A stretch of 63,161 nucleotides of DNA, the filler included. It is 3 parts of 3 records of this genome, joined end to end, with 100 filler letters (N's around TTAATTAATTAA, not from the genome) between each part and the next. Parts side by side here need not be neighbours in the genome. Positions count along the whole stretch, not along the records: positions 1 to 30,426 come from DRR723986_5790; 2 more parts are not named here. One strand, written 5' to 3'. A model generated the notes under the pieces. The model was not told where the DNA came from, did no database searches, and saw only the letters and a program-made list of their open reading frames with translations. Shown piece after piece: positions 1-63,161 of this stretch (the first letter of the stretch is position 1; each line of letters opens with the position of its first letter). Position numbers and translations under genes: made by a program.

Positions 1-297
1 GCAGCTCCTAGCTGTGGCTGCGAAATCGCTTCCTGCGACAGCGGATGCGGAAGCAAGAAGAAGTGCGGTGGCCTTCTAAGCAAGCTTTTCAAGAAGCGTG
101 GCAATAGCTGCTGCGATGCAATGGCTTGCGACAGCGGATGTGCTTCTGCTCCTTGCGGATGCAGCTCTGCTGCTCCTGTCGCTGCTCCTGCAGTTGAAGG
201 ACAAGCAGCTCCTATGCCTCCAGCACCAGTTGTTGACCCAAGTGCATACCTGCAAAGCAACCGACGCGTCATCCAAGCTACCGGATACGTTCGCTAA
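1..297 (+). CDS. Cys/Pro-rich planctomycete protein, C-terminal part (5' end outside window)
   Basis: Frame +1 is open from base 1 to TAA at 295-297: AAPSCGCEIASCDSGCGSKKKCGGLLSKLFKK...MPPAPVVDPSAYLQSNRRVIQATGYVR. A terminator follows. Not in the ORF track. Confidence 0.8.
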   Translation, partial: AAPSCGCEIASCDSGCGSKKKCGGLLSKLFKKRGNSCCDAMACDSGCASAPCGCSSAAPVAAPAVEGQAAPMPPAPVVDPSAYLQSNRRVIQATGYVR

Positions 298-342
298 GCC
301 TTCGGGAATAGTGAACCTGGTAGATTCCAGGTGCGTCTAAAT

Positions 343-385
343 AAAAGACGGTCCGCTAAGCGAAAGCTAAGCGGGCCGTTTTTTT
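343..385 (+). terminator. Rho-independent terminator (possibly bidirectional)
   Basis: Hairpin GACGGTCCGCTAAGC-GAAA-GCTAAGCGGGCCGTT followed by a T-run and preceded by an A-run; lies between convergent genes. Confidence 0.8.
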
Positions 386-474
386 ATGCGCCACCCAAAC
401 ACAGCCTACTCGCAAATTCAGACTTCGAAACGTCGCGATGAGAAACGTCGCGATGACAAACGTATTAATGACGA

Positions 475-2187
475 CTATGTCGCTGCTGATGTGAGCTTCT
501 TCTTTAGCTCCTGCTCGATAGCGAACCAATCGATCGCCCCAAGAGCCGAATCGACCACTTCTTCGGAACTGTCTCTTTCACCTTCACCGGAACCACTATT
601 CAAGTGGTTGATGACCAAAAGCACGTCGCTTGGCGTAACGAATCCGTCGCCGTTGGTATCCAGATAATAGTCCGGTCGCGGTGGCTCGATTCCGGTCACG
701 TCTGCTGGGTTTTCACCGTTGATGTAGTTCACAATCAGCAGCGCGTCTGTTGGCACGATAAACGAGTCGCCGTTAACATCCAAGGGCTCCATCACATTGT
801 GCCAAGCAAGGTCATCATCAATGATCTGCACTTGAGCCATGCCGACGAACTGGGCAGCCCCAAGATCAGCACGCGCTAGAATAGTAACATCAATAGGAAG
901 CTCAACCGAATCGTCGTCAATGATTTGCACATCAAAGTGCACTGAATCCTGCCCCTCAGGCAAAACAACTTCGTCAGGCAACCCGACCTGTGACGGATGA
1001 CTTGCTTCCAAGCTGACAGCAATCCTACCACTGAGCCCCATCTGCCGCACAATCGTAAATTGGACTGGCCCACCGCCTTCATTCACCTCCGAACTTGCAG
1101 ATTGGACATCCAACCTGCCAACGGTCTCGGTGGGCAAAGACCATTCGGAGGTCGTCACCCCCGATTTGTGTGCGGTGGCAGAGACGCGTGCGCCTGCAGG
1201 GATACCGGCGTCAGTTCCAAGCACCCAGAATCCGTATCCGGAGCTATCAGTTGCAACTTCGGTGTACCCAACAACGGTTTGGCCACCAGAAGCATTCTGA
1301 TAGAAAACCTCAATTTCAAAAGTAGCATTCGGTTCGGCATCCAGCCGACCGGCAACTTCACTGCCTTCTGAATCAGAACCAGCCTGCTGCACAACTGGAA
1401 AATTTTGCAAGCCATTCGGGCCGACATCAACATCGCCATCATCGTTCAACGTTGGGCCATCAGCTCCAAGGTCGATTGGCAGACTGATGCCTTCAAAATC
1501 ATTGTTGATGATCGTGTTCGCATCGGAGTCCGTGCCGGTGACATGAACACCAACGTCAACCGCATTGGAGACGATGCGATTCTTGGCTTCACCTTTCACA
1601 CCAATTTGATTACCACTCGAATTGACGATCGACACGGCACCAAATTGATTGTCCAATCGCATTTGCCGGGACAATCCAATTGAATTCCCGGTTACAACAT
1701 TTCCGTTCGAATCATCGACCAGGGCGATCCCATAAGCACCATTGCCAGCGATTCGATTTCCTTGCCCTGGACCGTTCCCGCCAAGCTGATTGTCCGACGC
1801 GCCGTCTAGATAGATGCCGCCAAGTTTGTTTGGTAAATCCGCGTTTGCATCAATCCTAAAGCCGATATCATTGCCCGCCACTGAGTTGCCAGTGGAGTTG
1901 ATGATATGCACGCCGTATTCTTCGTTTCCGGCGATCCTATTCTTCCACACCGAGTCCGCCAAGGAACTTTCAACAGTCCCGACAATATTTTCACTGGCGC
2001 CCCCACCAATCCGGACACCAGATGCACCATTGGCCACAGCGGCAGAGCCTAAGGAATCGAGGCCAATAAAGTTGCCGGAAATCCGGTTCCTCTTTGTGTT
2101 CTCGTGGGCGATCAAAACTCCAGAACCAGCATTTCCGGAAATGAACTGTCGAACAGAACTTGCTAGATGGCTCTCGGAGGGGAGCAA
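475..2187 (-). CDS. Extracellular-type protein: parallel beta-helix repeats, Calx-beta-like domain, C-terminal dockerin type I
   Basis: Repeated NxIxGN/GNxIG beta-helix motifs, LQNFP motif, Calx-beta-like VNEGGG...IIDDD segment, and two dockerin EF-hand repeats (DVNGDSFIVPTDALLIVNYIN, DTNGDGFVTPSDVLLVINHLN). TTG start, no signal peptide; may be 5'-truncated. Confidence 0.8.
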   Translation of the reverse strand: MLPSESHLASSVRQFISGNAGSGVLIAHENTKRNRISGNFIGLDSLGSAAVANGASGVRIGGGASENIVGTVESSLADSVWKNRIAGNEEYGVHIINSTGNSVAGNDIGFRIDANADLPNKLGGIYLDGASDNQLGGNGPGQGNRIAGNGAYGIALVDDSNGNVVTGNSIGLSRQMRLDNQFGAVSIVNSSGNQIGVKGEAKNRIVSNAVDVGVHVTGTDSDANTIINNDFEGISLPIDLGADGPTLNDDGDVDVGPNGLQNFPVVQQAGSDSEGSEVAGRLDAEPNATFEIEVFYQNASGGQTVVGYTEVATDSSGYGFWVLGTDAGIPAGARVSATAHKSGVTTSEWSLPTETVGRLDVQSASSEVNEGGGPVQFTIVRQMGLSGRIAVSLEASHPSQVGLPDEVVLPEGQDSVHFDVQIIDDDSVELPIDVTILARADLGAAQFVGMAQVQIIDDDLAWHNVMEPLDVNGDSFIVPTDALLIVNYINGENPADVTGIEPPRPDYYLDTNGDGFVTPSDVLLVINHLNSGSGEGERDSSEEVVDSALGAIDWFAIEQELKKKLTSAAT

Positions 2188-2442
2188 GCTTAACTAACAT
2201 TCGGTCGCTTGCCGAGTGAATTCCGACCAGCGCCTGGGCAAAATAGCGTTTCAACTCGGAGTGGTTGAAGCTACGAATCCCGTTCGTCGCGCCAAGTCTC
2301 CCGTGAGAATCACAGGACTCTACTGCCCACTAATCCGCTGATTGCAAACCCCGCTGCCATCCAGACCGACGTTGAGTGACGCTTTGAACTGTCTCCTCTG
2401 ACGTGTCCTGGGGCAGCGACGAAGTGGGAAATACTGCGCACG

Positions 2443-2475
2443 AAAAAACCCCGAGGCTCCGGAGAACCTCGGGGT
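2443..2475 (-). terminator. Rho-independent terminator of the Cys-rich gene
   Basis: Stem ACCCCGAGG/CCTCGGGGT with an A-run on the + strand (U-tail on -), about 40 nt after the stop at 2516. Confidence 0.85.
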
Positions 2476-2515
2476 GTAATTAATCTCTCTTTTCAGCCGT
2501 TAGGCTAGCAGAAGA

Positions 2516-3010
2516 CTACTCAGCGGCTGCGTCTTTCTTGCAGCATTCCTTCTCGCAGCCCTCTTCGCACTGCCCTTCAGTAGCCTTGCAGCACTCTTTC
2601 TCACAACCTTCTTCACAGGTCGCTTCAGCAGCTTTGCAGGAACCATCGCACTCGCCATCTTCGCAGCAAGCTTCAGCCGCTTCGCTGCAAGATCCGTCGC
2701 ACTCACCTTCAGAGCAGCAAGGCCCCTCAGTGCAAGCAGCACCTTCTGAACAGGTCGCTGCTTCACCAGAGCAGCAACTGCCCGAGCAACTTTCCTTTGA
2801 GTCCATGCAGCACGTTGTGCAGCACGCATCTTCACCTTCGCAGCAGTCACACGGTCCGCCTGCTGCACAACTGCAGTCGCATTCGACATTGCTACAATCG
2901 CACAGTTCACAACAACCTGCAGGAGCTTCACCCCCAGCTTGCTGAGAAACGTAGAGTCCACCGACCAACAACAGTGCAACCGCACCAACACCTAGTACTT
3001 TTGAAAGCAT
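2516..3010 (-). CDS. Exported Cys-rich, acidic, metallothionein-like protein
   Basis: N-terminal hydrophobic signal/anchor, then 35 Cys in CC/CxC/CxxxC patterns with many Glu/Asp and no aromatic residues in the mature part; internal repeats; own terminator. Confidence 0.8.
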   Translation of the reverse strand: MLSKVLGVGAVALLLVGGLYVSQQAGGEAPAGCCELCDCSNVECDCSCAAGGPCDCCEGEDACCTTCCMDSKESCSGSCCSGEAATCSEGAACTEGPCCSEGECDGSCSEAAEACCEDGECDGSCKAAEATCEEGCEKECCKATEGQCEEGCEKECCKKDAAAE

Positions 3011-3143
3011 CTTTTAAATCCCAATCGTTTGAAATGATATTGTGTGAATCGTCCGCCAAGACAGCGGACATTTGCCGGCGCATACTCAAATTGTTGCGCC
3101 CGGAACTATGAATTACCAGAAAGAACTGCGTCAATCGTTGACG

Positions 3144-3719
3144 CTAGTTGAGCCAACTGCACAGCAAAGATCGTGCAGTAGAATTCGGCAGCCAAGGCGT
3201 TCGCCGAGACTCAAGCAGATGGTTGCTCGAATCAGCAACACTTAGAGTCTCATAGCTTGTTTGGCTCGAGCCAATTAGCTCTTTGGAATCGTCAACGTTT
3301 TCACGTGATGCCAGTAACGCATCCAGGGCGTCAGCCTGACAACAACCGCAGTCGCCAGCTTGGCAGATGCCCAACTGTGCCAGTCGAGTGTCCTGAACTG
3401 CCGATTCATCGCTAGGCTTCTCGCCAGCAACCTCATCGGATCGTTCAGCAGCAGTCTTGGCGGCTGAACTGCAGCAATTTGATTTTGGATTCTCGCACAG
3501 ACCGTCCGAACAATGGCTTTCGCGCTGAGGCGCGGTACCCTGGCAACAGCTTCGAGGACCTTCGGTGGTCTCGGGGTTGTCACAATGAGCACAGTCGGCA
3601 GAGAAAATAGCCGCTTGGACGCAGCAGCAGCCTAGGTTCAACGGAGCCACGACGTGCCCAAGTATTACTACCATGGCGGCAGCAATTCTTAGCGTGACGT
3701 GGCTGAGTAAACCTGGCAT
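3144..3719 (-). CDS. Cys-rich hypothetical protein with N-terminal hydrophobic segment and C-terminal LLCSWLN (leader-like)
   Basis: Probable ATG at 3719 (MPGLLSHV...); motifs CCC, CAHC, CC, CxxxxCGCC; ends RSLLCSWLN. The ORF track extends it to 3878. Confidence 0.65.
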   Translation of the reverse strand: MPGLLSHVTLRIAAAMVVILGHVVAPLNLGCCCVQAAIFSADCAHCDNPETTEGPRSCCQGTAPQRESHCSDGLCENPKSNCCSSAAKTAAERSDEVAGEKPSDESAVQDTRLAQLGICQAGDCGCCQADALDALLASRENVDDSKELIGSSQTSYETLSVADSSNHLLESRRTPWLPNSTARSLLCSWLN

Positions 3720-4032
3720 GGGAGTATTGGCTTTGAAATTGTGGATGAGAACTGCGGTGACAAGCGGCTTTAACGGCCTACTTTTCAGACGCTTCAACGA
3801 GCTTAATCTTACACTCTCTTCGGTAGAATATGCGTAAATGGCCTCACATAGCTTTATCCTAGAGCTCAAAAACCGCAAAATCCAGGCGAAACTACGGGCA
3901 TTACCATCATAAGACAGGCGATCTGATGCATTTGGACACTCTGTGACCTTTGCAACTCGTTGATCACATTCTCAAATCTGGTCGATCTGGCCCGCGGCAA
4001 ACCACTCGGCGGCGGCCTCCTCACAAACCTGG

Positions 4033-5454
4033 ATGGACCTTCTGGAGTCGGTCGAAATGGGAATCGGGATCGATTGGACGACCGTTTTGGGGCCTGTGCG
4101 GTCCGGTTGCCCTGCTACAGACAATGAGGGACTCTCAAATCTAGAAGAGGCCCTACAACTTCACCCACCGCGCTGCGTTCGGCTCGCACCGGGCGTTGCC
4201 CCCGAGGACCTTCCCTTCGCCACCGAGCCGACACCTTGGTTCTCTCGCGCTCGCCTACTCACCGATGCAACCATCAGACCAGGCGGATTCCTAGAACATG
4301 CACTTGGCAGCTACTACGTTCAAGACGCAGCGTCGCTTTTGCCAATCGCCCTGGCCGACATTCAACCCGGCGAAACAGTCTTGGACGCTTGTGCGGCTCC
4401 CGGTGGCAAGTCGACGGCTGTGGCCAACGAACTTGGTGGCAAAGGGTTCCTGGTCAGCAACGAAGTGATCGCATCGCGTCTCGCAATACTCAACCAAGCG
4501 CTATGGAGAACAGGCTTTCTGAACTACGCGACGATCAATCGAGACATTGAAAGCTTGAGCGAACCTCTTTCGGAGCAGTTTGATTGCGTCATTGTCGACG
4601 CACCTTGCTCGGGGCAATCGATGCTGGCCAAAGGAAAACAAACGCTCGCATCGTTTTCGCAGCAGCAAGTTCAACACAGCGCAGCCCGACAGCGGCGGAT
4701 CATGGCTGCAGCAGAACGCCTGGTACGCCCCGGCGGTCGACTCGTCTACTCCACCTGTACTTTTGCCTTCGCCGAGAACGAAGACGTCATCCAACGCTTC
4801 TTGGCCGATCACCCTTGGTGGGAACTGCCGCCCTGCCGCGACGATCTGAAGGCTTACGAAAGCTCGCAACTGGCTGGCTGCTACCGCCTTTGGCCACAAC
4901 GCGATCCATGCGCGGGCGGATTCGCCGCAGTGCTTCTCAAGGGCGATCCGCCGACGCAGTACGACTCCGAACCCAACCGCCCAAAGAAGTTCGCAAAGAA
5001 AGGTGGGCGGACGAAAAGCGCCCAGGCACCTGCCGAATTCAACGAGTGGTTCCAGCCACCCACGTGCGAGCTGCGTTGGCACCTAGTCAAAGACAAAGTC
5101 TGCGTATCAACCGGGGCACCTCCGGTGGGCCTAGAATCACTTCGCCCCAATTGGTCCCCGCTGGCCTACCAAAAGGGCAAGCGACTCGAACCGGCTTACG
5201 CGGCTAGCTTGGCTCGCTGCCTGACGCCCAGGCAATCCGTCGAACTACCATTCGATGCATCGATAAGATACGTGTCTGGCCTTCCGATCCGAGAGAGCGA
5301 ATTGCCAGAAGCAACCGTTGCGGACCGCATACCCGCCAGCGGGTGGGCAGTAGTGACGCACCACGACCAACGCGTCGCATGGACGAAGGTCTCGTCTGAG
5401 ACGCTCAAGAATCATTTCCCGAAAACACTTCGCCAAGAGTGTTTTAAACGCTAG
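4033..5454 (+). CDS. rsmF: RsmB/NOP-family rRNA cytosine-C5 methyltransferase (RsmF-like)
   Basis: YYVQDAAS, DACAAPGGKS, VDAPCSG and YSTCT motifs; C-terminal LKNHFP typical of RsmF. Confidence 0.85.
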   Translation: MDLLESVEMGIGIDWTTVLGPVRSGCPATDNEGLSNLEEALQLHPPRCVRLAPGVAPEDLPFATEPTPWFSRARLLTDATIRPGGFLEHALGSYYVQDAASLLPIALADIQPGETVLDACAAPGGKSTAVANELGGKGFLVSNEVIASRLAILNQALWRTGFLNYATINRDIESLSEPLSEQFDCVIVDAPCSGQSMLAKGKQTLASFSQQQVQHSAARQRRIMAAAERLVRPGGRLVYSTCTFAFAENEDVIQRFLADHPWWELPPCRDDLKAYESSQLAGCYRLWPQRDPCAGGFAAVLLKGDPPTQYDSEPNRPKKFAKKGGRTKSAQAPAEFNEWFQPPTCELRWHLVKDKVCVSTGAPPVGLESLRPNWSPLAYQKGKRLEPAYAASLARCLTPRQSVELPFDASIRYVSGLPIRESELPEATVADRIPASGWAVVTHHDQRVAWTKVSSETLKNHFPKTLRQECFKR

Positions 5455-5674
5455 CAACGCCGCATTCCCAAAGGGCGTCCCCTCACCGCCCACTCCCCTT
5501 CTTCGCAACCGTAGATGCCGCAACAATGGTAGTCGCGTTCGATCCGATGGAGTTGGATCGATTGAGAAGCGCGAACGTCCGGCGACTCAAACTACGCTCC
5601 GGCATTGCACGCCCGCGCCCGTTTCGCAGGCGTCGAAACCGTAGTGCAGCCCTGCACACGCTTGAAGCCATCCT

Positions 5675-8600
5675 ATGCACACTGATCAGTCAATCTCGCA
5701 TTCCCCTGAATCGCGCCACGCTGAATTGCGACAACGTGAACTGCTTCCCAGCAGTCGCCTTGTCGTAACGCTGCCTATCCCCAGACGCGCGACAGCTTTG
5801 ATCCTAGTTTGGGTATGGCTGGCCCTGCCGGCCGTTTCCCAAGAATCACTTTCCGGAGCTCCCTTTCAAGCAACTCAGCCCCAATCGCAGGCACCCGCTG
5901 GAGCGTCCAACCGGCTAGACGATTCAAATCCTGCGGCGGCAGGAAGCGAGCAAGCGCAGACCGAGCAATCTCCATTACAAACGAATCCACCACCTACAGA
6001 CAATTCGCAGGCTGGTGCGAACGATACTCTACAAGATGCACCAGATAGGCGTCAGCCGAACGTCACTTCCAGCCGAACGGGCAGCGCGCAAGAATTGCGT
6101 GCAAAGATCATCGCGCGTCAGTCGTCGTTGCAGAACGACACAAGCTCGGTGCCTCCGGAAGATCTGCAAACGGTTCAGAGCCTTCACCAAAGGGCCATCA
6201 CCGCACTGGACGAAGTCTTATCACGATCCAATCAGGCGGAGAAGTGGCGTGGGGCAATTGCGACGGCTAGTCAGCGCCTAAGCAACGAACAGACACACAG
6301 CGAACAACTGAATACAACCGAACCTCCACCGCTGCCTATTATCGATGATGTCGAAAGTGGCAAACGGATCGTGGGTGAAATCAGCAGGGCCCTTAGTGAA
6401 GTCTCTGATCGCCTTGCCAGCTTGAACCGTGAAGAAGCGAATCGAGTTAAAAGAAAGCAAGAGATCCCCGAACTGATCTCCAAACTAAAGGCTTTCACAC
6501 CTGAAACACCGCCGGAGATAGCTGCCGACAACGACACTCACCCGCTGGTTGTTGAGTCGCTCAACTGGGCTCAAGAAGCGGAGCAATTCGCTGTCGACGC
6601 AACCATTCGCGAATACGAACTCGAGCTGCAAGCCTACGCATCGGAGAACGCTCTATTACCGCTGCAAATCGACGACGAACGGAAACTGGAGGCACGCCTA
6701 AAGCAGCAGCTACAACAGGCCAACACCGAACTTGACGCACTCCGCAACGACCAGATTCAATCCGCCCGTTACGCGGCACAACAGGCACTGAAATCTGCCA
6801 CATACGAAAAAGCGAAACAACAGCTCCAAATCGAACTCGAGCACATCGATCTTTGGCAGGAACTGACCACGGCGGCGTCCAGTCTGCAAAGCAACACGCA
6901 ACGGGTCAGCGATACGTACGACGAGTGGAGTGAGCGACTAGAGAATACACGCAGTAGAATCGAAGTTAATCCACAATCAGCCACTGGAGGCGCGACGTTC
7001 AATGCGTGGATCGGACTCAAGCTGCGCAACCAGCGTGAAGACCTTCCGAGTGAGAAAGCGTTGATCGAAGAGATCAACAAAATCAAGCAGAGCCTACAGA
7101 ACGCCGAAGCTTTCCAGTACACGCTCGAAGATGAGCAAAAGGAGTTGCTTCGCGAGAAACTTCGCATCGACCGAGCGCTCGCGGCCAAAGATATCGGCGG
7201 CGATGCCAATGGCGAGAACGCCCTTCAGAATGCCGAGAATTCGGAACAGAACAAACGCAAGGCTGACATCGAACAGTACAAGGAAGCGATCGACCTCAGC
7301 TTGGACGCAACTACTCAGATGCGGCAAGACGTAGAGGTGTATATCACCGCCTTAATCGACTCCGCAACCAAACATGCTGACACGATTAGCCTTGTCAAAG
7401 ACTATCGAACATTCATCGACCAACACATTCTTTGGATTCGCAGCGCTCAACCACTCTCACTGTCGGATACGACAGAATCGTGGAAAGCGCTGACATGGAT
7501 CATATCGTACGAAAATTGGCGATCGACCATCGGCCAACTTTGGAGCGACATAACCCACGAACCTTGGTGGTATGTGCTCTTTGCGATCGGCATGTATGTT
7601 CTTGTTATCAATCAAGCGAGCATGCGACGCCTTTTGGGAAAACTATCCGAACAAGCTGCGAGGCCTGGATGTGCGGACTTCAGTTTAACGTATCGCTGCA
7701 CACTACTGACGCTCGCCATTTCAACGCCGCTTGCGCTCACACTCCTATTTCTCTATTGGCGACTCAAGGAATCGGTCGAGTGGGCCGCTGACGCCACTGC
7801 TGCCGAACACTCGCTAGCCATCGGAGCCGGTTTCGCATTAGCCGCTGGCGTTATCTTCCCGCTGGAGGTCTTCCGTCAAGTGTGTCGACCGAATGGACTC
7901 GCTACCCATCACTTTGGCTGGTCAATGGACGGTGCTAGTCGATTCCGAACCAACCTACGATGGTTTATTGACCTGAGCATTCCTTGCATCTTCCTCGTTG
8001 GAATACTTGCATCGCAGGCCGACAGTCGCCGTGAAGTTGCACTGGGAAGGGTCGTCTTTATCGTTTTAATGATGATTTGCGCTGTGCTTTTCCTGCGACT
8101 CTTTAATCCTCGCACTGGCGTATTCGCGGCTCGGATTGCGAAGGCCCCCGACGGCTGGCTGAGCCGTACGCGTTTTGCTTGGTTTGGCATCATTGTTTGC
8201 CTTCCGCCGGCAATTGCAATCACCAGCGCCGTCGGATACCACTACACCGCCCAACGCATCGCACTGCACCTGAACGCGACGCTCTGGATGCTGGTAGCAC
8301 TTTCGATTGCCTATTGTTTGCTATCGCGATGGCTGCTGCTCAACCGCCGCAAGTTGATTGTCGCTCAAGCCCGCGCACGGTTATTGGAAGCCGCCAAACG
8401 CGAGACGGGGGACTCGGAGGTTGCTGCCGAGAACGCAGAACTGGATGTGTTGGAAATCAACGACCAAACGAAACGCCTCATCCGAAGCTTGATCGTCACC
8501 GCCGGAATCATTGGCGGTTACGTGATCTGGGCTGATGTCCTTCCCGCAATTGACATCCTCCGCGACGTTACGGTCTGGTCTCAGCGAGGCCCGGACGGTC

Positions 8601-9460
8601 AGACAACCGGCGTCATCACACTAGCGGACGCACTGCTGGTCATCCCCGTGATTGCCCTGGTTGTAATCGCCAGCCGCAACGTGCCAGGATTGCTGGAAAT
8701 TGCGCTGCTTCAGCACTTGCCACTGACATCTGCGGCAAAGTACGCCGTCACGACGCTTTGTCGCTATATCATTATTGCGGCAGGCATCATCGCATGCAGT
8801 AATCAACTTAGCATCCGTTGGGAGACAGTGCAGTGGTTAGTCGCCGCCCTTGGCGTTGGACTTGGGTTTGGCCTTCAAGAGATATTTGCCAACTTCGTCT
8901 CGGGAATCATCTTGCTGTTCGAACAACCTCTGCGGGTCGGTGACATCATCACCATTGACGGAACAACGGGCACGGTTAGCAAGATCCGGATGCGAGCAAC
9001 GACGATCGTCAACTGGGACCGACAGGAGCTGATCGTTCCGAACAAGGACTTGATCACCGGAAAACTGCTCAACTGGACGCTCAGTGACACAACCAACCGT
9101 ATCGTCATCAACGTGGGTGTGGCTTACGGCAGCGATATGGACCAAGCCTGCGGGATCATTCGTGAAATCTGTCAGGAACACGAAACTGTGATGAGTGAAC
9201 CTGGACCACTGATCACATTTGAGGGCTTCGGTGACAATACACTGAACATCGTCGTCAGAGCGTTTTTAAGCTCACTGGACAACCGTCTTGGGACGATCCA
9301 CGGCCTTCACGAAGAGATCTACCGCAAGCTAAACGACGCGGGCATCGAAATTGCATTCCCGCAGCGAGACCTTCACATCCGCTCATTTCCGCAGGAACTA
9401 GCTGGCCTATTTGGAAATGCCAAGGAAAGTGGAAAAGGCAGCCCACAACCCAAGACATAG
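5675..9460 (+). CDS. Large MscS-family mechanosensitive channel (MscK-like)
   Basis: Long coiled-coil periplasmic region, multiple TM helices, GLGFGLQEIFANFVSGIILLFEQPLRVGD and IAFPQRDLH signatures. Exact start uncertain. Confidence 0.9.
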   Translation: MHTDQSISHSPESRHAELRQRELLPSSRLVVTLPIPRRATALILVWVWLALPAVSQESLSGAPFQATQPQSQAPAGASNRLDDSNPAAAGSEQAQTEQSPLQTNPPPTDNSQAGANDTLQDAPDRRQPNVTSSRTGSAQELRAKIIARQSSLQNDTSSVPPEDLQTVQSLHQRAITALDEVLSRSNQAEKWRGAIATASQRLSNEQTHSEQLNTTEPPPLPIIDDVESGKRIVGEISRALSEVSDRLASLNREEANRVKRKQEIPELISKLKAFTPETPPEIAADNDTHPLVVESLNWAQEAEQFAVDATIREYELELQAYASENALLPLQIDDERKLEARLKQQLQQANTELDALRNDQIQSARYAAQQALKSATYEKAKQQLQIELEHIDLWQELTTAASSLQSNTQRVSDTYDEWSERLENTRSRIEVNPQSATGGATFNAWIGLKLRNQREDLPSEKALIEEINKIKQSLQNAEAFQYTLEDEQKELLREKLRIDRALAAKDIGGDANGENALQNAENSEQNKRKADIEQYKEAIDLSLDATTQMRQDVEVYITALIDSATKHADTISLVKDYRTFIDQHILWIRSAQPLSLSDTTESWKALTWIISYENWRSTIGQLWSDITHEPWWYVLFAIGMYVLVINQASMRRLLGKLSEQAARPGCADFSLTYRCTLLTLAISTPLALTLLFLYWRLKESVEWAADATAAEHSLAIGAGFALAAGVIFPLEVFRQVCRPNGLATHHFGWSMDGASRFRTNLRWFIDLSIPCIFLVGILASQADSRREVALGRVVFIVLMMICAVLFLRLFNPRTGVFAARIAKAPDGWLSRTRFAWFGIIVCLPPAIAITSAVGYHYTAQRIALHLNATLWMLVALSIAYCLLSRWLLLNRRKLIVAQARARLLEAAKRETGDSEVAAENAELDVLEINDQTKRLIRSLIVTAGIIGGYVIWADVLPAIDILRDVTVWSQRGPDGQTTGVITLADALLVIPVIALVVIASRNVPGLLEIALLQHLPLTSAAKYAVTTLCRYIIIAAGIIACSNQLSIRWETVQWLVAALGVGLGFGLQEIFANFVSGIILLFEQPLRVGDIITIDGTTGTVSKIRMRATTIVNWDRQELIVPNKDLITGKLLNWTLSDTTNRIVINVGVAYGSDMDQACGIIREICQEHETVMSEPGPLITFEGFGDNTLNIVVRAFLSSLDNRLGTIHGLHEEIYRKLNDAGIEIAFPQRDLHIRSFPQELAGLFGNAKESGKGSPQPKT

Positions 9461-9521
9461 TCGCAATGCCGACCCTGCAAGAAATCACCACCGCAAAAAA
9501 GACGCACCAAGAGTAACGCAT

Positions 9522-11195
9522 ATGCCTGAAACAAATAATAGCACCCGAATTGTCATCGTTGGAGGTGTAGCTGGCGGAGCGTCCGCTGCAGCTCGCGCGC
9601 GGCGATGTGATGCAAACGCTGAAATTACCATCCTGGAAAAAGGCCCCGTTGTATCGTTTGCCAACTGCGGGCTTCCCTATCATCTTGGTGGCGAAATCGA
9701 GGATCGGCAGAAGCTCTTGGTGGCAACTCCAGAACTCTTTTGGGATCGCTTTCGAATTCGCGTCCGCACCGACCATGAAGTCACCAGCATTGACCGCAAA
9801 GCCAAGACCGTCACTGGCAAAACGCAGGATGGAGAAGAATTTAAAGTTCCTTACGACAAACTGATCTTGTCAACTGGCTCCGAGCCAATCCGCCCAGACT
9901 TCTACGATGAAACGATCAGTAATGTCTTCCAGTTGTGGACTCTGGATGACATGGATCGGATTCTCGCGTCGATGAAGAACCGCCCCTGCAAAACAGCAGC
10001 CGTGATCGGCGGGGGCTTTGTCGGACTGGAAGTTGTCGAACAACTAAAGCGCCGCGACATCACCGTCACTCTGATTGAACGCAACCCACAAGTCCTCAAG
10101 CCGCTCGATCCCGAGATGGCAAAGCTAATTGAGAACGAAATGACCAGCGCGGGAGTCAAGCTGTGCTTCAGCGCCAACGTTGAATCGCTTCTTACTAGCT
10201 CCGGCCGCGCCACTGCGGTCAAGTTAGCCAGTGGCGAGAGCATCCCCGCGGACCTCATCATTTCCAGTGCCGGCGTGCGTCCTAGAACTGAATTGGCCCA
10301 AGCATGCGAGTTGGGAATTGGGGACACAGGAGGAGTCTCGGTCAACTCGTACTATCAAACTGATGATCCCGACATTTACGCTGTAGGTGATATGGTCGAA
10401 TATCATCATGGCACGCTAGACAAATCGATGCGTCTTCCACTGGCAGGCCCGGCCAATCGAGCTGGCAGAATCGCTGGAGAGCACGCTTCAACCGGAACCG
10501 CACCCGCATCGGGCAGCGTCCAAGGCACCGCGATCGTACGCGTCTTCGAGCTTGGGGCGGCGGCGACAGGATTAAACGAATCGGCTTGCCGGGCTGCTGG
10601 CTACGAATTCCGAACCGCCATCGTCCAGGCAGCCCACCACGCGAGCTACTTCCCAGGAGCCAAGCCACTTACGCTGAAGCTAATCTATGAACCAGAGAGT
10701 CGGCGTGTGCTGGGTGCCCAGGCCGTTGGCAAAGAAGGCGTTGATAAGCGGATCGATGTCGTTGCGACCCTGCTTAACTTTAAAGGCACCGTGGATGACC
10801 TTGCAGAGCTTGATTTAGCCTACGCGCCTCCCTACGGATCTGCAAAAGACATTCTTCATATGGCTGCCTTCGTCGCCCAAAACGATTTGAGTAAATCACC
10901 CAGCCTGCTCCCGCCGGACGCTCCCTTGGATGACTTGCAAGTCGTCGATGTGCGCGGTGCCAGCGAACTGGAAAAGCTGCCACTTGATGGTGCCATTCAC
11001 ATTCCCGTTGACGAACTCTCGGATCGATGGGAAGAGCTCGACACTAGCAAACCGACGGTGACGGTCTGCCACTCAGGCAAACGAGCTCATGTCGCCGCAT
11101 GTCTGCTCGCTGGAAAGGGATTTGATGTCGTGAGCAACCTATCAGGCGGAATGTCCATCCGGCGCTTGTGTGACGCTATCCCCGCGTCGGTGTGA
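9522..11195 (+). CDS. CoA-disulfide reductase-rhodanese fusion (NADH-dependent persulfide reductase-like)
   Basis: GGVAGG FAD motif, SFANC redox Cys, GGGFVG NAD motif, YAPP, and C-terminal rhodanese active loop CHSGKRA. ATG at 9522 avoids overlap with the MscS gene. Confidence 0.9.
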   Translation: MPETNNSTRIVIVGGVAGGASAAARARRCDANAEITILEKGPVVSFANCGLPYHLGGEIEDRQKLLVATPELFWDRFRIRVRTDHEVTSIDRKAKTVTGKTQDGEEFKVPYDKLILSTGSEPIRPDFYDETISNVFQLWTLDDMDRILASMKNRPCKTAAVIGGGFVGLEVVEQLKRRDITVTLIERNPQVLKPLDPEMAKLIENEMTSAGVKLCFSANVESLLTSSGRATAVKLASGESIPADLIISSAGVRPRTELAQACELGIGDTGGVSVNSYYQTDDPDIYAVGDMVEYHHGTLDKSMRLPLAGPANRAGRIAGEHASTGTAPASGSVQGTAIVRVFELGAAATGLNESACRAAGYEFRTAIVQAAHHASYFPGAKPLTLKLIYEPESRRVLGAQAVGKEGVDKRIDVVATLLNFKGTVDDLAELDLAYAPPYGSAKDILHMAAFVAQNDLSKSPSLLPPDAPLDDLQVVDVRGASELEKLPLDGAIHIPVDELSDRWEELDTSKPTVTVCHSGKRAHVAACLLAGKGFDVVSNLSGGMSIRRLCDAIPASV

Positions 11196-11372
11196 GGCCC
11201 AAAACAAGCCGCACAAGTGACCTCAACCGCAAAAGCCGCAGGACTTGCTGTTGGCACTCCTGGGCATTACTGCGACTTGTACCGAAAGGCTCAGCGCAAA
11301 AAAACAGACGGAGCTACCATCACGGTAGTCCGCCTGTTAAATTCAAAAACTTGCACCCGAGCAACAAACTCT

Positions 11373-12485
11373 TTAGAAGCGGAAGATCAGGTCGGCAGTC
11401 AGACGATCGTCCAGCAAACCGCGGCGGGCAGTCAACGGAAACTCGTAAGCGATACCAGCTTCGATGTTGCGACGTGGCTTCGCTTTCAGTCCGACCGCTT
11501 GCGTTACTAGGTCATTACCCGTTACGCCAGAAGCTCCCAAGTTAAACAAGTCGCCACCTTCAACAGGACCAAAGGCTGTACCTGAGCTTAGGTAGTTGTA
11601 CCAGTTGAATTCTGTGAATGCGTACAGTGGGCGTTCACCAATCTGACGATCAAAGTGATTCGACCAGTACCAAACTCGGTTCTCCAAGTTCGTATCGTTT
11701 GGCTCACGTAGTCCGCTTGCGCTGATCCAGTGACCCTTGTCGCCGATTCGCATGCCACCGGTTACGAAGAAGTGCCACTCGCCATTGCCGTTCCCCTGGA
11801 GCGACCTGTTTGAACCAGCGGGAAACTCGTACGTCAGGCCAGTGCTCAGGAGGCGACCATTGCAGGTGTCGCGATACAAGTTGTACTTCAGGCCAGCCGC
11901 GCCATCAGCAAAGCCACTATCCAAGATAGGACTCTGGGTGTGAATCAGGCCATCTTTGGTAGCAATAATGCTCAGTCGGTCAGTAATACGGGCTCGCAAT
12001 TGCAGAGCGTACACTTGCACCGAATTGCCACCTAGGGCCGCAGGCAGGTTATGGTTGATGAAGATAAAGCGAGCTTCGGTCAAGCTACGCGGATCTTCGA
12101 AAAAGACAGGGTTGGTCATTGGGCTGATGAAATCATCAAAGCAACGATCCGACTCTTTAATAAACCCGAACCCGAGCAGACCACCTTTGTTGCGACCGCC
12201 GAAAAGCGAATCGCATCCGCCAGCGGTATCACAGCAGCTATCTGCATTACAGCCGTCATCGCACAGGTCGGCCGTATCACAACCCAGACCACTTACATCG
12301 CATGCCAAGCAACTATCACTACTGCCTGCCTCCGCTTCCGCCGCTGGGCGATCACTTGGGCTTGTGTGGATTGCAGTCGGAATGACCCGACGCTCGTAGG
12401 AGTCGACTTTGTCGATGGCCCCGGCATTGCCGGCGAGAGTCAGGGCCAGCAGCCCCCCAAAAACCCTCAGTCGTTTGACATCCAT
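11373..12485 (-). CDS. Outer-membrane beta-barrel protein with Cys-rich N-terminal linker
   Basis: ATG at 12485 with a GAAGGA RBS, signal peptide, Cys-rich spacer, alternating beta-strand pattern, terminal ...ADLIFRF. Confidence 0.75.
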   Translation of the reverse strand: MDVKRLRVFGGLLALTLAGNAGAIDKVDSYERRVIPTAIHTSPSDRPAAEAEAGSSDSCLACDVSGLGCDTADLCDDGCNADSCCDTAGGCDSLFGGRNKGGLLGFGFIKESDRCFDDFISPMTNPVFFEDPRSLTEARFIFINHNLPAALGGNSVQVYALQLRARITDRLSIIATKDGLIHTQSPILDSGFADGAAGLKYNLYRDTCNGRLLSTGLTYEFPAGSNRSLQGNGNGEWHFFVTGGMRIGDKGHWISASGLREPNDTNLENRVWYWSNHFDRQIGERPLYAFTEFNWYNYLSSGTAFGPVEGGDLFNLGASGVTGNDLVTQAVGLKAKPRRNIEAGIAYEFPLTARRGLLDDRLTADLIFRF

Positions 12486-13296
12486 GCCATTGAATCCTTC
12501 ATTCATTGTGTGTCGATCAGCGCCAGGGATACAAATGCCGTATCCCCAACCATGAATGTGGTGTGCAAATGCGAAATCCGTTCGCTTCAAGTGCACACTA
12601 CGCACACCAATACCACCCGCCGGGGCATCCCATGCAGTTTGGTGTGGGGTCTACATCGTCTGTGCACACCTTCGCCACGAAACCTCGGGTTCGTCGATTT
12701 CGAATTCGCGCAGCCGCAGAGCGTCAGTAAATCGACCTGCAACGAAAACTCACCATCGGCAAACCTTTCCGATTGCAGCGAATCAAACGAAAGCAACAAA
12801 GGCAGATCGACGGGCTGTGCGAACGTGCACACCTAGCCTGCGAGCATGAACGAGGTCGCGCGACAGTCCCGGAACTTCATCGACAAGCGATAACGTTGAG
12901 AAAAGCGGTACCGAAGTCGCCTATGCACTCCCCGATCTACACAGCCACGCGATGGAGAAAGACCAATCTGCCCCTTTGATCGGCGTCCAAGCGCGACAAT
13001 TCGCACAGCCGCCGGTCGCCGCTACAACCGTCCGAGTAAATGGTAGTCGCGTAGATTGCTCTGCGCCACAAACTTCGTACCGACTCGATGCGGCAAAGTG
13101 GCACGAATGCTCCTCAATTGCCCCAAAGTTTTGCTGCGACCGGCGTGTTGGCACGCTGGATGCTCGACTGGCCGGGACAACTCGCGATCGGTGCGCTTGC
13201 AGTCCCACTTCATTCGCTGGTGAGCATTATTGATTCAAGCGATCAGGGTTTTGATCGCTCTACAGACCTACGTTTTCGCAGAGACAACAGAATTCG

Positions 13297-15621
13297 ATGT
13301 CGACCCAAACAGTTGAAGCTGGCAACGCCTCGAACGAAGCGACCGATACCAGCGGCATGGACTCCTTTTCGTACGATGACAAAATCGTGCGAATGTTTGT
13401 TACTGCGACGATCATTTGGGGCTTGGTGGGTACGCTCGCTGGCTTGATCGTCGCTGTCCTGCTGGTTTATCCATGGCTGACCGGTGGGCTACCGTGGCTG
13501 TCGTTTGGGCGTCTGCGGCCGCTACACACCAACGCGGCTATCTTCGCATTCGCTGGCAACGCCGTCTTCGCAGCAATTTACTACAGCACCCAGCGGCTCT
13601 GCAAAGCGAGAATGTGGAGCGACACTCTCAGCCACCTGCACTTTTGGGGCTGGCAAGCAATCATTGTCGCTGCCGCGATTACCCTGCCTCTGGGCATCAC
13701 ACAAAGTAAAGAGTACGCCGAACTTGAATGGCCCATCGATATCGCGATAGCCGTTGTTTGGCTGGTCATCTTTGGTGGCAACTTCTTGATGACGCTCATC
13801 AACCGTCGTGAGCGGCACATGTACGTCGCACTTTGGTTCTACATTGCGACCATCGTCACAGTGGCCCTGCTTCACGTATTCAACAACTTGGTCATTCCAA
13901 TTGGACCAACCAATAGTGCATCGATTTACGCCGGAGTTCAAGACGCATTCATGCAGTGGTGGTATGGCCACAATGCGGTCGCGTTCTTTCTGACGACGCC
14001 GTTTCTCGGCATGATGTACTACTTCCTGCCCAAGGCGGCCGAACGTCCAGTATTTAGCTACAAGCTGAGTATCATCCACTTCTGGTCGCTAGTCTTCATT
14101 TACATCTGGGCCGGTCCTCACCACTTGCACTACACGTCGCTTCCCGAGTGGGCAAGCACACTTGGCATGCTGTTCAGCTTGATGCTTTGGATGCCTAGCT
14201 GGGGTGGAATGATCAATGGTCTGTTGACCTTACGTGGCGCTTGGCACAAAGTTGCTGCAGACCCAATCCTGAAGTTCTTTGTCGTTGGCGTAACCTTCTA
14301 CGGAATGGCAACTTTCGAAGGCCCACTGCTTTCGATCAAGAGCGTCAATGCTCTTAGCCACTATACTGACTGGACGATCGCCCACGTCCACTCCGGTGCA
14401 CTAGGCTGGAACGGTTTCATGACGTTTGGCATGATCTACTGGCTGCTACCGCGATTGTTCCAGACCAAGATGTGGAGCGACAAACTTGTCAGCATGCACT
14501 TCTGGGTTGGAACGCTCGGAATCCTGCTATACATCATCCCGATTTATGCTGCAGGCCTCATGCAAGGCTTGATGTGGCGTGCCATCGATCAAACGACGGG
14601 GCAGCTCAGCTACCCTGACTTCGTAGAAACGACTCAGAGCATCATTCCTCTCTGGCAGCTTCGTATCCTTGGTGGGCTACTGTACGTTGCCGGCGTTGTC
14701 ATGATGGCTTGGAACGCCTTGATGACCTGGATGACTCGGCCTAGCGTTTACGAAGTCCCAGTCATCACCGCACCTCGTTTGGCAAAGACTTATACCGAAG
14801 AGACTCAAGCCGAGACTACGGAACTTGCCGGTGCACCTGTACTAGAACTGGGCAAGAAGCTGGACATCTGGGCCAAGATGGGCTGGCACAGGAGCTGGGA
14901 ACGTTTGCCGGTTAAGTTTACGATTCTGACGACGCTCGCCGTCGTGATTGCATCACTGTTCGAGTTCATCCCGACGTTTTTGATCCGAAGCAACGTTCCA
15001 ACGATCGCAACCGTCCAGCCTTACACGCCCCTGGAACTTGCCGGTCGTCACCTGTACATTTCCGAAGGCTGTTACAACTGCCACTCGCAACAGATTCGGC
15101 CAATGGTTGCCGAAACAAAGCGTTACGGCGAATACAGCAAGCCCGGCGAGTTCATCTACGACCGACCGTTTCAGTGGGGCAGCCGCCGCATTGGTCCTGA
15201 CCTGGCCCGCGAAGGCGGAAAGCAGAGTAGCTTCTGGCACTGGACACACTTCGAGAATCCGCAGAAAGCGGTTACTGGATCTGTGATGCCCGAATACGCC
15301 TACTTGCTCGACGAAGACATTAAATTCGAAGCGATTCAGCAGTTGGTCGACACGGCCCACCTGCTCGGAGCACCGTACGACGAAGAGCTGACCGATGCTG
15401 CGGAGATTGCCCGGCGTCAAGCAGAATATATCGCTGCGGACATTGTCTCTCAGGGCGGTCCAGCGGGTGTACACGAAAAGCAAGCCATTGCTCTGATCGC
15501 CTACATCCAAAGGCTTGGCACGGACTACTTTAAGACCGAGGAGCCTGCGGAAGAACAGGCAGACGAAGCCGAGCCATCCGATACACCGGATGAAGCCGAA
15601 ACGGTTGCACTCAATAACTAA
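13297..15621 (+). CDS. ccoN: cbb3-type cytochrome c oxidase, fused subunits I/II (CcoN-CcoO)
   Basis: RLRPLHT, WWYGHNAV, GPHHLH and AHVH heme-copper ligands; C-terminal CcoO domain with CYNCHSQ and WGSRRIGPDL. Confidence 0.97.
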   Translation: MSTQTVEAGNASNEATDTSGMDSFSYDDKIVRMFVTATIIWGLVGTLAGLIVAVLLVYPWLTGGLPWLSFGRLRPLHTNAAIFAFAGNAVFAAIYYSTQRLCKARMWSDTLSHLHFWGWQAIIVAAAITLPLGITQSKEYAELEWPIDIAIAVVWLVIFGGNFLMTLINRRERHMYVALWFYIATIVTVALLHVFNNLVIPIGPTNSASIYAGVQDAFMQWWYGHNAVAFFLTTPFLGMMYYFLPKAAERPVFSYKLSIIHFWSLVFIYIWAGPHHLHYTSLPEWASTLGMLFSLMLWMPSWGGMINGLLTLRGAWHKVAADPILKFFVVGVTFYGMATFEGPLLSIKSVNALSHYTDWTIAHVHSGALGWNGFMTFGMIYWLLPRLFQTKMWSDKLVSMHFWVGTLGILLYIIPIYAAGLMQGLMWRAIDQTTGQLSYPDFVETTQSIIPLWQLRILGGLLYVAGVVMMAWNALMTWMTRPSVYEVPVITAPRLAKTYTEETQAETTELAGAPVLELGKKLDIWAKMGWHRSWERLPVKFTILTTLAVVIASLFEFIPTFLIRSNVPTIATVQPYTPLELAGRHLYISEGCYNCHSQQIRPMVAETKRYGEYSKPGEFIYDRPFQWGSRRIGPDLAREGGKQSSFWHWTHFENPQKAVTGSVMPEYAYLLDEDIKFEAIQQLVDTAHLLGAPYDEELTDAAEIARRQAEYIAADIVSQGGPAGVHEKQAIALIAYIQRLGTDYFKTEEPAEEQADEAEPSDTPDEAETVALNN

Positions 15622-15653
15622 ACTCACCCTACCCCAAGAATTGGATCCCAACT

Positions 15654-15833
15654 GTGGTTAAAGACCTAGTCAGAGCACTCGATTATTCGAACTTTGCCGT
15701 AGAAGCTCTGATCCTATTCGTAGTCGCTTTTTTGGCCATCGTTTTCGGCGCATTGCGGCTGAGTAAGAAATCAACGGAAAGCTTTGCGGCAATCCCCCTG
15801 AGCGATAAAGTGGAGACTCCACGCGATGAATAA
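15654..15833 (+). CDS. ccoQ: cbb3 oxidase subunit CcoQ
   Basis: 59-aa ORF (GTG start) MVKDLVRALDYSNFAVEALILFVVAFLAIVFGALRLSKKSTESFAAIPLSDKVETPRDE: one TM helix plus an A-x-x-P-L motif; overlaps the ccoP start. Missing from the ORF track. Confidence 0.8.
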   Translation: MVKDLVRALDYSNFAVEALILFVVAFLAIVFGALRLSKKSTESFAAIPLSDKVETPRDE

Positions 15834-16482
15834 TCCTGATCCAGTGACAACCGGCCACGCTTACGATGGCATCCAAGAATTTGACAACCCGCTGCCGGGA
15901 TGGTGGAAGTGGATGTTCGTTGGCTCGATCGTCTTCAGTGTTTTCTACGCCATGTATTTTCATGTAGGTGCACCAGGCCGTACGGTAGCCGACCAGTACG
16001 ACCGCGAACTCGACGCGGTCACTCGACTGCTGTACGACCAGATTGGCGACCTAGAAGGTGACGAGCAGACGCTCACCAAATACATGCTGGAAGATTCCTG
16101 GATGAAGGTTGGGCAGGGCATCTACAAGACGAACTGCATCTCATGTCATGGGGCTCAGGCCGAAGGCAAAATCGGCCCAAACCTGACCGACGAAGCCTTC
16201 AAGAACATTCGCAAGATCGAAGACATCGTTCGCGTCATCCGCAAGGGTGCTGCTAAAGGTGCAATGCCTGCCTGGGAAAACCGATTGGCTCAAAACGATA
16301 TCGTCCTGGTCTCTGCCTACATCGCATCATTGCGAGGCGAGAACGTTCCAGGGAAAGATCCAGAGGGAAGCCAGATTGCACCGTGGCCAGAGTATCAAGG
16401 CCCGCCCGCCGGGGAAGAGGAAGCCGAAGACAACGATGGCGACGCTCAAGGTGACCAAGCGAAGGCCGACGCCGAAGGTTAG
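15826..16482 (+). CDS. ccoP: cbb3 oxidase subunit III (monoheme CcoP)
   Basis: HAYDGIQEFDNPLPGWW N-terminal motif; a single CISCH; GPNLTD; MPAW. Confidence 0.92.
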   Translation: MNNPDPVTTGHAYDGIQEFDNPLPGWWKWMFVGSIVFSVFYAMYFHVGAPGRTVADQYDRELDAVTRLLYDQIGDLEGDEQTLTKYMLEDSWMKVGQGIYKTNCISCHGAQAEGKIGPNLTDEAFKNIRKIEDIVRVIRKGAAKGAMPAWENRLAQNDIVLVSAYIASLRGENVPGKDPEGSQIAPWPEYQGPPAGEEEAEDNDGDAQGDQAKADAEG

Positions 16483-16710
16483 GCCTCGGCAGGAGCTAGG
16501 CAACTAGCACGCCAGAACTCAACGCCAAGACTCAACGACCGGAACACTGCATGCAGATGGGGGGATCGCCCAGAATGGGCCTCTAAAACGTAGGGACGCG
16601 TATCCCCCATCTGCATCGCATGTTGTTCGTCGCACGAAGCTTCACGAACAAAACGCTACACCGCACAGCCAAACCGCCTTACGCCGAACCGCGAACAAGA
16701 TTGCATTGAC

Positions 16711-18282
16711 ATGGACACTGGAGCACAACTGCCAACGGTTAACACCAGCGAGAAGAAAAAATCTTGCTCGGGAACCTGCGCAGGCTGCGCTGCCAAACGC
16801 GAAAAGGCGGCGCTGGAAGCCGCTGCGGCGATTGGCGGAGAATCGTCCAAAGATGCCGCTTCTGGTGGTTGCGGCGGTCACGACAAGCAAACTTCTGCTC
16901 AAGAACCGCTTCTTGACGCACCGGAGCATGTCCTTAGCACGCTGGAAAAGGATGGCACCCGTCGATGGATCAAGCCAACACTTTCAAAAGGACTGTGGTG
17001 GAATCGCCGCCGGATCCTCGCCTATGTGTTGATGGTGATTTTCGTTGCCGTTCCGCATATCCACATCTTTGGTAAACCACTGATTCGGCTCGACATCACC
17101 GCTCGTCAGTTTACGATCTTTGGCCACACTTTCTTGCCCACCGACACGCTGCTATTAGCGCTCGTCATGCTGACCGCTTTTGTGAGCATCGTCTTCATTA
17201 CCAGCGTCGCAGGACGTGCGTGGTGCGGCTGGGCATGTCCACAGACGGTCTACATCGAATACCTGTTCCGCCCCATCGACCGCCTCTTTGAAGGAACGGT
17301 CGGAAAAGGCGGCAATGCAAAGAAACAGCTTTCTGCACCGGCACAGTTTGCCCGATTCGGTGTCTATGTGGTGCTCAATATGTTTTTGGCACACACGTTC
17401 TTGGCATACTTCGTCGGTCCGGAAAAACTTTCCGAATGGATATTCAGCTCGCCGTTTGAACATCCCGTTGCGTTTATCGTTATGGCTGCAACGACGGGAT
17501 TGCTCACATACGATTTCTTTTTCTTCCGCGAACAGACCTGCATGATCGCTTGCCCTTACGGGCGATTCCAGTCGGTCATGCTCGATCGCCAATCGTTGAT
17601 CGTTGCCTACGATTACAACCGTGGCGAACCCAGAAAGAAGGGCAAACCAGCGGGCGGCACTTCTGGGCACTGCGTCGATTGCAACCAGTGCGTTCGTGTT
17701 TGCCCAACCGGAATCGACATTCGCGACGGCTTGCAAATGGAGTGCATCAACTGCACGCAGTGTATCGATGCCTGTGACGACGTAATGTCCAAAGTGGGTC
17801 TTCCTCAAGGTCTGATCCGTTACACTTCGGAAGATGCCTTGGCTGGCAAGAAGCGGAAATTCCTTCGCGCACGCACGATCGCTTACCCTTTGATTCTGGT
17901 TGTCCTTGTTTCGGGCCTCGCTGTGGCGCTCTCACAGAAGTACAGCTTTGACGCTCGTATCATTCGTGGTAAGGGTGCACCGTTTAACAAAGTTGAACGT
18001 GGCGTTGCGTCGAACAGCTTCAATGTCCGGCTGGTCAATCGAACCGACGAACAACAAACTTATACCTTCGCCATTGACTCGCCCGCAAAGGCTACCGTTG
18101 AAGTAGTCGACAAGAGCGTTCTGACTATTGGCGCTGGTGAATCAGAACTAGTGCCCGTGTATGTCACCTTCCCGAACTACCTGACCACCGGCGACGGCAG
18201 CGCTCCAGTCACATTCAAAATCACCGACTCTGCCGGCAACGAGCGGACTCCTGAATCTACGCTCTTAGGGCCACGACAATGA
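16711..18282 (+). CDS. ccoG: cbb3 accessory 4Fe-4S protein CcoG
   Basis: GRAWCGWACPQT, CMIACPYGRFQ, CVDCNQCVRVCPTGIDIR and CINCTQCIDAC motifs; C-terminal Ig-like domain. Confidence 0.95.
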   Translation: MDTGAQLPTVNTSEKKKSCSGTCAGCAAKREKAALEAAAAIGGESSKDAASGGCGGHDKQTSAQEPLLDAPEHVLSTLEKDGTRRWIKPTLSKGLWWNRRRILAYVLMVIFVAVPHIHIFGKPLIRLDITARQFTIFGHTFLPTDTLLLALVMLTAFVSIVFITSVAGRAWCGWACPQTVYIEYLFRPIDRLFEGTVGKGGNAKKQLSAPAQFARFGVYVVLNMFLAHTFLAYFVGPEKLSEWIFSSPFEHPVAFIVMAATTGLLTYDFFFFREQTCMIACPYGRFQSVMLDRQSLIVAYDYNRGEPRKKGKPAGGTSGHCVDCNQCVRVCPTGIDIRDGLQMECINCTQCIDACDDVMSKVGLPQGLIRYTSEDALAGKKRKFLRARTIAYPLILVVLVSGLAVALSQKYSFDARIIRGKGAPFNKVERGVASNSFNVRLVNRTDEQQTYTFAIDSPAKATVEVVDKSVLTIGAGESELVPVYVTFPNYLTTGDGSAPVTFKITDSAGNERTPESTLLGPRQ

Positions 18283-18815
18283 CAACCACAGTTGGACGCT
18301 TTCAGCAGACACTCTCCCAAGAAGAAATCCTGGTCGAGCGACGCGCTCGTAGGTTTTGGGTCGGCTTGGTCGTTGGGTTGCTTGGCCTGCAAATCGCAAT
18401 CGGCGTGTTCAGCGTGACACTCGCTCTGGGCGACCCAACCGTTGCGGTCATCCCGAACTATCACCAGAACGCGGTCAATTGGGACACGACGCGGCGAGCA
18501 CTTCAGCTCACCGAATCACTGGGGCTGAGCGTTGTCGCCGACGCACCCATGGCGGCAGGCAATGAGGACAAACGCCTCTTGGTTGTCCAGTTGAGAGACG
18601 CCGACGGGTACACACTCAATGACGTCAACATACACGCCAAAGTCTTCCATCATGCCGACGGAAAAACGGTTCATAACATCCAACTGAAACAAGTCGCCAA
18701 CGGCAACTACGTTGGCCTGACAGGTCTGACTCAACCAGGGATTTGGCAACTGGAACTTAGGATGGAGGGTGAGCACGGCGTGGCGGCAATCTCGCGTGAG
18801 TTGAACGTTGAATAG
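18279..18815 (+). CDS. ccoH: FixH/CcoH-family protein
   Basis: One TM helix, then NYHQNAVNWD and a YtkA/FixH-like Ig fold ending GIWQLEL; 4-nt overlap with ccoG. Confidence 0.8.
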   Translation: MTTTVGRFQQTLSQEEILVERRARRFWVGLVVGLLGLQIAIGVFSVTLALGDPTVAVIPNYHQNAVNWDTTRRALQLTESLGLSVVADAPMAAGNEDKRLLVVQLRDADGYTLNDVNIHAKVFHHADGKTVHNIQLKQVANGNYVGLTGLTQPGIWQLELRMEGEHGVAAISRELNVE

Positions 18816-18865
18816 CCGCGTCAGTTTGAGACCGACAGTTTAACCAGCGAAGAACAACGCCAGTC

Positions 18866-19978
18866 ATGTGGATCCTACTTTCAGCGATTGCAACCGCCAG
18901 TTTCCTGGGCAGCATGCACTGCGTTGGAATGTGTGGACCGCTTGCGCTCTGGGCAGGAGGAGCCGCGGAGCAGCGCCGCCGCAGTGAACAAACGCTTGCT
19001 ACGACAACCTACCATCTTGGCCGGCTAACTACGTACGCAATTGTCGGCTTGCTAGCTGGTTACCTTGGAAGCCTGGCTGACTTAGGCGGCAATGCGCTTG
19101 GCATCCAACTGGTCGCTGCCCGGCTGGCTGGGGTCGCCATGATTGCGGCTGGCCTTTACCAATTGAACGCCTACGCAAAGTCGAAGGGCTTTTCTCTTGC
19201 TAGATTCAGTCTCGGCACTCGAAGCGGTACCTCAAGTGGCGGCAATGGCCCCGCTGTCGATCAAGCATCACCACCGCATGCCATCCAACCACCCAAACCG
19301 GGTCTAATCACGGGGCTACTGATTCGCCTCCGCCCGATTATCTTCAAACAGCCTGTTGCACTCCGGGGCCTGCTAACCGGGTTGCTGACGGTGCTGCTCC
19401 CCTGTGGCTGGCTCTATATTTTCGCACTTGCTGCTGCTGGGACAGGAAACGCCATAAGCGGCGCCCTTGTGATGGCGGCATTTTGGCTCGGCAGCGTCCC
19501 CGCTCTGGTTGGCTTGGTAGCCGGAAGTGCTTGGTTTGGGACTCGAGTCCGTCCGTTAGTGCCGATCCTGGGAGCGATTGTTCTTCTCATCGGTGGCGGC
19601 TACACAGCCATGGGACGTGGTTTTGCCGACATGAGTACACTCATCAAGATGCAACCCGTGAAGCTGGAGACTAGCACCGCGGACTCTGAAACGCCTCGTA
19701 CACCAAACACAAATTTGCACCAGCAGATCGACGTACTCACGTCAACGAAGCTCCCCTGTTGTGAGCACTGCCTTGAAGAGGTCGATAAACTTGAGGAGGC
19801 CGATAAAGCGGCGAACACCTCACAGCCAGAGTCACTGACGAAGGGCCGTAGCGACCATAATTCTGGAATCGGCGATGTGCGACATTCCAGCCCAGACAGC
19901 ACCGAATCGAGTGAGTCTACCGAACAGGGCGAGCCTACCGAACAGGGTGAGTCTACCGAACGGGGCGCTGCACAGTGA
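18866..19978 (+). CDS. DsbD_2/TauE-SafE-like membrane protein (cbb3 biogenesis)
   Basis: SMHCVGMCGP, YHLGRLTTY and LPCGWLY motifs; position within the cco operon. Confidence 0.88.
   Translation: MWILLSAIATASFLGSMHCVGMCGPLALWAGGAAEQRRRSEQTLATTTYHLGRLTTYAIVGLLAGYLGSLADLGGNALGIQLVAARLAGVAMIAAGLYQLNAYAKSKGFSLARFSLGTRSGTSSGGNGPAVDQASPPHAIQPPKPGLITGLLIRLRPIIFKQPVALRGLLTGLLTVLLPCGWLYIFALAAAGTGNAISGALVMAAFWLGSVPALVGLVAGSAWFGTRVRPLVPILGAIVLLIGGGYTAMGRGFADMSTLIKMQPVKLETSTADSETPRTPNTNLHQQIDVLTSTKLPCCEHCLEEVDKLEEADKAANTSQPESLTKGRSDHNSGIGDVRHSSPDSTESSESTEQGEPTEQGESTERGAAQ
19913..19966 (+). repeat. 3 x 18-bp in-frame tandem repeat
   Basis: GAGTCTACCGAACAGGGC / GAGCCTACCGAACAGGGT / GAGTCTACCGAACGGGGC, encoding E(S/P)TE(Q/R)G. 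Confidence 0.9.
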
Positions 19979-22761
19979 GTTCCTCGAGCATGCAACGCGG
20001 CGTCATTGCAGATGCGGATTTTACATTGCCTCCGGCCACCGATCCCGCTCCAGATAGCTCGTCAACTACCGATGCGGAAGCCAGTCGCGAGGTGTCCGAG
20101 AGAATCGAAACCTCCTGCAGCGCTGGTCCGCAGATTACCCAACTGCCCTGTGTCCACTGTGGCCAATCAACACGAGTCGCCCAGGGTCATGATCCAGCGA
20201 AGGTCTTCTGCTGCAATGGATGCCTGGGGGCGTATCAACTGATTCACGGCTGGGGGCTAGAGGATTTTTACTCCCTTCGTGACAACATGAAGCTGACGGC
20301 AGCGCCGCTGGCTGCGAAGCAGGGAATCCGCTTCGAACAGTTCGACTCCGTCGAATTCCTGGGACCGTCAGCTCCGAAAGAACAATCTGATGGAACGCAT
20401 CGCGCCGAACTTGCCATTCAGGGACTGCACTGCGCGGCTTGTGCCTGGTTGATTGAGAAAGCCGCTCGTGCTCAGCCAGGCTTACTTGCGGCTCAAGTGA
20501 AGATGAACCAGCACACGGTGCTCTTGGTTTACGATCCTGGCCAAACCCGGCTAAGTGAAATTACAAAATTTTTTGATCAGCTCGGTTATCAGCTTAGCCC
20601 ATTTGATCCGAGCAAAGACACCCACCTGCACTCCGAGAGTCGCCGACAACTTGTTCAGATTGCGATCGCTGGCTTTCTGGCCGCCAACGCCATGTGGCTG
20701 GCCGTGGCTTTATATGCACAAGAGTTTGCAACTGTGGCTGCGGAGCATCGCTACTTTATGACGCTGGTCGGAACAGCCCTTGGCTTGTCATCCGTTGCGG
20801 GCCCCGGACGGACTTTCTTGAAAGGCGCTCTGACGGCGATCAAGAACCGAACGCCTCACATGGATTTGCCCATCGCCTTGGGACTGAGCGTCGGTGCAAC
20901 GGTTGGGACAATCAACGCTATTCGCGGAACTGGCGACGTCTATTTTGACTCAGTCGCAACACTCGTGTTCTTTCTTCTGATTGGCCGATGGATTCAGTTT
21001 CGACAACAGCAACGGGCGGCGCGTACCGTCGATCTACTCCTCCGCATTACGCCTCGTCATGCGACGCTCGTTCGTAACGGCGAACAAAAGAGTGTACTGG
21101 TGGATCGATTGTGTGCGGGCGATATTATTCTCGTTGGTGCCGGAGAAGCGATAGCCGCTGATGGTGTGGTCACTTCTGGCATCACACAGCTCGACCGATC
21201 TCTGATCAGTGGTGAGAGTGTCCCTGTTCGAGCAACCACAGGGGACGCCGTGCTGGCTGGCGTGATCAACGTCGCTTCGCCGATCGAAGTACGCGTTGAA
21301 GCGACTGGCAACGAGAGTCGCATCGGCAAAGTTATGCAATCGGTTGAATCGGCAGCCTCCGAGAAGACACCGATCGTTCTGCTGGCTGACCGAATCGGTG
21401 GGTACTTTGTCATTAGCGTGCTTGTTCTTGCGGTAATCACATTTGCGTTTTGGGCGGGAAGTGATCTTAGCGCAGCGACCCTCAATTCCACTGCGCTGCT
21501 GATCGTCGCATGTCCATGTGCACTGGCTCTGGCAACACCACTGGCAATTGCAGTCTCACTCGGACGTGCTGCTGGCATTGGAGTCCTGGTCCGCAGTGGT
21601 GAAGCGATTCAGAAATTAAGCGGTCGCGGTCAAATCTGGCTCGACAAGACAGGCACATTAACCGAGGGCAAGCAACGCGTCACTAGTTTTCACGGGTCCA
21701 CGGCTGCTCTGAAGCTGGCTGCAGCAACCGAAATCAACTGCATGCACCCCGTGGCGAAAGCCATCGTTGAGCACGCCAACGACCGACAACTTGAGTATGA
21801 AGACCTAACGCTTGATGACACAGTAGTCGTCGCCGGTGGCATCATTGGCCACTTCGCAGGCAATCACGACAGCGCTAGAACTGGTGTCGAGCAAGCCAAT
21901 CGCACGACCGTCGTAGTTGGCAACCAACAGCTTGTGGCCGACCAACTGAATAACTCTGACAAACCGACCTCACATGATGTTTTTGGGTTGGACGCAGCAG
22001 CGCCATTGAGATCAGCGCCTGTAAGTTCAACGTCCGCCAAGTCAGCGGGTAAGAACAATCCATTGCGCAAAACGGACGAACCAAAATCTTGGAGGCAGCT
22101 TGCAGAGGAAATGGCGGCCAATGGTGAAAGCCCTATCCTGATCGCGGTTAATGGATCAGTGGCGGCGATTCTTGGGATATCGGACCCGATTCGACCGGAT
22201 GCGGCTGAGACCATTCGTCGCTTGAAAAATCTGTCGTGGAAAGTCGGCATCTTGAGCGGTGACCACAGCACCATCGTTGGGCACGTCGCAGAGAAGGTTG
22301 GCATCGATCTCGCGGAATGCACTGGCGACATGACACCCGAAGACAAGCTTGCAGTCATTCGCCGGACAATGACGAACAACAACGAACCTTCAGAGAATAG
22401 CAATACAAAGACCGTCGTCATGGTAGGCGATGGAGCAAACGATGCTGCGGCACTGGCTGCCGCCGACGTTGGAATTGCGATCCGTGGCGGTGCGGAAGTG
22501 AGCTTGCAGGCCGCAGAGGTATTTGTGGCTGATGGACATTTGAGCCGAATTAGTGATTTGATACGCGGTTCGCGTCGCACACACAGACTTATTATCGCTG
22601 CCTTAAGTGTGTCACTAGGCTACAATTTATTTGCGGTCTCCCTTGCCACTCTCGGTTGGATCAGCCCGTTGGTTGCGGCCATCCTGATGCCGCTCAGCAG
22701 TGTTTCAGTACTCGGACTGATTTTGGCTGCTCGGACGTTTCCAAACAAATCAATACACTAG
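19975..22761 (+). CDS. ccoI: Cu-translocating P1B-type ATPase CcoI
   Basis: N-terminal CVHC/FCCNGC and HCAAC metal motifs; CPCAL, DKTGT, HP, GDGAND, YN and MPLSS motifs. Confidence 0.93.
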   Translation: MSSSSMQRGVIADADFTLPPATDPAPDSSSTTDAEASREVSERIETSCSAGPQITQLPCVHCGQSTRVAQGHDPAKVFCCNGCLGAYQLIHGWGLEDFYSLRDNMKLTAAPLAAKQGIRFEQFDSVEFLGPSAPKEQSDGTHRAELAIQGLHCAACAWLIEKAARAQPGLLAAQVKMNQHTVLLVYDPGQTRLSEITKFFDQLGYQLSPFDPSKDTHLHSESRRQLVQIAIAGFLAANAMWLAVALYAQEFATVAAEHRYFMTLVGTALGLSSVAGPGRTFLKGALTAIKNRTPHMDLPIALGLSVGATVGTINAIRGTGDVYFDSVATLVFFLLIGRWIQFRQQQRAARTVDLLLRITPRHATLVRNGEQKSVLVDRLCAGDIILVGAGEAIAADGVVTSGITQLDRSLISGESVPVRATTGDAVLAGVINVASPIEVRVEATGNESRIGKVMQSVESAASEKTPIVLLADRIGGYFVISVLVLAVITFAFWAGSDLSAATLNSTALLIVACPCALALATPLAIAVSLGRAAGIGVLVRSGEAIQKLSGRGQIWLDKTGTLTEGKQRVTSFHGSTAALKLAAATEINCMHPVAKAIVEHANDRQLEYEDLTLDDTVVVAGGIIGHFAGNHDSARTGVEQANRTTVVVGNQQLVADQLNNSDKPTSHDVFGLDAAAPLRSAPVSSTSAKSAGKNNPLRKTDEPKSWRQLAEEMAANGESPILIAVNGSVAAILGISDPIRPDAAETIRRLKNLSWKVGILSGDHSTIVGHVAEKVGIDLAECTGDMTPEDKLAVIRRTMTNNNEPSENSNTKTVVMVGDGANDAAALAAADVGIAIRGGAEVSLQAAEVFVADGHLSRISDLIRGSRRTHRLIIAALSVSLGYNLFAVSLATLGWISPLVAAILMPLSSVSVLGLILAARTFPNKSIH

Positions 22762-22785
22762 TTCATTCACCAGAAGACATTCGCG

Positions 22786-22956
22786 ATGAGCGTACTTTAC
22801 CTTGCACTTCCAGTCGCACTGCTGCTCGGCGGTGGTGGACTGATTGCATGCATTTGGTGCATTCGCGGTGGTCAGTACGACGATGTCGACACTCCACCGC
22901 TCCGTATGCTACTCGACGACGATACTCCCACTCCCAAGAAGTCGGAAGAGAAATGA
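22786..22956 (+). CDS. ccoS: cbb3 assembly protein CcoS
   Basis: 56-aa ORF MSVLYLALPVALLLGGGGLIACIWCIRGGQYDDVDTPPLRMLLDDD... with the W-x-x-x-x-GQYDD signature. Missing from the ORF track. Confidence 0.9.
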   Translation: MSVLYLALPVALLLGGGGLIACIWCIRGGQYDDVDTPPLRMLLDDDTPTPKKSEEK

Positions 22957-24266
22957 CTTTGAAAATTCGAAACAACTGGACCACCAGTCTCGGCCTAGCA
23001 GTCGCCACGCTCGTGCTGGCTGGTTGCGGCACGCGTGAACCAAAGACGCTTGAATTTGAACCGAACATGGTATTCTCGCATGCCCTGGAAGTCGGCGGCA
23101 TCAGCGACGTCCCGATGGCACCGGTGCTCGATCAGACTACTGCCATTCTGACGGACTATTTCGGAACCCCCGAAGAGCCCAAGCTGCCCGACTTCATGAC
23201 CAGCGATGAAGAAGAATACGGTGAGTACCTTGAACTTGTCGACATCGAGAACTTAAAGCTTGCCTGTGGTGTGCCAGATGAAAACGGCGAAGGCGGGCTG
23301 TATCGCCGATTGCTTTGCACAAGCTGCCACGGAACAACTGGTAACGGCCGAGGCGAAGCCGCCGCGACTCTGGTTGCCTATCCACGCGACTACCGCATGG
23401 GAGTCTTTAAGTTCAAGACGACTGACGGACAAGCCAAACCACTTCGAGAGGATTTGTCGCGCATCATCCGCAACGGCATCCCTGACGTGGCAATGAATCC
23501 GCTGACGAAATCGACCGAAGAGGAAATCGAGGCGCTGACCGACTATGTCATCTACCTTTCCTGGCGAGGTCAGCTCGAGCGGATGATCCTTTACGAATCA
23601 CCTGATCTTTTCGCTGAACCGGAAGAAGACGAAACGGCCGAAGAGAAGCAAGAACGCCTGGAAGAGCGTGAAGAGTGGATTCAAGACCTCTGTATTGAGA
23701 TTGCCGAAGAATGGCTGTACGCCGAAGATGACATTTACGAGGTGCCGGAGCGCCCCGAGGACTTCCCCGTGCCCGACACGATTGACGAAGTTGTGGCCGC
23801 TGCCGCAGGTGGCGACTCACCTTTGAAGCAAAGCATTGAAAAGGGGCGGGAGATCTTCGCCACCGAACAGGCATCTTGCACAAAGTGCCATGGAAAGCTT
23901 GGTCATGGCAACGGTCTCGGAAAGTATTTTGACGACTGGACCAATGACTGGACCGTCAAAATGGGGCTCGACCCACTGGACTACGATTCACTCGTGCCAC
24001 TGATTGCCCGAGGCGCCCTGCCACCGCGTTACATCGACCCTCGTGATTTTCGTGACGGGACGTTTCGCGGCGGATCGACTCCGGAAGACATCTACCACCG
24101 TATCTCGCGTGGTATCGCAGGAACCCCAATGCCAAAAGCAAAGCTTGAAGAAGATGAAATTTGGCACCTAGTGAATTTCGTTAGGTCGCTACGTGTCAAG
24201 AATCCACTCGACGAACCCGCCTCGGCTGAAGATGCTGAGGAAGTGGCTGATGAGGTGGCCGAGTAA
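22953..24266 (+). CDS. Diheme cytochrome c lipoprotein
   Basis: ATG overlaps the ccoS stop (ATGA); lipobox LAGC; two heme motifs CTSCH and CTKCH, each followed by PRD(Y/F)R and a distal Met (AMNP, TPMP). Confidence 0.85.
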   Translation: MTLKIRNNWTTSLGLAVATLVLAGCGTREPKTLEFEPNMVFSHALEVGGISDVPMAPVLDQTTAILTDYFGTPEEPKLPDFMTSDEEEYGEYLELVDIENLKLACGVPDENGEGGLYRRLLCTSCHGTTGNGRGEAAATLVAYPRDYRMGVFKFKTTDGQAKPLREDLSRIIRNGIPDVAMNPLTKSTEEEIEALTDYVIYLSWRGQLERMILYESPDLFAEPEEDETAEEKQERLEEREEWIQDLCIEIAEEWLYAEDDIYEVPERPEDFPVPDTIDEVVAAAAGGDSPLKQSIEKGREIFATEQASCTKCHGKLGHGNGLGKYFDDWTNDWTVKMGLDPLDYDSLVPLIARGALPPRYIDPRDFRDGTFRGGSTPEDIYHRISRGIAGTPMPKAKLEEDEIWHLVNFVRSLRVKNPLDEPASAEDAEEVADEVAE

Positions 24267-24668
24267 CCTTCTTCTGCATCCATTCGCCTTGCTTGTGATC
24301 GCTTGCAAGGCGTTCTGGTCATCCTGTTTGCCCGTACTGGATCGTAGACGTTCTTCGGGCGGAGCACACCACTCCGCCCAAGCGTCCATCTTCTTCAACT
24401 GCCTCTTCAGTTGAGTCGCACCACAGGTAAGAAACCTTGCGTGCAGCGCCTCCAAAGTGCTGTTTACCGCAAACTACTTGATTCCCTGTGCTTCGCCCCC
24501 AGTGCTTTTTGCGGATGTGTGCAAATCTGTCTATTGAGCCGTGCACAGACTCCTCATTAGGAGTAGGCGTCAGCCCAGGCCTAGCTTGGACTGCGAGGTG
24601 GAGCTGGGTACTAGCAACGGGATCCAGGAACTGATTGCGGCGAGTCCGAGAGAAAGGAGAACCCAACC

Positions 24669-25262
24669 ATGGCCAGATTACAATTCAACGACCTTCCCGC
24701 GGAACTAAAGCGAAACAGCAAAGGCTACAAACTTCAAACTGGCGATGTCCTCTTCTCCGAAGGGTTCTCGGCAGACTCGGTCTACTTCGTCGAAACCGGT
24801 TGCGTCCGCATGGTGGTCCATCCATGCGACGGGAAAGAACTGGTTCTGTTTCGTGCTCGCGATGGCGAGACGTTCGCTGAAGAACACGTGATGTCGGACA
24901 CTTGTGGTTACACCGCGATTGCGGACAAAGATACGAGCCTGCGGTCCGTAAGCGCAGAGTTACTTCGGGAGCTGATAATGCCCGACGCGCACGTCATGAA
25001 CTCGTACCTGAACACCATCGGATTCCGCATGCAGCAATTGCGGCAGAACTTTGAACGGCTCGCGCTACCCTCTGCCAGCGCAAAAGTGCTCCACTTGTTA
25101 TCTAGTCTTTCCGAGGGCAATGAGCCTCTCAATTTAGCGGGACGGGTCAAAACGTTTGCATCCGACTTGAATTTGACGCACGAAACAATGTACCGAACTC
25201 TGAAGACCCTAGAGGAACGAGGTGATATTGAGAGGGAAAATGGTTGGGTTAGAGTCTTATAG
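24669..25262 (+). CDS. Crp/Fnr-family transcriptional regulator
   Basis: cNMP-binding-type beta-barrel (LFSEG, GETFAE) plus C-terminal HTH ASDLNLTHETMYRTL; GGAGA RBS; no N-terminal Fnr Cys cluster. Confidence 0.88.
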   Translation: MARLQFNDLPAELKRNSKGYKLQTGDVLFSEGFSADSVYFVETGCVRMVVHPCDGKELVLFRARDGETFAEEHVMSDTCGYTAIADKDTSLRSVSAELLRELIMPDAHVMNSYLNTIGFRMQQLRQNFERLALPSASAKVLHLLSSLSEGNEPLNLAGRVKTFASDLNLTHETMYRTLKTLEERGDIERENGWVRVL

Positions 25263-25324
25263 GTGGTCATGAGAGGGGTTGCAGTCACGCCAATTAGATT
25301 TCTTTGAATAAAAGTTTGCACCGA

Positions 25325-25340
25325 TATGACGGCGGTCATA
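25325..25340. promoter_or_regulatory. Perfect palindrome TATGAC-N4-GTCATA, candidate Crp/Fnr operator
   Basis: 6-4-6 dyad with Fnr-box geometry, 64 nt upstream of the cytochrome P460 start and just downstream of the Crp/Fnr gene. Confidence 0.65.
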
Positions 25341-25404
25341 CTACACATACTTGCGTCGCCCTAGTATCTGAGCCTCTTCAAACTCTTTACAGGGGAATAT
25401 TGCG

Positions 25405-26520
25405 TTGAAACTGACAAGAATGACACTAAGCCTCGCCTGCGCGACGCTACTTGGTCTTGCCGTGTCGGCAACCGAGACGCGCGCCGACGACGTGGAAGCC
25501 CTTAACGGGTCCGGCCCACGGTACAGTGAAGACGGCCAACTGATGAGGCCGCAAGGTTGGCGAAAGTGGGTGTACATCGGCACGCCGCTTACGCCCCACG
25601 ACATGAATGACGGGAAAGCTGCCTTCCCCGAGTTTCACAATGTTTACATTGATCCCGAAAGCTTTGCGACTTTCGAACGTACGGGTGAATTCCCGAACGG
25701 GACACAGATCGTGAAAGAGCTTGTCTTGGTTGGTTCCAAGTCAGCGGTCAGCGGCAACGGCTACTTCATGGGCGAATTCGCTGGACTTGAAGTTGCATTG
25801 AAGGACACCGAGCGGTTTAAGGACGAGCCTGGCGGATGGGCTTACTTCAGTTTCGGTCACGTAGCAGCCGACAAGTACGAAGCGACTGCCAAGCCGTTTC
25901 CTGCCGAGAGCTGCAATGCGTGTCACCAGGCTAGCGCTGACTACGACTATGTCTTCCTTCAGTACTACCCAGTGCTACGCGCTGCGATGCCGAAGAAAAT
26001 GATGATGAAAGCCGCCGATGCGCAGGCGTCGATGAAGAAGATGGACGCAAAATCCATGGCAACCGCCATGGGCGCTGTCGGTGAATCGGACTCGAGCGAA
26101 TCGTCTGGTTCGAGCGAAGAAGAGTACTCCATGAAGCTCTTCAAGTGGCTTCAAGGTGGTGGCTACAAGAGCTACAAGGCTGAATCAGCGGTTCACCCAT
26201 CTAGCTCAGGCCCTGCAGTGCACGGCGACGTTCGTATCTTCGTGAACGACAAACTGGACGCGAGCATGATGGCGGGCAACGACAAGCACCCAACCGGCTC
26301 CGTTGTTGTCAAAGAGCTTCACAAAGACGGTGAAATGTACGGCTGGGCTGCCATGATCAAAGCCCGCGAAGACGATGGTAAAGGCAATGGATGGTATTGG
26401 TACGAAGTTTTGAGCACGACCAATCCTGAGAACCCAGTTGCTGCTTCACTTGGCAACCAGACCTGCGTTGGTTGTCACGCACCTGGACGCGATTTTGTTC
26501 GCATCGGTGCGATCAAGTAA
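25405..26520 (+). CDS. Cytochrome P460-family protein with two tandem heme domains
   Basis: Signal peptide. Domain 1: WRKWVYIG...FHNVYIDP...GTQIVKEL...GLEVALKD...GGWAYF...CNACH...YYPVL. Met-rich linker. Domain 2: GSVVVKEL...GWAAMIK...GWYWYE...CVGCH. Confidence 0.88.
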   Translation: MKLTRMTLSLACATLLGLAVSATETRADDVEALNGSGPRYSEDGQLMRPQGWRKWVYIGTPLTPHDMNDGKAAFPEFHNVYIDPESFATFERTGEFPNGTQIVKELVLVGSKSAVSGNGYFMGEFAGLEVALKDTERFKDEPGGWAYFSFGHVAADKYEATAKPFPAESCNACHQASADYDYVFLQYYPVLRAAMPKKMMMKAADAQASMKKMDAKSMATAMGAVGESDSSESSGSSEEEYSMKLFKWLQGGGYKSYKAESAVHPSSSGPAVHGDVRIFVNDKLDASMMAGNDKHPTGSVVVKELHKDGEMYGWAAMIKAREDDGKGNGWYWYEVLSTTNPENPVAASLGNQTCVGCHAPGRDFVRIGAIK

Positions 26521-26857
26521 GCTTGTACAGAAGCTATCACTTGGAATTCGACTGGCGGTGTCAGCTCTGGTTGGCGCCGCCAGTTTTTCGTTTGCTACCG
26601 CATTGTCGCCAAAGTGCCAGCTCGCCCAAACGTGATTTCTCACAGCCAAGCCTACTCGGCCCAACGTTTTCGGCAGCGCAAACTGCTGGCGTGCAATTCA
26701 CTATGACTCGCCTAGATTACGGTCTCGCAACCTGTTCTACGACCAGCGGAATACGCTAAGATCTCCCGCAGCGAAGTGCAAGTAAATCCAGTGCGCCAGG
26801 TTCGTTCACGGCGGGCGCAAATGAGATGGTAGCGAATTCTATTCAGGAGAAACGCGG

Positions 26858-28474
26858 GTGGGTGAGTCGATCAAGGTTGCGAGCTGGAGCCAATTAAAAG
26901 ATCGAGAGCCGACGTACGCACTCGCGGGCGAGGTCGACTTGGTCGTCATCCGTTACGACGACAGTGTATCGGTGCTGTACGGCCGCTGCCTCCACCGTGC
27001 GGCGCTGATGAGCGACGGGCACGTGGAAGGCAACAATCTTTTCTGCGGCTTGCACAACTGGGACTATCGGATCGACACTGGAGTCAGCGAGTACAACAAC
27101 TCGGAGGCTCTCCACAAGTTCAACGCAACCGTTGAAGGCGACGACGTACTCGTCAGCGCATCAGAAATTGCTGCCTTTACCACAGAACATCCTCAGCCGT
27201 TCAAGCGCGACGAGTACCTCGGGCTGTATCAGGACATCCACGGCAGCCCTGAAGAGCCTCACAACAACTATGTCCAAACGCTTGCTCAAAAGGGCAAAGA
27301 AGGAATCGGCCATCACGGTCCCGTGTCGTCGATGGGCGTCCCCGCGCCGGAGCTGCCCCAGTGGAGGGATTTGCAATTCGTGACCGCACAACTTGCTCGC
27401 AAACCAATGCTAGATGATGAATCCGTTGGTACCGAACTGGTAATCGGCCCACAAGCCGCAAAGCCGCTGAAGCTGAAGATTCCACTTTTCGTTTCCGACA
27501 TGTCCTTCGGTGCACTCAGCGAAGAAGCCAAGATCGCAATGGCTCAAGGTGCCGAGTTGGCTGGAACGGGCATCTGCAGCGGTGAAGGTGGCATGCTGCC
27601 AGAAGAACAAGCCGCTAACAGCCGCTACTTCTACGAGCTGGCCTCCGGACGTTTCGGCTTCTCGATCGACAAGGTCAAGAAATGCCAAGCCTTCCACTTC
27701 AAAGCTGGACAGGGCGCGAAGACCGGAACCGGCGGGCACCTTCCTGGCGAAAAGGTGGTTGGCAAAATTGCAGCCGTCCGCGAACTCGACGAAGGTCAGG
27801 ATGCAATCAGCCCCGCGCGTTTCCCCGATTTCGATGGGGTCGAAGATTATCGCCGGGTTGCGTCTGAGGTCCGCGAGGCCACGGGTGGAATTCCGATTGG
27901 TGTCAAAATGTCCGCCCAGCATATCGAAGACGACATCGATTTTGCCTTGGAAATCGGTGTCGACTACATCATCATCGATGGCCGAGGTGGTGGGACCGGT
28001 GCGGCTCCCGACGTTTTCAAGAACAACATTTCGGTACCGACGATGGCAGCCATCGCTCGTGCCCGATTGCATCTGGACCATCGCGGCCCAAGCGACGTTA
28101 CACTAATTGGCACCGGAGGCCTGCGAACCGACGCCGATTTCGCAAAGGCAATGGCACTTGGAGCCGACGGAATTGCCATCTCCAACTCTGCAATGCAGGC
28201 AATCGGCTGCTTAGGCATGCGAGCCTGCTCGACCAACAACTGCCCGGTCGGCATCGCGACTCAGAAGGAAAACCTGCGGGCTAGGCTGAAGATTGCCGCT
28301 TCAGCAAAACGACTTCAGAATTTCTTCGAAGCTTCGACGCAACTCATGGTTGTACTCGCACGAGCTTGCGGACACGACCACCTCAACAAATTCACTCCAA
28401 CTGATCTAACAACTTGGAAACGCGAGATTGCCGACCTGACCGGCGTGCGATACGCCGGCATCGGACGCCGCTAA
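26858..28474 (+). CDS. Rieske 2Fe-2S domain fused to FMN-binding glutamate synthase-like domain
   Basis: Rieske CLH...CGLH; Glu_synthase motifs MSFGALS, SGEGG, KAGQGAK, DGRGGGTGAAP, GGLRT; 3Fe-4S motif CLGMRACSTNNCP. GTG start with AGGAG RBS. Confidence 0.9.
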   Translation: MGESIKVASWSQLKDREPTYALAGEVDLVVIRYDDSVSVLYGRCLHRAALMSDGHVEGNNLFCGLHNWDYRIDTGVSEYNNSEALHKFNATVEGDDVLVSASEIAAFTTEHPQPFKRDEYLGLYQDIHGSPEEPHNNYVQTLAQKGKEGIGHHGPVSSMGVPAPELPQWRDLQFVTAQLARKPMLDDESVGTELVIGPQAAKPLKLKIPLFVSDMSFGALSEEAKIAMAQGAELAGTGICSGEGGMLPEEQAANSRYFYELASGRFGFSIDKVKKCQAFHFKAGQGAKTGTGGHLPGEKVVGKIAAVRELDEGQDAISPARFPDFDGVEDYRRVASEVREATGGIPIGVKMSAQHIEDDIDFALEIGVDYIIIDGRGGGTGAAPDVFKNNISVPTMAAIARARLHLDHRGPSDVTLIGTGGLRTDADFAKAMALGADGIAISNSAMQAIGCLGMRACSTNNCPVGIATQKENLRARLKIAASAKRLQNFFEASTQLMVVLARACGHDHLNKFTPTDLTTWKREIADLTGVRYAGIGRR

Positions 28475-28510
28475 ACGCTGCAGTCTTGCCTCGCACGAGA
28501 AAGCCATCCT

Positions 28511-29233
28511 ATGTTCGACGTTGATCCCACTTCGCTGGCTGATAGTCGCATTCAACTGCATCTGGCTGCCCAGTTGATCGGCGGTGCTGCCGACGCGAGC
28601 CTTGAGAAAGCGACCGATGATAGCCATGCAAACATGGGTTGGAATGCGGAAACATCGTCGCTGGAAGGCCGAGCAGGCGTTTCGATACGCGTCGAAGACC
28701 TGAGCGTCCATTACGCCGGCGATGCCTTTGATCTCGAAGGCGCCAAACTCGAAGATGCCACCCGTTGGCTATCAGAGAAGATCGATGCCAAAGTCGTGTT
28801 TCGCGGCTACGATGGTATGCCCAAACACGCAATTGAAAACGGCACGCCCATTTCAATCCCAACAGAGCATCGGACGGCCATGGCGGCCTGGTTCAGTTTT
28901 GCTCAAGAGGCTCTCGCCGGCAATGGCGAGCTGCGGATATGGCCGCATCACTTTGATATGGGATTCTGGCAACCGTCACCCACCCAAGGCAAGAGCATAG
29001 GCGGTGGTTTTTCCATCGGCGACGACTACTATGACCGCCCCTATTTTTACATGAACCCCTATGGCTTGGAACGCCCCGATTCCCTGCCCAGTCTACCGGC
29101 TGGACACTGGACAAAGCACTGGTTCGGCGCAGTGCTCGATGCCACCGAGTTGCAGAACCAGGCCTCACCGCAGCAAGTGGCCCGTCAGTTTGTCACCGAC
29201 GGCCGCTCTACGTGCGAGACGCTACTGAAATAG
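28511..29233 (+). CDS. Hypothetical protein, DUF5996-like
   Basis: RIQLHLAAQ, IWPHHFD, GGFSIGD and PYFY motifs; starts 36 nt after the preceding stop. Confidence 0.65.
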   Translation: MFDVDPTSLADSRIQLHLAAQLIGGAADASLEKATDDSHANMGWNAETSSLEGRAGVSIRVEDLSVHYAGDAFDLEGAKLEDATRWLSEKIDAKVVFRGYDGMPKHAIENGTPISIPTEHRTAMAAWFSFAQEALAGNGELRIWPHHFDMGFWQPSPTQGKSIGGGFSIGDDYYDRPYFYMNPYGLERPDSLPSLPAGHWTKHWFGAVLDATELQNQASPQQVARQFVTDGRSTCETLLK

Positions 29234-29277
29234 CCGCCAACCTGCAGCGAGATAGCCCAAGCAAAAGTGCGTCAGCA

Positions 29278-29331
29278 ATAAAAATGCACTTCACGCTGAT
29301 CAGATTGACTGATGCGTAGAGTGCATTTTAT
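29278..29331. terminator. Inverted repeat between convergent genes
   Basis: ATAAAAATGCACT..ACGC ... GCGT..AGTGCATTTTAT imperfect long stem. Confidence 0.55.
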
Positions 29332-29405
29332 GTTTCGGGCTAGTCGGAACGTGCTCGCTGATTCGTCACTGAGCGAGAGCTCCGACGGAATCGCATGCTA
29401 TCGCA

Positions 29406-30425
29406 TTAGAACATATAGATAGCGTCGAAGCCGATCATCGATTGTGAATCCGCCGATCCATCATCGAAGGGGCTTCCATTGCCATCGAACCAATCGATTC
29501 GTGCCTCTGGTCGCAACATGAAGTGGCTACACGGGGTGTAGTTCAATCCAACGGTTACCGAGTAGAAATCACCGACGAATGGAGGATGGTTTGGGTTGCT
29601 GGCGCGGTTGAGCCCGACGCGAGTTCCCTCTTCGTCCTTGAACCATTCAACCCGCCCACCGAGTCGCCATTTGTCGTTCAGTCGATAATACGCATACTGG
29701 TCGATACCAAACCAGTCCGCTCGCTCTCCCGCTGCAGCCCCTCGCTCTTGGAAACCAAGCCAGTGGTGGAACACGTATTCCAACCGTGCCGAAAGAGGCA
29801 AACTATAGATCCAACTGTAACGTGTTCGATTCGTGAACTCGTTTGTGATTGGTAGACCAGCTAGATTGTTTGTCTCGTCGCCGGTTGTAATTGCAAACGA
29901 AGTCCAAGCACCAGTACTCTGGGAATCGTATCGGACCTTGCCGATGAAGCCGACGCTATCACTGGTGCGATCAATTGCATCCCAGCCGTTGTGCAAACCG
30001 GTTTGGACGGTGAGCGCTTCGGTTGCTTTCCAGTTTGCCTGCACCCCCCAGTGCGTGAACGGTCCCGCAAACTGGTAGCTGTAGGACTTTGAGTAGAAGA
30101 AGTTGTCGGGTGCCGTCAGACCTTCATAGCCTACAACGGAGTAGAAGTGGCCGACTTGAACGTTGAGATCCTGCGAGCCGACCGCCAAGTAGGCTTGAGG
30201 AATCGCCGACCCATACTGCTCGCGATTCCATCGGGCGGATCCGTCATCGCGCCGCTCCAGTCCGTTTGACTGGGCAAGCAGATAATCCTGGCCGAACAAA
30301 TAGTCGATGCGCGCCCCCCAGCCCGTTCCATTCAGGGGCAAACCGCGCTCGGCGATAATGTACGCCTGATTGAGCATCGCATCGTTGCTTCGATCCACGG
30401 CGTTGTAAGGCCCGTTGTATCGGCT
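29406..30425 (-). CDS. Outer-membrane beta-barrel porin (BBP2/DUF1597-like), 5'-truncated by contig end
   Basis: LNQAY, GHFYSVVGYE, NFFYS, PFTHWG and RPEARIDW motifs, terminal F; frame open up to the N spacer. Confidence 0.85.
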   Translation of the reverse strand, partial: SRYNGPYNAVDRSNDAMLNQAYIIAERGLPLNGTGWGARIDYLFGQDYLLAQSNGLERRDDGSARWNREQYGSAIPQAYLAVGSQDLNVQVGHFYSVVGYEGLTAPDNFFYSKSYSYQFAGPFTHWGVQANWKATEALTVQTGLHNGWDAIDRTSDSVGFIGKVRYDSQSTGAWTSFAITTGDETNNLAGLPITNEFTNRTRYSWIYSLPLSARLEYVFHHWLGFQERGAAAGERADWFGIDQYAYYRLNDKWRLGGRVEWFKDEEGTRVGLNRASNPNHPPFVGDFYSVTVGLNYTPCSHFMLRPEARIDWFDGNGSPFDDGSADSQSMIGFDAIYMF

Positions 30426-30426
30426 C

Positions 30427-30526
30427 NNNNNNNNNNNNNNNNNNNNNNNNNNNNNNNNNNNNNNNNNNNNTTAATTAATTAANNNNNNNNNNNNNNNNNN
30501 NNNNNNNNNNNNNNNNNNNNNNNNNN
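30427..30526. other. Artificial contig spacer
   Basis: 44 N + TTAATTAATTAA (stops in all six frames) + 44 N. Confidence 0.99.
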
Positions 30527-32105
30527 CGGCATGGGTGGCATGGGCGGCGGCATGGGCGGCGGCATGTTCTTCGTGCCCGACGACAACAATCGCACCCAAG
30601 GACGTTCGCCTCTTTCCCTCAATCACTCTGTGAGTACTTCTGAAGCACAGCAGTGGGTCGAACGATTCGAAGCTGCCGACGATGAACAGCGTGTTCTATT
30701 GGATTCCGAACTTCGTCGTGAGATCCAAAGCAAGGTTGAAACGGCTTCTGACTACCTGGCTGGTAAAGCACAGAAGCAAGCAGTTGCTGAGTTCCAAAGC
30801 GTTATCGATATCGTTGGAGGACTTCTAGGGGCGGGATATCCTGCACCATGGATGTACCAGACCCTTGGCCTCAGCATGGAAGCCTGCGATTATCCTGCAG
30901 ATGACATCCAACGCGTGATGCTGAGCGGCTTGGATTTCGAAGGGAACGCTAACCAAGCTGTGAAACTTGCCGAGTACTTCGTTGCTCGCGGCATGAAGGC
31001 TGAGGCGTTGGAGCTACTACATGATGTTGCCAAGATCGAGCCTTATCGATACGACGTGTTTTCGCTGGCTCTGCCCCTGGCATCTGAAACTGGAGATGTT
31101 GATGCTCTCCGTTGGGCTACGCTTGGCGTTTTGAGCAAAGCTTGGCCAAAAGAGCGAGCAGCAATTTATCAAGATGCTGAACTGAAAGCCAAACTCGCAG
31201 CCGCGATGCTTCGTCGTGACGGGCGGTTGGTAGAGGCCAGTGCTTTTGAAAGTGAAGTCGAACAAGCACGTGTTCGTGACTTGGCCGTTCGAGTTACTTG
31301 GTCCGGGGAAGCAGACTTGGATTTGCGAGTCCGCGAACCTGCTGGAACAGTTTGTTCTTTGTCGAATCCTCAAACAGCCTCAGGCGGAGTCCTGTTGGGG
31401 GATTCCAGCCATGTTAGTGGTCGCCAAGGCGTTGAAGGTACCTCTGAGTTCTACGTTTGTTCTGAAGGGTTTTCGGGACAGTACGATATCTTGGTCAAGA
31501 AGATTTGGGGCGATACTGCTGGCGGTCGTGCGACAGTTGAGATCTTTACCGACTTCGGTAAAGAGAACCAGCAACGTATTGTTAAGCAGGTCGACATATC
31601 TGATAAAGATGTTGTGATCCAGGTTGCCGTTCGGGATGGACAACGACAGGAATCCATCGCGGAAGCTCAAGTTGCTGGTATTCGACAGCAACAAATGCAA
31701 ATGGCCGAGAGTGTCCTTGGGCAGTTCGGCGGCGAAGAAGATTCGGATGACTATTACAACGCTCGCCGCGCACTGGCTGCCGCAGCAGCCGCTGCGAATC
31801 AGCGACGAGCTGGTATTGGGTTTCCTCGAGCTGGTGCGGTTGGTTATATGCCCATCATTACTCAGTTGCCCGAAGGTGCGTTCATGTCGGTCAACGGTGT
31901 AGTCTCTGCAGATCGTCGTTATGTGCGGATTTCCCCATCACCATTCTTCTCGGGAATCGGTGAGGTCTTCACCTTTAACTTCATCACTGGTGCCGGTGGT
32001 GGTGGTGCTGGTGGCGGCGGACTCGGTGGCGGCGGACTCGGCGGCGGCGGACTCGGCGGCGGTGGTGGTGGAATCGGCGGCGGCGGTGGCGGATTTGGAT
32101 TCTAA
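30527..32105 (+). CDS. Planctomycete protein (5'-truncated): helical/TPR-like region, YfaP/DUF2135-like domain, secretin-like C-terminal motif, Gly-rich tail
   Basis: RVTWSGEADLDLRVREP (DUF2135-like); VVSADRRYVRISPSPFFS; poly-Gly stretches at both ends. Confidence 0.7.
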
Positions 32106-32343
32106 GCCAACCACTCGCATTGCTAGCTAACCTAAATCGTGTTTCACAGCGGCAGCCTTTTCCTTCGGGATGGGCTGCCGTTTTTCATGCGCTCGACGTG
32201 TAAGTTGCAAAACCCCCACGTTTTGCTTGCAGCCTTGCCTGCAAATGCTCAATTCTGGTAGTAACTCATGTTCGCATCGTGCCCGACCGAGCGGCTCAAT
32301 GCTTATACCAACATGTGAACACTTCCGTCGTACCGGAATAGGC

Positions 32344-33489
32344 ATGACACGAATCGATCGATACATACTATTCCTGTATTTCAGGATCCTAGCAATCTGT
32401 TTCGCATCGGTTGCTGGATTGCTGATCGTGGTAGAGATATTCACCAACCTGGATGAGTTTGCTCGTTACGGCGAGCGGTCTGGCCACGGCATCTTCCCAG
32501 TGCTTGTCGAGTATTTCACGCCTAGGATCTTCGACACATTCGAGGGCATGAGCGGGCTACTTGCCCTGCTCGCCTTGCTGTTTGTAGTTGCGTGGCTAAA
32601 CAAAACCAACGAGTTTACGGCCCTGCTGGCCGCCGGCGTCACCAAGCGGCGCGTGATTAAGCCACTCCTGGCTGCATCGATCCTGGTCATCCTGTCCGCG
32701 GCGTTGATTCGCGAGTTGATCGTTCCTAGTTACCGTGATGAACTTCAACGCCGTCCCCAGGATCTAACCGGTGAAATGCCACGGGCCATGCGACCCGTCT
32801 ATGACGCGTCGACGCAGATATTGCTCCGAGGCAAGAGCTTGTTTCCTGCAAAGTACGAGGTCTTGGCTCCCAACTTTCGAGTCTATGGCGGGCCAATTCA
32901 CGAGCAGCTCGGCGCTTCGATAGAGGCCGAGCGAGCCAATTATGTCGCCGCGACATCAGAGCACCCAGCGGGTTACATTTTGCGTGGCATCACCAAGCCA
33001 GCAGACCTGAGCGACGTTGCTGCTGTGCAGATTGATGGCAAACCGGCGTTGGAAACGCCCAGTTCTGCATCCTGGCTAGGTGCCGGTGAGTACTTCGTTT
33101 CTAGTGAGATTGGCTACGAATCACTGCGCGGTGGCAACGCGGCCAAGCAGTATGCGTCAACGCTTGCTCTGGTTGATCTTCTCAAGAGTGAACCGGAGAA
33201 TAAGGGGCGATCGATCAAAGTGAAAATACACACTCGATTGCTCCGGCCATTTGTGGACTGGACGGTGTTACTGCTAGGGATTCCCGTCCTGCTTGCCCGG
33301 CCAGATCGTCACATGTTTTGGATCGCAGGCTCCTGCATTGGTATCGTCGCGGTCTTCTCTGTGATCTGCTTGGGCGTGGCTGCGCTGGGCACTTCGGGAG
33401 CAATTCCTCCCATCCTGGCTGGCTGGGCACCAATTGTGGCGTTCTTGCCAATTGGTTGGGCGAGGACACAGCAAGCCTATGAGACCTGA
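32344..33489 (+). CDS. LptF/LptG-family LPS export permease
   Basis: Start MTRIDRYI; NEFTALLAAGV...IKP motif; 3+3 TM layout; AGWAP near the C-terminus. Confidence 0.88.
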   Translation: MTRIDRYILFLYFRILAICFASVAGLLIVVEIFTNLDEFARYGERSGHGIFPVLVEYFTPRIFDTFEGMSGLLALLALLFVVAWLNKTNEFTALLAAGVTKRRVIKPLLAASILVILSAALIRELIVPSYRDELQRRPQDLTGEMPRAMRPVYDASTQILLRGKSLFPAKYEVLAPNFRVYGGPIHEQLGASIEAERANYVAATSEHPAGYILRGITKPADLSDVAAVQIDGKPALETPSSASWLGAGEYFVSSEIGYESLRGGNAAKQYASTLALVDLLKSEPENKGRSIKVKIHTRLLRPFVDWTVLLLGIPVLLARPDRHMFWIAGSCIGIVAVFSVICLGVAALGTSGAIPPILAGWAPIVAFLPIGWARTQQAYET

Positions 33490-33768
33490 GTTGCATCTTT
33501 AGGCTGGCACCTTCCGTCTGCTGCCACCTTCAATCTACTGACCCGTTTTGGCACTTTTCGTGGGGGGGCACACACCTCGATGTGGGTGGTGTGTCGCTTT
33601 TCCAGCGACGTTGAGAGGAGTTTTAGGGCTGCGCCGCGCCCATCAAATCTTAACATGGTTCGATGTAGCTTCGAACCTTGCAATCAAAGACTCGTCAGCT
33701 ATCTTAAAGTAGTGGAGGAACGTCCAGCTACAGTCTGAGAACACACTCGTATTCAAATACGCAACCCA

Positions 33769-34251
33769 ATGCCTGATTCCTATTTCGCATTCATGCTCAG
33801 ACGGGTAACTATTGCGGTTGTCATTCTCATTGGATTCTGTCTGCTGCCAGGTCCACGCAGCCTGATTGCTGGTGCGCTGGGATACATCTTTGAACCCGAA
33901 TCGGTTCAAGCGATTTGGGTTGGATTTCACCTAAGCGTGATTCACTTCTGTTGGCTGTTTGGATTCGAGATCCAATGGCTGCCCTACCCACCCGGCACCG
34001 ACGCACTTCTCGCAGGCGTTTCCTTCCTGCTGAGTGTTTTCGTTCAGGTCGTTGTCGTGCTAGGACTCTACATCGGTGGTCGCATTCTGTTCGTCTACTA
34101 CGATGACGAAGGCGAGGACGAGGATCCTGAGGCAGACGAAATCGATTCAGCGATTGCGACCCAGATCGACCTATCTCCCGCCGAGCCGGATGACCGTGGT
34201 GCCGATGGGAATTCTAAGACCAATCAGCCCAAGGTTGTGCGGCGGGCCTGA
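33769..34251 (+). CDS. Hypothetical membrane protein
   Basis: Three hydrophobic segments and an acidic C-terminal tail. Confidence 0.6.
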   Translation: MPDSYFAFMLRRVTIAVVILIGFCLLPGPRSLIAGALGYIFEPESVQAIWVGFHLSVIHFCWLFGFEIQWLPYPPGTDALLAGVSFLLSVFVQVVVVLGLYIGGRILFVYYDDEGEDEDPEADEIDSAIATQIDLSPAEPDDRGADGNSKTNQPKVVRRA

Positions 34252-34850
34252 TTCGCTTTGTACAGGTACGGATTCAACGTTGGATCGTTGTACATCTTCA
34301 TCTGCCGGTAGGTCTTGTGAATCTTTGAGCCAGTGGCAACGTCGCTGAGTAACTCGGCAAGTGATTGGGCCAGATCTCGACGTTGTTCTTTGCACAGGTC
34401 GATTCGTTGCTGGACTTTAGCGATATGATCATCGCTCGCGTCATCCCGCTCAAGTTGTTCTTCGTAGTGGTAGAGCCGTAGTGCCATGATGCTCAAGCGA
34501 TCGACAGCACTTCCTGGAGTTTCCGTATTGAGTTTCGCATCCGCGACGGGAGACACGCCGCGCCGTCCAAGTTCCTCGGTGATCCAATCGTCGAGTTTTT
34601 CGATGTGGTCGTTGCGAGCTTGATTCAGGCGATCGATTTCGCGTTTGACCGTTGCAATCTGTTCGTCGCTAACGTCTTTACTGCGAGCGATGTCTTCCTG
34701 GTGCCAGAGCTCGTAATTGAAAGTGTGCTGTTTGCAGACCAGCTCTAGCACTCCCGCGTAGGTGTTCTCGATATCTTGTTGGTGCCAGAGAGCGACAGTT
34801 TCTTCGTGCAGTTTGAGAATTTCGTCCACATTCAAAAGCACTTCAGTCAT
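34224..34850 (-). CDS. DUF4254-family protein
   Basis: LWHQEDIAR, IDRLNQARND, ETPGSAVDRLSI and KMYNDP motifs. Confidence 0.85.
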   Translation of the reverse strand: MTEVLLNVDEILKLHEETVALWHQQDIENTYAGVLELVCKQHTFNYELWHQEDIARSKDVSDEQIATVKREIDRLNQARNDHIEKLDDWITEELGRRGVSPVADAKLNTETPGSAVDRLSIMALRLYHYEEQLERDDASDDHIAKVQQRIDLCKEQRRDLAQSLAELLSDVATGSKIHKTYRQMKMYNDPTLNPYLYKANQARRTTLG

Positions 34851-35158
34851 GGCGTTGTCCTATCCAAAGTCTTGTCGTGTACTCGAATAACAGAGTCACG
34901 GTCACTTACGAAAGTCACGGTTACTAATCTCACGGTCTCTTTGGCAACGCCCAAGAAGCTAGCACAATCGTGCGATATTGGGCAAGACAGGTTGACTCTA
35001 TCGCCCCGCAACTCGACTGCCGGATTATTACAAATGTAGCGGCGGTGAGTGTCCGATACATGCTGAGGGTCCAAATTTTTATGGGCGCGATCGGAAAAAC
35101 TAGTTTGCTGCATGGCGAGGTGGCGTCAGCAGCCAACGGGCACTGGGGGAGAGGGTTC

Positions 35159-36124
35159 ATGCGTAGGTTTTGGATTACGTTTTCGTTGCTGAGTGTTGCC
35201 GTGATGGGGCAACGTGCTGAAGCGCAAAGCAGCGCGTTTGTTCCAGGTACAGGAACCGAGTTGACGCAAGTTGGCGACGATTTCGAAGATCCAAACTGGG
35301 CATATATCCCTAACAATCCAAAGAGTACCGAGGATATCAACGAGCGTCAGAATACGCCGGTTGGAAAGAGCAAGAATGGTCGGTGGTTCGAAGGGATCAA
35401 ACGCGGCCATCCGGATATCGTCCGGCGTGTTGAAACGCCTCCTGGCGGTCTGCCTGGAAGTAAAGGATCGCTATTGCTTCAGTCCCTGTATACCGGGATT
35501 CCAAATCGTCCGAGCAACAAAATGCACCAAGAGGACTTCATCGGAAATGTCCAGTATCGGATGGGTGGACCACTTTCCGTTTCGAGTGCACCGAGCATAA
35601 CGACGCGAGTCTATCTGCCGCCAATCGAGCAGTGGGAGAAGCGAACTGGCCCGCATTTCGCATTCAGGGCTGCTGTCGAGACTACCAAGACAGAAACTAA
35701 GAAGAAGCTCTTTTTCTCCTCGACCTCAAAGGAAAACGAAATCTACTGGCCGGGGCTTTTCATTATTCTTGAAAGCAAGCATCAGACGCGCAAGGAGCAC
35801 GACTACGCCTATTTCCGCGTCCGTGCAAATCAGCGTGGCGGTGATTTCAAGGGGCCACAGATCACCACGACCGGATGGTGGACGCTGGGCATGTCGTTCT
35901 CGACTGATGGGATGGTCCACTACTACGCAAAGCCCGGCGTAGAGGATCTGACGCAGGAAGACTATCTGACCAGTCAATATCCGTACGGCTATCGTTGCGA
36001 GCGTTTCCGATCGTTCTTCTACAATGTCGTCAACGGTGACAACGGGCGCGACTGGACCACGCCGTGGATCGTTGATGATCCGAAGGTCTTCGTTCAACGC
36101 GGTGCCCGAATGGCCCGTCGATAA
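35159..36124 (+). CDS. Secreted hypothetical protein (beta-rich)
   Basis: Signal peptide MRRFWITFSLLSVAVMGQRAEA; DDFED motif; terminator follows. The ORF track starts it at 34970. Confidence 0.75.
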   Translation: MRRFWITFSLLSVAVMGQRAEAQSSAFVPGTGTELTQVGDDFEDPNWAYIPNNPKSTEDINERQNTPVGKSKNGRWFEGIKRGHPDIVRRVETPPGGLPGSKGSLLLQSLYTGIPNRPSNKMHQEDFIGNVQYRMGGPLSVSSAPSITTRVYLPPIEQWEKRTGPHFAFRAAVETTKTETKKKLFFSSTSKENEIYWPGLFIILESKHQTRKEHDYAYFRVRANQRGGDFKGPQITTTGWWTLGMSFSTDGMVHYYAKPGVEDLTQEDYLTSQYPYGYRCERFRSFFYNVVNGDNGRDWTTPWIVDDPKVFVQRGARMARR

Positions 36125-36152
36125 GCGGACGCAAAATCCGAGAAACACCTCT

Positions 36153-36181
36153 AGGTCGAGCCCCAAGCTCGGCCTTTTTTT
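36153..36181 (+). terminator. Rho-independent terminator
   Basis: AGGTCGAGC-CCCAA-GCTCGGCCT followed by a T-run. Confidence 0.8.
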
Positions 36182-36204
36182 ATTGCGTGAACTCGGCTTT
36201 GTAG

Positions 36205-37497
36205 CTATCCAATCTCAGCCCTGATCCACTCTAGAGCTTCCGGTTTGCTCGTGAGCTCTTGATCCAATTGGAGCTCTCGGCACTTGGCTAGCAACTGGCG
36301 AAAAGCGGGACCTGGATTGAGTCCTGCCGTCTTGAGGTCATAGCCGGTCAACAATGGTGGCGGGTTCAGTTCCTCTGTAGGAAGAGCGATCCTTTCACGC
36401 AGAATTCTGACTTCGTTTGCCAGTCGCTCGTTTGACGTCGCCTTGCTCCGGCAATCAAGGAATTCAATCGCTGCAGAGGCGTGTGGAGAGATGAGCCAGG
36501 GCTGAAGAGCGGACCAAGGTAGCTCACTCGCTTGCTCAAGTGTCGATTGACTCTGCAGAGTGAACTTGGTGGCCCCTAGTTCTTCGTTTGACCACTTTAG
36601 GCGCTCGCGGAGCAACGAAAGAAGTAGTTCAAGTTCAGGCGACTGGACCTTGCAGAGCTGAAATGCTAGGCCGCAGAAGCGTTGCATCCATGGCAGGTCT
36701 CCTACTGAAAGCATTTCCCGAAGAGCGTCGTCCTTGCTGTTCCAACGCAGCGAAAACAGTGGAACAATTTCTTGCATCAGACCAGTTTCGATCAACTGCT
36801 CGACTCCCCAATATGCATTCTGGCTTGAAAACAGCTTCCGCAGCTCTTCGGCGATTCGCTCGCCGCTAACGGCTCCAAGCTGAAAGCTGTTTCGGGCAAT
36901 TGCTCCCTCTGTTTCTGCTTGGATTGAAAATCCAAGACGGGTTGCAAACCGGATCGCTCGCAGCATCCTGAGTTTGTCTTCTTGGATACGCTCTTCGGGG
37001 TCGCCAATGGCACGGATGACCCGGCGTTCCAGGTCTTGTTGACCACCGACAAAGTCGATGACTTCCTCCGACAGCGGATCAAAGAACATGCCGTTGATGG
37101 TGAAGTCGCGTCGCAGCGCATCGTGCTCTGGCGTTGAAAACTCAACGGAATCAGGGCGTCTCCCATCAGAGTAACCGCCGTCAGTGCGGAAGGTGGCAAC
37201 TTCAATTTGGGCGATCGTTTTGTTTGGCGGCAATACGACAATGACCCCGAAGCTGGCACCGATAGCTAGCGTTCGATCGTGCCCGAAAAGCTCACGAACC
37301 TGCTTGGGCGTCGCGCTCGTTGCAACATCATAGTCCTTCGGGGACGCACCCAACAAAAAGTCTCTAACGCAGCCGCCAGCCCAAAGCGCTTGGAAGCCAG
37401 CGTCGGTGAGCCTAGCAGTGATGCTCTTGGCGAAGTCGGCGTTTGGATCGTTCGGAACTTGGATCATACTTCTAGTTGCATTTATTTGTGCAGGCAA
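36205..37497 (-). CDS. cca: CCA tRNA nucleotidyltransferase
   Basis: GGCVRD, DYDVAT, EVATFR, RRDFTIN and EDKLRMLRAIRF motifs; true start may be 37467. Confidence 0.88.
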   Translation of the reverse strand: MPAQINATRSMIQVPNDPNADFAKSITARLTDAGFQALWAGGCVRDFLLGASPKDYDVATSATPKQVRELFGHDRTLAIGASFGVIVVLPPNKTIAQIEVATFRTDGGYSDGRRPDSVEFSTPEHDALRRDFTINGMFFDPLSEEVIDFVGGQQDLERRVIRAIGDPEERIQEDKLRMLRAIRFATRLGFSIQAETEGAIARNSFQLGAVSGERIAEELRKLFSSQNAYWGVEQLIETGLMQEIVPLFSLRWNSKDDALREMLSVGDLPWMQRFCGLAFQLCKVQSPELELLLSLLRERLKWSNEELGATKFTLQSQSTLEQASELPWSALQPWLISPHASAAIEFLDCRSKATSNERLANEVRILRERIALPTEELNPPPLLTGYDLKTAGLNPGPAFRQLLAKCRELQLDQELTSKPEALEWIRAEIG

Positions 37498-37529
37498 CGA
37501 AACTTAGATTGCAGCCATCTGTTGAATGT

Positions 37530-38045
37530 CTATACTCGGCTTGCGATACGAAGAGGGAGGACGCGATTTATCAGCGGAAGGACAGACTTTGATGCTCTTG
37601 AAAGTTCTTCCGTATGCGACTCCGAATCAATCTCGTCGGCGACAGTTGAGTCCGTGGTTGCGAAGCCGGTGAGCGATAGACTCTGGCTTTGTAGTGCGTC
37701 GCGGAACGTTGAAACTGTCTTGTTCCATTTCTCCAGATGTTCTTGCTGTTCGCTCGGGGAAAGCGGAACGCGTTCGAATTTGACGTGCCCTCCCCTTTCT
37801 GGGCGGAGCATTGCAATCAGCCTCCCCTGCTCTGCAGCGAACCTTGTGTTGTCGGCGAAGGCTCGCCGGAGTTCACCGCTGTCGGAAAACTGAAGCACAG
37901 GCTGTTCATCAAAATAGATGCTCATCTGCTGCAAGTCTTTTATGCCGACGACGACTTCGCAACCGTCAGCTTCAAATCGGTATCGCTCCCCAAAAGCGGT
38001 GGCATCTCGCAGCAGATTTTCGCGGGACTCTTCGTTGATTGCCAT
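37530..38045 (-). CDS. Hypothetical protein
   Basis: Probable start MAINEESRENLLRDATA; co-oriented just upstream of cca. Confidence 0.6.
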   Translation of the reverse strand: MAINEESRENLLRDATAFGERYRFEADGCEVVVGIKDLQQMSIYFDEQPVLQFSDSGELRRAFADNTRFAAEQGRLIAMLRPERGGHVKFERVPLSPSEQQEHLEKWNKTVSTFRDALQSQSLSLTGFATTDSTVADEIDSESHTEELSRASKSVLPLINRVLPLRIASRV

Positions 38046-38303
38046 AACTAACTTCGTTTCTCCGGGGGCCAGCCGCCAGAATGCTTGCAAAACCGCCTTG
38101 AACGTGTTGGCAAGATTTGCTGGATGCGTTGACTTTGACGGTCGATAGATCTTTAAGGACTGGGCCATCCATCCGGATCCCTTGTCTAGGGACGTTTTTG
38201 CCTTCCCAGGTCGAAAGCGTCAATCCCGCTTGGTAAACACCTTCGCCAGATTCAATATGAATGCGAAGCGAGTGGTAATAGATTACTGGTAAGGAAACCA
38301 AAG

Positions 38304-38939
38304 ATGCTACGCACTTCGTTGACTGCGTTAATGTTAGGCGCAATGACGCTGTTTGCTTCAGGTTGTTGTTGCGTTCAAGGGCTGCCCAGTGGAGCGAGCT
38401 GCGATAGCGGCTTTTATGCGGGAACAAGCTGTGGTGGGTGCAACGATGGCTGCTCAAGCGGCTCGTGCGGTGCTGGGCCATTGTCGCGACTTGCGAGTTG
38501 CAGGGGTGCGTGTGGCGATGTCTATGTCGATGAATGGATCAGCGAGCCACCAACTGTCGACAATTGTGGCTTCTCATGTGGTGGTTGTGGGCAATGCAAT
38601 CAGTGCCAACCGGTTCGTTCATTGCTGAAAATGCTCTGGGGCAGAAGCTATGGCGCGTGCTGCCCAACAGAACTTGTTGGTCCAACCTGCGGATGCGGCT
38701 CTGGCAGTTGCAGCACGGGTAGCTGCGGCTCGGGTGGATGTGGTTGTGATGGTGGTTCCCATATGAGTCACGGTTCGCCAATGCACATGGAGGCTGCTCC
38801 GTCGATGCAACCAATCCCTGCTGAGACCAAAAAGCCTGAGGCAAAGGAAGTTGTTCCAACTCCGGCCCCAGATCCAATGGCTCGTCATATCAATCCAGCT
38901 CGACGTCGAATGCAAGTTCGTTCTGCGTCGTACCGGTAG
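38304..38939 (+). CDS. Cys/Gly-rich lipoprotein
   Basis: AAGGA RBS, lipobox ASGC, more than 20 Cys, Pro-rich tail ending RRRMQVRSASYR. Confidence 0.8.
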   Translation: MLRTSLTALMLGAMTLFASGCCCVQGLPSGASCDSGFYAGTSCGGCNDGCSSGSCGAGPLSRLASCRGACGDVYVDEWISEPPTVDNCGFSCGGCGQCNQCQPVRSLLKMLWGRSYGACCPTELVGPTCGCGSGSCSTGSCGSGGCGCDGGSHMSHGSPMHMEAAPSMQPIPAETKKPEAKEVVPTPAPDPMARHINPARRRMQVRSASYR

Positions 38940-39044
38940 CGACCAACGTTTTACAGGTCCGCCAGCTTTGCTGTTCTAGTTTGGAACTTGGCTTGTGGGC
39001 TGGGTAAACCGAACGAAGAGACTGATCAAGTAGCAGCCTATGAA

Positions 39045-39518
39045 TCACTTTTGGTGGTTCGTGGGCTCTGCGTCTTTCAGTGGGCGAAGCTCTTTGAAGA
39101 AGTCTTCGACGTCTTTGAACTCTCTGTAGACACTGGCGAAACGCACGTAGGCAACTTGGTCTAACTCGGCAAGTTGTTGCATTACGATGCGGCCGATAAC
39201 GCTGCTGGGAATCTCGCTTTCGTAGTCGGAAAGAATTTCTGCTTCGACCGAAGCAGCTACCTGCTTGATTTGCTCAGGTGAAACTTTTCGTTTCCAACAT
39301 GCCCTCGCGAGGCCACGTTCGACTTTTTCGCGTTGGAACGGTTCGCGAACGTTGTCCTTCTTCTTAACGTGAAGCGACAACTGCTCGACGCGTTCGTAGG
39401 TCGTAAAGCGATTTTCGCATTGATTGCAGCAGCGTCGGCGTCGGATCGCGCGACCGTCTTCGCAAGCGCGTGAATCGACGACACGATCATTGTCAGCCGA
39501 ACAGTGGGGACAGCGCAT
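39045..39518 (-). CDS. nrdR: Transcriptional repressor NrdR
   Basis: MRCPHC...VVDSR...IRRRRCC..C..RFTTYE zinc ribbon; ATP-cone; AYVRFASVYREF. Confidence 0.97.
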   Translation of the reverse strand: MRCPHCSADNDRVVDSRACEDGRAIRRRRCCNQCENRFTTYERVEQLSLHVKKKDNVREPFQREKVERGLARACWKRKVSPEQIKQVAASVEAEILSDYESEIPSSVIGRIVMQQLAELDQVAYVRFASVYREFKDVEDFFKELRPLKDAEPTNHQK

Positions 39519-39952
39519 CTTGGAAGCTCATCGCATTTAAAGGACGAAAGGAACCCCGTTCATCTTATCGTTTGGAATGAACCTAGGCTACCGCCACGCA
39601 CGTGGCCGTAGTGCTAACCGCAGTTGGCTGCTAGATCGCGTGGGTGTCAGGATGATAACTGGAACGCGAGCTCGGCCAGTCTCACTGTCGTGAGAGCGGA
39701 TTGCCGCGCGGTTTTCGTTTTCTTCCAGTCGCGGGCAGCGCCCAATGACAGCTAGGCCTCGGCCACTAATAAAAGGTGGTTGAAGCGGGCGTTTTTATCT
39801 GGCCTGTGTCCCTTATGTCATCTCTGGTCGGAATAGCTAGAATACGTCATCAGGCGTCACTAGCCGGGCTCGAAAAACCAACGATGAGCTACGGCGTTAG
39901 AATTGGCGACTATCTTTTGAGATCAGTTACTAGGCCCAAGGAGAAATTCAGT

Positions 39953-40543
39953 ATGTCTTCCGAAGAGCAACCTGAAGACGGCGGATCCGATTCGCCAGCA
40001 CGCGATCGATTTCAGGGAGCCGCTGCTGAAAAAATGCAAACGGTTCGGGAGACGCCCGCGGAAAAGAGCCTCTGGACTGGCGGCTATTCGCCGAAAGCCA
40101 TGTACGGCACTTGGGTATTCTCCGCCATTGGAACCGTGGCTGTGTTGCTGGGCGTGGGGCTGTTGGCCTTTGACCAGTCGATTGCCTGGTACATTGCTGG
40201 AGCGGCGATTCTCATTTGGTGGTGTTTCGCGATTGGAACGTATCTTTACCGTCGATTCAGCATGCACTACGAACTGACCACGCAGCGGTTCGTGCACCAA
40301 GCGGGCGTTTTGATTCGACAGACCGACCGAATCGAAGTGATCGACATCGATGACGTGAGTTACACCCAAGGCGTCATTCAACGCATGCTCGGTGTTGGAA
40401 CGATCCGCATCACGGGCAGCGATCGAACTCACCCGGAGCTTGTGCTTCGAGGAATCGACAAGGTTCCCGAAATTGCAAGCTTGATCGACGATGTACGGCG
40501 TGAGGAACGACGGCGTCGAAGTCTGCACATCGAATCGATCTAG
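39953..40543 (+). CDS. Membrane protein with bacterial PH (bPH_2) domain
   Basis: AGGAG RBS; two TM helices; YELTTQR...G and QRMLGVGTI motifs. Confidence 0.8.
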   Translation: MSSEEQPEDGGSDSPARDRFQGAAAEKMQTVRETPAEKSLWTGGYSPKAMYGTWVFSAIGTVAVLLGVGLLAFDQSIAWYIAGAAILIWWCFAIGTYLYRRFSMHYELTTQRFVHQAGVLIRQTDRIEVIDIDDVSYTQGVIQRMLGVGTIRITGSDRTHPELVLRGIDKVPEIASLIDDVRREERRRRSLHIESI

Positions 40544-40644
40544 AATCCACAGCAGATTGATCTAGCTTGCAATCGAGTCAAAGTGATTGCAAGCAATTCC
40601 GACTCTCTTGCAAGCGAATTCAACTCCTTCGGCTCAGTGAGCGA

Positions 40645-41676
40645 CTAAGCACTGCGTTGAGCGCTGAATTCCGCAATCAACTCCAAGAACCGACGTGATT
40701 CATTGTTCGGAAGCGGAGAGAGTACATCGATCGCCTTGCGGGCAAGTTGCCGCGATATCCTGAGGGTGTACTGGCTGGCGTCTGAATTATCCAGCAGAGC
40801 TTTGACTTCAGAGAATCGCGTACGTGAGTTTGAAGACAATAGCTCTCGCATGGCATTTTGCTCCGCTGCAGACGCACCACTCAAGTAGTGCAGGATCGGC
40901 AGAGTTGGTTTTCCCTGCTCCAGGTCTGTTCCCAGGGTCTTGCCAACCGAGTCCGTGCCCCAGTAGTCGAGCCAGTCGTCGTAAATCTGGAACGCCAGCC
41001 CTAGCAGGATTCCGAACCTCTTCAGGAGCCGTTGTTCGGTTTTGTTTGCTCCGCCCTTCCAGCCGCCCAGGCGACAGGCGGCTCCGCATAGTGAGCCGGT
41101 CTTCTGCACTAGAATCTGACGATACTCTGCGATCGACATCTCCCAATCACCACTGGTCAACTGTTGGCGGATCTCGCCGCTGCACAAGCTGGCCGCCGCG
41201 GAAGCAATTACGCGTGCCGGGAAAGTTGACCGCGTTGAAGCGGCAAGATCATAGGCTCGCGTAAACACAAAGTCGCCAAGTAAGATGGCCGTCCTACTGT
41301 TTGTTTGAGCCACAAGGGTCGGGCGGTGTCGGCGCGTTTCGGCGGCGTCTAGAACGTCGTCGTGAACCAAACTCGCCGCGTGAACCAGCTCTACGGCTGA
41401 TCCGATACTCGCTAAGTCAGATAGGTCCAGCGGGTTTTCCGACTCACCAAAGACTCGATAAGACAAGATTGTCAACATTGGCCGGAGTCGTTTGCCGCCC
41501 ATCACGCCCGCCTGCTGAGCTAGGCTTTCAAACGACGCGTCACCGGTTAGGCTGCCGCGAATCCGCTGCTCGACGCGTTGCAGGTCTTCCGAGAGAAACT
41601 GCTTCAACTCGGCCAAGACATTTGGCGTCGCCTGCAATGATTCAGCAGGTCCCAGTGGCGTGGACTGATCGATCAT
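40645..41676 (-). CDS. Polyprenyl diphosphate synthase (IspB-like)
   Basis: GGKRLRP, ELVHAASLVHDDVLD...RR, KT, FQIYDDWLD and GKPTLP motifs. Confidence 0.92.
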   Translation of the reverse strand: MIDQSTPLGPAESLQATPNVLAELKQFLSEDLQRVEQRIRGSLTGDASFESLAQQAGVMGGKRLRPMLTILSYRVFGESENPLDLSDLASIGSAVELVHAASLVHDDVLDAAETRRHRPTLVAQTNSRTAILLGDFVFTRAYDLAASTRSTFPARVIASAAASLCSGEIRQQLTSGDWEMSIAEYRQILVQKTGSLCGAACRLGGWKGGANKTEQRLLKRFGILLGLAFQIYDDWLDYWGTDSVGKTLGTDLEQGKPTLPILHYLSGASAAEQNAMRELLSSNSRTRFSEVKALLDNSDASQYTLRISRQLARKAIDVLSPLPNNESRRFLELIAEFSAQRSA

Positions 41677-41707
41677 GGGTTTCCGTTCATTTCCGCGAGC
41701 TGTGTCG

Positions 41708-42208
41708 CTACAGTTCCGGCCGCGTGTAATCTCCGCTCTTGCCGCCGCTCTTGCTAAGCAGTTGGATCGACGCAATCTCAATACTCTTGTCGATCGCCTT
41801 ACACATGTCGTAAACAGTCAACGCAGCAACCGAACAAGCTGTCATTGCCTCCATTTCCACACCAGTCTTAGCTGTAACACTCGCGGTCGTCAGGATGACG
41901 AGAGCGTCTCCTTCCCAGGCGAATTCTACGTCCAAGCTGTCCAGCGGCAGGGTGTGGCAAAGTGGAATCAACTCGTCAGTTCGCTTGGCCGCCGAAATCG
42001 CTGCAATTCTAGCCACAGCCAGGACATCTCCTTTGGCTATCGCATTCTGGCGAATTGCATCGGCTGTGGTCGCGTTCAGTTTGACGACAGCTTTGGCCTT
42101 GGCTCTGCGAGCTGACGCCGTTTTCGCACCGACATCAACCATGGCTGCCTTTCCAGCTTGGTCGACGTGGGTCAACGCGGCCTTCGAAACTGGCGAATTG
42201 TCTTCCAT
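41708..42208 (-). CDS. moaC: Cyclic pyranopterin monophosphate synthase
   Basis: LTHVD..G.A.MVDV, KGDVL, LIPLCH, TGVEMEA, YDMCKA and KSGGKSG motifs. Confidence 0.97.
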   Translation of the reverse strand: MEDNSPVSKAALTHVDQAGKAAMVDVGAKTASARRAKAKAVVKLNATTADAIRQNAIAKGDVLAVARIAAISAAKRTDELIPLCHTLPLDSLDVEFAWEGDALVILTTASVTAKTGVEMEAMTACSVAALTVYDMCKAIDKSIEIASIQLLSKSGGKSGDYTRPEL

Positions 42209-42498
42209 CAGCAGAACCGTAGTAACTAGAGCGGGATAACCTGCCAGCCGTTGAGCTTGCTAAAGCATCCGAAACTGGGCAGTTTTCAGCGAGGCGGCCT
42301 ATTCCAACCGGGCGCTGTAATTGTGGCCACAATCATGGCGAAGTAGCGGATTTTGGCAATCACGCTTGCAGCAAGAATCACTCGACCCACAAAATGGAGT
42401 TGTGGAGCTGGAATTGGTAAGCTGCGTAGAAATTGCTCGCCATTTGCGGCACAGGTGAAGCATAGACGAGCGACTCGATGTGCCGCCGCGGGACTAGG

Positions 42499-43647
42499 CT
42501 AGCGTCTTCTTGAACGATTGGATCGTCCACGCTGAGCGTTTTCAAGCTGTTGTTGCTGTTGCTGCTGAGCTTCCTGCTGTTGTTGTTGCTGCTGCTGTTG
42601 AGCTTGCTTGTTCTTGTCCGGCTTCTGAGTGGCAAACATTTTCAGCAACGCCTCGCGAACCGAGTCGTTGTTCATCGACACTGGGACCCGAGCAACCGCG
42701 ATCTCGCTTTCTTGCTTGGCCGCTTCGTCGAGCTTCTTGATCATCTCCATCATGATGTTCAGAAGATTCTCACCTTCTGCAGAGACCAGGATCGAATTCG
42801 TAACCGAGTCGACTCCCAGAGAAAGCTTGCCTTTGAACGACAGGCTGAATCCACCATCGGATCCGCCACTGTCGCGTTTGGATTCTTCCTCACCGCTTTG
42901 GAAAGCCTTGTCGTTTGCACTGAGCAAATCGCGGTAGGCTTCCTTCAAAGTTGCCGCAATGGAGTCGGCACGCGAGTACTTCACCGGGACAAGTTCTGTG
43001 TAACGGTCGTTATCGACGTCGTCGTCCGGTTCCGGTACATCCCATAGTTTGATCAGGTCCTTGATCGTTTGCCGGTCAAAATCGTCGGCACCGATTACAA
43101 CTATGGAATTGGTGTCGTTGTCGGCAATGAAGCGAAGTGGGGGGCGGCTGCCAAGCTCACGGTCCTTGTCGTCGTCGTTGTCGAAGTCAAATCCAAAAAA
43201 GATACGCTGCCAATCGTTGTCGCCGTCGTTCTCTTCAAAGTACTCCACCAAATTGAGCTTGATCCAAGTCGCCCGAGCATACTTTACTTCGAACACGTCG
43301 TAGGGCCGCTGCGGCGGACGGTTGGAACGCATGATCTTTTCTAAGCGATCGAGAGCGGCCGGGTCGTCGGATTTAATAATTAATTTTCCCGATGCATCGA
43401 TCGTAATGGAAACGGGCGCCGCAGCAGGTGGCTGCACAGGCGAGGCCTTCGGCGCTCCGCTGCGTGCTGGAAAACCTCGCGCGGCAGATTGCTGCGAAGA
43501 TGCTCCCGGCGCGGTATTCCCAGGCAGCTCACTGCGTACTGCGCTCTTGGCCGAGTCCTTCGAATCCTGAGCCATGCCGACGGTTGGGTTTGCGCCGGTC
43601 AGCGAAAGTATGCATGCTGCAAGAATCGCGAAATAGGATCGGGACAT
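42499..43647 (-). CDS. Exported protein with Secretin_N-type repeats, no secretin barrel
   Basis: AAGGA RBS and signal peptide; repeats of VKYARA...ADNDTNSIVV...IKDLIKLWD and VKYSRA...VDSVTNSILV...IKKLD; poly-Q tail. Confidence 0.75.
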   Translation of the reverse strand: MSRSYFAILAACILSLTGANPTVGMAQDSKDSAKSAVRSELPGNTAPGASSQQSAARGFPARSGAPKASPVQPPAAAPVSITIDASGKLIIKSDDPAALDRLEKIMRSNRPPQRPYDVFEVKYARATWIKLNLVEYFEENDGDNDWQRIFFGFDFDNDDDKDRELGSRPPLRFIADNDTNSIVVIGADDFDRQTIKDLIKLWDVPEPDDDVDNDRYTELVPVKYSRADSIAATLKEAYRDLLSANDKAFQSGEEESKRDSGGSDGGFSLSFKGKLSLGVDSVTNSILVSAEGENLLNIMMEMIKKLDEAAKQESEIAVARVPVSMNNDSVREALLKMFATQKPDKNKQAQQQQQQQQQEAQQQQQQQLENAQRGRSNRSRRR

Positions 43648-43815
43648 CGGGTATTTCCTTGAGCTAACCGCGGTCAAGTGGCGTTGTCTAGTAATGAGTA
43701 GTATGACCTGAGCGAACCGCGAATTCTAGCTGCAGTCGCCAAGGGATTTCCAACCGATAAAGAGTATAATCGTCTTCAAAAGTCGTGTTTTTAGGTCCTG
43801 TAGTCGGGTTTCTGT

Positions 43816-45057
43816 ATGTCGATCCAGCCGCATGAAACGACTGCCGCTGCTGGCCACGCTGCCAAGCCTCAGATGGCGGAGCGATCGTCTTCGACATCTG
43901 ATAAGCGTTCGCCCAGCCAATTTGACGGTGGCAGGATCGAAATCGTTGAGGTACAGACGCGAAGGGAATTCAACCAGTTCCTCAACTTGCCCGGACAGTT
44001 GCATGACGGCGTAGAAAACTGGGTGCCTCCGATTTATGCCGAAGATCGGAAGCTCTTGGACCGGCAAAAGGGCCCGTTTTTTCAGGATGGTCGAGCGAAG
44101 CTGTGGCTGGCCCGTCGCGATGGAAAAGCCGTTGGCCGGATGACTTCACATGTGAGTGACCGGTACGATCACCATATGGGGGGCAGCCGAGGGTTTTTTG
44201 GCTTTTTCGCCTGTGAGAACCACCTAGAAACTGCCCGCAGACTGTTCCAAGCCGCCCAAGATCATTTGCGTTACGAGGGCCGCGACGAAATCGAAGGGCC
44301 ATTTTCGTTCACCGTGTACGATGAACTGGGCATTCTGGTCGACGGTTTTGATACACCGCCATCATTCATGGTGGCACACAATCCTCCCTACTACGCAGAA
44401 TTGCTGGAAGCCTGCGGCTTTGAAAAGTCCATCGATTGGTACGCGTACCGTGGACGCCGTGGTGAGACGGACGCAAATCTCTCGCCACGCTTGGTCAGGC
44501 TTGTTGCGCAGCTTGAACAACAAGCCGACTTTCAACTTCGCCCAATTCGAATGTCAGACTTTCAGCGCGACGCAGAGATTGTGAAGCAGGTCTTTGATAA
44601 GGCTTGGGAGCGAAATTGGGGCCATGTTCCCATGAGCGACCCTGAGTTTCACGCCATGGCCAAAGGGCTGAAACAAATTATTGTGCCAGGGCTTTCTTGT
44701 ATCGTTGAAATCGCAGGGAAGCCGGTTGGGCTTGCAATATCAATCTACGATATCAACCCAATTGTGCAGGCCATCGGTGGGCGGCTATTGCCTTTCGGGT
44801 TCGTTAAGTTGTTACGCAACGCGAAGAAGATGCAACGGTTCCGCATGCTACTAATGGGCGTTCTGCCGCAACATCGAGGACGCGGCTACGAAGTTGCCAT
44901 GTATGTGCATGCAATTCGCATGGCGGCAGAAATGGGATTCACAGAAGCCGAGATGTCCCTAATCGTTGAAAGCAACGCTCCGATGATTAAGTCGATTGAG
45001 CACTTAAGCACACGGCGATGCAAAACGATACGTGTCTATTCCAAGAAGCTGTCCTAG
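43816..45057 (+). CDS. Double-GNAT acyltransferase, YghO/bacterial ceramide synthase-like
   Basis: WVPP, GFFGFF, GPF...GILVDGF, HNPPYY, NWGHVP, LLPFG and RGRG acyl-CoA motifs. Confidence 0.8.
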   Translation: MSIQPHETTAAAGHAAKPQMAERSSSTSDKRSPSQFDGGRIEIVEVQTRREFNQFLNLPGQLHDGVENWVPPIYAEDRKLLDRQKGPFFQDGRAKLWLARRDGKAVGRMTSHVSDRYDHHMGGSRGFFGFFACENHLETARRLFQAAQDHLRYEGRDEIEGPFSFTVYDELGILVDGFDTPPSFMVAHNPPYYAELLEACGFEKSIDWYAYRGRRGETDANLSPRLVRLVAQLEQQADFQLRPIRMSDFQRDAEIVKQVFDKAWERNWGHVPMSDPEFHAMAKGLKQIIVPGLSCIVEIAGKPVGLAISIYDINPIVQAIGGRLLPFGFVKLLRNAKKMQRFRMLLMGVLPQHRGRGYEVAMYVHAIRMAAEMGFTEAEMSLIVESNAPMIKSIEHLSTRRCKTIRVYSKKLS

Positions 45058-45120
45058 GCGGATGTCATTTTGAACAAGAATCTGAACGAGCCCAATGGTT
45101 TAGCCTTGCTAGTTGACGCG

Positions 45121-48100
45121 TCAGGTCTTGATCTTTTCAGGCTCTGCAGGCTCAGACGCCAGCACTTGGCGTAGATCGTTAAGGGATACTGGCTTGGCGA
45201 TGACGGCATCGGCAAGCTCGCGCATGGCGGGAAGCTCGTGGCCGGTCATGAGAATCACTCGCAAGTCAGGTCTGCGGCGGTGCACATGGTTGCTCAGGTC
45301 CGTGCCGCTCATTCCCGGTAAACCGTAGTCGGTAAGTACAACCTTGATTTCAGGCGAGTCGTCGAGAACCTCGATGGCCTGTTCCGCATCACTGGCTTGT
45401 TTGACGGTATGTCCTAGTGCGTGAAGCAGCGATGCAATCGCGTCACGCGTCGTCGCGATGTCTTCCACCAAGAGAACATGCAGAGGCGCCGGGTGCAGCT
45501 TGGATCCTTCGTCGATTCGCACGCTCTTGCGGCGAGCGGCTTGGTTGGTCGGGATTGCGAACCGAAACGTGGTCCCTTCGCCAAGTTTCGACTCGACCGA
45601 TAGCCGGCCGCCGTAGGATTGAACGATCGCCCGTGAAGTGGACAGTCCAAGTCCACTGCCCCGCTCCTCGCGAGTTGAGAAGAAGGTTGAAAAACATGCG
45701 GCGAGTGTCGTTTCGTCCATCCCGCTACCGTTGTCCGAAACGCTAACGATCGCTTGCTCGTTCTCTTCTCTACAAGCGAGACGAATGGTTCCGTCAAAGC
45801 TTCCCGGATCGATGGCTTCAATCGCGTTGGAAAGCAAATTGAGTAGCACTTCGCGAATCTCTGCGGCCGAGCACCACAAGTCCACTGGATGAGTGTCGGT
45901 AACGATCCTGATAGTCGACGCGGAACCTCGCTTGTCGATGACCATCGCGCGTGCCGAAGCAGAGAAATCTTCGACCAAGGCACTCAAGTCGACCAGTTCT
46001 TGTGAATTACTTACACTCCAGTACAGCGGCTGAATCCTGCGAATGATTCCGGCTGCATCCTTGGCGGCGTTGTTCACGTGCGAGGCCATTTTTCGGACCT
46101 CCGAGGAAGCGGTGTCGTGAATTGTTATCAACTCAGAGAAGGCAGCCACCGGTGCAAGTGCGTTGTTGACATCGTGCGCGACGCTTGCAGCCAGTTCGCC
46201 GAAGGCACGCAGGCGTTCCTGCTTCAGCAAAGCGTTCTGGGTTGCCTGCAACTGCTGCTCGGCTTCAATTCGATCGGTAACTTCCCTTTGCAGCGTTGCG
46301 ACCTGTCGTTGGTGCATGCGGATCCGCCACCAAACCAGCGAAGAACATGCTAGTACGACGGAGAGTGCCGCGCATACTTTGAAGGCCGTCGTTGCGTACC
46401 ATGGCGGGAAGACCTCTATTTCGCAGGTCGAAACGGGCGTTATGGTACCATCCGGCAGAATTGCTCGCACTTGGAACGTGTAGTCGCCGCCGTAGAGAGC
46501 TGGGTATTCACGGTGAGTCCGCTTGGTGGGTTCACTCCACGAGTCGCGAATGCCGATCATGCGTGTTTGATAGAAGACTCTCTGGCCGCTGAACGCCGCA
46601 GAAACCGAGAAATCGATAACCAGTGTCTTTGTCGTGAAGTCGTAGGAAAAGGCGCGATTCCAAGATTCGTCCCACTCCCTCGGATCGCTGGCCAGATCGG
46701 TCTGCTCGTTTTTCTCACGTTCGCCGACCAAAGCTGTACGCGTAAGGAGAACTCGCGGTGCCGGTGATTCTGCCGGACCGAATGACCGTGAGTTGCTTCT
46801 AGGCACCCGACACAGGATTTGGTTCGCCGCGCCAGCCCAGATTACGCCCGCTTCGCCCTCAATGCCCCCTTTGAGCGTACTCGATGAGATGCTTTCCAGG
46901 ATAGGTTTGATCGAGAGTTTTTCTGAGGTGTCCAAGCTGACCCGCAGTAAACTGGATGTTCCACCGGAGGCGATCAGGTCGCCGTTGGATAATCGGCTCG
47001 TGCTCAGGCGTGATAGTGCTGGGTGAAAACGCACTGGTGGTCGAAATTGTGCAAGGCCCGCCATGCTGGGGCTCTCTACAAACAGGTCTCGCTGAGGATC
47101 ATGTTCTCGGATCACGGGCGGAGAATTAGCACCAAGTGTTTCTGCTGGGCCCGCGTGACTAAACACGAAAGTGCGGTCGCCAAGCGTAAAGGGGACTCCG
47201 GTGACGGCGAACTCTTTTGTTTTTTCGCTGCCAGGTTCGCCAAGTTCGACGCGTTGGATTGTACGGCGATCCAGGTTGTCAGAACAATTAAACCAGTAGA
47301 CACCGTCGGAGTCTTTTGCGACGTCCCAGACGCTCAAGCCAGATAGGAACTGAGAAACAATCTGCCACTTGCCATCGATGAATCGCGTACGAGTGCAGCC
47401 GATTCCGTTGTAGCAAGCGATGATTTCATCTTGCTGTGTTCCCTCGATCACATCAAATGCATGAGCAATCTTGGTTCCTGGTACATGCAACGGATTTGCG
47501 ACTTGGCCCCGGTTTTCTGCATAGTAAAGACCATTCGGCTGGCAAATGAAAAGTCGATCGTTGATCACCCGCAACCGAGTGACTTCGATGGTCGAGTCCC
47601 CCACATACTTGAACTCATCGGTCGGCAATCGATCTGGACTTTCTAAGGTACTTTGATAGATTCCACGCGCCGTGCCAGCCACCAATGTGCCCTCGAAGCT
47701 CGCGATCGCGTTGACCAGTGCACTTTGAGGCAGATCCCAGACGCGCAAGGATGGTTGGGTGTGAAATCGTACGACACCAGTAGAAATCGGAAACCAAATC
47801 CTCCCTTGAACTCCCAAGTGGACCGAAGACGATGAACCGGGGATCTCTTCGGGTAAGATGCATGCCAGCTCCTCGCCCTGTGTGTTGATGATGGCCGCCC
47901 CATCGTTTCGCGCGGTGATGATAAAGCGGTCTGCGGCGATCCGTTTTATGCGAAGCGGGAACCTACAATACTCAAGCGGTTGCCCGTCCGCCCATGTGCC
48001 AACAAACTTGTACTCACGTCCGTCGAATGTTGCTACGTACCGCGTACTGGCGCTTGCGGCTATGACAACTAGTTGCGACGATTCTGGGGTTGTGGCACAG

Positions 48101-48852
48101 AAGTCGAGCACTGTCAAATCGGTTCCGTCTGGTGCCACTAGCTTAACGTAGTCAAGCAATTCGACTGAGCCGTCATCGTTCAACCATCCAAACCGAGATG
48201 ACCACGGTGTACTGCGTCGTTCGACTTGGACCATCGCGCCACCCTGGACTTCGCGAACGCGCCGGAATTTGTACTCTCGAGGAAGCACTTTTGCGGCGCG
48301 AATGACCGTTACGCGGTCTTCACCGTCAGGCGTGACCTCCATTCGAGCAATGGCTTCGGTCTTGGTAGCATAGACACGATTGCCGACACGGGAGAGGTCA
48401 CGAAAGGCGGTCGCTGATTTCAGCCCAGCTTCCAAAATCGGACTTTCGAACGATGTGTAGCGCAGTGTCGGACTCGAAGCGATATCCCACTTGCCGACAC
48501 CGTCTTCCAGCAGACCATAGACGCAGTTCTGCCCATTAGTCTCCAGACTCAGCACCGATCGACCGGAATAAACTCGATGCCATCGCGTCCCATCAAATCG
48601 CAACAGTCCGCTGCGATCGCCGACGTAGATCCAGCCGAATCGATCGGCCGTTACGGTCCGCGCGTCATTAATTCCGCCTGAATCACTAGCGGCCAGATGA
48701 ACGCTTGGAAATCGACCGCTTGGCAATTCAGCTTCCGCCAAGCCAGGGACAAGTATGCAAAATACCAGAACTGCGAAGCTAAACTGCTTCGCCCAGAGTG
48801 TGCTCATAGTTGGAGATTGCGGTGCTGCAGACAAATTGGGCGTGGCGGACAT
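45121..48852 (-). CDS. Hybrid sensor histidine kinase (beta-propeller sensor, Y_Y_Y domain, TM, HisKA, HATPase, receiver)
   Basis: YPALYGGDYTFQVRA...PPWY; AHDVNN; NLLSNAIEA, DNGSGM, GSGLGL; receiver LLVED...TDYGLP...KP. Confidence 0.9.
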   Translation of the reverse strand: MSATPNLSAAPQSPTMSTLWAKQFSFAVLVFCILVPGLAEAELPSGRFPSVHLAASDSGGINDARTVTADRFGWIYVGDRSGLLRFDGTRWHRVYSGRSVLSLETNGQNCVYGLLEDGVGKWDIASSPTLRYTSFESPILEAGLKSATAFRDLSRVGNRVYATKTEAIARMEVTPDGEDRVTVIRAAKVLPREYKFRRVREVQGGAMVQVERRSTPWSSRFGWLNDDGSVELLDYVKLVAPDGTDLTVLDFCATTPESSQLVVIAASASTRYVATFDGREYKFVGTWADGQPLEYCRFPLRIKRIAADRFIITARNDGAAIINTQGEELACILPEEIPGSSSSVHLGVQGRIWFPISTGVVRFHTQPSLRVWDLPQSALVNAIASFEGTLVAGTARGIYQSTLESPDRLPTDEFKYVGDSTIEVTRLRVINDRLFICQPNGLYYAENRGQVANPLHVPGTKIAHAFDVIEGTQQDEIIACYNGIGCTRTRFIDGKWQIVSQFLSGLSVWDVAKDSDGVYWFNCSDNLDRRTIQRVELGEPGSEKTKEFAVTGVPFTLGDRTFVFSHAGPAETLGANSPPVIREHDPQRDLFVESPSMAGLAQFRPPVRFHPALSRLSTSRLSNGDLIASGGTSSLLRVSLDTSEKLSIKPILESISSSTLKGGIEGEAGVIWAGAANQILCRVPRSNSRSFGPAESPAPRVLLTRTALVGEREKNEQTDLASDPREWDESWNRAFSYDFTTKTLVIDFSVSAAFSGQRVFYQTRMIGIRDSWSEPTKRTHREYPALYGGDYTFQVRAILPDGTITPVSTCEIEVFPPWYATTAFKVCAALSVVLACSSLVWWRIRMHQRQVATLQREVTDRIEAEQQLQATQNALLKQERLRAFGELAASVAHDVNNALAPVAAFSELITIHDTASSEVRKMASHVNNAAKDAAGIIRRIQPLYWSVSNSQELVDLSALVEDFSASARAMVIDKRGSASTIRIVTDTHPVDLWCSAAEIREVLLNLLSNAIEAIDPGSFDGTIRLACREENEQAIVSVSDNGSGMDETTLAACFSTFFSTREERGSGLGLSTSRAIVQSYGGRLSVESKLGEGTTFRFAIPTNQAARRKSVRIDEGSKLHPAPLHVLLVEDIATTRDAIASLLHALGHTVKQASDAEQAIEVLDDSPEIKVVLTDYGLPGMSGTDLSNHVHRRRPDLRVILMTGHELPAMRELADAVIAKPVSLNDLRQVLASEPAEPEKIKT

Positions 48853-49091
48853 ACGTCAGGCCTAACAGGATGGCAGGAATCCGGCTGAACGTCTGCAGGG
48901 TCTAACCTGTTTGGCGTGAATTCGCCACCAAAAGTGGGGCATGTTCGTTCTCGCTCATTCTACGCAGAGGGCCAGAAGAGAACGATTAATGCCGCCATCC
49001 AGATCGCCAGTACGTGCTACAGATCCTTGGTTCTTGCAAGGAACGGAGTCAACCGCGCGATGCGTAGGGCCGTGACGAAGGGAACTAAACG

Positions 49092-49253
49092 GCATCAGGT
49101 TGCATTGGATAGGGGCTGACTCACGCGATGCGTCGAGCTGCGACCTGAGGCGCTGGACCGCATCAATCTGCATTGGATTGGGCTATGACTCACGCGAAGG
49201 CGCTAAGCTCGCGAAGGCGAGCCCGTTCATATATCTTCCTTCGCGGCTTAGCG
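49092..49253. repeat. Degenerate tandem and inverted repeats next to the GxxExxY gene
   Basis: Two copies of GCATCA..TGCATTGGAT.GG.GCT..GACTCACGCGA at 49092 and 49160; inverted pair CGCTAAGCTCGCGAAGG (49201-49217) / CCTTCGCGGCTTAGCG (49238-49253). Confidence 0.7.
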
Positions 49254-49366
49254 TGATGCGATTTCGATTGACGATTCGATGCACCAGCACATGCAGGGCG
49301 TCAAGCCGGTATGTTGACACACCACCGCCTCCCATCAGAAGACTCCCATGGTGGTTACACCCGGTC

Positions 49367-49768
49367 TTAACTTCTTCGCGTGCCCCACTCATCAACACCA
49401 TTGGCAACTCGCGAGATTCCATTCTTGATCAGTTCTTCGCCAAAATTGATCAGATACCCTAGCCGCTTATCCGCCAGACGAAGATAGGTTAGCAGTTGTT
49501 TCTTGTGCACTCTGTGAACCGCCTCGACGGACTTCAATTCGAGAATGACAAGATTCTTAACAACAACATCGGCACAAAATCCTTGCTCAAACGTTAGCCC
49601 GTCATATTGAATCGGAATTGATACCTGACGTTCAGCCTTGAGTCCGCGTTTACGTATTTCGTGGGCCAAAGCGACTTCATAGACAGATTCCAACAGCCCC
49701 GGACCGAGGGCTCTGTGAACCTGAAGGGCACAATCAACGACAACTTTTCCGATTTCGTTTTCGTTCAT
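49367..49768 (-). CDS. GxxExxY protein (PD-(D/E)XK nuclease family)
   Basis: VHRALGPGLLESVY, ADVVV, ILELKSV, QLLTYL and GYLINF motifs; ATG at 49768. Confidence 0.92.
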   Translation of the reverse strand: MNENEIGKVVVDCALQVHRALGPGLLESVYEVALAHEIRKRGLKAERQVSIPIQYDGLTFEQGFCADVVVKNLVILELKSVEAVHRVHKKQLLTYLRLADKRLGYLINFGEELIKNGISRVANGVDEWGTRRS

Positions 49769-49936
49769 TCTTAGTATTCTCGCGCAGCGTCTTGTTGTAT
49801 TTATTGTCCTTGAACTTCGAGTTCTGCGGGCGGCCGTCTCGGCTGAGGCGAAGTAATACTTGGATAAGGGGCTGCGAGCGCATGTGGGCTTTCGCAAGTT
49901 CGATGCGATCACTTCTGACCTTTCCTACAAACGAAC

Positions 49937-49973
49937 AACGGGCACGAAGTCAGCGCGTGCCTTCGTGCCCGTT
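49937..49973 (-). terminator. Hairpin downstream of eno
   Basis: 13-bp perfect stem AACGGGCACGAAG/CTTCGTGCCCGTT, about 50 nt after the eno stop. Confidence 0.7.
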
Positions 49974-50023
49974 TGGTAGTTTGATGCAACCGTCAGGTTG
50001 AATAGACCGCGTTGGTCCTTAGG

Positions 50024-51433
<1,410 letters not shown>

Positions 51434-51740
51434 TTAACCTAGGGTTCAGGGAGCTGCGGAGCCCGCAGTTAATATTGCGGTGGTCTGACAGGGTGGTTTC
51501 CCTGCAACACTCCGGCGGTGGCAGCCCCTCAAGAGATATTGTTGCGGAACTCGCCAAAACTTCCAGGAGGCCAATTGGTCGGCTTGTTCGAAGTGAGAAA
51601 GCCGGAAAACGTGAGGTAAAGCCGCCTAAGCTGGCCACTTTATGGTCCTCGCTCGAAAGTGCGATTGCTGTTAAGCTTCACCGGTTCTAGAGCGGGCAGA
51701 ATGGGTTCGGCAGTTGCGGCAGCGTGGGAAGGAAGAGGCG

Positions 51741-52352
51741 ATGTTTTCAGGTCTGGTTGAAGCGAAGTGCCGTATCGCGGAAATTCGTGACGAAGGAGCA
51801 GGAATTCGCTTAGTCGTTCAGCGCCCGTCGCAATTCGACGACGTCTCCTTGGGCGATAGTATTGCGTGCAGCGGATGTTGCTTGACGGTCGTTGAGATTG
51901 ACGATGCTTTGATGCATTTCCAAGCTGGCGAGGAGACGCTTTCCAAGACCGTTTTGGGGCAACTCAAGCCAGGCAGTTTTCTTAATTGCGAACGTTCGCT
52001 GGCTCTCGGAGATCGACTTGGCGGTCACCTAGTTACCGGACATGTCGACGGACTGGGCAAAGTGGTCGCAATTGAAACGAACGACGATTGGTCAAACATT
52101 ACAATTGCCGCACCAGTAGAGCTCATGCGACAGATGGCATCAAAGGGCTCGATTACGGTGCAAGGGGTCAGTCTAACGCTGGTGGACGTAACCGATGAAC
52201 AGTTTTCGGTTGCATTAATACCCCACACGCTGGCAGAAACAACTCTGGGAGAACTCGTTGTTGGCGATGTCGTCAATCTCGAGACAGACCTACTTGCCAA
52301 GTACGTTGGTAGACAGCTCGCTGGCACCCTTGCCCGAGTATCGCCAAACTAG
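51741..52352 (+). CDS. ribE: Riboflavin synthase (alpha type)
   Basis: N-terminal MFSGLVE; GDSIACSGCCLTV, GGHLVTGHVD, KGSITVQGVSLT, LIPHT and VNLETD motifs. Confidence 0.95.
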   Translation: MFSGLVEAKCRIAEIRDEGAGIRLVVQRPSQFDDVSLGDSIACSGCCLTVVEIDDALMHFQAGEETLSKTVLGQLKPGSFLNCERSLALGDRLGGHLVTGHVDGLGKVVAIETNDDWSNITIAAPVELMRQMASKGSITVQGVSLTLVDVTDEQFSVALIPHTLAETTLGELVVGDVVNLETDLLAKYVGRQLAGTLARVSPN

Positions 52353-52423
52353 GCCTCTAAATCTAACCACATATTACGATAGGGAGCGTCGGGGGCAGTC
52401 AAGAAACTCCGGCCAGCGACTGC

Positions 52424-53338
52424 ATGACAGAACGTCAAACTCTGAGCTACATACAGCAGAAATTTGCTCAGGCTCGCGTGCAACCACAAGTTAGGTTTGG
52501 GCAAAACTTCCTTGTCGACCTTAACTTGCTGAACATGATCGCTGACTCGGCCGAATTGACGTCGCGCGATGTGGTTCTGGAAGTCGGGACCGGGATGGGC
52601 TCGTTGACGTCCATCATGGCGCCCAAGTGCGGGCACGTTGTAACTGTTGAGATTGATAATCACCTTGCACCGTTAGCCGAAAGCGAACTGGACCACTTCG
52701 ACAACGTGACACTCCTCAAACAGGATGCGCTGAAGAGCAAGAATAGTCTTTCACCCGAAGTTGTTGACATTCTTACCCAGCGATGTGCTGAGATTCGCGG
52801 TGGCAGAATCAAGCTAGTGGCCAACTTACCCTACAACGTGGCCACTCCGATCATGTCCAATCTGCTCGACATTGAGCCTTATCCGGCTCGGATGGTCGCG
52901 ACGATTCAAAAGGAACTTGGGCAGCGAATTGCCGCCAAGACGAGTACCCGCGACTACAGTGCACTGTCGGTTTGGATGCAAGCACAGTGCAAAGTCGACA
53001 TCGTGCGAATTATGTCGCCGAGTGTATTTTGGCCCCGTCCGAAGGTTGACTCGGCCATCATTGATATCCAGCCACAAAAAATACTGCGGCAGCGCATTCC
53101 AGAACCTGCACGCTTTCACGACCTAGTCCGCAAGATATTCATCCATCGCCGCAAGTTTCTCAGATCAGCCTTTGCGAGCGCCGTCAAAGGTACTCTTAGT
53201 AAGGCCGAAGTGGATGAGATACTTGCTGAGCTTGGCGTGGAGGGTAGCTGTCGGGCCGAACAACTCTCGCCCGAGGACTTCATTGCGCTGGCTAAGTTGG
53301 TTTTTGCAAGACCCAGCAATGAGTCAGACGATGATTGA
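52424..53338 (+). CDS. rsmA: 16S rRNA adenine dimethyltransferase
   Basis: FGQNFL, LEVGTGMG, VEID, VANLPYNV, QKE, FWPRPKVDS and RRK motifs. Confidence 0.96.
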   Translation: MTERQTLSYIQQKFAQARVQPQVRFGQNFLVDLNLLNMIADSAELTSRDVVLEVGTGMGSLTSIMAPKCGHVVTVEIDNHLAPLAESELDHFDNVTLLKQDALKSKNSLSPEVVDILTQRCAEIRGGRIKLVANLPYNVATPIMSNLLDIEPYPARMVATIQKELGQRIAAKTSTRDYSALSVWMQAQCKVDIVRIMSPSVFWPRPKVDSAIIDIQPQKILRQRIPEPARFHDLVRKIFIHRRKFLRSAFASAVKGTLSKAEVDEILAELGVEGSCRAEQLSPEDFIALAKLVFARPSNESDDD

Positions 53339-53536
53339 GGTCCAGCAATGACTGGGGCTGGCAGTAGTAGTCGTCTTGCCGGACTGGCGGTGGCCGTGGC
53401 GAAAATCTTTCAGGATGTGGCCCAATTCGTCCGGCGTGTACGCATTAAACTGAATGCTCCTGCCAAGGCTACTGAAGAGTATCTCGCGGGACTAAAATGA
53501 CTATCCCGAGCTGAATCGAACCAGACTCTTGAAATC

Positions 53537-55258
53537 GTGCAAGGTATACGGATGCCAGATGGACCTAAAACTGCAGGCGACTCCGGAGATGTAGCTCCCG
53601 GCGACTTGCTGGGTTCTTATGTCGTCGAACGCAAGCTCGGTAGTGGCGGAATGGCGGAAGTGTATTTCGCCGTCCATCAAGAACTCAGTCGCCCAGCAGC
53701 ACTGAAGGTCCTTCGATCCTCACTGGCGACCGACAGCGTTCATTTGCAGCGATTCATGCAAGAGGCGCGAGCTGCCGCCGCGCTCAGTCATCCAAACATC
53801 GTCCAGGTCTACGACGTTGGGCGAGTGGACAACCTGCACTACATTGCCGGAGAGTATATTTCCGGCTGCAATCTGCGGGAGTACTTAAGTGGTGAGGAAC
53901 TGCCGGCCGGCGGTGATATTCGAACCGGCGGCATTCAAACCGGTAGCGAGAGTGTTGCGGAAACTATCCAGCAGACTCAACCTCATTTGCCGGCTGGAGG
54001 GACGGATCCTGGCTCCCCGGCAAATCCCACTGTTGCTGACGGTTCCTTTGGCAGCAGCGATGATCCACTGCTAGGGGATCGCAAAGATAAGCAACTCGGG
54101 ATCCGCGAAACGTTGAGTATCGCATTGCAGGTGCTTGCGGCGCTAGATAAATCGGCCAAGGCCGGAATCGTGCATCGGGACATCAAGCCAGAGAACATTA
54201 TGCTGACTCCCGAGGGGGAGGCCAAGGTTGCTGACTTTGGGTTGGCCCGCGTTCTACTGGGTGACGATCCCAATTTGACACGCGCCGGGACGACTTTGGG
54301 CACTCCGATGTACATGAGTCCTGAGCAGATCCAGGATGGTGAAGTAGACATTCGAAGTGATTTGTATTCCTTAGGAGTCACTCTGTTTCATATGCTGGCT
54401 GGCCAGCCGCCGTTCAAAGGGGATACGCCACTAGCCCTGGCAATGCAGCACGTGCAAGCTGAACCGGTACAGATTAGTGTTCTCAGAAACGATGTGCCGC
54501 CAGCGTTGGCGGACGTTGTACATCGGTTGCTGGCCAAGAGTCCCAAAGACAGATTTGCTTCGCCCGCTGAGGTGATCGCCGCCTTGCAGGATCGGCGAAG
54601 TAGCGATTTTGGGGAGTACTGGCCCGAACAAACGGTTCCGCTGCCTGGAGTGCGGCAGGAGAAGCAGGCGGGGCTCTACCGTGAAACGATGGTGCTGGCT
54701 GAAAAACTGAAAGCCAACCGCCTCAGGTCCAGTCGTCGACTACGCTGGATTGCCACCGCTGCAGTAGTTGCTGGCTTTTTTGCGTTAGGATACTGGGGCT
54801 TTTCGCAGGCTCCACTGCTTGCAAACGCTGAAACGGTCAACGTGACTCCGCGAGAGCAAGATGCTCAGGGCCAGTATGAGTCAGCCTTGTTGTCAGGAAC
54901 CGCTTCCCTGTCGCGTTTGGAAGCTGTCGTGGAGTACCACTCTGAGTCGGAAGAGGGGCAGTACTGGGTGCACTTGGCGCGGATTCAGATCGCGAAACTC
55001 TACCTTGATAGCCGGAGTGTTGAAAAGGCGAAGCGCGAGCTACGGAAAGTGCTCAGCGAAGCGTCTGACTATCCAGAGTTGGCGCTGATTGCAAACCTGC
55101 TCAGCGCTGACAGCGGCGATGATCGAGATCGCGATGGAAACCTACAGCAAGCAGCGGCTCTCTTTCCACGCGTTCCCGCTTCACTTCGCGACACCAAGAA
55201 CTTCGCTCCGTGGGTCAGTCAACAGACCTTTGACGACTGGATGAAACGCGTCAATTGA
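53537..55258 (+). CDS. Hanks-type Ser/Thr protein kinase with TM helix and helical C-terminal domain
   Basis: LGSGGMAEVY, ALK, HRDIKPEN, DFG, GTPMYMSPEQ and DLYSLG motifs. Confidence 0.93.
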   Translation: MQGIRMPDGPKTAGDSGDVAPGDLLGSYVVERKLGSGGMAEVYFAVHQELSRPAALKVLRSSLATDSVHLQRFMQEARAAAALSHPNIVQVYDVGRVDNLHYIAGEYISGCNLREYLSGEELPAGGDIRTGGIQTGSESVAETIQQTQPHLPAGGTDPGSPANPTVADGSFGSSDDPLLGDRKDKQLGIRETLSIALQVLAALDKSAKAGIVHRDIKPENIMLTPEGEAKVADFGLARVLLGDDPNLTRAGTTLGTPMYMSPEQIQDGEVDIRSDLYSLGVTLFHMLAGQPPFKGDTPLALAMQHVQAEPVQISVLRNDVPPALADVVHRLLAKSPKDRFASPAEVIAALQDRRSSDFGEYWPEQTVPLPGVRQEKQAGLYRETMVLAEKLKANRLRSSRRLRWIATAAVVAGFFALGYWGFSQAPLLANAETVNVTPREQDAQGQYESALLSGTASLSRLEAVVEYHSESEEGQYWVHLARIQIAKLYLDSRSVEKAKRELRKVLSEASDYPELALIANLLSADSGDDRDRDGNLQQAAALFPRVPASLRDTKNFAPWVSQQTFDDWMKRVN

Positions 55259-55315
55259 GCGCGTCAATAAAACGGGGCATTCAAGTCGTTGTGCCAGTTC
55301 GTTTGAGTACCCACG

Positions 55316-56329
55316 CTAGCCTTTGGGATAAGCGCCCAGTACCTCGAGTCGCAGGACTTGTTCTTTCAGGCGTGCGATGGCCTGTTTTACGTTGGCCTCT
55401 GATGTGTGCCCTTCTACTTCGACGAAGAACAAGTATTCGTTCGGTGCTCCTGGCATTGGAAAAGACTCAATCCACGTTAGGTTTAGGTGTAACGTGTTGA
55501 ACACCTCCATCGCTTGAGCCAGCGCACCAGGGCGGTGGTGGAGCTGCAGCATGAGCGCCGTCTTGTCGTTGCCGGTGGAAGAAGTTTCAGCTTCGCCGAT
55601 AACGGCAAATCGTGTCACATTCGTCTGATTGTCTTCGATGTTCTCTACCGCGACAGCCAGTCCGTTGTGAATACCGGCTTCTTTGCTGGCGATGGCTGCA
55701 ACACCTTCGTTCTCCGTGGCGGCAACTGCCGCGGCCGCCGTGCTCGAGACTTCGACTTGTTTCGCACCCGGCAGATGCGTCGCCAGCCAGCCTCGACACT
55801 GCGACAACGCCTGAGGCTTACTGTGTACTTCTTTGATCTCAGACTGTGGGCAATTGGCCAGCAGACAATGATGAATTGGGTAAAGAACTTCTGCGCAAAT
55901 TCGAACCGGTTCCCGAGCCAGCATGCCTAGCGTATCAACGACGCGTCCGTCCGTGCTGTTCTCAATTGGGACCACTCCATAATCGCACTGCTTGCGAAGC
56001 AGAGCGTCAAAGACCCCGGCGATAGTTGAAACTGGCACCATCTTGGTAGACAACCCAAAGTGATGCACCGCAGCTAGGTAGCTGTAGGAGTAGATTGGTC
56101 CAAGGTAGGTTACGCTAGGGCCCTGCCCTTTTGCTTTTCGGCAAAGGCTGTCGACGTGACGCAGTAGGTCGCGAACGTCACTTTCGGAAGCGTGACGCAG
56201 GACCCCATTCTCCTCCAAGGTTTGCAACTCTAAAGAATCTGCGATGCCTTCAGATGGCTGCCAGGAATCGATTTGCTTTGCCAACCCTTGCAGCAGATTG
56301 CGGACGTGTTCGTCAGTTTTGCTGCCCAT
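55316..56329 (-). CDS. pheA: Prephenate dehydratase (P-protein type with divergent N-terminus)
   Basis: YLGP, VVPIENS, SKPQALSQC, NVTRF motifs; ACT domain PGAL...NLTWIESFP; ends LGAYP. Confidence 0.9.
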   Translation of the reverse strand: MGSKTDEHVRNLLQGLAKQIDSWQPSEGIADSLELQTLEENGVLRHASESDVRDLLRHVDSLCRKAKGQGPSVTYLGPIYSYSYLAAVHHFGLSTKMVPVSTIAGVFDALLRKQCDYGVVPIENSTDGRVVDTLGMLAREPVRICAEVLYPIHHCLLANCPQSEIKEVHSKPQALSQCRGWLATHLPGAKQVEVSSTAAAAVAATENEGVAAIASKEAGIHNGLAVAVENIEDNQTNVTRFAVIGEAETSSTGNDKTALMLQLHHRPGALAQAMEVFNTLHLNLTWIESFPMPGAPNEYLFFVEVEGHTSEANVKQAIARLKEQVLRLEVLGAYPKG

Positions 56330-56450
56330 TCTCGATGACCCGCTGATAACGCTATGGAAGGAGTGCAGGTGCCTTCTCCGCAATGGATAAGAAGCATCTG
56401 CCAAATTGACAACCGGTTGAGGCAGCCCTTTGGTGCCTATTTTGACTCAG

Positions 56451-56528
56451 CCCACCGTCAGCAAGCAGAGTAGCAGGCACCACGCACCCACCATCAGCAA
56501 ACAAAGTAGTAGGCACACTCCGTGTGCC
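56451..56528 (+). repeat. Direct repeat plus REP-like GTAG palindrome at contig end
   Basis: 30-nt copies at 56451-56480 and 56487-56516 (26/30 identical), ending in hairpin GGCACAC-TCC-GTGTGCC. Confidence 0.7.
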
Positions 56529-56628
56529 NNNNNNNNNNNNNNNNNNNNNNNNNNNNNNNNNNNNNNNNNNNNTTAATTAATTAANNNNNNNNNNNNNNNN
56601 NNNNNNNNNNNNNNNNNNNNNNNNNNNN
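56529..56628. other. Artificial contig spacer
   Basis: 44 N + TTAATTAATTAA + 44 N. Confidence 0.99.
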
Positions 56629-56629
56629 G

Positions 56630-56803
56630 GTGCGTATCACCCAAGGCGGCACCGAGGCCGTGACCCGCGTTATCATCGACAGCGAAGACGGGCAGGGCCG
56701 CCGCTGGTCAACCGTCGGGGTCAGCGCCAACATAGTTGATGCCAGTTTCGAGGCACTTCTGGATGCGATCCGGTGGAAGCTGGTGCGCGACACAAAGGAA
56801 TAG
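56630..56803 (+). CDS. cimA: Citramalate synthase, C-terminal fragment
   Basis: VRITQGGTEAVTRVIIDSEDGQGRRWSTVGVSANIVDASFEALLDAIRWKL matches the LeuA-type regulatory domain end of CimA. Confidence 0.8.
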   Translation: MRITQGGTEAVTRVIIDSEDGQGRRWSTVGVSANIVDASFEALLDAIRWKLVRDTKE

Positions 56804-56806
56804 GTT

Positions 56807-57790
56807 TTGATTTTTAAGGTTCTTTCGTTTGCGGCCATTTCGCTCTGCATCACATTGGTGATCGCGGTGGGTTTGATCCTGTCACAACGCCCCGGCCCGT
56901 TAAAACCCGTTGAGGGCGGGCTTGATTTTGACCAAACCCTATCGGCAGAGCGCGCGGAACCAGCGGCGCTGGAGCCTGTGAAAATGCGCGATGGATTTGA
57001 CTTGCAGGTCCGTAGATATGCCGCGGCGAGGCCTGATGCGCCGCTTTTGGTGCTGGTGCATGGCTCCGGCTGGCATGGGCTTCAGTTTGACGGGTTGGCG
57101 CGGCAGTTGTCGGCGCAGGCCGATGTGCTGGCGCCCGATCTGCGTGGTCACGGACCCAAACCCGGACGGCGCGGCGATCTCGATTACATTGGCCAGTTCG
57201 AAGACGATCTTGCCGATCTGATAACAGCAGAGCGCAAGCCAGGACAAAAGGTTGTGCTGGCCGGGCATTCGTCGGGGGGCGGTCTGGTGGTGCGGTTCGC
57301 GGGTGGTGCGCATTCCGCGCTGCTGGATGCTGCGGTGTTGATGGCGCCGTTTCTCAAACATAACGCGCCCACCACGCGCCCCAATTCCGGCGGCTGGGCA
57401 GAGCCGCTTGTGCGCCGGATCATCGGGCTTTCGATGCTCAACACACTCCGCATTACGGCCCTCAACCATCTGACAATCATGCAGTTTCAGATGCCCGCTG
57501 CGGTGCTGGACGGGCCGCTGGGCGATACGGCCACAACCGCCTATTCTTTCCGGCTCAACACCTCCTTTGCCCCGCGCAGCGACTATCTTAAGGACGCTGC
57601 AGCACTGCCGCCTTTTTTGTTGATTGCAGGATCGGCGGATGAAGCGTTTTTTGCAGACAAGTATGAGCCGACACTGGCCGAAGCCACCCAAAAGGGCCGG
57701 TACGAGATTGTTCCGGGCGTGGGGCATCTGGACATCGTGAGCGCCCCGCAAACCGCCACGGCCATAAAGGAATTTCTCAATGACATCTGA
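56807..57790 (+). CDS. Alpha/beta hydrolase with N-terminal anchor
   Basis: HGSG, DLRGHG, GHSSGG nucleophile elbow, Asp and His positions. Confidence 0.9.
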   Translation: MIFKVLSFAAISLCITLVIAVGLILSQRPGPLKPVEGGLDFDQTLSAERAEPAALEPVKMRDGFDLQVRRYAAARPDAPLLVLVHGSGWHGLQFDGLARQLSAQADVLAPDLRGHGPKPGRRGDLDYIGQFEDDLADLITAERKPGQKVVLAGHSSGGGLVVRFAGGAHSALLDAAVLMAPFLKHNAPTTRPNSGGWAEPLVRRIIGLSMLNTLRITALNHLTIMQFQMPAAVLDGPLGDTATTAYSFRLNTSFAPRSDYLKDAAALPPFLLIAGSADEAFFADKYEPTLAEATQKGRYEIVPGVGHLDIVSAPQTATAIKEFLNDI

Positions 57791-58502
57791 CCCGATGAAA
57801 GCCTTTTTTGAGCTGCACCGCGATCTGCCCCGAGAGGGGCCGGGCGAGGCGGCGGATGTGGCTTGGGCCGCAGGCATTGCGGATTTGCCTGCCAATGCCG
57901 AGATCGCTGATGTGGCCTGCGGGCCGGGCGGCGATATTGCCAGCCTGCTGGAAGCAGCGCCCAAGGGCCATGTGACCGCGCTGGACAAGACCGCCCATTT
58001 TGTCGAAGCCGCCCGCGATGTCTGGCAAAGTGACAGCCGCGTGACCGTGCTCAAGGCCGATATGGCGCGGATCATGAACAGCTATGACATGATCTGGTGC
58101 GCTGGCGCGGTGTATTTTCTGGGCGTGACCGAGGCGTTGACGGCGTGGCGCAAATCGCTCCGTCCGGGCGGGGTTGTCGCCTTTACAGAGCCATGTTGGT
58201 TCTCCGATGACCGCTCAGAACGGGCACAAAAGATGTGGGCGGACTATCCGCCGATGACGGATGCCAATGGTATCGCGGCGCGGGTTGAGGCCGCAGGTTT
58301 TGAAACGCTGGCCACGCGTAAACTGTCTGATGCGGCATGGGAGGGGTATTTTGCCCCTATCGACAAACGGATTACACTTTTGCGTCCGGGGGCTGATGCG
58401 GCTTTGACTGCGGTGCTGGATGAGGCCGAGGAAGAAGCCGCGACGTGGCGGGCACACCGTGATGAATGCGGTTATCTGCTGAGTGTTGTGCGCTTCAAAT
58501 GA
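57780..58502 (+). CDS. Class I SAM-dependent methyltransferase
   Basis: DVACGPG, YDMIW and LRPGG motifs. Confidence 0.9.
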   Translation: MTSDPMKAFFELHRDLPREGPGEAADVAWAAGIADLPANAEIADVACGPGGDIASLLEAAPKGHVTALDKTAHFVEAARDVWQSDSRVTVLKADMARIMNSYDMIWCAGAVYFLGVTEALTAWRKSLRPGGVVAFTEPCWFSDDRSERAQKMWADYPPMTDANGIAARVEAAGFETLATRKLSDAAWEGYFAPIDKRITLLRPGADAALTAVLDEAEEEAATWRAHRDECGYLLSVVRFK

Positions 58503-59275
58503 GCTTTGACGCGGATCTGAACGCCTGCGCGGCATTGGTGGAGCGGGGCGATCCGCTGCGGTTTCGTGCGGTGATGGCGGCGCCGGTTGCGGCCCGCCGT
58601 GTTCTGTTCCCGCTTTATGCCTTTAACGTCGAAGTGGCGCGCGCGCCCTGGGTCACGCAGGAACCGATGATTGCAGAAATGCGCCTGCAATGGTGGCGCG
58701 ATGTTTGCGAAGAGATCGCCAAGGGCGGCCCGGTGCGCCGGCATGAGGTTGCCACGCCGCTGGCTGAAAACATCACCGCAGATGATGCTCACCTTTTGGA
58801 TGAACTTGTCGCGGCAAGGCGTTGGGACATCTACAAAGATCCGTTTGAGGATGCAGCGCATTTTGCCGACTACCTCAACAAGACTTCAGGCCATCTCACT
58901 TGGGTTGCGGCGCGGTCATTGGGGGCGGCGGATGAAACTGTGGTGCGCGATGCGGCGTTTGCCGCGGGGGTTGCAACATGGCTGCGAGCCATCCCCGAGC
59001 TTGAGGCGAAGGGGCGCATTCCCTTGCTGGATGGCACGGCAGATGGGGTAAAAACCTTGGCCGCAGATGCGTTTGCGCGGCTGCAAAAGGCCCGCAAATC
59101 CCGTGCATCGGTTTCAAGAGCGGCCCGCGCGGCGCTGCTGCATATCGGGCAGGCAGAAAGCACGTTGAAGGCTGCACTGGCAGATCCTGCGCGGGTCGCG
59201 GACGGGCGTTTGCCTGACGTTGCTACGCAAGATCAGCTGCGGCTTGCTGTTCGCAGCCTGACCGGGCGTTGGTAG
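58499..59275 (+). CDS. Squalene/phytoene synthase-fold protein (NDUFAF6-like)
   Basis: LYAFNVEVAR and EPMIAEMRLQWW motifs; no DxxxD motifs; ATGA overlap. Confidence 0.85.
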   Translation: MSFDADLNACAALVERGDPLRFRAVMAAPVAARRVLFPLYAFNVEVARAPWVTQEPMIAEMRLQWWRDVCEEIAKGGPVRRHEVATPLAENITADDAHLLDELVAARRWDIYKDPFEDAAHFADYLNKTSGHLTWVAARSLGAADETVVRDAAFAAGVATWLRAIPELEAKGRIPLLDGTADGVKTLAADAFARLQKARKSRASVSRAARAALLHIGQAESTLKAALADPARVADGRLPDVATQDQLRLAVRSLTGRW

Positions 59276-59282
59276 CCGCAGA

Positions 59283-60482
59283 TCAGGCGTCTTTGCCGCG
59301 CATCACCAGCCAGATCAACGACCCGCCAGCCAGCGCCAGAAACGGCACCATCGCCATGTTGACCGCTGTCCAACCTTCAACCGCCGACCCGCCAGAGCAA
59401 TTCATCAGCCCTCCAGAGGCCAGCGATGCCACGGTCACGCCGCCAAACACCAGCAGATCGTTCAACCCCTGCATCCGGCCCCGCTCATGCGGTTCATGTG
59501 CGCCAGTGAGCATGGTCGTCGCCCCGATAAAGCCAAAGTTCCAGCCGAGCCCAAGCAGGATCAAAGCGACAAAGAAGTTTTCAAGATCAACGCCTTGCAA
59601 GCCAACGATGCCCGCCGCGGCCAAAATCGCGATGCCCAGCCCCATGATCTTTTCCACGCCAAAGCGGTTGATCAGATGGCCGGTGAAAAAAGACGGCGCA
59701 AACATCGCCAGAACATGGCCCGTGACAACATAGCCAGCGGTCTTTTCGGTGTATCCGCACCCAACCACCGCCAAGGGGGTGGAGGTCATCACCAGATTCA
59801 TCAAAGCGTAGGAAACCATCGCACAGATCACCGCAACCGCGATGCGCGGGGTGGTCAGCAGCTCCCACCGGGTGCGCCCGCGCGGGGCGTCGGCGCTGAC
59901 AGGTTCGGGCTTGGGAATGTCGAGGAACAAAAACAGCAGCGATCCAATCACATTGACCGAGACAACTGCAAAATAGGTGCCCAGAAACGGCACAACAAAG
60001 GCTGTGGAGGTGGCCGTGGCGAGCTGCGGCCCGATCACCGCAGAGATCAGGCCACCGGCCATCACATAGGAAATCGCCTTGGGCCGGAAATCATCAGAGG
60101 CCGTGTCGGTCGCGGCAAAGCGGTAAAAGCCCTGGGCAGACATATAAATGCCCGAGATGAACGAGCCGACGAGGAACAATGTGAAAGACGCGGTATAAAG
60201 CCCGTAGGCCGATACAACTGCGCCCATTCCGCCGCCAAAGGTGCCTAGGAAAAATCCGGCCCGCCGGCCAAAGCGCTGCATGATCGCCGACACCGGCGTC
60301 GCCGACAGCATCGAGCCAAGGACAATCATCGAAATGGGCAGGGTGGCGAAACACACGTTGCTGGCCAGCATTTGCCCCGCCAGCCCCGCCACAACAAACA
60401 TCATTGGCATCTGGCTGCCCAGAATGGCTTGCGCCCCGACCAATACCGCCACATTGCGTTTGGCGCGTCTATCATCAATCAT
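59283..60482 (-). CDS. MFS transporter
   Basis: About 12 TM helices; RFGRR, YRFAA and GLGWNF motifs. Confidence 0.92.
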   Translation of the reverse strand: MIDDRRAKRNVAVLVGAQAILGSQMPMMFVVAGLAGQMLASNVCFATLPISMIVLGSMLSATPVSAIMQRFGRRAGFFLGTFGGGMGAVVSAYGLYTASFTLFLVGSFISGIYMSAQGFYRFAATDTASDDFRPKAISYVMAGGLISAVIGPQLATATSTAFVVPFLGTYFAVVSVNVIGSLLFLFLDIPKPEPVSADAPRGRTRWELLTTPRIAVAVICAMVSYALMNLVMTSTPLAVVGCGYTEKTAGYVVTGHVLAMFAPSFFTGHLINRFGVEKIMGLGIAILAAAGIVGLQGVDLENFFVALILLGLGWNFGFIGATTMLTGAHEPHERGRMQGLNDLLVFGGVTVASLASGGLMNCSGGSAVEGWTAVNMAMVPFLALAGGSLIWLVMRGKDA

Positions 60483-60572
60483 CGTAAATCCACTTCTGCG
60501 CCAAGGCCTAGCGCCGCGATTGGGCAGGAGCAACCCCTTGCACACGCCGGTCAGGGGCCTAATGTCGCGCCC

Positions 60573-61310
60573 ATGACAGGCGGATCAGACATATTGCTAT
60601 TGGCCGGCAGCGCCGAGGCGCGGCAGATCGGCGCAGCACTGCGCAATCAGGGCATAGGCGTGCGGGCCTTGATGTCAGAGCCGCCACGCGGGTCGAATCC
60701 GATGCCGATGCCCTATGAATTGCATGATTTTGGCGATCTGGACGGGTTGACCACCCAGATGCAGGGCTGCCGGGCTGTTGTTGACGCAAGCCACGGCTTT
60801 GACGGGATCATGACGCAGCAAGGATATCTTGCGGCGCGGCAGGCAGGCCTGCCCTTTGTGAGCCTCTCGCGGCCAACGTGGGATGTCGGGGCAGGGCGCA
60901 ATCTGCACGCCGCCGCAGATGTGCGCAGTGCCAATGCAATGATCCCAGCGGGTGCGCGGGTGTTTTCGGCAACCGGTTGGGCCAGTTTGCCCGACTATCT
61001 GCCCTTTGCTGGATCAAAATTATTCTTGCGCCAAACCGGACGACACGGGCGGGCCGCACCATACGATTTTGTGGAGTTGGTTTTTGGCGATCCGCCCTTC
61101 ACTGTGGCCGATGAGATTGCCTTGTTCGAGAAACTTGGCGTGGAGGTTCTGATCTGCCGCAACCTTGGCGGGGTACCAAGCCGCCCCAAGGTGGACGCCG
61201 CCGAGGCGCTTGGTCTCACCACGATCCTGATTGATCGCCCTGCGCCGCCGCAAGGGGCATTGGTGGTGCGTGATGTCGGGGCAATCCTCGATTGGGTGGC
61301 GGAGCTTTGA
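60573..61310 (+). CDS. cobK: Precorrin-6A/cobalt-precorrin-6A reductase family protein (divergent)
   Basis: LLAGSAEAR, VDASHGF, RP.W, PPF, RNLGG and IDRP motifs. Confidence 0.75.
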   Translation: MTGGSDILLLAGSAEARQIGAALRNQGIGVRALMSEPPRGSNPMPMPYELHDFGDLDGLTTQMQGCRAVVDASHGFDGIMTQQGYLAARQAGLPFVSLSRPTWDVGAGRNLHAAADVRSANAMIPAGARVFSATGWASLPDYLPFAGSKLFLRQTGRHGRAAPYDFVELVFGDPPFTVADEIALFEKLGVEVLICRNLGGVPSRPKVDAAEALGLTTILIDRPAPPQGALVVRDVGAILDWVAEL

Positions 61311-61942
61311 CCGCACCGTTCCGTCTGATCCAAAACCATGATGACCTCACTGAAGGGGCCGAATGGCTTGCGCGGGCCGAGCCACGCTTTGCCCCGGTGC
61401 TGGATCAGGTGGGCGATCTGCCCCTGCGCCTGAAATCGCCGGGTTTCAGAGGTTTGACCGAAATTATCATCAGCCAGCAGGTCAGCGTAGCCTCCGCCGA
61501 TGCGATCCGGTTGCGCATGGCCGAGGCCGATCTGTTTGATCCCTCCAAGGTGCGAACGGCTGGTCAAGAAGGGCTACGCGCGGCAGGTTTGAGCAAACCC
61601 AAGGCCCGCTATGTGCAGGCATTGGCGCGCTCAGATCTGGATTACGCCGCGCTTGAGCGCTTGCCAGACGCTGATGCGATTGCCGCGCTCACCGGTCTTT
61701 TGGGCATCGGCCCCTGGACCGCGCAGATCTACGTCATGTTCTGTCTGGGCCGGGCCGATATGTTCCCGCCCGGCGATCTGGCCTTGCAAGAGGCAGCGCG
61801 GGTGCTGTTTGACCTCGACGCGCGGCCCACGCCAGAGGCACTTGCACTCATGGCACAGCAATGGTCGCCCTGGCGGTCGGTTGCGGCGCGGGCGCTCTTT
61901 GCCTACTACCGCATTATCAAACAACGGGAAGGTCTGGGATGA
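61292..61942 (+). CDS. DNA-3-methyladenine glycosylase II family (HhH-GPD)
   Basis: IISQQVS, GLSKPK, GIGPWTA, PGDLALQ and WSPWRS motifs; start may be TTG at 61307. Confidence 0.9.
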   Translation: MGGGALTAPFRLIQNHDDLTEGAEWLARAEPRFAPVLDQVGDLPLRLKSPGFRGLTEIIISQQVSVASADAIRLRMAEADLFDPSKVRTAGQEGLRAAGLSKPKARYVQALARSDLDYAALERLPDADAIAALTGLLGIGPWTAQIYVMFCLGRADMFPPGDLALQEAARVLFDLDARPTPEALALMAQQWSPWRSVAARALFAYYRIIKQREGLG

Positions 61943-62604
61943 CACGGGTACTCAACGCAGGGCGCCGGGCGCCAAAATCAGGCGAAACACGATCGGTTGT
62001 GGTGTTTCTGCACGGCTATGGCGCCAACGGGGCGGATCTGCTGGGGCTGGCTGATCCATTGGCCGACCACTTGCCGGATACGCTTTTTGTTGCGCCTGAT
62101 GCACCAGAGGCCTGTGCCGGTGCGCCGATGGGCTTTCAATGGTTTCCAATCCCCTGGATCGACAATTCATCCGAAGAAGAATCCGAACGCGGCATGATGC
62201 AGGCCGTTGCAGACCTCAATGCCTTTCTCGACGCGCTGATGGTGGATGAAGACGTGCTGCCCGAACAGGTGGTGCTGTTTGGGTTTTCCCAAGGCACGAT
62301 GATGGCCCTGCATGTGGCCCCGCGCCGCGAGGATGAGGTGGCGGGCATTGTTGCGTTCTCCGGGCGTTTGCTGTCCCCCGAAACGCTCGCCGATGAGGCG
62401 CAGGTCAGACCGCCCGTCCTTCTGGTCCATGGGGATGCCGATGACGTGGTACCGCCACAATCCTTGCCGCAAGCCGCCGAAGCGCTGCAAGAGGCCGGAT
62501 GGCAGGACGTCTATGCCCATATCATGAAAGGCACCGGCCACGGCATCGCGCCCGATGGGCTGAGCGTGGCTCTGGCCTTCATGCGGGACAAACTGGGGCT
62601 CTGA
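61939..62604 (+). CDS. Phospholipase/carboxylesterase-family hydrolase
   Basis: LHGYG, QWF, GFSQG, HGDADDVVP and GHGI motifs. Confidence 0.92.
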   Translation: MTRVLNAGRRAPKSGETRSVVVFLHGYGANGADLLGLADPLADHLPDTLFVAPDAPEACAGAPMGFQWFPIPWIDNSSEEESERGMMQAVADLNAFLDALMVDEDVLPEQVVLFGFSQGTMMALHVAPRREDEVAGIVAFSGRLLSPETLADEAQVRPPVLLVHGDADDVVPPQSLPQAAEALQEAGWQDVYAHIMKGTGHGIAPDGLSVALAFMRDKLGL

Positions 62605-62648
62605 GCGGGCGCATGTTATGAAACTGTCGTAATCCCCTGCTATTTGTT

Positions 62649-62706
62649 CCGCGACATCTTGTGCAAAACCTAGGGCTTGCCAGAGGAAAACCACGAGATA
62701 TAGTTG
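62649..62706. promoter_or_regulatory. Tandem NrdR-box-like sites
   Basis: CCGCGACATCTTGTGC (62649-62664) and CCACGAGATATAGTTG (62691-62706) both fit the C-x-A-x-A-T-x-T-x-G core of the NrdR box; their starts are 42 nt apart. Confidence 0.65.
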
Positions 62707-62735
62707 ATGGAAACGGGCAGGGGACGACACCAGAA

Positions 62736-63161
62736 ATGGACGGCGATTTCAGAACCGAATTCACCCGCGCACCAGCGGGCCTGAAACACAAGCCAGCGCT
62801 TGTGCTCAACGCGGACTACCGGCCGCTTAGCTATTATCCACTATCGCTTTGGCCCTGGCAGGACGCGATCAAGGCCAAATGGCTGGACAGGGTCGATATC
62901 GTCGCCGAATACGAAGATGTGGTGCGCAGCCCTTCCACGGTGATCAGGATACCGTCGGTTGTTGTGCTCAAAGACTATGTAAAACCTCAAAAGCGCGTGG
63001 CCTTCACGCGCTTTAATTTATTTCTGAGGGACGAATTTCGCTGCCAATACTGCGGCGCAAGGGGCGATCTGACCTTTGATCACGTGGTGCCCCGCGCGGC
63101 CGGCGGTGTGACCTCTTGGCAAAACGTGGTGGCCGCCTGTTCGCCCTGCAACCTGCGCAAA
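62736..63161 (+). CDS. HNH endonuclease (3'-truncated by window end)
   Basis: ALVLNADYRPL...RFNLFLRDEFRCQYCG...TFDHVVPR..GG...WQNVVAACSPCN. Absent from the ORF track because no stop is reached. Confidence 0.92.
   Translation, partial: MDGDFRTEFTRAPAGLKHKPALVLNADYRPLSYYPLSLWPWQDAIKAKWLDRVDIVAEYEDVVRSPSTVIRIPSVVVLKDYVKPQKRVAFTRFNLFLRDEFRCQYCGARGDLTFDHVVPRAAGGVTSWQNVVAACSPCNLRK

Follow-up and report, generated by a model that had tools for sequence, protein, structure and literature searches.

Background

Cytochromes P460 make the greenhouse gas N2O and are, to our knowledge, one of two enzyme types that oxidise haem-bound hydroxylamine; we know of no natural oxidant for them.

In the literature consulted, the characterised members each consist of one domain, come from ammonia or methane oxidisers and were assayed with artificial oxidants, and cytochromes P460 are described throughout as homodimers with one haem per monomer (PMC11928373, PMC6427953, PMC10318465, PMC12352625, PMC5872139). 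Three features of the haem pocket are named for activity, namely the crosslink lysine, a distal carboxylate and a capping residue (PMC11928373). The parts of that 2025 review available to us (PMC11928373) make no mention of fusion, tandem, two-domain, diheme or planctomycete P460s. We found no description of a fused form or of a His-capped member in the open-access literature, where supplements (for instance the sequence lists of PMC6427953) could include some. What we report is a conserved fusion of a P460 with a second subfamily of the same fold, and in our opinion this second subfamily is the most interesting part.

The gene and its product

The gene lies on the plus strand of a stretch of 63,161 nucleotides joined from three contigs (the window hereafter), as do all its parts, the adjacent regulator gene and the hairpin discussed below. 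Its open reading frame, 25405..26520, is uninterrupted and encodes 371 amino acids from a TTG start, with an alternative ATG at 25420. The reading agrees with full-length homologues, and the protein carries two CxxCH motifs and two haem domains per chain. A basic start, a hydrophobic core and a cleavage site at about residues 22-27, all judged by eye, make a Sec signal peptide probable at 25405..25485, and the product would thus appear to be an exported two-haem protein. The closest named homologue, 97% identical, belongs to an Aureliella sp. MAG, which bears out the planctomycete affiliation proposed in the first-pass annotation. NCBIfam contains no model of the protein.

Domain 1 (D1, 25522..25992) is a Nitrosomonas-type cytochrome P460, as judged by phmmer, Pfam and structure matching, and domain 2 (D2, 26116..26517) is a member of the P460 fold with a putative His cap, as judged by Pfam, its model and structure matching. 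The two are 23% identical. Between them lies a linker of 42 amino acids (25990..26115), in which two predicted Met/Ala-rich helices (pLDDT about 88-93 in the full-length model) are followed by a Ser/Glu-rich loop. The confident helices, together with a full-length pTM of 0.78, hint at a defined packing of the two domains in the model. A prediction of the complex (two D1-plus-linker chains, one D2 and three haems, homologue alignments unused) scored 0.13 against a mark of 0.34, which speaks neither for nor against a contact between D1 and D2. We also considered a linker methionine as a haem ligand and rejected it: linkers with at least two Met occur in 84 of 85 two-domain proteins, and none of these Met residues is invariant.

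The first-pass annotation had described two P460-like domains in one chain, and both indeed pass the cut-off of the Pfam family Cytochrome_P460 (PF16694, 27 bits). Its positions for the Lys, Glu, Ala and CxxCH codons are all correct.

Domain 1

D1 exceeds the Pfam cut-off by far (98.9 bits). Its best sequence match in the PDB is 6E0X, the active A131E variant of the AL212 protein (phmmer E 6e-52), and 2JE2, the Nitrosomonas europaea P460, matches at E 2e-51. The D1 model superposes on 8GAR with Z 19.3 and rmsd 2.4 over 147 aligned residues. D1 has the five-stranded beta-sheet P460 fold with a C-terminal CxxCH (CNACH, 25912..25926), and it keeps a largely invariant inter-subunit loop, SGNGYF, of a type described as reaching the partner subunit.

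All three residues that the review names for activity are present. Lys104 (25714..25716) aligns with the KE of 2JE2 and 6E0X and is conserved in 151/151 of the D1-type domains taken from the homologue list. Glu129 (25789..25791) stands in the column that is changed in AL212 A131E and A131Q and that holds Glu in N. europaea, and it is Glu in 149 of the 151. The capping Phe74 and the neighbouring His78 (25624..25638), which align with Phe76 and His80 of AL212, are each found in 151/151. The AL212 A131E variant reaches roughly half the rate of the N. europaea enzyme (PMC11928373). Given this activity and the conservation of lysine, carboxylate and cap, D1 is, on sequence grounds, very likely a competent P460. 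Since D1 has His at the Arg44/His80 site, as AL212 does, it can be seen as a natural counterpart of the engineered A131E enzyme.

Domain 2

D2 passes the Pfam cut-off at 31.9 bits, while its matches to the PDB by sequence are individually weak (E 0.13-0.3). Its model (pLDDT 94.3), compared with 48,161 chains, matches only the five P460/c'-beta representatives, at Z 8.7-12.1, with the next fold at 4.8; the alignments are at Z 12.1, rmsd 2.9 and 119 residues with c'-beta 8BRK, and at Z 10.0, rmsd 3.1 and 119 residues with Methylococcus capsulatus P460, 6HIU. The model has an N-terminal helix and neither the long strand 3-4 loop nor the C-terminal helix. The haem motif is CVGCH (26464..26478).

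The weak sequence alignments place Lys303 (26311..26313) on Phe61 of M. capsulatus c'-beta, the column changed in the F61V entry, and Ala315 (26347..26349) on Gly82. According to the table of the review (PMC11928373), these two c'-beta residues correspond to the crosslink and base positions. A comparison of D1 and D2 profiles (probability 94%) gives the same register, with KE on KE and GLE on GWA. The asymmetry noted in the first-pass annotation is supported: the proton-relay position is a Glu in D1 and an Ala in D2.

Conservation was counted over 174 fused and 143 unfused D2 domains. Lys303 is kept in 174/174 and 136/143 (310/317 together), and it occupies the position at which c'-beta proteins typically carry a hydrophobic residue. 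The distal carboxylate is absent: Ala, Ser, Gly or Val stands at position 315 in 174/174 fused domains, with no Glu or Asp among them, and Ala in 117/143 unfused ones. Two histidines in the capping-loop region before the strand VRIFVN (26194..26223) are conserved as well, His273 in 174/174 fused and 139/143 unfused domains and His264 in 169/174 and 128/143. By register His273 falls within one residue of c'-beta Phe32, in a loop whose length varies in the family, and we infer from this that it would be placed over the haem iron. The review gives Phe or Arg as the capping residue of all solved members (PMC11928373). Finally, Val276 (26230..26232; Val in 173/174 fused and 118/143 unfused domains) appears to take the place of AL212 His80, N. 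europaea Arg44 and M. capsulatus P460 Arg50, if the register is extended by one residue. The R44A change blocks spontaneous crosslinking in N. europaea P460 (PMC11928373); with Val at this helper position, the Lys-haem crosslink of D2 may not form.

Is D2 then a D1 that lost its catalytic residue? With E up to 0.001, 1,755 representatives match a D2 profile, and with E up to 1e-30, 214. The best 150 of them comprise 137 single-D2 proteins, seven D2-D2 proteins and six fusions with D1, and many start with lipoprotein-like signals as judged by a crude pattern. D2 occurs at E up to 1e-10 in 42 of 301 genomes of the phylum of a Myxococcota locus. Around 20 unfused D2 loci we found neither a D1 within about 6 kb nor any neighbours in common. 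Among 21 genomes with a strong D2 match, whose completeness is not established, 19 have no D1-type P460 match, and the other two carry fusions. As D2 is mostly found in single-D2 proteins, with no D1 nearby and usually no D1 match in the genome, the sequences indicate that it is an autonomous subfamily and not a crippled duplicate of D1.

This changes one claim of the first-pass annotation, which had taken D2 to be non-catalytic on the model of AL212. For a subfamily that often stands alone, with a near-invariant His273 and a Val276 in the pocket, inactivity like that of AL212 does not follow.

Some distant P460-fold proteins (L117, L118, L119, L121, L122 and L124) also combine a lysine at the crosslink site with a histidine just before the second strand. 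In view of this pattern, much of PF16694 may consist of His-capped forms that are still unexplored.

Distribution and integrity of the fusion

A fusion seen in one assembly might be an accident of that assembly. No N letters occur inside the gene, the nearest contig spacer starting at 30427, and a contig of another strain (run X2), covering 24872-26364, bridges the regulator, the promoter, D1, the linker and most of D2 without a gap in the reading frame. D2 is fused behind D1 in 114 of the 120 homologues listed: 84 are D1-D2 and 30 D1-D1-D2, next to three D1-D1 proteins and three with one motif. The best 80 of 543 genome loci contain 71 intact D1-D2 and six intact D1-D1-D2 genes (77/80), three pairs among the genome loci being near-duplicates. 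An assembly artefact is excluded by these findings. Both lists are ranked by full-length match, so these counts are not the share of fusions among all P460s.

The three remaining loci are interrupted. In L031 and L052, from two Acidobacteriota assemblies, a TGA replaces one and the same conserved Trp codon of D1, and L036 has a TAG in the linker; each may be an error or a pseudogene. Tandem proteins of a single domain type exist as well, D2-D2 in P0132, P0133, P0166, P0181, P0190 and P0254, and D1-D1 in P0089, P0092 and P0096. In eight of the 30 D1-D1-D2 proteins (P0021, P0032, P0034, P0035, P0039, P0043, P0050 and P0056) the linker before D2 contains a motif His-Asp-x-x-x-Cys-x-x-Cys, possibly a metal or disulfide site.

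Judged by record titles, the hosts fall into about nine phyla (Planctomycetota, Acidobacteriota, Gemmatimonadota, Bacteroidota, Verrucomicrobiota, Myxococcota, Pseudomonadota, Latescibacterota and Desulfobacterales). The fusion is therefore not special to this planctomycete, and it also exists as D1-D1-D2 and as D1-D2 accompanied by a separate D1, points that the first-pass annotation had missed. The latter arrangement, a D1 gene directly behind the fusion gene, is found at nine of the 80 loci, all nine in Bacteroidota, and in the tree the separate D1 often groups as the sister of the D1 that is fused in that genome. Such copies suggest repeated selection for more D1.

Trees of D1 and of D2 both split the Pirellulaceae-type fusions from the other fusions. 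We nevertheless do not claim two independent fusions, since an AU test on 50 rows leaves a single origin (p 0.31, not rejected); the test left out 15 unfused rows that fall within the larger fused clade or beside it, and its 24 other unfused rows were drawn at random.

Gene neighbourhood and regulation

Directly upstream, at 24669..25262, lies a gene for a Crp/Fnr-family regulator (a Pfam cNMP_binding match and a weak HTH_Crp_2 match), which is the candidate controller. Homologues of it occur within about 2 kb of the fusion at seven of 80 loci. Between regulator and fusion gene there is a perfect palindrome, TATGAC-N4-GTCATA (25325..25340), the sole exact match in the window and a candidate Crp/Fnr site. 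With at most two mismatches, such sites are found 190-360 bases before D1 in the window, at four of the seven regulator loci and in two of 13 close relatives without the regulator, against a background of 31 sites in 1.09 Mb. Two of the other regulator loci have sites with three mismatches and one has none. Among 40 listed of 220 differences between related strains, the sole one inside the palindrome falls in its spacer. A scan for sigma-70 promoters gave results at chance level. Directly after the stop codon a hairpin with a 16-pair stem and a T tail (26550..26595) is terminator-like by consensus match.

Around 81 fusion loci some genes recur: truncated globins at 11 (nine with signal-peptide-like starts by eye), MsrA at nine, MsrB at nine, AhpC-like proteins at six, a haem-binding domain protein at 12 and AraC regulators at 20. 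The globin, Msr and AhpC-like neighbours belong to a minority of loci and are absent from this window. The conserved globin with a signal-like start, often directly upstream of the fusion, is seen in L021, L034, L040, L048, L049, L052, L055, L064 and L019; L021 and L064 have a second globin without such a start.

The window itself holds further genes. A cbb3-type oxidase cluster (13297-24266) comprises a fused ccoN-ccoO, ccoP, ccoG, FixH, DsbD_2 and a heavy-metal ATPase; the next gene resembles that of a lipoprotein-type cytochrome c with two haems. Downstream, a Rieske domain is fused to a glutamate-synthase FMN domain (26858-28474), and the start of a similar gene lies about 2 kb from the fusion in L006. 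We rejected a functional link of the P460 fusion to either: neither is in the clusters common to at least three loci, a similar Rieske gene was recognised by eye in L006 only, and the hairpin stands after the P460 stop. An ORF of 164 amino acids at 2516-3010 on the minus strand starts like a signal peptide and continues as a repetitive, very Cys-rich body that by eye resembles a metallothionein. Beyond the second of the two contig spacers (30427-30526 and 56529-56628) the DNA has a GC content of 0.61 and ORFs of alphaproteobacterial appearance (by eye), in contrast to the planctomycete part, and it is possibly a foreign contig in the bin.

Possible functions

The reading that we prefer, and hold tentatively, is that the fusion is a periplasmic detoxifier of hydroxylamine and NO, in which D1 would oxidise NH2OH and D2 would be an open NO-handling haem site. 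On this proposal two pre-existing subfamilies were fused into an exported two-haem protein that detoxifies reactive nitrogen. D1 would form a Lys-crosslinked P460 haem, pair with another D1 and oxidise NH2OH with Glu129 as the proton relay, giving N2O without air, and NO or nitrite together with N2O in its presence. D2, which has no Glu route, would keep its distal site, with Lys303 and His273 in the lining, open for a small ligand, most likely NO from D1 or from neighbouring cells, and would hold it or pass it on. The distal His could equally be an iron ligand or a base. In the Pirellulaceae the gene may stand alone as a unit that the neighbouring Crp/Fnr protein switches by way of TATGAC-N4-GTCATA. 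As D2 occurs without D1 in unfused loci and in whole genomes, a self-sufficient ligand site fits better than an obligate relay. NO as the ligand is suggested by family precedent and by the neighbours; the Lys crosslink protects P460 haem against inactivation by NO (PMC5872139). Of the detoxifier idea in the first-pass annotation, we thus retain the part that agrees with the reactive-nitrogen and oxidative-stress neighbourhood in relatives, and give up D2 as a simply non-catalytic partner.

Where would the substrate come from? AmoA was found in none of 40 host genomes (a search without a positive control, in genomes whose completeness is not established), and the same 40 include six with HAO-like proteins, four with NirK above the cut-off and seven with full-length NrfA. 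An internal source of NH2OH or NO is hence not consistent among the hosts as sequenced, and since most have none of the usual enzymes that make these compounds, the substrate is probably external. The same finding also speaks against assigning D1 a natural substrate with any firmness.

An unlikely but serious rival is that D2 is a catalyst in its own right, with His273 (perhaps together with His264 or Arg277) as an acid-base group in place of Glu, and converts NH2OH or NO or acts like a peroxidase or oxidase. The fusion would then join two active sites, and the asymmetry would mean that the mechanism has changed and not that it was lost. As this rival would have it, D2 occurs alone and, whether fused or unfused, hardly ever departs from Lys and His; the P460 pocket of HAO uses His and Asp (PMC6427953), a peroxidase-like activity is known for N. 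europaea c'-beta (PMC11928373), and MsrA/B and AhpC-like genes are among the neighbours. However, according to the review a precisely placed carboxylate is a feature of all characterised active cytochromes P460, and even Glu-to-Asp abolishes activity, and the crosslink or its lysine suppresses the peroxidase-like activity of N. europaea P460 (PMC11928373). The geometry of His273, moreover, is read from the sequence register.

Somewhat more doubtful is the view that His273 is a sixth iron ligand and D2 a His/His electron-transfer haem, the built-in oxidant of D1, comparable to the extra haems of HAO. It would explain the invariant capping-loop His next to a small residue at the neighbouring pocket position, the pTM of the full-length model, which we take to be above expectation for two freely moving domains, and the forms with two D1 to one D2, which fit a common relay; NH2OH oxidation does need an external oxidant (PMC11928373). 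Yet it is hard to see why a relay should require an invariant Lys at the crosslink position, P460 haems lie near -340 to -425 mV and are poor acceptors (PMC11928373), and the 20 unfused D2 loci show no conserved redox partner. With the same degree of doubt we mention a bolder version, in which D2 is a third functional class of the P460 fold, with a Lys-crosslinked haem and a distal His, and serves D1 as a built-in oxidant, either a relay or an O2-reactive sink, which would make the fusion a self-sufficient hydroxylamine oxidase. If that were true, heterotrophs of about nine phyla would contain a hydroxylamine oxidase and be an unaccounted biological source of N2O and NO.

We consider it improbable that the fusion is a general haem protein of nitrosative or oxidative stress, with NH2OH not its natural substrate and no meaningful production of N2O even if D1 were active in vitro. 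AmoA, HAO, NirK and NrfA are indeed missing from most hosts, the neighbours are general stress genes, and the review regards the roles of c' and 'halfway house' proteins as unresolved (PMC11928373), but the catalytic residues of D1 are strictly conserved, which implies that their chemistry is under selection. It is next to impossible that the fusion arose in the assembly or that D2 is a decaying tandem copy of D1, even though the window consists of joined contigs with spacers at 30427 and 56529: the homologues, nearly all fused and intact, exclude the artefact, an independent contig bridges the linker, and D2 has diverged far from D1 and has invariant residues of its own.

On the preferred reading, non-nitrifiers may deal with toxic nitrogen compounds by means of the fusion, a route that would have been overlooked so far. 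Whatever reading is correct, it is a natural construct for two questions, the behaviour of a P460 haem that has no Glu and the cellular partner of a P460. Carriers are available in culture (Psychroserpens jangbogonensis, Joostella atrarenae, Winogradskyella maritima, Maribacter sp. and Roseibacillus ishigakijimensis), so that the D1-D2 fusion is directly testable. For annotation it follows that counts of PF16694 mix chemically different domains.

Comparison with known systems

D1 resembles N. europaea P460 (2JE2/2JE3/8GAR) and AL212 A131E (6E0X) in fold, Lys, Glu, capping Phe, C-terminal CxxCH and helix, and long inter-subunit loop. The known proteins are single-domain homodimers of ammonia oxidisers with one haem per chain, whereas D1 here carries a second haem domain and its hosts show no AmoA in the 40 genomes searched without a positive control.

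Wild-type AL212 P460 (6AMG), which has the Lys crosslink and Ala131 and is inactive, shares with D2 the Lys at the crosslink position and the Ala at the base position. The two differ in other respects: identity over the structural alignment is about 22%, and D2 has neither the Phe76/His80 pocket nor the long strand 3-4 loop nor the C-terminal helix, but an N-terminal helix, His264/His273 and Val276.

The best structural matches of D2 are the c'-beta proteins (7EAD/8BRK, 6HIH, 7S5O) and M. capsulatus P460 (6HIU), at Z 9.4-12.1, which are likewise compact and without a C-terminal helix, and D2 and c'-beta have in common a small residue at the base position. The c'-beta proteins differ in having Phe or Met for the Lys and Phe or Arg as the cap, and M. 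capsulatus P460 in having Asp102 and Arg50. A His cap, as proposed for D2, is seen in none of the six proteins that the review tabulates (PMC11928373).

With HAO the likeness is one of concept, in that the catalytic P460 haem shares its chain with further haems and the pocket contains a His; HAO has an unrelated fold, a Tyr crosslink and eight haems per subunit.
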